Shown here: positions 1 to 31,078 of the stretch, in pieces
How the letters are laid out: the number at the start of each line of letters is the position of its first letter
How positions within the stretch are numbered: the first letter of the stretch is position 1
NCBI GenBank assembly: GCA_049599475.1
Contig: JBMYOQ010000052.1
Span: forward strand, 1-31,078
From: Opitutales bacterium
GTDB taxonomy: Bacteria > Verrucomicrobiota > Verrucomicrobiia > Opitutales > JABSRG01
DNA length: 31,078 bases
Direction: 5' to 3'
Translations under genes and position numbers: made by a program
The notes under the pieces: generated by a model
Databases searched by the model: none
Seen by the model: the letters and a program-made list of their open reading frames with translations, nothing else
Told to the model about the DNA's origin: nothing

Positions 1-621
1 ATCCGCCAAAAGCTCGTCGAGAACGACCTCGTCGACTGCATGATTGCGCTTCCGGGGCAGTTGTTTTTTACGACACAGATTCCGGTTTGTATTTGGATTC
101 TTTCGAAGAACAAGACCGGCTCCGCGCAATCACCCTCACCCCAAACCCCTCTCCCAAAGGGTGAGGGACTTCGCGATCGGAGTCGTCAAACCCTGTTCAT
201 CGACGCCAGAAAATTGGGCTCGATGATTTCGCGCACCCAGAAGGAGCTTACTGCAGAAGATATTTCAAAAATCGCAGATACCTACCACTCATGGAAACAC
301 ACTTCTCCCACTGGGAGAAGTCGGGATGAGGGTTCGGAGAATAGCTCTTCTCCCACTGGGAGAAGCGGGGATGAGGGCCAGTCAAGCTATGAGAATATCC
401 CTGGATATTGTTATAGCGCAGCACTGGAAGACATCCGCAAGCACGACTACGTGCTAACTCCCGGGCGTTATGTCGGCGCGGCGGCCTTGGAGGATGATGG
501 CATTCCCTTCGAGACCAAGATGACCGAGCTAAGCCAGACGCTCTATGCGCAAATGGAGGAGTCGGCGAAGCTGGATGCCGTCATCCGCGACAACCTGAAA
601 GGACTCGGTTATGGCCAATAA
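1..621 (+). CDS. hsdM: Type I RM methyltransferase HsdM, C-terminal part (5' end outside window)
   Basis: The frame is open from base 1 ([34 protein letters not shown]...LFIDAR...[11 protein letters not shown]...LKGLGY). These are typical HsdM C-terminal motifs, and the gene lies upstream of hsdS and hsdR. Confidence 0.95.
133..167. repeat. REP-like hairpin element inserted in frame in hsdM
   Basis: CCCTCACCCCAAACCCCTCTCCCAAAGGGTGAGGG: CCCTCACCC (133-141) is the exact reverse complement of GGGTGAGGG (159-167). It is read as [12 protein letters not shown]. Confidence 0.7.
301..377. repeat. Two direct copies (45-bp period) of the hairpin element CTTCTCCC-ACT-GGGAGAAG..GGGATGAGGG, in frame in hsdM
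   Basis: Copies at 302-332 and 347-377, each with a perfect 8-bp stem. They look like reverse-orientation relatives of the 133-167 element and encode SPTGRS.DEG twice. Confidence 0.8.
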
Positions 622-716
622 ATTCAGGCAAAAAGAAACCCCGGCTCCTGTTAATCGCGAAGGACTAAGGAAGAAGTGCTCGGGGCATCAGTAGAAAACT
701 TAGCTAGAAACTACCC

Positions 717-1559
717 ATGGCCAAGAAAAATCAGTCCATCAACGTCACCGACATCGCGGTCTCCGTCACACAACGAGACGGGCAGGACTACATTTGCCTG
801 ACCGATATGGCCAAGGGCAAAGGCGACAACGCCCGAGCGGCCGACATCATCAAGAACTGGCTCCGCACACGCACCGCCCTCGAATTCCTCGGCACATGGG
901 AGAAAATCTATAACCCGGATTTTAAAGTGGTCGAATTCGACCACTTTAAATCCGAGGCAGGCCTACCGTCCTTTGTTCTCAGCCCGACACAATGGGTCGA
1001 GCAGACCGCTGCTATCGGCATTTTCTCCAAGGCCGGGCGCTACGGTGGCACCTACGCCCATAAGGACATCGCATTCGAATTTGGCTCTGCCATCAGTGCA
1101 GAATTCAAGCTCTACCTCATTCGAGAATTCCAGCGGCTCAAAGACGACGAAAACGAGCGCCTCTCACTCTCGTGGAATCTCAACCGTACCCTTTCGAAGA
1201 TCAACTACCGCATCCACACCGATGCGATTAAAGACCAACTGATCCCGGCCCAAGTGTCCAAGGCACAAGCCGCCATCACTTACGCCAGTGAAGCCGACTT
1301 GCTCAATGTCGCCCTCTTCGGCCAAACCGCCAAGCAGTGGCGAGACGGGAACCCCAACCTCAAAGGCAACATTCGCGACCATGCCAGCATCGAGCAGCTC
1401 CTCGTGCTCGCAAATATCGAATCCATGAATGCTGAGCTGATTCATATGCAACTCAGTGCCTCCGAACGGCTGATCAAGCTCAACACAATAGCCATTCGTC
1501 AAATGCAATCGCTCACCACGAATGCGCAGCTCACGAAGCAACTACCAGACAATGTCTAA
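717..1559 (+). CDS. KilA-N domain DNA-binding protein
   Basis: Motifs DYICLTDMAK, IKNWLRTRTALEFLGTWE, GRYGGTYAHKDIAFEF and LSKINYRIHTDAIK match the KilA-N family often found in type I RM loci. Confidence 0.88.
   Translation: MAKKNQSINVTDIAVSVTQRDGQDYICLTDMAKGKGDNARAADIIKNWLRTRTALEFLGTWEKIYNPDFKVVEFDHFKSEAGLPSFVLSPTQWVEQTAAIGIFSKAGRYGGTYAHKDIAFEFGSAISAEFKLYLIREFQRLKDDENERLSLSWNLNRTLSKINYRIHTDAIKDQLIPAQVSKAQAAITYASEADLLNVALFGQTAKQWRDGNPNLKGNIRDHASIEQLLVLANIESMNAELIHMQLSASERLIKLNTIAIRQMQSLTTNAQLTKQLPDNV
921..950. repeat. Perfect 30-bp palindrome inside the KilA-N coding sequence
   Basis: TTTAAAGTGGTCGAATTCGACCACTTTAAA is its own reverse complement and extends to 916-954 with one bulged T. Both strands read VEFDHFK (see antisense ORF 711..944). 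Confidence 0.97.
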
Positions 1560-1577
1560 GCACGAAGCAATGAAACT

Positions 1578-1618
1578 TTCACAATTCACTCTTCACCACT
1601 CACTCTTCGCCGCAGGCG
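1578..1618. repeat. Degenerate 7-bp tandem tract followed by a GC mini-hairpin
   Basis: TTCACAA TTCACTC TTCACCA CTCACTC TTCGCCG, overlapping CGCC-GCA-GGCG (1608-1618). It sits directly before the hsdM 3' relic. Confidence 0.7.
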
Positions 1619-1622
1619 TAGT

Positions 1623-1704
1623 GCTCTACGCGCAAATGGAGGAGTCGGCGAAGCTGGATGAAGTGATTCGGAAAAACTTGGAGGGCTTGGGGTATGGGAG
1701 GTGA
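1623..1704 (+). pseudogene. Duplicated hsdM 3'-end relic ([26 protein letters not shown])
   Basis: 1623-1660 matches 540-577 at 37/38 nt, and peptide similarity continues to the stop. The relic overlaps the hsdS start. Confidence 0.9.
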
Positions 1705-3091
1705 GTGGAGAACAGCCCGATTTGAAGACCTCCTCTTGGAGCCGGTTAGGAACGGCATCTACAAGAAAAAGGAGTTCCATGGCAGAGGTGCCAAGATCGT
1801 CAACATGGGAGAACTCTTCCGCTATCCGCGTCTTTCTGACGTGGAAATGAAGCGAGTTGAACTCACCGAAAAAGAAGTTCCGACAGTTCTACTTCAGAGT
1901 GGAGATCTGCTGTTTGCCCGGCGGTCACTGACAGCAGAAGGAGCCGGCAAATGCTCGATAGTGCGAGAGGTAAACGAGGCCACCACGTTTGAGTCATCAA
2001 TCATTCGAGCGCGCCCCAATCCCGAATTGGCCGACTCTGATTTTCTCTACTACTTCTACTCATCCGAGATTGGATACAACCTTCTCGATTCCATCCGAAG
2101 GTCTGTAGCTGTTTCAGGAATCACCGGAGGAGATCTCAAGAATCTTGAGCTAACCATTCCACCCCTCCCCGAGCAAAAAGCGATCGCTCACATCTTGGGC
2201 ACCTTGGATGACAAGATTGAGTTGAATCGGCGGATGAATGCGACCCTTGAAGGGATGGCGCAGGCGCTCTTCAAAAGCTGGTTTGTGGACTTTGACCCGG
2301 TGATCGACAATGCCCTCGCCGCCGGCAATCCCATCCCCGACGAACTCACCCCCCGCGCCGAAGTCCGCAAGAAGGCCCTCGCCAACGGCACCACCCAACA
2401 GGGTTCAGTCGACCGCCCAACCCCGTCTGATCCCAAATCCCTCTTTCCTGCTGCGTTTGAATTCACCGAAGAGCTGGGCTGGATTCCAGAGGGATGGGAA
2501 GTAAACGAATTCGGGCATCTAGCGCAGAACGTTCGCGAGGGTGTCGATCCTACGACCCTGCCAGCACAAACCCCTTACGTCGGACTTGAGCATATCGATA
2601 AACAAGGCCTTTCCCTCTCACGTTGGGGCACCGCAGCTGAAGTCGATAGCCAGAAGTCACACTTCAAACCTGATGATTTCCTGTTTGGAAAGCTCCGGCC
2701 ATACTTCCACAAAGTCTGCCACGTTATTTCTGAAGGAATCTGCTCGACTGATATTCTGGTGATACGGCCACACCGAGAAGACGATGCCGGATATGTCGGT
2801 TGCCAAATCTTCGAACCGGAGTTCGTCGAATACGCTAACCTTCGCAGCACCGGCACTAGAATGCCTCGGGCAAGCTGGAAAGATATGGCCCAGTATGAAG
2901 TGGCCTGCCCCCCAGAAAACCTCCGCAAGGCATTCAACGATCTCATCAAGCCAACTCGCGAAAAGTGTGCAGGAGCCGTTATCGCCAATCAAAACCTTGG
3001 CAAACTCCGCGACACCCTCCTCCCGGAACTCATCTCCGGCGACCTCCGCCTTTCCGACGCAAACGAACTAATTGAGGAGGTGGCCGGATGA
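1694..3091 (+). CDS. hsdS: Type I RM specificity subunit HsdS
   Basis: Two TRDs with conserved spacers PPLPEQKAIAHILGTLDDKIELNRRMNATLEGMAQALFKSWFVDF and ELGWIPEGWEV, and C-terminal LRDTLLPELISGDL. Confidence 0.97.
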   Translation: MGGEWRTARFEDLLLEPVRNGIYKKKEFHGRGAKIVNMGELFRYPRLSDVEMKRVELTEKEVPTVLLQSGDLLFARRSLTAEGAGKCSIVREVNEATTFESSIIRARPNPELADSDFLYYFYSSEIGYNLLDSIRRSVAVSGITGGDLKNLELTIPPLPEQKAIAHILGTLDDKIELNRRMNATLEGMAQALFKSWFVDFDPVIDNALAAGNPIPDELTPRAEVRKKALANGTTQQGSVDRPTPSDPKSLFPAAFEFTEELGWIPEGWEVNEFGHLAQNVREGVDPTTLPAQTPYVGLEHIDKQGLSLSRWGTAAEVDSQKSHFKPDDFLFGKLRPYFHKVCHVISEGICSTDILVIRPHREDDAGYVGCQIFEPEFVEYANLRSTGTRMPRASWKDMAQYEVACPPENLRKAFNDLIKPTREKCAGAVIANQNLGKLRDTLLPELISGDLRLSDANELIEEVAG

Positions 3092-4659
3092 GTCCCACCT
3101 TGAGCTTTTCTGCGATTCTTCGCCAAACGACCGGACGCGACTTGAGCGCAGACGGAGTCTTTGAAGGGCTCACCGACTTCGGCCTGTTCGCTGAGAAGAT
3201 GCCGCCGTGCTTCACCTCGGAAGGCCTTTCAGCTCACGTCAATGCAGCACTGGCAAAGATCGAAACGGAATCTGACTCGAACGAACTCAAAAAGCACTTT
3301 GGGAAAGTCATCCATTCACAGATTCGATACCAGTCTCTTAGAGACATCAATATTCCTCGCCATTTAGCGATACCCCACCCGGAAAGTTACTTAGCGCACT
3401 GCCTTGCGATTAAACGGTGCTGGCAGAAGATCAAAACCCATTGCGCCAAGCCTTCAAAGCCGATCAGCCGCATCTTCGTTCGACAGACAAGTGAAAACCG
3501 CGTCTTCAAGATGAATTACAAAGGCTTGGAACGCTTCGAGGTGGAGGAAGATGAAATCGGCTATCAAACCGGCGCAACCCACTTGGTGAAGGCTGATATT
3601 TCCAAGTGCTTTCCCAGTATCTACACCCATTCAATTCCCTGGGCGATTCATGGGAAAGCCAATGCGAAGAAGAATCGCAACCTCCTCCTGGAGGGAAATC
3701 TACTCGATAGGTCGTGTCAGATTCTCTCTGACAATCAAACCAATGGCTTGGCGATCGGGCCTCATTCTTCAAACGTGATTTCTGAGATCATCCTCACGAG
3801 GATTGACGAGACTCTGCTAAAAAAGGGCTATACACGCCTCACTCGCCACATCGACGATTACTCGTTTTACGCAACGAGCCACCAGGAGGCAGAAACGTTT
3901 GTCCGAGACCTGAATTTGGCGCTCCGCGAATACGAGCTCTACATTAACGAAAAGAAAACGCAGATCGTTGAACTTCCCCAGCCGGCATCTGCCAGCTGGG
4001 TGAGCGAGCTCAATCGATTTACGTTCCCCGACGGGGAAATTCGCTTTTCGTCTGTTCGCTCGTTCTTGGATCTGGCCCTCGAATTGAGCAGGCAACATGG
4101 CACCTCGGCTGTCTTGAACTATGCAATCAAGATGGTTCCAAATCGCCTAAATAATCGAGCAAAGCGCCTGTTCACTGCTGAGGCCACCAACCTCTGTCTC
4201 GCCTATCCGTATCTCGCGCCCATCATGGAAGAGACCGTGTTCGTGAAGCATCGAAACTCCGAAACTGATGATCAGATCGAAGTTCTTGGCAATGAGCTGA
4301 TCAAAATTGGGATTGATAAGATTCACCCAGACTCGATCGCCCACGCCCTCCACTTCGCAATCGAACACGACTTTCAAATCGACCTCACCGAAGACGAGCT
4401 CAAGGAAATCATCCAGATAGACGACTGTCTGAGTAATGTTCTTCTCTGGGAATACGCCGGCCTGAAGAGTCTTACCAAAGTAAAGAAGTGGCTCCGAACA
4501 AGAGCGAACAACCTAAAGGGCCAAGAGAAACCAGATCAGGATGCTCAGTGGCTCTTGATCTACACGATCTGGACTGACGGGGACTTGCGCGGAAGCGGCC
4601 AAGCTTTTCTAGCTGACCTCAAAAAGAACAACTTCGAGTTCACAAAATTCTCATCATGA
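3088..4659 (+). CDS. Reverse transcriptase, defence-associated (DRT4/UG15-like), 523 aa
   Basis: RT motifs ADISKCFPSIYTHSIPWA, GLAIGPHSSNVISEIIL, RHIDDY (catalytic DD) and INEKKT, plus a helical C-terminal extension. N-terminal EKMPPC, PRHLAIPHP and MNY motifs resemble DRT4 as I recall it. The RT call is strong; the subtype is less certain. Confidence 0.85.
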   Translation: MSPTLSFSAILRQTTGRDLSADGVFEGLTDFGLFAEKMPPCFTSEGLSAHVNAALAKIETESDSNELKKHFGKVIHSQIRYQSLRDINIPRHLAIPHPESYLAHCLAIKRCWQKIKTHCAKPSKPISRIFVRQTSENRVFKMNYKGLERFEVEEDEIGYQTGATHLVKADISKCFPSIYTHSIPWAIHGKANAKKNRNLLLEGNLLDRSCQILSDNQTNGLAIGPHSSNVISEIILTRIDETLLKKGYTRLTRHIDDYSFYATSHQEAETFVRDLNLALREYELYINEKKTQIVELPQPASASWVSELNRFTFPDGEIRFSSVRSFLDLALELSRQHGTSAVLNYAIKMVPNRLNNRAKRLFTAEATNLCLAYPYLAPIMEETVFVKHRNSETDDQIEVLGNELIKIGIDKIHPDSIAHALHFAIEHDFQIDLTEDELKEIIQIDDCLSNVLLWEYAGLKSLTKVKKWLRTRANNLKGQEKPDQDAQWLLIYTIWTDGDLRGSGQAFLADLKKNNFEFTKFSS

Positions 4660-4860
4660 AATTCACCGAAGCCCAACTCGAATCAGCCTGCGCCCTTGGG
4701 CGAATGATAAATGCTAAGTTATGAGTGCTGAATAAAAAACTCCTGACTTAAACCATAGATTTCCAATGAAACCCAGCTCCAAAGAATCCCAAAATACCGA
4801 ATGGAAAGTGTCATGGCATGACGACTACCTGAAGTGGATTTGTGGTTTCGCGAATGCGGA
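4656..4860 (+). repeat. 205-bp direct repeat, copy A (hsdR start relic MKFTEAQLESA + hairpin + heptamer tract + AlbA gene start)
   Basis: Aligns with 6199-6403; by eye there are 7 substitutions and 2 single-base indels. Confidence 0.95.
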
Positions 4861-4900
4861 TAGCGAACCCGAGGGGGTTCGAGTGATAATTTATGAGTAA
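4766..4900 (+). pseudogene. Truncated copy of the AlbA_2 gene 5' end (44-aa mini-ORF)
   Basis: MKPSSKESQNTEWKVSWHDDYLKWICGFANA matches the N-terminus of 6309..7658, then diverges at the hairpin CGAACCC-GAGG-GGGTTCG (4864-4881). Its stop overlaps the ATG at 4893. Confidence 0.85.
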
Positions 4901-5381
4901 GTTCACCGAAGCAAAGTTAGAGGAGGCAATCATCAGTCTGCTCGGAGAACAGGGATTTCATCACAGGTTCGGTGAGAGCATAACACGGGCTGCGGATTCG
5001 GAGGTATTGATCAAAGAGGACCTGCGCACATTCCTTTCGAGGCAGTATGCTGCAGATGGTATTACCGAGTATGAAATCGAAGCGGTTATCAATCAGCTCG
5101 AAGCCTATTCCGCAGCCGATCTCTACGAAAGCAACAAGGCGATTATGCAATTGGTCGCGGACGGCTTTCTCCTGAAGCGCGAAGACCACACCCAGAAGGA
5201 TCTCTACATCCAGCTGATCGACTACTCCGGGCTGGTCGCCTTTCGCGAGCCGACGCCCGACCAAGTCGGTTTCTATCGCCATCGTGCGATTGTTCCTGCT
5301 ATGTTCCCGAAATCTGTTTCGGAAACATATATCAACCGCCAAGGCATCAATGACTTAGAGGGAGGATTAATCAGCAGATGA
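4893..5381 (+). pseudogene. Truncated hsdR 5' duplicate (about 120 codons) with an unrelated tail
   Basis: 4893-~5252 is near-identical to 7651-~8010 (KFTEAKLEEAIISLLG...QLIDYS.LVAFREP). It lacks the PD-ExK and helicase motifs. Confidence 0.9.
5300..5329. repeat. Hairpin/palindrome upstream of DUF3800
   Basis: TATGTTCCCGAAA-TCTG-TTTCGGAAACATA, with 12 of 13 stem positions paired. Confidence 0.75.
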
Positions 5382-6139
5382 AGGTTTTGTTTCTAGACGA
5401 GAGCGGTGATCATAACCTTACGGTTATTGATCCGCAGTATCCCCTCTTTGTCCTAGGTGGAGTTGTCATGGACTTAGACTACGCGAAAGGAGCTGCCACC
5501 GAGATGGTGAATGCCTTTAAGCGAGACTTGTTTGGCACCGAGGCCATCCACCTTCACACCGCAGACATCACCCGAAACCGCAACGGCTTTGAACGACTCA
5601 AAGAACCAGCCTTCAGAAAAACCTTTTACGAGCAGCTGAATGTATTAATGAAGGCGTTGGAATACGAAGTCATCGCCTGTGTGATTAAAAAGGAAGCACA
5701 CCTCCAGCGATATGGAATGGCAGCGGTTGATCCCTACATGCTGAGTCTCGATATTTTGGTCGAACGCTTTGGCATGATGATCGGCGACAAAGAAGGCGGA
5801 GGTATAATCATCGCAGAGAAGCGAGGCCCCACTCTGGATCGCCAATTGGAGATCGCTTGGTTAAATCTTAAAGTGCAAGGCACCCGCTTTATGCAAGCGG
5901 CCCAGATCGAGCGTCGTATTCAGTCCCTCATTCTTAGAGATAAAAAAGCGAATATCGCTGGAATACAGTTAGCCGACTTGGTCGTCACCCCCATCGGGCG
6001 TAAAGTTCTCAACAAGCGAATCAAAGAGGATTATCGCATCGTTGAATCTAAAATGCGCCGTAGTCCGAGCGGACGCATTGATGGGTATGGACTCGTTGTA
6101 TTGCCCAAAGAAAAAAGGCCAACCCCCGCTACGCAGTGA
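5378..6139 (+). CDS. DUF3800 family protein (predicted RNase H-like fold)
   Basis: N-terminal LFLDESGDH, central LHTADI and C-terminal AGIQLADLV motifs. There is a GGAGG RBS upstream and an ATGA overlap with the hsdR relic. Confidence 0.85.
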   Translation: MKVLFLDESGDHNLTVIDPQYPLFVLGGVVMDLDYAKGAATEMVNAFKRDLFGTEAIHLHTADITRNRNGFERLKEPAFRKTFYEQLNVLMKALEYEVIACVIKKEAHLQRYGMAAVDPYMLSLDILVERFGMMIGDKEGGGIIIAEKRGPTLDRQLEIAWLNLKVQGTRFMQAAQIERRIQSLILRDKKANIAGIQLADLVVTPIGRKVLNKRIKEDYRIVESKMRRSPSGRIDGYGLVVLPKEKRPTPATQ

Positions 6140-6148
6140 TCAACCTAT
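6107..6148 (-). ncRNA. Candidate tiny antisense structured RNA (DUF3800-associated motif type)
   Basis: Minus strand AGGUUGAUCACUGC-GUA-GCGGGGGUUGGCCU followed by UUUUUCUUU. It pairs at 13 of 14 positions, with five G-U wobbles that fail on the plus strand. A weak upstream promoter TTGATA-N17-GATGTT lies at 6183-6155. Confidence 0.5.
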
Positions 6149-6198
6149 GCTCCTAACATCGACCAAAACCTCCTCTTTATCAAGCTAAATCCTTTGAT

Positions 6199-6403
6199 AT
6201 GAAATTCACCGAAGCCCAACTCGAATCCGCCTGCGCCCTTGGGGCGAATGATAAGTGCTAAGTTATGAGTGCTGAATAAAAACTCCTGACTAAGACGATA
6301 GATTTCCAATGAAACCCAACTCCAAAGAATCCCAAAACACCGAATGGAAAGTGTCATGGCATGACGACTACCTGAAGTGGATTTGTGGTTTCGCGAATGC
6401 GGA
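6199..6403 (+). repeat. 205-bp direct repeat, copy B
   Basis: Matches 4656-4860 and runs into the intact AlbA_2 gene. Confidence 0.95.
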
Positions 6404-7658
6404 GGGCGGACGGCTGTTTATTGGGAAAAATGATTCAGGGAAGATTGTCGGTTTAAAGGGTGCGGAGAAGCTGCTTGAGGATTTGCCGAATAAGATTCGG
6501 GACAAGCTGGGCTTGATGCCCGCTATCGAGCTCCACGAAGAAGCGGGCAAAGCCAGCATCGAAATAATCGTAGAGCCTTCGAGTGTGCCGATCTCTTTGC
6601 GTGGGGCCTATTATTGGCGGTCGGGCAGCGTGAAGCAGGAGCTCACCGGCACGGCACTCAATGATTTCCTTTTGAAGAAAATGGGGCTGACTTGGGATCG
6701 CGTCATCGAGCCTAATGCCACGCTGGATGATATAGATCCTGTTGCCATTGAGGGCTTTAAAACTGATGCGACTAAGGCGGGGCGGTTGCCTGATTTGTCG
6801 GACTTGTCCGTGGAAGAGATTCTCAAAAAACTGCGCCTGACGACCCGTGATGGGATCACCCGGGCGGCCCTCGTTCTGTTCGGCAAGGACCCGGGCGAGT
6901 TTTATCCCAATCTCTTTGTGAAGATAGGCCGCTTTGGGCAGAGCGAGACGGATCTGCGTTTCCAGGAAGTCGTGGAAGGCAGCCTTATTACGATGCTGCC
7001 GGAAATCATCGAGCAGCTGGAGAAGAAGTTTCTCACTAAGCCGGTGCGCTTTGAGGGTATCCAGCGCATCGAAGAGCTGGAGTATCCCGTGGAAGCCCTG
7101 CGGGAGATGCTGCTCAATGCCTTGGTCCATCGTAACTACCTCGGCAGCATGACGCAGATGAAGGTCTATGACGCACGCCTGACCCTTTGGAATGCCGGGA
7201 CCTTGCCCGACGAGCTGAGCATCGAACAACTATTCCAACCCCACGAATCGATCCCCCGCAATCCCCTGATTGCCGAAGTGTGCTATCGCGCAGGATACAT
7301 TGACTCCTGGGGCCGAGGCGTCGAGAAAATCGGCGAAGCCTGCGAAGCCGCCCGCCTGCCGGCGCCAGTCTTTATCGAGCGCTCTGGCGGTGTGTTGGTG
7401 GAACTTTTCCGGACCGGTTCGGAGAAGAGTGAGGTGAAAAATGAGGTGAAAAATGAGGTGAAAAGTAAGGTGAAAACTCCCGACCTGCTCATGCAATTTT
7501 TAAAGGTCAATCCAACTGCTACACTTCAAGATGCAGCTGGTGAACTCGGAAAGTCCATCAGTTCCATGGAAAAGGTATCCGCCCAGCTAAGAAAAGAGGG
7601 TAAGTTGCGTTATGTAGGCCCCCAGAAGGGCGGTCACTGGGAGGTAATCGATGCGTAA
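6309..7658 (+). CDS. AlbA_2/Schlafen-domain protein with a RecG-C-like (HATPase_c_4) domain and C-terminal wHTH
   Basis: ESQNTEWK...ICGFANAEGGRLFIGKNDSG (AlbA_2), YPVEALREMLLNALVHRNY and PRNPLIA...IDSWGRG (HATPase_c_4), and G.LRYVGPQKGGHWEV (wHTH end). Confidence 0.9.
   Translation: MKPNSKESQNTEWKVSWHDDYLKWICGFANAEGGRLFIGKNDSGKIVGLKGAEKLLEDLPNKIRDKLGLMPAIELHEEAGKASIEIIVEPSSVPISLRGAYYWRSGSVKQELTGTALNDFLLKKMGLTWDRVIEPNATLDDIDPVAIEGFKTDATKAGRLPDLSDLSVEEILKKLRLTTRDGITRAALVLFGKDPGEFYPNLFVKIGRFGQSETDLRFQEVVEGSLITMLPEIIEQLEKKFLTKPVRFEGIQRIEELEYPVEALREMLLNALVHRNYLGSMTQMKVYDARLTLWNAGTLPDELSIEQLFQPHESIPRNPLIAEVCYRAGYIDSWGRGVEKIGEACEAARLPAPVFIERSGGVLVELFRTGSEKSEVKNEVKNEVKSKVKTPDLLMQFLKVNPTATLQDAAGELGKSISSMEKVSAQLRKEGKLRYVGPQKGGHWEVIDA
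7431..7478 (+). repeat. 12-bp in-frame tandem repeat x4 in the interdomain linker
   Basis: GAGGTGAAAAAT GAGGTGAAAAAT GAGGTGAAAAGT AAGGTGAAAACT, read as EVKN EVKN EVKS KVKT. Confidence 0.9.
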
Positions 7659-10600
7659 GTTCACCGAAGCAAAGCTGGAAGAGGCAATCATCAGTCTGCT
7701 CGGAGGACAGGGATTTCACCACAGGTTCGGTGAGAGCATAATACGGGCTGCGGAATCGGAGGTACTGATCAAAGACGACCTGCGCGCATTCCTTTCGAGG
7801 CAGTATGCGGCAGATGGCATTACCCAGCAGGAAATCGAAGCGGTTATCAATCAGCTCGAAGCCTATTCCGCAGCAGATCTCTACGAGAGCAACAAGGCGA
7901 TTATGCAGTTGGTCGCGGACGGCTTTCTCCTGAAGCGCGAAGACCCCACCCAGAAGGATCTCTACATCCAGCTGATCGATTATTCTGCCCTGGTCGCTTT
8001 CCGCGAACCGGAGCCTGGCGAGGTGACCTCCATTGTGGCCGAGGATGCGACCACTTACGGCTCTGGCAACAATCTCTTTAAAATCGTCAACCAACTAGAA
8101 ATCACCGGCACTGAGAAGCGCATCCCTGATGGCACCCTCTACATCAACGGCCTGCCTCTGGTTGTCTTTGAATTCAAGAGCGCTATTCGCGAAGAGGCGA
8201 CGATTTGGAATGCCTACGAGCAGCTCACTGTCCGATACCTGCGGGATATCCCTGAGCTGCTGAAGTATAATGCCTTTTGTGTGATTTCGGACGGAGTGAA
8301 TTCCAAGTGCGGCTCTTTGTTTGCGCCTTATGAGTTCTACTACGCATGGCGCAAGGTGACGGGCAATGAGTCTGTGGAGAAGGATGGCATCGATTCGCTC
8401 TACGCGATGATCCAAGGCTTGTTTGATCCAAAACGCCTGATCGATGTGATCCGTAATTTCATCTACTTTCCCGATGTTTCCCGGCGGGAAGACAAAATTT
8501 TATGTCGCTATCCTCAATACTACGCGGCGACTAAATTGTATCAGAATATCCTGAAACATCAGCGGCCCGAGGGGGATGGCAAGGGCGGCACGTATTTTGG
8601 CGCAACGGGTTGTGGGAAAAGCTATACCATGCTTTTCCTGACACGGCTCCTCATGAAGAGTGTGGCGCTCAAGAGCCCAACCATCGTGGTGATCACCGAT
8701 CGTACAGATTTGGACGATCAACTCTCGGGGCAATTTACGAACGGCAAAACATACATCGGCGATCAAGGGGTGATCAGCGTGGAAAGCCGCGAGCATTTGC
8801 GCGAGCTCTTGAAAGGGCGTAATAGCGGCGGTGTATTCCTGACGACCATACATAAGTTTACGGAAGATACTGAACTGCTGACCGATCGCACCAATGTGAT
8901 CTGCATATCCGATGAGGCGCACCGCAGTCAGGTGAATTTGGACCAGAAGGTGAGTGTCGATGAAAAGACGGGGACTGTGAAAAAGACCTTTGGCTTTGCC
9001 AAGTATCTGCATGACTCCTTGCCGAATGCGACCTATGTCGGCTTCACCGGCACACCCATCGATGCCACTCTCGATGTCTTTGGCGAGGTGGTGGACAGCT
9101 ACACCATAACGGAGTCGGTAGCCGACGAGATCACCGTGCCCATCGTTTACGAAGGCCGCGCTGCTAAGGTGATCCTCGATAACCGCAAGCTGGAGGAAAT
9201 TGAGAAATATTACGCATCATGCGCGGAAGCGGGAGCGAGTGAATACGCGATCGAAGACAGCAAGAAGACGATGGCCAACATGGGTGCCATCCTAGGGGAT
9301 CCACAGCGCATCGAAGCCTTGGCAGCAGATTTCGTAGAACACTATGAAAAGCGTATTGCCGAAGGTTCCACCGTGGCGGGTAAGGCGCTCTTCGTGAGCA
9401 GCAGTCGCCCGATAGCCTACGACTTTTATAAGCAGGTGATTAAATTGCGCCCTGAGTGGGGCGAGGTGAGGGTCGCTGCGGAAGGCGTTGAGCTGACCGA
9501 GAAGCAACAAAAGGAAATACTTCCTCTGGAGCGTATCAAAATGGTCATGACGCGGGGCAAGGATGACGAGAAAGCACTCTACGATTTGCTCGGCAATAAG
9601 GACGACCGCAAGAAGTTCGACACCCAGTTTAAGAAAGCCGAATCCAACTTCAAAATAGCGATTGTGGTGGATATGTGGCTGACCGGCTTTGACGTGCCTG
9701 AGCTAGACACCATCTACATCGACAAGCCGGTCCAGCGTCACAACCTGATCCAGACCATCTCCAGGGTGAACCGGAAGTTTGAGAATAAGAAGAAAGGCCT
9801 CGTGGTCGACTACATCGGCATTAAAAAGCAGATGAACCTCGCCCTGGCGCACTATTCGAAAGCGGACCAGAGTAATATCGAAGAGATCGAGGCTTCCATC
9901 GTCGTGGTGCGGGATCACTTAGATCTGCTAGGACGGTTGTTTCACCGCTTCGATGCTGCGCCTTACTTCAATGGCTCGCCAGGCGAGCAGTTGGAATGTC
10001 TGAACGAGGCTGCGGAGTATGTGCAGCTTACGGATAGGATAGAGAAGCGTTTCATGGCCTTGGTGAAGCGCCTTAAAGCCGCTTACGACATTTGCAGTGG
10101 CAGCGATGTTCTAAGTAAGGACGAGCGTGATCACATCCACTTTTACTTAGCAGTGAGGTCGATCGTTGCCAAGCTGACTAAAGGCGAAGCTCCTGACAGC
10201 GCCCAGATGAATGCCAAAGTGCGCGACATGATATCCGAGGCTTTGCAAAGCGATGGGATCGAAGAGATCTTTCAGCTAGGCGAAGATACGGCGACAGAGA
10301 TTGATATTTTCGGCGACGACTACCTCGCAAAAATCGAGAAGGTCAAACTACCGAACACCAAGATTAAGCTGCTCCAACAGCTGCTGAAAAGAGCCATCGA
10401 CGACTTAAAGAAGGTAAACAAGGTCAAGGGCGTAGACTTTTCGCAAAAATTCCAGTCATTGGTCGCTAAATACAACGAGCGCGATGAGGAGACAACCCTT
10501 GTAAGTGACGTACTCGATGATTTCGCCGGAGAGATCGTCGACCTCTTTAACGATCTGAAAGCCGAAAAAGAATCCTTCGGCGATATGGGCATCGATTTCG

Positions 10601-10881
10601 AGGAGAAGGCATTTTACGACATCCTCAAAACCTTGGCTCAGAAATACGATTTCACGTATCCCGAAGACAAACTAATCAAGCTCGCGAAAGAGGTCAAAAG
10701 GGTCGTCGACGACAAGGCCAAATACACAGACTGGAGCCAGCGCGACGACATCAAAGCCGAACTCAAAGTGGACCTGATTATCCTCCTCGCCGAGAACGGT
10801 TATCCGCCCGTGGATCGCGACGAGGTATACAAAGAGATCTTCGAGCAGGCTGAGAACTTTAAGAAGAATCGGAGAAACTGA
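7651..10881 (+). CDS. hsdR: Type I RM restriction subunit HsdR
   Basis: Nuclease motif RIPD...INGLPLVVFEFK, Walker A GATGCGKS, DEAH box, GFTGTP, MWLTGFD and QTISRVNR; 1076 aa. Confidence 0.97.
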   Translation: MRKFTEAKLEEAIISLLGGQGFHHRFGESIIRAAESEVLIKDDLRAFLSRQYAADGITQQEIEAVINQLEAYSAADLYESNKAIMQLVADGFLLKREDPTQKDLYIQLIDYSALVAFREPEPGEVTSIVAEDATTYGSGNNLFKIVNQLEITGTEKRIPDGTLYINGLPLVVFEFKSAIREEATIWNAYEQLTVRYLRDIPELLKYNAFCVISDGVNSKCGSLFAPYEFYYAWRKVTGNESVEKDGIDSLYAMIQGLFDPKRLIDVIRNFIYFPDVSRREDKILCRYPQYYAATKLYQNILKHQRPEGDGKGGTYFGATGCGKSYTMLFLTRLLMKSVALKSPTIVVITDRTDLDDQLSGQFTNGKTYIGDQGVISVESREHLRELLKGRNSGGVFLTTIHKFTEDTELLTDRTNVICISDEAHRSQVNLDQKVSVDEKTGTVKKTFGFAKYLHDSLPNATYVGFTGTPIDATLDVFGEVVDSYTITESVADEITVPIVYEGRAAKVILDNRKLEEIEKYYASCAEAGASEYAIEDSKKTMANMGAILGDPQRIEALAADFVEHYEKRIAEGSTVAGKALFVSSSRPIAYDFYKQVIKLRPEWGEVRVAAEGVELTEKQQKEILPLERIKMVMTRGKDDEKALYDLLGNKDDRKKFDTQFKKAESNFKIAIVVDMWLTGFDVPELDTIYIDKPVQRHNLIQTISRVNRKFENKKKGLVVDYIGIKKQMNLALAHYSKADQSNIEEIEASIVVVRDHLDLLGRLFHRFDAAPYFNGSPGEQLECLNEAAEYVQLTDRIEKRFMALVKRLKAAYDICSGSDVLSKDERDHIHFYLAVRSIVAKLTKGEAPDSAQMNAKVRDMISEALQSDGIEEIFQLGEDTATEIDIFGDDYLAKIEKVKLPNTKIKLLQQLLKRAIDDLKKVNKVKGVDFSQKFQSLVAKYNERDEETTLVSDVLDDFAGEIVDLFNDLKAEKESFGDMGIDFEEKAFYDILKTLAQKYDFTYPEDKLIKLAKEVKRVVDDKAKYTDWSQRDDIKAELKVDLIILLAENGYPPVDRDEVYKEIFEQAENFKKNRRN

Positions 10882-11052
10882 GAAAGCAGAAAGTAAAATG
10901 AACCCCTTCCGCTCTAATCCGCGTCTTCAGTGGCAAAAATTTCCAGCACTTAAAAGGCTTGGAGAAGAATCTGTTAACATTACTGCCAGCCCTAAACCGG
11001 CTGCCCACCTTTGCTAGGTTGCCTTTTGGTCGGATAGCTGAAACCTGTGGTG

Positions 11053-11355
11053 ATGAAGAAAACTTTTTCGCTCTTACATCCCAAGAAGCAACCGGCTCGG
11101 CAATTGGATGCCGTGAAGGCTGAGATCAATAAATACCTGAAGCGGGAGCGTGGGAAGCCGCTTCCCGAGGGGTCGGATTATTGGGACTTTAAGTGCAAAT
11201 GCGGGTCCGATGGTGGAGAGGTCCGTGAGATCCACGTCGCCGAAATTTCCAAAAGCCTGGATGCAGTCCAAGCTTCTGGAGCAGAAGCCTGCTACGTCGA
11301 AATCCTCACTAAGCCTGCAAAACGAGCCGCGAAAAAAGGGACGCAACGGCGATAG
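11053..11355 (+). CDS. DUF6172-like small protein
   Basis: MKKTF.L.HPK...KYLKRER.KPLPEG.DYWDF.C and YVEIL.KP pattern. The ATG at 11053 is preferred over the GTG at 11047. Confidence 0.75.
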   Translation: MKKTFSLLHPKKQPARQLDAVKAEINKYLKRERGKPLPEGSDYWDFKCKCGSDGGEVREIHVAEISKSLDAVQASGAEACYVEILTKPAKRAAKKGTQRR

Positions 11356-11356
11356 A

Positions 11357-11446
11357 GAACCCCGCCATGAGCAGCGGGGTATTTGAAATTAGAATTTAGA
11401 TTGTAGACGCCGCAAGCAGCGGGGAATTCAACACTCAGAGATTAAA
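11357..11446. repeat. Paired imperfect hairpins, possible IS200/IS605-end or REP-type miniature element
   Basis: ACCCCGCCATGAGCAGCGGGGTAT (11359-11382) and ACGCCGCAAGCAGCGGGGAAT (11407-11427) share AGCAGCGGGG. Confidence 0.5.
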
Positions 11447-11547
11447 GGACGAATATGCATTTACCTGAATTCGATCGCTGTGCGGTGGTGATCTCTGCGT
11501 GAAGCGGTTTTAATTACACCGCCAAAAATGGCGCCTAAAGAATGTGT

Positions 11548-11613
11548 TTTAGACAGGATTTACCGGACGAGTGGCTTGCGATTATCCATTGAGTCCTAGC
11601 GATCCCGTCTAAA
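11548..11613. repeat. Short intergenic inverted repeat
   Basis: TTTAGACAGGAT (11548-11559) and ATCCCGTCTAAA (11602-11613) are complementary at 11 of 12 positions. Confidence 0.5.
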
Positions 11614-11772
11614 TGAAGAAAGGGCTAGCATGTACTCTCTCTGATCCTGTTTATGATTCTTGATCTGTGAAGTCTGCGGAGCCTAAAACGGAAAACGCCG
11701 CACGCATAAGAATTTTTCTGTAAGGATTCTTCTAATAAAGAATGCCATGGATCGTATTTACTTCAGATTGTC

Positions 11773-12417
11773 ATGTCTGAGAACACCTATAATCCCTCCC
11801 ATAGAGAGGCTAAATATTCTGCGGCTTTGGGTGGCTTAATTGCCGCTGGGGTCTTGTTTTTGTGTATTCCTTTGAGCCAGCTTATTCGTGTCCCCTTGGA
11901 GCCTGTGTTGCGTGCGATTCCTGTTGGGGTGAATCAGCCGCCGCCGATGATTGAGTGGGTGGAGGAGCCACCGGCGACAGAGCAAACGACTGAAATCGAG
12001 GTCGAGGCCTTGGAGGACGCTATTATGGAGATCTCTCTTTCGGAAATTGGTAATCCGCTCGCGGTGGGGATTGGGACCGGGGCGTTTGTCGACTTTGACC
12101 AAGAGCTGGAAATTCCGGCAGATGAAATCCTCTCGGTACGCGATTTAGACCGGAAGCCGCGCTATCTTTCAGGAAAGCCCTTAGAATACCCCTTCGAAAT
12201 GCGCCGCGCAAAGATCGAAGGATACGTCCTACTGCTTGTCATGATTGATGAGAAAGGAAGCGTGTCCGTAGAAAATGTTCTCGAGGCCACCAATCAAACC
12301 TTCAAGAAATCGGCCATCGCATTCGCCGAAAGCAGCACATTCGAAAGCCCCCGCAGGAATGGCAATGTGGTGAAGACGCGGTTTAAGCTGCCGGTTAAAT
12401 TTGGCATCCAGGAGTGA
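11773..12417 (+). CDS. TonB family energy transducer
   Basis: One N-terminal TM helix, a Pro/Glu-rich linker and a TonB C-terminal domain (YPFEMRRAKIEGYV.L...IDEKG.V...F.SPRRNG..V...FKLPVKF). Confidence 0.85.
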   Translation: MSENTYNPSHREAKYSAALGGLIAAGVLFLCIPLSQLIRVPLEPVLRAIPVGVNQPPPMIEWVEEPPATEQTTEIEVEALEDAIMEISLSEIGNPLAVGIGTGAFVDFDQELEIPADEILSVRDLDRKPRYLSGKPLEYPFEMRRAKIEGYVLLLVMIDEKGSVSVENVLEATNQTFKKSAIAFAESSTFESPRRNGNVVKTRFKLPVKFGIQE

Positions 12418-12598
12418 AATCTCTTTCGCAGTAAGCAAAATAGAGAAAGTTTGGACTAACCCCTTCGTTTACACTCGGTCAATGTATGACCAGGCACAAA
12501 AATTAGCCAGCCCGCTCATAGTTGCGTATTTTCTGCTCGCCCCAGAAACTAGCAGAGCCAATATCTGCGGGACGTTCAACCCCGAAATAAGTTTTAAA

Positions 12599-14440
12599 AT
12601 GAAACGTCTGATTACCTGCTTCTTTCTGAGCCTACCCCTGATGCTCGCCGCGCAAGCTGCTAATTTCTTCCACGTAGACCTGAGGAATATCGCTACACAG
12701 CCTTCGGATCTACCGTCTTGGATTGATGAGGTCACTGAAAGTGGCGGACAATTCGATAGCGAAAGCGGATGGCACGTAAATGCGAATAAACCGTTCGGTG
12801 TGGGCCGGCTATATTTAAGTCTGAGTGATGATGAAAGGCCTGAAAATCTTGTCCTCAGCTTTACCTCTCCCTCGACTTCCAATATAGCTGTGCAGCTTTA
12901 TGATTCAGAAGAGCGCGTGATCGCAGTAGACCTGCTCGCGCAGCGCCGAGGTCAAATTGAGTCTTACTCCCAGACAGCCTTGTTCATACCCCTGAACGAC
13001 TACCCTTCCGCCCAGCACATTATTTTGCGCCGACTCGACGGTGACGTAAAAGTAAATTCGATACATTTAGCCGAACTCATCCAGCCCGCTGAACACACTC
13101 AGAACGAGTGGCTAACGCTCGCATCAAGGCTCGGAGACCCCCTGGGTAAGGAAGCTGGTCCAGTAAATGAAATCGCCCCAGTTCCCCCCAATAACGGGTT
13201 CTATGAATACCAGCCGTTACTATCTCTCAATAAAAGCGTCGCGCAGGACACGCTAACAGAATCACAACTCAAAGACATTTTCTGGCTCATGGGGCTGCAA
13301 GGCTTCGACTTCAATGCGATCGATTATGTAAGAGCCGCTGGCGAAGGACGCGCCGAAGTCGTGGAACTCTACCTACGCGCAGGTATGCCGATCGATGCCC
13401 AAGGAAAAACCAAATACACCGCGATCGCGGAGGCGGCAACCAGCGGCGAGTTACGCGTATTGGAATTATTAATTCAGAAAGGGGCAAATCCCGATATCAA
13501 GACCGCCGGTGGTAACAATGCACTCAGGATGGCCGCCCTCGGCCCTCATCTGGAAGCGGTACGCATGCTGGTCGATTATGGAGCCGATCTTAACTCAATT
13601 GGGGCTTATGGGAAAACGCCCACACAGTCCTTGAATCACAAACGCGGCTATAATCGCGAAGCCGTCGATAGCCTCACCCTTTACATGCTTGAGAACGGTG
13701 CCAACCCCGACATTCAGGATAAATGGGGCGATAGCCTAGTCCATGACGTCGCTCAATTCGGACGCACATCGACCATGGAAGAATTGTTAAAATACTCCAA
13801 GGCTCCGGATCTAAAGAATAATTACGGCATGACTCCGATGATGCTCGCCGCCTACGACAATTCTTCAGCCATGGTCCAAGTCTTGGAGGACGCAGGCGTC
13901 CCCGCTTGGGAACCGAAATTTGACACCCTCGACGATGAGCTCGTTTACGCAGTCTACAAAGGCCGTTACAATGATATAAAGCGTCTCCTAGAAGCGGGTG
14001 CCAACCCCAACACGCTCGATTTTACGGAGACATCACTCATCTTCAAAGTGGTTGATAAACGCCGCCTGAGTCTATTCAAATTGTTTGTGGAACATGGGAT
14101 CGATCTAAACGTTTATGACAGCTACGGGCGCAATGCCATGGGCCGTGTCAACGGGGGTTACCACAAAAGTCGCGAAGAGCTCATAGAGTATATGTTGGAA
14201 ATCGGGATGACCCCGAACTACGCGACCAAACAGATGCTCAGAAAGAAACTACCGTATTGGACGCCACTCATGCGCGCGGCCGAAGCAGGAAACACCGAAC
14301 GCTGCCTGCGCCTTATCGAAGCTGGCGCAGATCCAAAAACCAAGAATCTCCCAGGACGCACCGCCGCCGTTATCGCAGAACGCGCAGGCCACTTGCACCT
14401 AGCACGCACCCTTAAGAGCGCTGAAGGTTCAGTGAATTGA
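12599..14440 (+). CDS. Secreted ankyrin-repeat protein with an uncharacterised N-terminal domain
   Basis: Signal peptide MKRLITCFFLSLPLMLAAQA from the ATG at 12599. Many ankyrin units, e.g. GMTPMMLAA, LLEAGANPN and WTPLMRAAEAG. Confidence 0.85.
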   Translation: MKRLITCFFLSLPLMLAAQAANFFHVDLRNIATQPSDLPSWIDEVTESGGQFDSESGWHVNANKPFGVGRLYLSLSDDERPENLVLSFTSPSTSNIAVQLYDSEERVIAVDLLAQRRGQIESYSQTALFIPLNDYPSAQHIILRRLDGDVKVNSIHLAELIQPAEHTQNEWLTLASRLGDPLGKEAGPVNEIAPVPPNNGFYEYQPLLSLNKSVAQDTLTESQLKDIFWLMGLQGFDFNAIDYVRAAGEGRAEVVELYLRAGMPIDAQGKTKYTAIAEAATSGELRVLELLIQKGANPDIKTAGGNNALRMAALGPHLEAVRMLVDYGADLNSIGAYGKTPTQSLNHKRGYNREAVDSLTLYMLENGANPDIQDKWGDSLVHDVAQFGRTSTMEELLKYSKAPDLKNNYGMTPMMLAAYDNSSAMVQVLEDAGVPAWEPKFDTLDDELVYAVYKGRYNDIKRLLEAGANPNTLDFTETSLIFKVVDKRRLSLFKLFVEHGIDLNVYDSYGRNAMGRVNGGYHKSREELIEYMLEIGMTPNYATKQMLRKKLPYWTPLMRAAEAGNTERCLRLIEAGADPKTKNLPGRTAAVIAERAGHLHLARTLKSAEGSVN

Positions 14441-14663
14441 ACAGACACGTGTGGTAGCCATTATTTAGATGGTTAACCAATAAGTTGACCGACGGTTGTC
14501 TCATCTTAGCGTAAACTGGTGCTGGTGCGGGCGCTTCCCAGATTGAGTTGAGATTATTCGACCAAACCTCCACACCTTGACATCTGTGGCTATGGCAATG
14601 GGGCTATCCGGCCCTTATAAGGGAGAATCAAGAATTCTATATGCATACCTAGAAGCGTTCGTG

Positions 14664-14669
14664 TATAAT
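14664..14669 (+). promoter_or_regulatory. Possible -10 element for the AraC gene
   Basis: Perfect TATAAT ending 14 nt before the ATG at 14684. There is no convincing -35 element. Confidence 0.3.
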
Positions 14670-14683
14670 CTCCGTGGATCCTT

Positions 14684-15568
14684 ATGACACTTCGCGACGA
14701 ACCTAAGGGGTTTTTTCGATATCTTCCGCGTGCTCAGCATGAGAAGGTTACGGAATTCTATGTGACCGATTTTGGGTGGACGGAGATTGAGCCCGGTCGG
14801 CCCTACCCGCCCTGGCAACACCCGGCTGAGTTTAATTTTACGGACGAGCGGGGGCGCTCGTTGGATGAATATCAACTGAGCTATATTACCCAGGGATCGG
14901 GAACGTTTTGGAGTGCCACGTCCGGGTCCGTGCGCGTAAATGCGGGCACCGCCTTCCTACTCTTTCCGGGAATCCGACACAAATACAGCCCCGACAGCGA
15001 AACGGGGTGGAATGAACAATGGATCGGTTTCAAGGGCGAGGTCGCGGAGCGGTTCATGAAGCATTATTTCGCCGAAAATCACCCGGTGTTTGAGCCAGGG
15101 ATCCAGCCGGAGCTAGTGGAGCTTTTTCAGAAAATCCGGGTGCTTTCGCAGGAGCATAAGGCCGGCTATCGCCGCATTATGGCACTGACCGCCCAAGAAA
15201 TCCTTATCCGGCTACAGGTCATGACCCAGATCAACGATGCCACGGACGAGGAGATCGAAGCCGCGTGCCTGTATATCCAGGAGCACTACCAGAATCCTAT
15301 CGACTTCAAAGCTTATGCTCAATCGATTGGGCAAAGCTATTCCAACTTCCGGCTTCGCTTCAAAAAATACACAGGGCTCGCCCTCAACCAATACCAACTC
15401 GCAACCAAACTGAGTCACGCCAAGCAGCTCCTCGACAATTCTAAACTCAGCGTTAAGGAAATCGCCCAAAGTTGCGGCTTCGACAGCCCCTATTATTTTT
15501 CCCGCTACTTTAAATCCGCTACAGGCTTATCCCCGAGAGAATTTCGGTCCCGGTCAAAGGACGGCTAG
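14684..15568 (+). CDS. AraC family transcriptional regulator
   Basis: Cupin-type N-terminal domain (YITQGSG, LLFPGIRHKY, WIGFKG) and C-terminal double HTH (SVKEIAQSCGFDSPYYFSRYFK..TGLSPREFR). Confidence 0.95.
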   Translation: MTLRDEPKGFFRYLPRAQHEKVTEFYVTDFGWTEIEPGRPYPPWQHPAEFNFTDERGRSLDEYQLSYITQGSGTFWSATSGSVRVNAGTAFLLFPGIRHKYSPDSETGWNEQWIGFKGEVAERFMKHYFAENHPVFEPGIQPELVELFQKIRVLSQEHKAGYRRIMALTAQEILIRLQVMTQINDATDEEIEAACLYIQEHYQNPIDFKAYAQSIGQSYSNFRLRFKKYTGLALNQYQLATKLSHAKQLLDNSKLSVKEIAQSCGFDSPYYFSRYFKSATGLSPREFRSRSKDG

Positions 15569-15617
15569 GCTTGGATCCAATCAATTATGGCGCATAGAGT
15601 ATGCAAGCAGTTCAGCC

Positions 15618-15660
15618 TCATTCGGCTATAGCCGAGTGATGTCGATTGAGGTCAATCGAC
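15618..15660. terminator. Two adjacent hairpins between convergent genes, possible bidirectional terminator
   Basis: TCGGCTATAGCCGA (15622-15635) and GTCGATTGA-GG-TCAATCGAC (15641-15660). No strong U-tract is present. Confidence 0.4.
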
Positions 15661-15723
15661 GCTACCTCTGGAAACAGCTATTCTGCGTTCATTGAGGCTA
15701 TTTTATAAGAATTCGATACGAGA

Positions 15724-17073
15724 TCATTTCTTGCGCGAAACAATGCTTGGATCGACTGGGTGCCAGGCTTCAATTTTCTTTTCTAATCGCTGCACAATCT
15801 CGGGATATTGAGCGGAGACTTCGTTCTTTTCGTGCGGGTCTTCTTTCAAATTGTAGAGCCGTTGTGGCTTTGTATCCCATTCGTGAGTTTTTGAATACAT
15901 GGTGGTATCTTTACCCTCGTAGCGCAGGAGCAATTTCCAGTCGCCCTCGATCGCCCAAAGATATTGGAGGGTGTCATCGGGGTTTCCCACTGTCATATTG
16001 TGTGTGGAGTAGACCGTTCCAAAAACGATATCGCGTTCATTGCGCGCTTTTTCATCTAGAAGATTAATCCCTGTAAGGTTTTCCGGCACTTCCAAACCTG
16101 CGGCTTCTGCTAATGTAGGGAAAATATCGATCGCGTGCGCGAGGTTCGGATCATCGAGCGGCTCTACTGTTCCCGGCCAATTAATAAAGATCGGGGAGCG
16201 AATGCCATTCTCATAGGGCGATGTCTTGGAACGCTGCGCATATTGCTTCCAGCCCTTCTGGTGGGGATCGTCGCTACGCGTGCTCTTAGCAGCCCATCCA
16301 TTATCACAAATATAAAAAATTAAAGTATTCTCGCGGATCCCCTTTTCATCGAGATAGCCAACGAGCTCGCCACAGGTCTCATCGAGCCATTCACACATTG
16401 CGTAATACTTGGCGACGTCTTGAGCACGACCCGGCTTGCGGTATTTGCTAAGCAAGCGCTCGGGGGGATTGTGCGGAGTATGCGGAAGGAAAACACCATA
16501 CCAAACGAAAAAGGGCTTCTCTTCCTCTTGAGCCATATCGATAAAATCGAAAATGGGTTTGAGTCCATCCCGTCCGATTCCGAGTGATTTTTTATCACCG
16601 TGACGCGCAGCGGGATTGCTCTTCATTCCATGCGTGAACCCTCCATCTTTGTAGGAACCTTCCCACCATTTGCCTGATTGGTGCGCGAGGTAGCCGCTAT
16701 CCGTAAGCGCCTGAATAAAACCCGGGTTCTGATAAAAGAGATCGCGCAGCGGCTTATCTTGAGCCTCACGCTTTTTCTTCTCCCTAGAGACATCGTTTCC
16801 TGTTATGTAATTATCTTTCGGATACAAACCAGTCACCATCGACGCTAAGGAAGGGCGACATACCGGCACCGCGACATATCCGCGACGGAAGAGTAAGCTC
16901 TCTTCGGCAAGCTTGTCTAAGTGTGGCGTCTGGATATCTGGGTGACCCATAAAACCATAGTCCGTCCACGCCTGATCATCGCTCAGGAGGAAAACTATAT
17001 TGGGTCGCTCAGCGTAAGAAAACTGCGTGAGTAGCGCTGCTACTGTGAGTAGGAGGATTCGGGGGATTTTCAT
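15724..17073 (-). CDS. Secreted S1-family sulfatase with a variant signature (CRPSL)
   Basis: Signal peptide, RPNIVFLLSDDQ, TPHLDKLA, CRPSLASMVTG, GKWW, PHTPH and DNGW. Confidence 0.9.
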   Translation of the reverse strand: MKIPRILLLTVAALLTQFSYAERPNIVFLLSDDQAWTDYGFMGHPDIQTPHLDKLAEESLLFRRGYVAVPVCRPSLASMVTGLYPKDNYITGNDVSREKKKREAQDKPLRDLFYQNPGFIQALTDSGYLAHQSGKWWEGSYKDGGFTHGMKSNPAARHGDKKSLGIGRDGLKPIFDFIDMAQEEEKPFFVWYGVFLPHTPHNPPERLLSKYRKPGRAQDVAKYYAMCEWLDETCGELVGYLDEKGIRENTLIFYICDNGWAAKSTRSDDPHQKGWKQYAQRSKTSPYENGIRSPIFINWPGTVEPLDDPNLAHAIDIFPTLAEAAGLEVPENLTGINLLDEKARNERDIVFGTVYSTHNMTVGNPDDTLQYLWAIEGDWKLLLRYEGKDTTMYSKTHEWDTKPQRLYNLKEDPHEKNEVSAQYPEIVQRLEKKIEAWHPVDPSIVSRKK

Positions 17074-17115
17074 AAGTGCTCTAGTTCTACTTTGTTAAAT
17101 CGATAACAACTTTCT

Positions 17116-17200
17116 TTAACCACGAACGGACACCAATAAACACGGATACTGCGGCGTCATAAGTGAAAATTCGTGTTTATTGGTATCCATTCGTGGTTAA
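17116..17200. repeat. Long intergenic inverted repeat (32-bp arms, 21-nt spacer)
   Basis: 17116-17147 matches the reverse complement of 17169-17200 at 29 of 32 positions. Confidence 0.9.
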
Positions 17201-17252
17201 TTTCGCAGCATTGGTGGTTCTTGTCGTTCTAAGCAATTTAACGAAGAAGGTT

Positions 17253-20192
17253 CTAGTTGATTTTCGATTGAATCTGGTAGCTCCCTGAGCCGAGTTGAAT
17301 CACCGCGTAATCATCTTTAAAACGCTTCTCTAAAACGCCTTCAGCGTCAATCGGGCTCGCTCCATTCACTCGCAACCCTGCGGACTCGGAAGCAGACGGA
17401 ATAAATACCTGAGCCGTGGTGTTGGCTGGCACCACTACTTCCTGAATAAGACGCTCACCATTGAGTTTCCAATTGCTGACTATTCGCCCGTAGGGTGAGT
17501 CGTAGTGGGCGTCTACCCAGGTCACATCGCCCACGACATCGGGCTTGATAATAAATTTCTTAAACCCAGGTCCCGAAGGATCGGCCTGGATCCCTCCCAA
17601 GCCCTGGTAGAGCCAGTTATTCGCCGATGGGAAGCATGAGTGAATATGCGACCAGTAGCCGTTCCACTGCTCCCACACTGTGGTCGCGCCCTGCTCCAAC
17701 ATGTATCCCCAGCTCGGATACGTCGTTTTATTAAACATTGTGAATGCCAAATCACTACGCCCGATCTCACGAAGATACTCGAACATCAGATAGGTGCCCA
17801 AAAGCCCCGTATCGAGGTGCCCTTTTCGCGTAACGAGAATATTATGCTCCAAATTACTTAGGACCTGCGCACGCAGATTCTCCGGCACGACCCCGGTCAT
17901 CAGAGGTAAAATGTAATATGCCTGCTGATCATACACATATGTGCCGGTTTCGGGATCGTAGAACTTCTCATGAATGAGCGGACGAATGCGCTCAATGACT
18001 TTCTCATACTTGGTGACTTCTTCTGCTTTCCCGAGGGCTTGAGCCATCTTGATATAAAGCTGTAAGTGGTAGATCCGGTAACAATTATTAAATACTTCGC
18101 GCGCCTCGTGGCTCGGCATATTTTTGCTGTCCATACCTCGACCAGGCGCCACCCAGTCGCCGATGAAACTAAAGCGCCCCACTTTTCCATTCAAAATATC
18201 GCCATTTTTCGCGCTCACCGATTCCATATGCTCCACGTACTTTCGAACGACATCGAAACTCTCCTCAAGCACTCGCGTATCTCCGTAATAGAGGTAATGG
18301 CGCCATGCAACCGCCGCGACAAATCCGCCCCAGGCGGGTCCACCGCCCCCAAACCCTTGAGGCGCCGTATTCGGCAAACTTCCATCCGAGCGCTGAACGT
18401 CCTTCCAGTCCATTAACCATTTTCGATAAAATCCATCCGCGCGAAAACTGGTCAAAAAGCCCTCCACCGGAGTCTGGCCGTCTCCCCCGTAGCCTTTACG
18501 TTCCCGGTGTGGGCAGTCGACCATGTAGCTGCCCAAGTTTAAACAGCGTTGCGTCCACTCGTTGAGGGTGAAAATGCGGTTCAACAACTCATTCGAAGAT
18601 TCAAAACTACCCACTTTTTCCAAATCGGTATCGATGAGCATTGCGGCTAGGTCTTTCGGATCTGGCGGCGTTTGTAAGCCTTCGATAATGACATATTGGA
18701 AGGCCGCGTAATTGAACTGGTGCTGAAATACTTCTCCTGCCTTACCCGCTGATATAAAGTGGCTCACTTGCCCGAAGGTCTGATAGCCCTCGCCCCTCTG
18801 ACGTTTATTTCCCTTACTATCCGCGAAGGTCATGGTGACTTTATCCCCAGCGTTTAGCTGTGGCATCTTCATGCGAAACCAGCCGGTAAGGTTGGTTCCG
18901 AAGTCGACCTCGAAGCCTTCATCGATCGGGGTAATGGAAATAGGCGTAATCGGATCTCCGATACGGTTGAGCGGACTGGGTTGGCTTAAAACTTGACCGG
19001 AAAATCCCGATGTCTCGGCTGCAGGCATCCATCCTTCTCGGGAGCTCCCGACTGCGCTCCAATCGGGTATCAATCTGCGTGCATCCACGAGTTCACCCCC
19101 GAAGAAGTCATCGTCCGTGGTATATCGCCCACTATCCCGTGTGAGCCAGCTCTTATCCGTTCCTAATGTGAGCGGCACTCCAGCGATCACCGCATCCAGT
19201 TGCGCGCGAATCTTCAGGAGATTCGCAAAGGGGCCTTGCCAGTGCCCCACCCACAGGCCGACGCAATTAGTTCCTTTTTTCAAATACGGCTTGATGTCAT
19301 AAGTAATGGCAAAAGTACGTTTACCACTCGCCGACTGCGCCGGTGTGAGGACATCATCTCCCACTTTCTGGCCATTCACATAGACTTCAAAATATGCAGC
19401 AGCATTGACGGTGATTCGCGCAGTCTCTGGCGCGGCTGCCAAGTCGATCTCTTTGCGAAAGTGAGGAGCCGCTTTGCCGTATCGACTCTCACCGGAAAAA
19501 TCGACTCTGCGTTTCGGACGCACCAGGAGCTTCATCGGTTTACCCTCAAATTTATACTCTAGGGCTAAGCTATTTTTGCGGGATTTGTTTCCCTGATTGA
19601 ACACTTTGGGCCCCACAGTGATTGCCTTCTTCTGAGCCACAAGTTCCGCAACGCGTTCCGTGACATCGACACCCGCTTTTCCCGTTCCATAAGTTGCCTG
19701 GATAATCTCGATACTCTCGGGTTCTGGAGCCTTTCGCTCCGGGGCCTCGATCCATTTTGCAGACCAGTCAGCAGGGTCTAAATATCCCATTACCCACTGT
19801 GCGGGCACACTCCACTCACCCGCATTGCCGTCTTTATCCCAGACTTGAACTTTCCAGAAGCAAGTCATTCGAGAACTCAGTGGCTCGCCCGAATACAAGA
19901 TATGTTGGCTTTGATCGGTCTCTACTTTCCCGGAGTCCCACAGATCGCCCTTATTATTCGCCAAAAGTGTTTCTGTACTCGCAACTAGAATACGATAGGC
20001 AGTCTGCCTCTCCCCGTGCTTATCGGACTCCATGCGCCAACTGAGTTGGGGCCGCGACGCGTCGATCCCAATGGGATTAATTACATATTCACAACGGAGG
20101 TCTACTGTCTTAGCTGCATAGGCCTGAAAGACTGCCACGGCACAAAAAACAAGGATTCTGAATAGATATCTGGGTAGATTAACACTTCTCAT
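17253..20192 (-). CDS. Alpha-L-rhamnosidase, GH78
   Basis: LRCEY..NPIGID..RPQLSW, DLWDSGKV, VDFGTNLTGW, VDCPHRERKGYGGD and SWGYMLEQGATTVWEQW, plus a signal peptide. Confidence 0.93.
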   Translation of the reverse strand: MRSVNLPRYLFRILVFCAVAVFQAYAAKTVDLRCEYVINPIGIDASRPQLSWRMESDKHGERQTAYRILVASTETLLANNKGDLWDSGKVETDQSQHILYSGEPLSSRMTCFWKVQVWDKDGNAGEWSVPAQWVMGYLDPADWSAKWIEAPERKAPEPESIEIIQATYGTGKAGVDVTERVAELVAQKKAITVGPKVFNQGNKSRKNSLALEYKFEGKPMKLLVRPKRRVDFSGESRYGKAAPHFRKEIDLAAAPETARITVNAAAYFEVYVNGQKVGDDVLTPAQSASGKRTFAITYDIKPYLKKGTNCVGLWVGHWQGPFANLLKIRAQLDAVIAGVPLTLGTDKSWLTRDSGRYTTDDDFFGGELVDARRLIPDWSAVGSSREGWMPAAETSGFSGQVLSQPSPLNRIGDPITPISITPIDEGFEVDFGTNLTGWFRMKMPQLNAGDKVTMTFADSKGNKRQRGEGYQTFGQVSHFISAGKAGEVFQHQFNYAAFQYVIIEGLQTPPDPKDLAAMLIDTDLEKVGSFESSNELLNRIFTLNEWTQRCLNLGSYMVDCPHRERKGYGGDGQTPVEGFLTSFRADGFYRKWLMDWKDVQRSDGSLPNTAPQGFGGGGPAWGGFVAAVAWRHYLYYGDTRVLEESFDVVRKYVEHMESVSAKNGDILNGKVGRFSFIGDWVAPGRGMDSKNMPSHEAREVFNNCYRIYHLQLYIKMAQALGKAEEVTKYEKVIERIRPLIHEKFYDPETGTYVYDQQAYYILPLMTGVVPENLRAQVLSNLEHNILVTRKGHLDTGLLGTYLMFEYLREIGRSDLAFTMFNKTTYPSWGYMLEQGATTVWEQWNGYWSHIHSCFPSANNWLYQGLGGIQADPSGPGFKKFIIKPDVVGDVTWVDAHYDSPYGRIVSNWKLNGERLIQEVVVPANTTAQVFIPSASESAGLRVNGASPIDAEGVLEKRFKDDYAVIQLGSGSYQIQSKIN

Positions 20193-20219
20193 TAGTGGTG
20201 ATTGAGTTTGAGGAAGATG

Positions 20220-23009
20220 CTATTTAAGGAGGCTTACCGGACCGATCAGGCCCGAGGGAAGTAATTGTGATTTTGGTTTAAACCACGGAGGGTTCGCAGG
20301 AACGATATCGCAGACCCATTCTGCCTCGGGCACTTTTTTATCACCGATCAGACGGTTTACCCATGTGTTGACGACCGTCACTTCCAATTCATTGGTGCCC
20401 GATCGAAGCTGCTCAGTGATTTCGATTTTAAAGGGGGCCCGCCACATGGAACCAACAGACTTTCCATTCAACGAAACAAGCGCCACGTCCCCCACGTCGC
20501 CCAGGTCCAAGAAGACACGACCAGCCGGACTATCTGGGTAATCGAAGACTCTTCGATAAGTAGCCTCACCACTAAAGTGTCGCACACCGAAGTCTGAATG
20601 CTCGCTCAAGGAAGCAAGTTCGCTCATGGTAATACTCTCAGGAGCCCCGCGCCCTGCCTCAAATGAGACCTCCCAAGAACCCGAGAGAGGAATCACCGTC
20701 TGCTCACTCATCGCCATATGGGGCAGACCCGCGGGCTTCTTTCGAAAAACGACAAAGCGTGAACCCTGGTCTTCGAGCTCGATGCTAATATGCGTGCGCC
20801 CATCCCTCTCCTCAAATTCAGTGATGTCTGTCATATCTCCGGTCGAAGGGTCAAAAAACTGGGGATACATACCATGGACTCGGAAGGAGCAATCGATGAG
20901 TGCTCCCTCTCCAGCAGTGGCGATAAAATAGATTTCTCCATCCGGTAAAATACGGTGCACGAAGTTGATCATACTCTTGCGCTGGGGCGCCGTGTAAGTG
21001 AAATCTGGTTGCAACTTGAGCTCCTCGAGCGCTTGTTTGATCGAAATATCGCGGATTTTTCCACTGTCCCACAAAGAATCGGCCAGGCGCTTTACTTCAG
21101 CATCAGATTGCGGATAATTCGTAAGACCTGGAGCTCGTATCGGCTTGGGCCCTACAATAGTGGCTCCTTTCTCGACAAACTCAGCGAGCTTTTCGAGGAT
21201 GCGCGGAGACATTTCCTGTTTGTCCGCGAGGAGGAGAACCGCATATGAGGCGCCGTTGGGCAGCACAATCCTGCCGTCTTTTACGTCCATGCGTTCGAGC
21301 ACAACTGTATTATCGCAATGGTCCGCGCGGTAACCGAGAGGCAGCCCTTTTAACGGCAACTCCAGGTATCCTTCGCTATAGGTATCCTCATGCCCGACGT
21401 AGCGAATGACGTCTGCTGCAAAAACGCCTTGTTGCATCAGGAAAGATCCGCGAGAGAGATAATCGATCAGACTTCTTGCATAAGGCCACCAAGTATTGCC
21501 TCTGTGGAAATTCATTCCGTTCAATGAATGTGTCCAACCCGGCTTCTCGTCTCCGGGCTGGTGTGTGGACGTGTGCATGACAAAACGATTGGTGCCCCGG
21601 ATCCAGGCGTAGTCAGCCTTAGGCTTTATCATGGCGGGCGTATAACTAAAATCCCCCTTACCCGCGCCTATCGTGAAAGCTTCGTCTTTGATGATGGGCT
21701 TGCCGTAAACGTGCCCTGCAGTAGCTGCATATCCTGTATAGATGCGCCCATGGATATTCTTCCCCTTATTTCCAGCGAATTGGTCTGTCATCCACACTTC
21801 ATTCATCGGCACGTCGATCACTCCGTATTGGCGAATCGGGCTACCAAACATTTGATGCCAACCGTACAGCACTTCAGCATGAAGCTCCATGCCATGTTCG
21901 TGAAGCCGGTCGCGCACATGCGTGTAATATTCTTCTATGACAAGATCATCGAGTGTCACCCGAAAATCCGTCAAGAAACGGTTCGACTCTTCGATGCTGT
22001 TGACCGGTATTTTTGCGAGAACGGGTAAATAGGGCGTTGGGTCGTAGCCGCGGCGCTTTTCGAATTCTTCCGCAAATCCTGCAGTCCAAGACTGGTAGCC
22101 ACATTCCCAGCTATCAATCAAGACATGTTTCAGGGTGCTTCCAGCTCGATCTCCGGCCTGCTCGATGAGCTTTCCCACATAATTGTCGAATACGAGGTCA
22201 ATCGCTTCACGGTTTAGCTTGTTTGCTTCAAACCCCGTTCCCTCTGGAGATGCCGGGTGATTTTTCTTGGGATGCAAAGCGTCATAGAAAGCCAATACAA
22301 CCCAGTCGCCAGAAGGCGGTGTCCATTTGATTTTATTGCCTTGTGCTAAATCTGAAATGTCGACAAATTCCCCGAGTTCGATGGGGGCAGTCTGGGCCCC
22401 TTGCTTAGTAACGTAAGGATTATGAGGATTGATTATTGGTAATGATCTTTTCTGTTTCCCCTTCTTTTTCTTATCCGAATCTTCTACCTTAAGCGACCCA
22501 GGATAGGCCAGAACACGGATCGTCTTTGATGGAAGCTCCATCGTATGCTCTGTTCCACCCGCGACACGATGAACCACGTATTTGACCCGCCGCATCGCGT
22601 TTTCGGCATTTACCCAGGGACCTCCCGTTTGACTGAAGCCATCACAAATCTGCAACCCCAGGGTAAGGCCCAGGCGCTCGCATTCATCGAGGGTGTGCTG
22701 AATCAGATCCTGATACTCCTGACTCATGAAACGCACGGGGCCCTTGGGAGTAACCCGTGTAGCAGGCTTGCGCAGCCACGCGTTGTGAAATTGAGTAACA
22801 CCGGCAATACCCAGCGCTTGCAGTTGTTCCAGATCCTTGGTGATCCCGTATTCGGTAATATTACCATACATCCAATGCCACCACACTTGAGGGCGCGCAT
22901 CGCGAGGCGGATTTGCAAAGCCTTCCGCAAGCGGATCCGAAGCAAATGTCACCTTGGCAAAGCCAAGCAACACTATGAGTAACAACTGCCGGGTGGAGAT
23001 TGAGATCAT
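20220..23009 (-). CDS. Alpha-L-rhamnosidase, GH106
   Basis: FANPP.DARPQVWWHWM.GNIT..GITKDLE, GGPWV, IDSWE and EAFT. C-terminal beta domain with LDLGDV and VVNTWVNRLIGD...PSGLIGPV. Confidence 0.9.
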   Translation of the reverse strand: MISISTRQLLLIVLLGFAKVTFASDPLAEGFANPPRDARPQVWWHWMYGNITEYGITKDLEQLQALGIAGVTQFHNAWLRKPATRVTPKGPVRFMSQEYQDLIQHTLDECERLGLTLGLQICDGFSQTGGPWVNAENAMRRVKYVVHRVAGGTEHTMELPSKTIRVLAYPGSLKVEDSDKKKKGKQKRSLPIINPHNPYVTKQGAQTAPIELGEFVDISDLAQGNKIKWTPPSGDWVVLAFYDALHPKKNHPASPEGTGFEANKLNREAIDLVFDNYVGKLIEQAGDRAGSTLKHVLIDSWECGYQSWTAGFAEEFEKRRGYDPTPYLPVLAKIPVNSIEESNRFLTDFRVTLDDLVIEEYYTHVRDRLHEHGMELHAEVLYGWHQMFGSPIRQYGVIDVPMNEVWMTDQFAGNKGKNIHGRIYTGYAATAGHVYGKPIIKDEAFTIGAGKGDFSYTPAMIKPKADYAWIRGTNRFVMHTSTHQPGDEKPGWTHSLNGMNFHRGNTWWPYARSLIDYLSRGSFLMQQGVFAADVIRYVGHEDTYSEGYLELPLKGLPLGYRADHCDNTVVLERMDVKDGRIVLPNGASYAVLLLADKQEMSPRILEKLAEFVEKGATIVGPKPIRAPGLTNYPQSDAEVKRLADSLWDSGKIRDISIKQALEELKLQPDFTYTAPQRKSMINFVHRILPDGEIYFIATAGEGALIDCSFRVHGMYPQFFDPSTGDMTDITEFEERDGRTHISIELEDQGSRFVVFRKKPAGLPHMAMSEQTVIPLSGSWEVSFEAGRGAPESITMSELASLSEHSDFGVRHFSGEATYRRVFDYPDSPAGRVFLDLGDVGDVALVSLNGKSVGSMWRAPFKIEITEQLRSGTNELEVTVVNTWVNRLIGDKKVPEAEWVCDIVPANPPWFKPKSQLLPSGLIGPVSLLK

Positions 23010-23037
23010 GGTAATTTAGAGGAAAAGATAGGGTGAC

Positions 23038-24477
23038 TCACTGGGCTCTATTGTAGGCCTTATGCCCAGTGGACCCTTTACCGAGAATCGGGTGAAAATC
23101 CTCAGGGTAAAACGCGCGGTGTTCCGCAATGACATCGGCCCACTCGGGCTCTTTAATCAAATTGTGCCACTCGTGGGGATCATTCCAGTGGTCATAGAAT
23201 TCCTCTGATCCGTCCTTGTAGCGAATATAACGGAAGCGCTCGGAGCGAATACTTACATTTCCCAGACCAAAACTGGAACGTGCAATGTGCGGCCATTCTG
23301 TATTGGGATTCTCTAAAAGCGGCACCAAAGAGTCTCCCTCTAGGGACGGGTCTGCTGCCATACCTGCTAGCTCCAGAAGTGTCGGATAAATATCCAAGAG
23401 CTCGACTGGTTTTTCGCATAATTGACCACCCGCAATACCGGGTCCTGCGATAATCATCGGGACGTGCGTGGAGTCTTCCCACAAAGAGCGCTTAGCCCAA
23501 CGCTCTTTCTCACCTAGGTGAAAGCCATGGTCAGAAAAAAGCACTACATAGGTGTTACTTGCCGCGTCGCTGTTTTCTAGAGCATCGAGGACTTTTCCGA
23601 CCTTGTGATCTACAAAACTGACGCTCGCCAGGTAGGACTGTACGAGGGCCTCCCATTCTTCGTTTTCCAAGACCCAGTCGTGTTCAGGCGCTACAGTCAC
23701 ACCCAACATGAGCGCGCGAGCATAGGGAGATATATCCGCGAGGTCATTTTCCATGACAGCCGGAAGCTGAAGGCTCTCAGCGGGATACATATCAAACCAC
23801 TGCTGCGGCGCATATTGAGGCACATGCGGTCGATAAAACCCAACACCCATGAAAAAGGGTTTTTCACGATCTCGCGAAAGGCGTTCTTCGGCCCAACTCG
23901 CGATCCTTTGATCTGGGGTGCCTTCATCAGATTCCGGAAACACTCCCCAATCCCAGAGCTTCACGCCTTTAAACGGGCTTAGCTTCTTCTTTGGGTAGGG
24001 GCCGAATCCACCATGAGAGCCTCCGTATTCATCAAAATACTTCGAGTTCTCCTTAGAGTGAAACAGCTTACCCACCGCTGACACTTCGTAGCCTTCTTTG
24101 CTAAAGCGAACCGGCATCATGGTATGCCCCTTGGATTTGGGAGAATTCGCAAAGCTCGGACTCAGAAAATAGACACCCGTCGTCTCCGGATACAGCGAAG
24201 ACATCAAACTCGCGCGCGATGGATTACACACCGGCGATTGACAATGGGCATTGGCGAAAAGCATTCCCTTTGCTGCGAGGCGGTCGATATTAGGCGTTTG
24301 AGCCTGCGGGTGCCCATTGAGCCCACCGACCCAGTCGTTCAAATCGTCGACCGCAATCAAAAGCACGTTGGGCGCTTCCGCTAGGGGCTTCTCAGCAACG
24401 AGCGTGGAGCCCGCCGTTCCTAAGCAGCCAAGCAATAGCCAGGTGGAGAGTCTTTGAAGAAAAAGGGGGCTTTGCAT
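23038..24477 (-). CDS. Secreted S1-family sulfatase (iduronate-2-/choline-sulfatase-like)
   Basis: PNVLLIAVDDLNDW, canonical CNPSRAS, GKLFH, GFYRPHVP and SDHGFHLGEK. Confidence 0.93.
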   Translation of the reverse strand: MQSPLFLQRLSTWLLLGCLGTAGSTLVAEKPLAEAPNVLLIAVDDLNDWVGGLNGHPQAQTPNIDRLAAKGMLFANAHCQSPVCNPSRASLMSSLYPETTGVYFLSPSFANSPKSKGHTMMPVRFSKEGYEVSAVGKLFHSKENSKYFDEYGGSHGGFGPYPKKKLSPFKGVKLWDWGVFPESDEGTPDQRIASWAEERLSRDREKPFFMGVGFYRPHVPQYAPQQWFDMYPAESLQLPAVMENDLADISPYARALMLGVTVAPEHDWVLENEEWEALVQSYLASVSFVDHKVGKVLDALENSDAASNTYVVLFSDHGFHLGEKERWAKRSLWEDSTHVPMIIAGPGIAGGQLCEKPVELLDIYPTLLELAGMAADPSLEGDSLVPLLENPNTEWPHIARSSFGLGNVSIRSERFRYIRYKDGSEEFYDHWNDPHEWHNLIKEPEWADVIAEHRAFYPEDFHPILGKGSTGHKAYNRAQ

Positions 24478-24518
24478 GAGTCTATCGGTATTTTACGACA
24501 CGCGGTCTCTGTTCTTCA

Positions 24519-25757
24519 TTATCGACCGTTTAAAACTTCAGCTTCATAGCTTTTGACAATAGACAGCCATTCAGCCTCGGTCGGTGTGTTCTGTCGCACA
24601 CAGAATTCCTCCCAGACCTCTCCAAAGGGCATGGTCTTCATCTGCTCGAGAAGCGCCAGTCGGGCTGTGTAGTCGCCCTCGAGTTCCACCGCCTTGAGCG
24701 ATTCCATAGGCTGCAATAGCGCCAACAGGAGCGACTTCTGGGCGGCACGCGTCCCAATCACCCAAGCTGCTATCCGGTTGATACTCGCATCGAAGAAGTC
24801 TAGGCCAATGTGGGTCCGCGCAAGCGCGTGGCAACGCACGAGCTCTTCGAGAATCGCCTTAGTCGGATCATCGACGATCACCACGTGGTCACTATCCCAA
24901 CGCACCCCGCGGCTTACATGTAGCAAAAGCCGAGGAACAAAGGGTAGCACCGCGCTCACTTTGTCCGCTATGGATTCTGTAGGGTGGAAGTGGCCCGCAT
25001 CGAGACACAGAGCCACTTGTTTCTTCGTAGCATAGCCCAAATAAAATTCATGGGAACCGACTACGTAGCTTTCCGAGCCGATTCCGAATAGCTTTGATTC
25101 TACGGCATCAATTAAATGATCGTCGCTGAGTCTGTTTTGAAAAAGTGTATCGAGACTTTGGCGCAGTCTTTCACGTGGAGCTAAGCGATCCGCAGGCAAG
25201 TCTTTCATACCGTCTGGGATCCAGATATTGTTCACTACAGGGCTGCCCAACTGTCTGCCTGCTTCGGCAGCGATCTCCCGAGAGGCTTGGCAGTGCGCGA
25301 TCCAAAAGTCGCGAACTCCTGGGTCTGCATGGCTCAATGTAAACCCATCATCTGCCTTGGGATGAGCGAAACAGGTCGGGTTGAAATCCATTCCTAGACC
25401 ATTGCTTTTACACCAATCGATCCAGCTCTGAAAATGCTCTATGCCCATGGCGTCGCGCTCAACTCGAGCGCCTTGAAAGTCCCCATATATGGCATGCAGG
25501 TTAATGCGGTGCGCGCCCGGTATGAGGGAAAGTGCTTTTTCCAAGTCTTGCCTCAGCTCGTCAATATTTCGCGCCTTACCCGGGTAGTTTCCCGTCACCG
25601 CCAAACCACTACCGAGCTCGCCATCGGGATTTTCAAAACCGCCAACATCATCCCCCTGCCAGCAATGAAGGGAGATCGGAGTATTGGCCAAGGTATCCAA
25701 GGCCTGCTCTACATCGACGCCGAGGGCCGCGTACTTCTCTTTGCAATAGTCGTACAT
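24519..25757 (-). CDS. rhaA: L-rhamnose isomerase
   Basis: [61 protein letters not shown] and [11 protein letters not shown]. Confidence 0.97.
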
Positions 25758-25787
25758 AAAAGTGGGATGTTGAATGTTGAGGGGATT

Positions 25788-25982
25788 CTAGGCTTCTGAA
25801 TCGCTCGAATCGGCCTGCATACGCCCCAACCAGGGTAAGGCACAGGCAAACCATAGGACCATTCCCACTGTCATCAGTTGAAAGGTCGTCTCTATGGGCA
25901 AATCGCTAAACAGGTGAAGACTGGGAGGAAGGATGGTAAGCGCTAGGCCAGTCAGGGCGATGATGGGTAAAAGCTTCTTCAT
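25788..25982 (-). CDS. Small two-TM membrane protein (64 aa)
   Basis: MKKLLPIIALTGLALTILPP...LMTVGMVLWFACALPWL. It starts 4 nt after the permease stop and ends 30 nt before rhaA. Confidence 0.7.
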   Translation of the reverse strand: MKKLLPIIALTGLALTILPPSLHLFSDLPIETTFQLMTVGMVLWFACALPWLGRMQADSSDSEA

Positions 25983-25986
25983 GGGA

Positions 25987-27339
25987 CTACGGAGTGTTGT
26001 AAAACAGTTTGCTGAATAAGGTGTGAAGGAGACCCGTAGCGATCCAGCAGGGCAGAACACAGAACCAAGAATCCACTCCTAGAATCTTAATACAATACGT
26101 CGCGATCGACACGGGGATCAGCCACGCGAGTAAAACAGAAGGATTGAATCCGGAGCGAAGCTTCTCGGCCGCAAACTGCTGAAAACCCGCTTTCTTCGCA
26201 AAATACCAGTCGGCCACAATCACCGCTCCCATAGGCGCAAGGACAGTCCCATAAAAGCCGACAAATCCCAATAGCTTCCACGCGAAGGCAGGGAACACTC
26301 CAGCAATCGTAGCCACGCCGCCAGCGACCAGAGTCATCGTAGTGCGCGACGAGCCGGGAACCATCGCCTGAAAGGCCAAACCGGCCCGGTAGATTGTGGG
26401 GTTTGCCGTGGTCCATCCAGCGACGACCACGCAGACAATTCCTGCCAGTCCCGCCACATTTGCGGCCATCGGACCCGGCACCGGGTTGGTGTCGCCGGTA
26501 GCTTGAATCTGGGCTGCGAGCATAAAGGCCGCGGCGATCCATGCCATATAATGGCCCACATACATGCCACCGGCCGCGGCCCAGCCTGAGGAGGCCTTTC
26601 GCGCATAGCGGAAGACCGAAAGGTCTGCCATGCCTATGTGCATTGCCGAATTACAGAACCAGGCAAACAAGGCGATCGACCAAAAGCCCATTGTGCTCTC
26701 GGACTCGCCACCTTGAGCCGTCGTGATCGATGCATTCCACACCGTGTTCAGGCTATCCCAATCGGCAGCCCCGATCTGCTTGAGCGCCACCATTCCACAG
26801 CCGAGAAATACTAGGACCATCCAAGGCGACGCTACATTGGCAAAGCGCGCAACAAGATCATACCCTCGAGCCGCCACGATCGCGATCACCGAGCCGACCA
26901 AAAGAACGATCACAACGAAGGCCAGATTGTTCGGGTACACCGAATCAATCGTTGGCATATCGATATTGAATGGGATCCCGACGGCTGTTGCCGATACGGT
27001 GATCATCGCTCCAGCTAGGAAGCAAAACAGCACACCATTCGCGAGATTGTAGAGCTTTACCAACTTACCTCCGGCAATTTTTTCCAGTTGGTAATAGAGG
27101 GTAATTCTGGACTTCACCGCTATCGGCGCACACAGAAAACGCCAACTCAGCACCGCCAAAAGATTTCCAACGAACAGCCCCAGAAACACATCTTTGAGAG
27201 CCACCCCACTCAGGAGGAAAAGCGGGCCTATCATAAACTCCGTCCCAGCGGCGTGTTCTCCTGAGTACATGCCCCAGAACTTTCCAGCCCCCTTCTGGGC
27301 TGACTGCGGCACCGGCGCTCTTTCATACTCGTTACTCAT
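25987..27339 (-). CDS. NCS1/cytosine-permease-like transporter
   Basis: About 12 hydrophobic helices, with EYER.PV, GEHAAGTEF, HIGMADLSVFRYA and AGWTTANPTIYRAGLA motifs. It is the first gene of the rhaA operon. Confidence 0.8.
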   Translation of the reverse strand: MSNEYERAPVPQSAQKGAGKFWGMYSGEHAAGTEFMIGPLFLLSGVALKDVFLGLFVGNLLAVLSWRFLCAPIAVKSRITLYYQLEKIAGGKLVKLYNLANGVLFCFLAGAMITVSATAVGIPFNIDMPTIDSVYPNNLAFVVIVLLVGSVIAIVAARGYDLVARFANVASPWMVLVFLGCGMVALKQIGAADWDSLNTVWNASITTAQGGESESTMGFWSIALFAWFCNSAMHIGMADLSVFRYARKASSGWAAAGGMYVGHYMAWIAAAFMLAAQIQATGDTNPVPGPMAANVAGLAGIVCVVVAGWTTANPTIYRAGLAFQAMVPGSSRTTMTLVAGGVATIAGVFPAFAWKLLGFVGFYGTVLAPMGAVIVADWYFAKKAGFQQFAAEKLRSGFNPSVLLAWLIPVSIATYCIKILGVDSWFCVLPCWIATGLLHTLFSKLFYNTP

Positions 27340-27385
27340 AGGGGTCGTTCGAACTTACCAGGCAGGCCTTAAAAAATAAATGCAC

Positions 27386-27395
27386 TAAACGTTTA
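27386..27395. promoter_or_regulatory. Candidate LacI-type operator
   Basis: Palindrome TAAACGTTTA with a central CG, about 46 nt upstream of the permease start. Confidence 0.35.
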
Positions 27396-27676
27396 ATCCG
27401 CACTCGAATAAAACTCAAAAAAACCTGAAACTTTGCCGATACACAGAGTCGCCACAATACTATTCACACAGGAACTGAAGCGCAATTCCCACCAAATTCA
27501 GGCTTTATCGGCTTTCAGTCTCGCACACCCAAAGATGTACAAAATGATTATTTCACATTCTTCAAAATGCGCACACCCGTACGCCCAGAGAACCTCTACA
27601 GGTTTTCGAAGTATTTAAAATACTGGCGATAACAGGACCGTGGGGCCAGATCCAGCAACCCAGATCCGCGGACAAA

Positions 27677-28078
27677 CTACTCCTGAGAATGGAGCCCGAT
27701 GGTGTTCCCCTCGGAATCCTCAACCATCGAGATGAAACCATATTGTCCAATTGAGAACTTCGGAGCCAAGAGCTTACCCCCTGCGTTTTCAGCGAGATTA
27801 GCGTTGTAAGCACAGTCTTTACAGGAGAAGTAAACCAGCGTTCCACCTGTTTTTGGCTCAACGCCTTCCATGTAACAAATTGCACCCGCCGCCCCCGGAA
27901 GGAATTCTTCCTGACTTGAAGGAAATGCGAGCATTTTCACAGGAGGAACCCCCTCTGCTTCAGGAGCCGGAAGTTCCGTTAATTCAATTTCAAAGGTCTT
28001 CTCGTAGAAAGCCTTCGCGCGATCGAGGTCCGAAACATAAATCTCAAACCAAGCAACAGGGTTTCGTTCAATACTCAT
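27677..28078 (-). CDS. VOC (glyoxalase/bleomycin resistance) family protein
   Basis: NPVAWFEIYVSDLDRAKAFYE, GTLVYF and GG...PK..IG.YGFI....DSEGN.IGLHS. Confidence 0.92.
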   Translation of the reverse strand: MSIERNPVAWFEIYVSDLDRAKAFYEKTFEIELTELPAPEAEGVPPVKMLAFPSSQEEFLPGAAGAICYMEGVEPKTGGTLVYFSCKDCAYNANLAENAGGKLLAPKFSIGQYGFISMVEDSEGNTIGLHSQE

Positions 28079-28354
28079 ACTGAAACCTGCTAAGCATTAT
28101 TCGAGATAACGCTACTTCTTTATCCGCTGATTGCGCGAGGCTCTGCAATTGTGATCCATTTATAATCCAACCGTAACAACCCTGTCTAACTAAGGCTGCA
28201 CACTACGTTTACTTCGGCTCCATATATTGGGCAGTGCGCTCCAATTAAAGAAACGTTCAAAACTCCGTTAAACACACAATACCTGACGACTGCTTTCCCC
28301 GAACTCATCGTCATACCGCTCTCTTCTCAAAGCTTCACTCGCTGCTATCTCCGA

Positions 28355-29743
28355 ATGTTCTCCTATCCTGCGCACGATTCAGCCATGCCCGTGGCCAATA
28401 TCGAAGACTTTCTAAGCAAGCTCACTCGCGTCCTTCTTTACTGCATGTCCGCTTTCGGGGGCGGCATGATCCTCTTCATCAACCTCAAATACGGGGGAAT
28501 GGGCTTACCACTCATCCTCGAATCATTCGTCTACCTAACATTCGGCGTAGTAGTCTATTTTGGATTCGGAGCCCCGAAGGTTTCGTTCCGTATCAAGGCA
28601 GGCTTTGCCCTCACTCTGATCTCTCTACTATGCATCATGAGCGGCACGCGCTGGGGCCTCATGGGCACATCCACCCTACTTATGAGCTGGGTGATCATGA
28701 TGGTATGCCTAATCTTCGGAGCACGCACCGCTGCGATCATCGCCTGCGCATTCATCGCGATATTGGTCCTGACAGCCGTCGGCTTCTTTTCAGGCAAACT
28801 AACATACACCTCGGACCCTCATATCGTAATGGATTCCGCGGAGAATTGGATCAAGAATGGGCTCGGCTTCACATTCCTCGGCACCTTCATGATCTTCTCC
28901 GCATTCGCCCTACTGAGAAGCTTCAACCATTCCCTCGCTTCGCTCCGAGAGCAACAATGCGCTCTACGCTCCCGAAACGCTGCCTTGGAAAAGGCCCGCG
29001 CAGACGCCGAGAAAGCCTCAGTGAACAAAATGGAATTTCTAGGTGTGATGAGCCACGAGCTGAGGACGCCGCTCAATCCGATTCTCGGTTTCCTCGATAT
29101 GCTCGCAGAGGAAAAGGACCCCGAAGAACGCGCATCATACATCGAAACCATGCAGCGCAGTGGGCAATACTTGGAATCCCTCACGAAAAACATCAGCACA
29201 TACTCCAAGCTGGAAGAAGGTAATGCAGAAATAAATACAGAGACATTTGACCCAGCAGCCGTCGTCGCAGACGTCATCGAATTACTGCAAATTGAAATAA
29301 AGGACAAATCGATCGAGCTGAAGAGTGAAACCCACAATACCTCACTCATCCGCGGTGATAGCCAGAGGATCAAGCAGTGCCTCATCATTCTCGTATCAAA
29401 CGCCATCAAGTTCACGGAGCAGGGCGAGGTAAATATCAGAGTTGCAGTAGCCAAAGAAGATCGCTCCGAAAACGCCCAGCTCGAAATATGCGTGAAAGAT
29501 AGCGGTATCGGGATCGACCCAGTAAACCACGAACGCATCTTCGACCCCTTCCTCCAAGTAGATTACTCGGATAGGCGCGTGCATGAAGGGATGGGGCTAG
29601 GTCTTGCAATCTGCAAGAAAACCGCAGATTTGCTCGGAGGCACTATTTCGGTTGAAAGCGAAATCAACGAAGGAAGCGTTTTTTGTATCAAAATTCCAAG
29701 CACATTAGCTCACAAACCAGAGAAGATGGAGGCAGCACGCTAA
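28355..29743 (+). CDS. Membrane sensor histidine kinase (no receiver domain)
   Basis: Multi-TM N-terminus, H-box MSHELRTPLN, N-box SNAIKFT, G1 DSGIGI, F-box FDPF and G2 GMGLGLAI. The exact start codon is uncertain. Confidence 0.93.
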   Translation: MFSYPAHDSAMPVANIEDFLSKLTRVLLYCMSAFGGGMILFINLKYGGMGLPLILESFVYLTFGVVVYFGFGAPKVSFRIKAGFALTLISLLCIMSGTRWGLMGTSTLLMSWVIMMVCLIFGARTAAIIACAFIAILVLTAVGFFSGKLTYTSDPHIVMDSAENWIKNGLGFTFLGTFMIFSAFALLRSFNHSLASLREQQCALRSRNAALEKARADAEKASVNKMEFLGVMSHELRTPLNPILGFLDMLAEEKDPEERASYIETMQRSGQYLESLTKNISTYSKLEEGNAEINTETFDPAAVVADVIELLQIEIKDKSIELKSETHNTSLIRGDSQRIKQCLIILVSNAIKFTEQGEVNIRVAVAKEDRSENAQLEICVKDSGIGIDPVNHERIFDPFLQVDYSDRRVHEGMGLGLAICKKTADLLGGTISVESEINEGSVFCIKIPSTLAHKPEKMEAAR

Positions 29744-31044
29744 TGTTTGGAAATATAAAAGCACTCGAAGGGTGGGCCAAGGAATTCCCCCTTTTCAATT
29801 CAGGACTTAAAAACCCTGAGAGTGAATTAGTGGATACGGCCGAGATCCAAAAGGGGCTTACTAAGGTCGTTCACAACCTAATCCTTATAATGTTTATTCC
29901 GATCATCGGGATCATTACATATAATTTCTTCGTAGCAGGATTTCTCCCAATTCATTTCATTCTGTATGCGATGTTCGGATGGCTCGCGTATGCAGCATTT
30001 TCTGGAGACAAGATTCACTACAAACGGAAAATGTGGGTGACACTTGGCATCGTCACCCTGTCGACCAGTACAACATTTTTTTACGGAGGCATCGCCGGCA
30101 CGAGCTTAAACAACGGCCTGGTCCTGCTACTCATTAGCGCACTCATTGTAGGTATCAAAGGAGCCACATCCATTCTCCTTTATCTCCTCATAACCTTAAT
30201 CATATCATATTTTGCATATAAATATGGATACTCGTGGAACAGTGTTCCCCTGGGAACCCTCACTCAAGAGCCGCGAATTTGGGTCCTAAAGATCCTTTCA
30301 TTGATATCCGATTTTGTATTAATCATCTATTGCTCAGGTTGGCTTAGATCAGCCATCATCACATCGCTCGACAAGCAAGTGGGGATGCGCAACCTCCTAA
30401 GCGAAAAGCGAGACAAGCTTGGTGAGCTCAATGAACTTGCGCAAAACGCAGATCGCGCGAAAGGCGAGTTCCTGAAAATAGCAGGGCAAGAGCTAAAGAA
30501 ACCGGTCCCCACACTCATAAAATCTATCGAGAACCTAAAGCATCCGGAGAAGACCGAGTCATCCGCTAAAACTTGCCAATCCCAGAGCCTCCATCTCCTT
30601 GGCCTGATAGACTACATTCTAGACTATATAAATATTGGAGACGGCCGAGCAACATTGAACAACAAGAGGACCCAGCTCAGCGCCATCAACGAACAGCTAT
30701 CCGCCAATCTATTCGAACTAGAACAACGTGGCTTAACACAACCCGGCACGATCGAATTCCAAGGCCTGCACGAGAGCACGGACGACAGGGACATCATGAT
30801 AGACAGCAAACGCTTTGCAGATTTCGCGATCCTCGCCTGCATCCACAATATAAACGCATACTCAGGCTCAAAGCTGCACCTTTCCTTAGAAAAAACAGAT
30901 ATAAACTACGAAGAGTGCACCCTAACGCTTCGCATCCGAAAAGAACCGCACCAGGACGCCCAGTCTTCAGATTCAGACTCACCGGATGGTATTTATCAAG
31001 CGATGTATAAACGCGTAGCAGAGATGCTGTCGGTTTGCGGTTAA
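29743..31044 (+). CDS. Degenerate histidine-kinase-like membrane protein (His replaced by Gln, no G boxes), C-terminus apparently cut by an IS
   Basis: TAATG overlap with the upstream kinase and a similar multi-TM region. The H-box equivalent is AKGEFLKIAGQELKKPV, and the protein ends abruptly after YKRVAEML. Confidence 0.7.
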   Translation: MFGNIKALEGWAKEFPLFNSGLKNPESELVDTAEIQKGLTKVVHNLILIMFIPIIGIITYNFFVAGFLPIHFILYAMFGWLAYAAFSGDKIHYKRKMWVTLGIVTLSTSTTFFYGGIAGTSLNNGLVLLLISALIVGIKGATSILLYLLITLIISYFAYKYGYSWNSVPLGTLTQEPRIWVLKILSLISDFVLIIYCSGWLRSAIITSLDKQVGMRNLLSEKRDKLGELNELAQNADRAKGEFLKIAGQELKKPVPTLIKSIENLKHPEKTESSAKTCQSQSLHLLGLIDYILDYINIGDGRATLNNKRTQLSAINEQLSANLFELEQRGLTQPGTIEFQGLHESTDDRDIMIDSKRFADFAILACIHNINAYSGSKLHLSLEKTDINYEECTLTLRIRKEPHQDAQSSDSDSPDGIYQAMYKRVAEMLSVCG

Positions 31045-31078
31045 AATGCACCAGTAATTTGCGGGTGAAAGTGCACCA
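31028..31078. mobile_element. Probable IS21-family terminal repeat at the window edge
   Basis: Begins 5'-TGT and carries tandem subterminal repeats TTTGCGGTTAAAATGCACCA (31034-31053) and TTTGCGGGTGAAAGTGCACCA (31058-31078). No transposase is visible in the window. Confidence 0.6.

Follow-up and report, generated by a model that had tools for sequence, protein, structure and literature searches.

A DRT4 reverse transcriptase lodged between the hsdS and hsdR genes of a type I restriction-modification operon from an uncultured marine Verrucomicrobiota bacterium

The window analyzed here, a 31,078-nucleotide stretch of DNA from an Opitutales bacterium that comprises a whole contig, begins inside a type I restriction-modification (RM) operon, all parts of which lie on the forward strand. 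Only the C-terminal part of hsdM is present (positions 1 to 621; Pfam N6_Mtase, E = 5.9e-29; PADLOC MTase_I, E = 1.5e-46), the gene being cut at the contig end, so that the window covers neither an operon promoter nor a whole RM system. A first embedded cassette encodes a KilA-N domain protein (717 to 1559; Pfam KilA-N, E = 3.4e-19) that matches the PADLOC candidate PDC-S22 (E = 4.3e-132), and is followed by hsdS (1694 to 3091; 465 aa; Pfam Methylase_S; PADLOC Specificity_I, E = 1.1e-100 over residues 1 to 462). The second cassette, at 3088 to 4659, encodes the 523-aa reverse transcriptase (RT)-like polymerase that is the subject of this analysis. Downstream of it lie an 11-codon stub of the hsdR 5' end (4656 to 4688), a 162-aa open reading frame (ORF) for an N-terminal fragment of HsdR (4893 to 5381; Pfam HSDR_N), a third cassette encoding a DUF3800 protein (5378 to 6139; E = 1.8e-14), a fourth encoding a Schlafen/AlbA_2 protein with a HATPase_c_4 domain (6309 to 7658; SLFN_AlbA_2, E = 8e-12; HATPase_c_4, E = 7e-19) and, finally, full-length hsdR (7651 to 10881; 1,076 aa; PADLOC REase_I, 1339 bits over residues 3 to 1076), in which Pfam identified HSDR_N, SWI2_SNF2, T1R_D3-like and T1RH-like_C domains. 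The RT gene is one of four embedded cassettes in this operon, and the Pfam and PADLOC assignments bear out the original prediction that it occupies the position between hsdS and hsdR held by prrC in EcoprrI.

The RT gene is tightly joined to hsdS. Its ATG (3088 to 3090) overlaps the hsdS stop codon TGA (3089 to 3091) in the sequence ATGA, and a Shine-Dalgarno motif, GAGGAGG, sits within hsdS at 3075 to 3081. The ORF is intact and, as had been noted, the zero intergenic DNA between the two genes leaves no upstream room for a promoter or a noncoding RNA (ncRNA) of its own. Rfam families gave no match in positions 1 to 11400 at E ≤ 0.1, and the locus in both respects resembles the single-gene, ncRNA-free organization of DRT4. 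Over the same 11400 positions one sigma-70-like site was observed against 6.9 expected, under a consensus that may not suit this phylum, and it fell at 7715, away from the RT gene. A consensus scan for terminator-like sites, uninformative for this phylum, gave 17 against 13.5 expected, with none between the RT stop and 4893 except weak in-gene matches.

Except for that of the RT, the cassettes are flanked by duplicated pieces of the hsdM 3' end or the hsdR 5' end. The KilA-N gene lies between two 75-nt direct repeats that are 80% identical, one at the hsdM 3' end (540 to 614) and the other a relic of that end just before the hsdS start (1623 to 1697). At its two ends the RT cassette meets the hsdS stop and the hsdR stub, and its start carries no duplicated hsdR or hsdM piece. 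The ATG of the stub overlaps the RT stop, and the stub matches the RT-hsdR junction of L002, one of the two closest relatives of this locus, in which hsdR continues intact past the junction; the RT alignment to L002 that reaches 4688 has 89% identity, and the stub bases themselves are identical. A second copy of the stub, at 6199 to 6231, is 97% identical to L002. Both copies belong to a longer direct repeat consisting of the stub, a spacer and the start of the AlbA_2 gene (about its first 34 codons in the upstream copy), at 4656 to 4868 and 6199 to 6411, with 94 to 98% identity between the two. The HsdR fragment ORF appears to be a recombination scar: 112 of 125 residues are identical to the N terminus of the full HsdR, and the DNA at 4887 to 5186 is 93% identical to that at 7645 to 7944.

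These junctions were also compared with metagenomic data. In an independent metagenome, one contig joins position 539 to 1623 and skips the KilA-N cassette, and on a contig the 27 loose letters following position 4688 are identical to the hsdR continuation seen in L002; that metagenome contains variants lacking two of the window's junctions. For the likely source run, Logan contigs break at the repeats. Read depth was about 20 to 31 in all bins but one, the bin at the repeat near 6199, where it reached 55, and the repeat copies in the window differ from each other by 2 to 7%. There is some residual chance that assembly, by following two strain variants, produced the doubled junctions. Between the same pairs of genomes (the window against L002 and against L001, the other closest relative), synonymous divergence (dS) was 0.34 to 0.51 for the RT and 1.4 to 1.5 for hsdR; by dS, the RT cassette is 3 to 4 times younger than the adjoining hsdR. 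The duplicated hsdR and hsdM pieces kept at the junctions and the lower age of the RT relative to hsdR support a view in which the gap between hsdS and hsdR takes up defense cargo by recombination.

The RT had been called DRT4-like, which proved too cautious: by profile, sequence and predicted fold it is a full member of DRT4 (UG15, class 1 UG/Abi). The PADLOC Drt4 profile PDLC02178 matched residues 17 to 520 at E = 8.5e-151, on model positions 10 to 501 of 506, and the sister profiles scored worse (Drt6, E = 6.8e-97; UG30, E = 4e-64; AbiK, E = 1e-39); Pfam finds only RVT_1 in the protein. A phmmer search against PDB chains recovered DRT4/UG15 structures (21ou, 9vdo and 9ltm) at E of about 7e-52 over residues 37 to 492. 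The AlphaFold2 (AF2) model (pLDDT 83.6, pTM 0.84) matched DRT4 chain 9vdo_A best (TM 0.78/0.82), followed by 9l9s (UG15) and 9wy8 (DRT6, TM 0.77/0.81). The same fold extends to AbiK (TM 0.64) and to the other class 1 enzymes of the AbiK, Abi-P2 and DRT6 group, for which the literature describes protein-primed, untemplated synthesis, whereas group II intron, retron and diversity-generating retroelement (DGR) RTs reached a TM of only about 0.3. The model is all-helical from 303 to 513, and a predicted alpha-helical repeat domain replaces the thumb. Overall, the RT is about 29% identical to E. coli DRT4 (PDB 9vdo, 9vdv, 9ltm, 9l9s and 21ou; PMC12783706) in Foldseek alignments and shares with it the alpha-Rep domain, the priming tyrosine, the catalytic aspartate pair, the RNase histidine and aspartate, and the lack of room for an ncRNA. 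The genome encodes a second RT on another contig (C69; PADLOC Drt4, E = 6e-76), located at the contig end beside a phage-tail-collar-domain gene and housekeeping genes; no hsd genes were found near it on the readable side.

By alignment, the RT retains the full set of catalytic and priming residues described for E. coli DRT4, as assigned in the accessible portions of two reports (PMC12783706; 10.64898/2026.10.21.760695). The catalytic pair D256/D257 aligned by phmmer with D240/D241, and D170 of motif A with D149; all three positions were aspartate in 61 of 61 DRT4 sequences, and across 121 homologues D256 was conserved in 121 and D257 in 120. Tyr144 (codon at 3517 to 3519), the last residue of an MNY motif (residues 142 to 144, positions 3511 to 3519), had been put forward as a speculative priming residue. 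It aligns with Tyr125, for which priming is experimentally proven in E. coli DRT4 (PMC12783706, in its accessible part), is the homologue of that residue and is predicted to prime here. The column holds tyrosine in all 121 homologues and in 58 of the 61 DRT4 sequences; F, L or Y occurs there in the 10 Drt6-like sequences. In the AF2 model, Tyr144 falls in a low-confidence loop (137 to 151). His181 (3628 to 3630) and Asp207 (3706 to 3708) align with H160 and D192, named as the RNase site of the E. coli enzyme (10.64898/2026.10.21.760695, as far as its accessible text goes), and these predicted RNase residues are conserved in 121 of 121 homologues and 61 of 61 DRT4 sequences.

The catalytic box HIDD (residues 254 to 257, positions 3847 to 3858) is present as first described and aligns with YIDD 238-241 of E. 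coli DRT4, but it is not the oddity against YxDD that it was taken for. Its first residue is H in 85 of the 121 homologues, and among the 61 DRT4 relatives H stands there in 28, with Y and N in 12 each. Because H is the commonest residue at this position in DRT4 relatives, HIDD is no defect. A link of His254 to type I embedding was considered and rejected, given that 13 of the sequences with H are embedded and 15 are not, the residue following clade rather than context. That the RT is a decaying or polymerase-dead passenger, with HIDD replacing YxDD, thus seems scarcely credible. Such a reading could draw on the accessible text of one report, which has the YIDD tyrosine (Tyr238) of E. coli DRT4 stacking on the 3' base (10.64898/2026.10.21.760695), and on the sister copy in L001, which is interrupted by a stop at codon 502. 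The RT examined here, however, has an intact ORF evolving at a dN/dS of 0.10 to 0.11 (against L001 and L002), keeps both aspartates, Tyr144, His181 and Asp207, and shares its histidine with the majority of intact relatives.

One region falls outside these alignments. In E. coli DRT4, which has 540 residues, a flexible C-terminal tail (residues 508 to 540) recognizes the phage single-stranded DNA-binding protein (SSB). The HMMER alignment to that enzyme ends at residue 492 of the RT and leaves out residues 493 to 523, which are conserved in close relatives, with W495, L500, L508, L511, F516 and F518 invariant (alignment A1).

The genomic context of the family was examined in 65 DRT4 loci drawn from the best-scoring 80 of at least 580 matches, a sample that leans toward relatives of this RT because the best scores were taken. 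Within these best 80 matches, type I genes lay nearby in 16 of the 65 loci, and in 10 of the 46 having at least 3 kb on both sides; the flanks fetched for the remaining 49 contained no type I gene. Embedding occurs in at least five separate lineages, the type I label needing at least nine changes on the RT tree, of which starred branches force at least five, and the hsdS-RT-hsdR arrangement was found with three HsdR architectures. The RT start overlapped, or lay within 20 nt of, the upstream gene on the same strand in 15 of the 16 type I loci versus 5 of the 49 others. Both of the closest relatives, L001 and L002, sit in homologous hsd operons and carry the same RT with different neighbors, DUF6602 in L001 and Abi_C in L002. 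A KilA-N protein 60% identical to the one in the window is encoded just downstream of the DRT4 gene of locus L048, but most of the type I loci that carry DRT4 have no such gene, and KilA-N was rejected as a fixed partner. One quarter of the sampled DRT4 loci lie in type I operons, far more than chance would give for a random gene, which allows for a functional link.

The form of link originally proposed was that of an RM-guarding back-up effector. In the manner of PrrC, HsdMS(R) would hold the RT silent, or the RT would sense that phage anti-restriction proteins had inhibited the enzyme, and its release would then kill the cell. The prrC position, the tight coupling to hsdS, the recurrence among sampled loci with at least five forced changes and the three HsdR architectures would all suit such a guard; moreover, DRT4, like PrrC, ends in a nucleotide-responsive RNase (accessible parts of PMC1484252 and 10.64898/2026.10.21.760695), and an abortive-infection gene with an RNase endpoint lies between hsdS and hsdR here as in the EcoprrI type Ic locus. 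PrrC, however, is an ABC-ATPase with an anticodon nuclease; the RM enzyme silences it and the T4 Stp peptide sets it off. The RT, with its DRT4 fold, has no sequence or Pfam domain likeness to PrrC. According to the available part of one report, prrC is always linked to an R-M locus (PMC3458546), whereas DRT4 occurs mostly without RM genes, as in the 49 loci above, and has its own triggers. E. coli DRT4 is a stand-alone gene, not a downstream cistron of hsdS, and the accessible portions of three reports describe single-gene defense and switch-on in vitro by phage SSB and dNTPs with no RM protein (PMC12783706; 10.64898/2026.10.21.760695; 10.64898/2026.10.27.754916); UG15 is likewise placed among stand-alone proteins in the accessible text of PMC9226505. 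Other, unrelated genes use the slot as well, namely those for DUF3800, AlbA_2 and KilA-N in this operon, for DUF6602 in L001, for Abi_C in L002 and for DarTG2 in EPEC (PMC12255303), and the RT cassette is younger than the neighboring hsdR. Because E. coli DRT4 acts alone and is triggered without an RM partner, the guard idea is unsupported and we regard it as very unlikely. A bolder version, in which hsd-embedded DRT4 coupled to hsdS joins or is gated by HsdMS, Ocr or ArdA unleashes the polymerase-RNase, and a PrrC-like guard has had several origins, is similarly a long shot. The outcome named beforehand as refuting a guard, homologues that are mostly stand-alone and act independently of RM, largely describes the family, although the closest relatives do lie in hsd operons.

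Defense genes that lie embedded in operons for type I RM, BREX and DISARM occupy the same position in the same orientation, with several cassettes per operon, and PDC-S22, the KilA-N family seen here, is one of the candidate families (Payne et al. 2024, 10.1101/2024.01.29.577857, accessible portion); in that portion, DRT is named among embedded systems just once, as an instance of DRT type III. DarTG2 in EPEC sits between hsdS and hsdR, as does the RT (PMC12255303). It is conceivable, though unlikely, that the two systems act in synergy without contact, with RM cleavage or stalled translocation feeding the DRT4 trigger, for instance by raising ssDNA-binding protein or shifting dNTP pools, and selection keeping both. 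The association is recurrent and position-specific, and embedded genes are generally co-oriented (96.7% in the same orientation; Payne et al. 2024, accessible portion). Yet nothing in the sequence speaks to synergy, many different systems use the hsdS-hsdR slot, and embedding is explained by shared regulation together with recombination hotspots (10.1101/2024.01.29.577857, in its accessible portion; PMC12255303).

We consider it likely that this DRT4, with predicted protein-primed, untemplated single-stranded DNA (ssDNA) synthesis, acts as an autonomous abortive-infection RNase set off by phage SSB and dNTPs, and that its gene is recombination-borne cargo, probably co-transcribed with the rest of the type I RM operon. 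As the gene anatomy suggests, the hsd promoter would drive the RT, whose translation would be coupled to that of hsdS; a search of sequencing runs listed no RNA run containing this DNA. By analogy with the E. coli enzyme, it would form a hexamer and make purine-rich, untemplated ssDNA covalently attached to Tyr144; this ssDNA and the C-terminal tail would capture phage SSB, and the His181/Asp207 RNase would then be switched on, leading to cell death or arrest. The first attack on incoming DNA would come from the RM enzyme, and DRT4 would catch the phages that still managed to replicate, in two layers without physical wiring.

Taken as a whole, both the family and the arrangement are already known, which makes for a clear but ordinary case; what is known of DRT4 or of embedding is unchanged by the findings at this locus. 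The first residue of the 'YxDD' box varies in DRT4 (H, Y, N and others), which offers a small testable point for the enzymology of primer-end stacking. For this uncultured marine Verrucomicrobiota bacterium, the operon provides a documented example of layered immunity, in which restriction would be followed by an abortive-infection polymerase-RNase from what is probably the same transcript, and its cassette junctions show how such defense layers may be built.

The gene at 3088-4659 (+ strand) belongs with the DRT4/UG15 reverse transcriptases, and the DRT4-like label of the original prediction stands, with the Drt4 profile leading its sister groups and DRT4 chains matching best in the PDB by both sequence and fold. 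The PADLOC Drt4 model aligned over nearly its whole length to the encoded protein, hereafter the RT (E = 8.5e-151), ahead of Drt6 (E = 6.8e-97) and, likewise, UG30, UG14, and AbiK. Its best PDB sequence matches were the Escherichia coli DRT4/UG15 chains 21ou, 9vdo, and 9ltm (E of ~7e-52, residues 37-492). An AlphaFold2 model computed from 33 homologues (mean pLDDT 83.6, pTM 0.84) matched 9vdo_A (DRT4) most closely (TM 0.78/0.82), followed by UG15 9l9s, DRT6 9wy8, and then AbiK at TM 0.64. Group II intron, DGR, and retron RTs reached only ~0.3, which excludes retron or group II intron identity. The same draft genome (G000) carries a second class 1 UG/Abi-type RT on another contig (C69:20860-22302, - strand; read as L084:14741-16402). 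This 553-aa protein (PADLOC Drt4, E = 6e-76) lies at the contig end with its upstream side unassembled; its downstream neighbors are a phage-tail-collar-domain protein and, beyond that, housekeeping genes.

The window comprises one entire 31-kb contig of a 4.68-Mb draft genome, and ORF calls, Pfam, and PADLOC resolved its first 10.9 kb as a single row of co-directional (+ strand) genes. On this gene-row reading, the C-terminal part of hsdM (1-621) is followed by a KilA-N protein matching PADLOC candidate PDC-S22 (717-1559), hsdS (1694-3091), the RT (3088-4659), a 162-aa N-terminal hsdR fragment (4893-5381), a DUF3800 protein (5378-6139), a Schlafen/AlbA_2-HATPase_c_4 protein (6309-7658), and a full hsdR (7651-10881). 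The RT frame is intact, as originally described: it has 523 open codons, its start codon and the hsdS stop share the sequence ATGA, and GAGGAGG precedes the ATG by 6 nt. It was also correct that this leaves no promoter room, an arrangement typical of embedded DRT4 copies. The row also contains two 31-nt direct repeats in hsdM (302-377; 94% identical, spaced 45 nt), and four tandem 12-nt units resembling GGTGAAAAATGA within the AlbA_2 3' end (7421-7480), shortly 5' of the hsdR start.

Scanning a single genome from each species returned at least 580 RT relatives, of which the best 80 loci were kept. An RT ORF was called in 78 of them (none in L020 and L028); PADLOC assigned 65 loci to DRT4 (best model PDLC02178 or PDLC02180), whereas 11 RT ORFs scored best or equally as Drt6-like and 2 were fragments. 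Flanks were annotated by Pfam on 291 ORFs, two per side of the RT, and by local HMMs built from confirmed HsdM, HsdS, and HsdR and run over all stop-to-stop ORFs of the loci. Among these top-scoring 80 loci, which describe relatives of the window RT rather than all DRT4, type I genes were found in 16 of 65 DRT4 loci, and in 10 of the 46 whose flanks reached at least 3 kb both upstream and downstream of the RT. The local HMMs found no clear type I gene in the 11 Drt6-like loci; a weak HSDR_N/HSDR_N_2 Pfam match in a 989-aa ORF downstream of one such RT (L065) was left uncounted. The hsdM-hsdS-...RT...-hsdR order was present in 11 loci, and the remainder comprised hsdS-RT-hsdR (L058), contigs that stop after the RT (L008 and L012), hsdM/hsdS relics plus hsdR (L011), and an RT downstream of hsdR (L018). 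Three HsdR architectures occurred at type I DRT4 loci: with T1RH-like_C, with EcoEI_R_C, and with neither. In the decayed operon of L011 (9525-17247, a Rhodoferax MAG), all that remains before the RT is a 132-aa hsdM/hsdS relic, and the RT is followed by a Peptidase_M78-DUF4411 pair plus a full hsdR.

On a tree of 71 RTs (eight ORFs below 400 aa were left out), the type I label (17 rows, including the window) required at least nine changes, at least five of them forced by starred branches; label shuffles averaged 15.4 changes and 0 of 500 were as low as observed; the association of DRT4 with type I operons is thus recurrent and partly inherited. The proposed hsd context is real but not obligate, being absent from 49 of the 65 DRT4 loci. 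Several of these adjoin RM-like systems (DUF499 ATPases, PLD-SNF2 with a methylase, DpnII, type IIG methylases), and others adjoin plain housekeeping genes. Taking RT starts as longest-ORF calls, so that true starts may lie somewhat downstream in some loci, the RT began within 20 nt of, or overlapped, the upstream same-strand gene in 15 of 16 type I loci but in only 5 of 49 others, where gaps were mostly 50-700 nt. DRT4 therefore comes in two forms, a gene that stands on its own and a downstream cistron that lacks a promoter.

Other neighborhoods were also seen. In L004, L025, L027, and L047, RM-like clusters of other kinds carry DRT4 at their 3' end (a DUF499 ATPase, or a PLD-SNF2 helicase plus a DUF1156 or Eco57I-type methylase), and in L027 DRT4 overlaps the methylase stop by 4 nt. 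In four Helicobacter pylori loci (L055, L057, L061, and L077) it lies between a large type IIG methylase-like gene on its upstream side and a gene with a SocA/Panacea antitoxin domain on its downstream side, with the RT ORF shortened in three (376, 465, and 361 aa). DRT4 directly follows selB in two Acidobacteria (Multivoraceae; L023 and L024) and a Drt6-like RT adjoins selA in Corallococcus (L067), which may reflect a common integration site close to selenocysteine genes. In L007, L009, and L034 the RT is followed by Bro-N domain proteins, and an Epsilonproteobacteria MAG encodes, just downstream of DRT4, a KilA-N protein 60% identical to that of the window (L048:12089-12916).

The junctions between cassettes carry scars. 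Behind the RT, 33 nt (4656-4688) encode the opening 11 codons of an hsdR whose ATG overlaps the RT stop, and in L002, one of the two nearest relatives (RT 89% identical in nucleotides), the matching junction continues into an intact hsdR. In the window, the stub runs instead into a spacer followed by ~34 codons from the beginning of an AlbA_2 gene, and this 213-nt block is repeated, 94-98% identical, at 6199-6411 before the complete AlbA_2 gene. At the head of the 162-aa fragment, which matches the resident HsdR at 112 of 125 residues, is a 300-nt duplicate of the hsdR 5' end (4887-5186; 93% identity to 7645-7944). Because contigs assembled from short reads of the likely source run are interrupted at these repeats, the doubled junctions are probable rather than certain. 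Two hsdM 3'-end copies (540-614 and 1623-1697, 80% identical) flank the KilA-N cassette, and an independent marine metagenome contains a contig joining 539 to 1623, skipping it. A contig of that metagenome has a loose end after 4688 whose 27 letters are the hsdR continuation of L002, and thus indicates an RT-hsdR form without the downstream cassettes. Across the same pairs of genomes, dS was 0.34-0.51 for the RT and 1.4-1.5 for hsdR; the RT cassette was therefore shared more recently than the operon backbone. The neighbors differ too: in L001, the other nearest relative, the RT is followed by DUF6602 and an hsdR fragment particular to that locus, and in L002 it is preceded by Abi_C. Together, these scars, variants, dS values, and neighbors fit cassettes as cargo swapped by recombination at conserved gene ends, in agreement with a 'guilt-by-embedding' survey (10.1101/2024.01.29.577857) and with a published comment that the hsdS-hsdR interval is a hotspot (PMC12255303).

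Residue by residue, HMMER alignment to E. coli DRT4 paired Tyr144 with Tyr125, Tyr159 with Phe140, Asp170 with the motif A Asp149, His181 and Asp207 with His160 and Asp192, and HIDD with YIDD 238-241. For the E. coli enzyme, priming by Tyr125 is proven (density connecting to the DNA 5' end, Y125F dead, conserved in 174 systems), catalysis is the role of D240/D241, and the trimer interface is held by F140 (PMC12783706); the RNase site consists of H160/D192, with Y238 stacking on the 3' base of the primer (10.64898/2026.10.21.760695). Tyr144, His181, Asp207, and Asp256 were invariant in 121 homologues from a protein search. MNY (142-144) and HIDD (254-257) lie where originally placed, and Tyr144, first offered as a speculative primer, is now the predicted priming residue by alignment; the priming loop (137-151) is the sole internal low-confidence stretch of the model. 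The HIDD box, previously set against YxDD, is present but not unusual: its first residue was H in 85, Y in 27, and N in 9 of the 121 homologues, and H in 28, Y in 12, N in 12, and other in 9 of 61 DRT4 genes from species genomes. With H commonest in both sets, HIDD is the common state of this clade and no lesion. The RT had a dN/dS of 0.10-0.11 against its two nearest relatives, and that it is a dead passenger we regard as extremely improbable. The RT of L001, the nearest relative (10001-11506; 92% aa identity), stops at codon 502, although homology continues in frame beyond, and so loses the C-terminal tail; in UG15, the corresponding final 38 aa are reported as essential (PMC9226505).

DRT4 is described as a single-gene system that assembles as a hexamer (a dimer of trimers) and makes untemplated, tyrosine-primed, purine-rich ssDNA; phage SSB-like proteins bind this ssDNA and the C-terminal tail, raised dNTPs contribute further to activation, and the guanosine-specific RNase then switched on aborts infection (PMC12783706, 10.64898/2026.10.21.760695, 10.64898/2026.10.27.754916, PMC9226505). 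By homology, the window RT would work in the same way. The published mechanism involves no RM component. Synergy of RM and DRT4 without contact seems improbable to us. The original prediction instead cast the RT as a back-up effector guarding the RM enzyme in the manner of PrrC, which is silenced by EcoprrI, activated by a T4 inhibitor, and reported to be always RM-linked (PMC1484252, PMC3458546, PMC2610378). DRT4 does share with PrrC the slot between hsdS and hsdR and an RNase as end activity, but its linkage to RM is not obligate (49 of 65 DRT4 loci lack type I genes), the two are not homologous, and the trigger of E. coli DRT4 is autonomous; on these points the guard proposal fails, and we consider it still less probable than synergy. 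The DRT4 family and mechanism, and the embedding of defense genes in type I operons, are already published. To these the window adds counts for the variable first box residue and a clear array of four cassettes, in which junction scars can be read and for which population variants exist.
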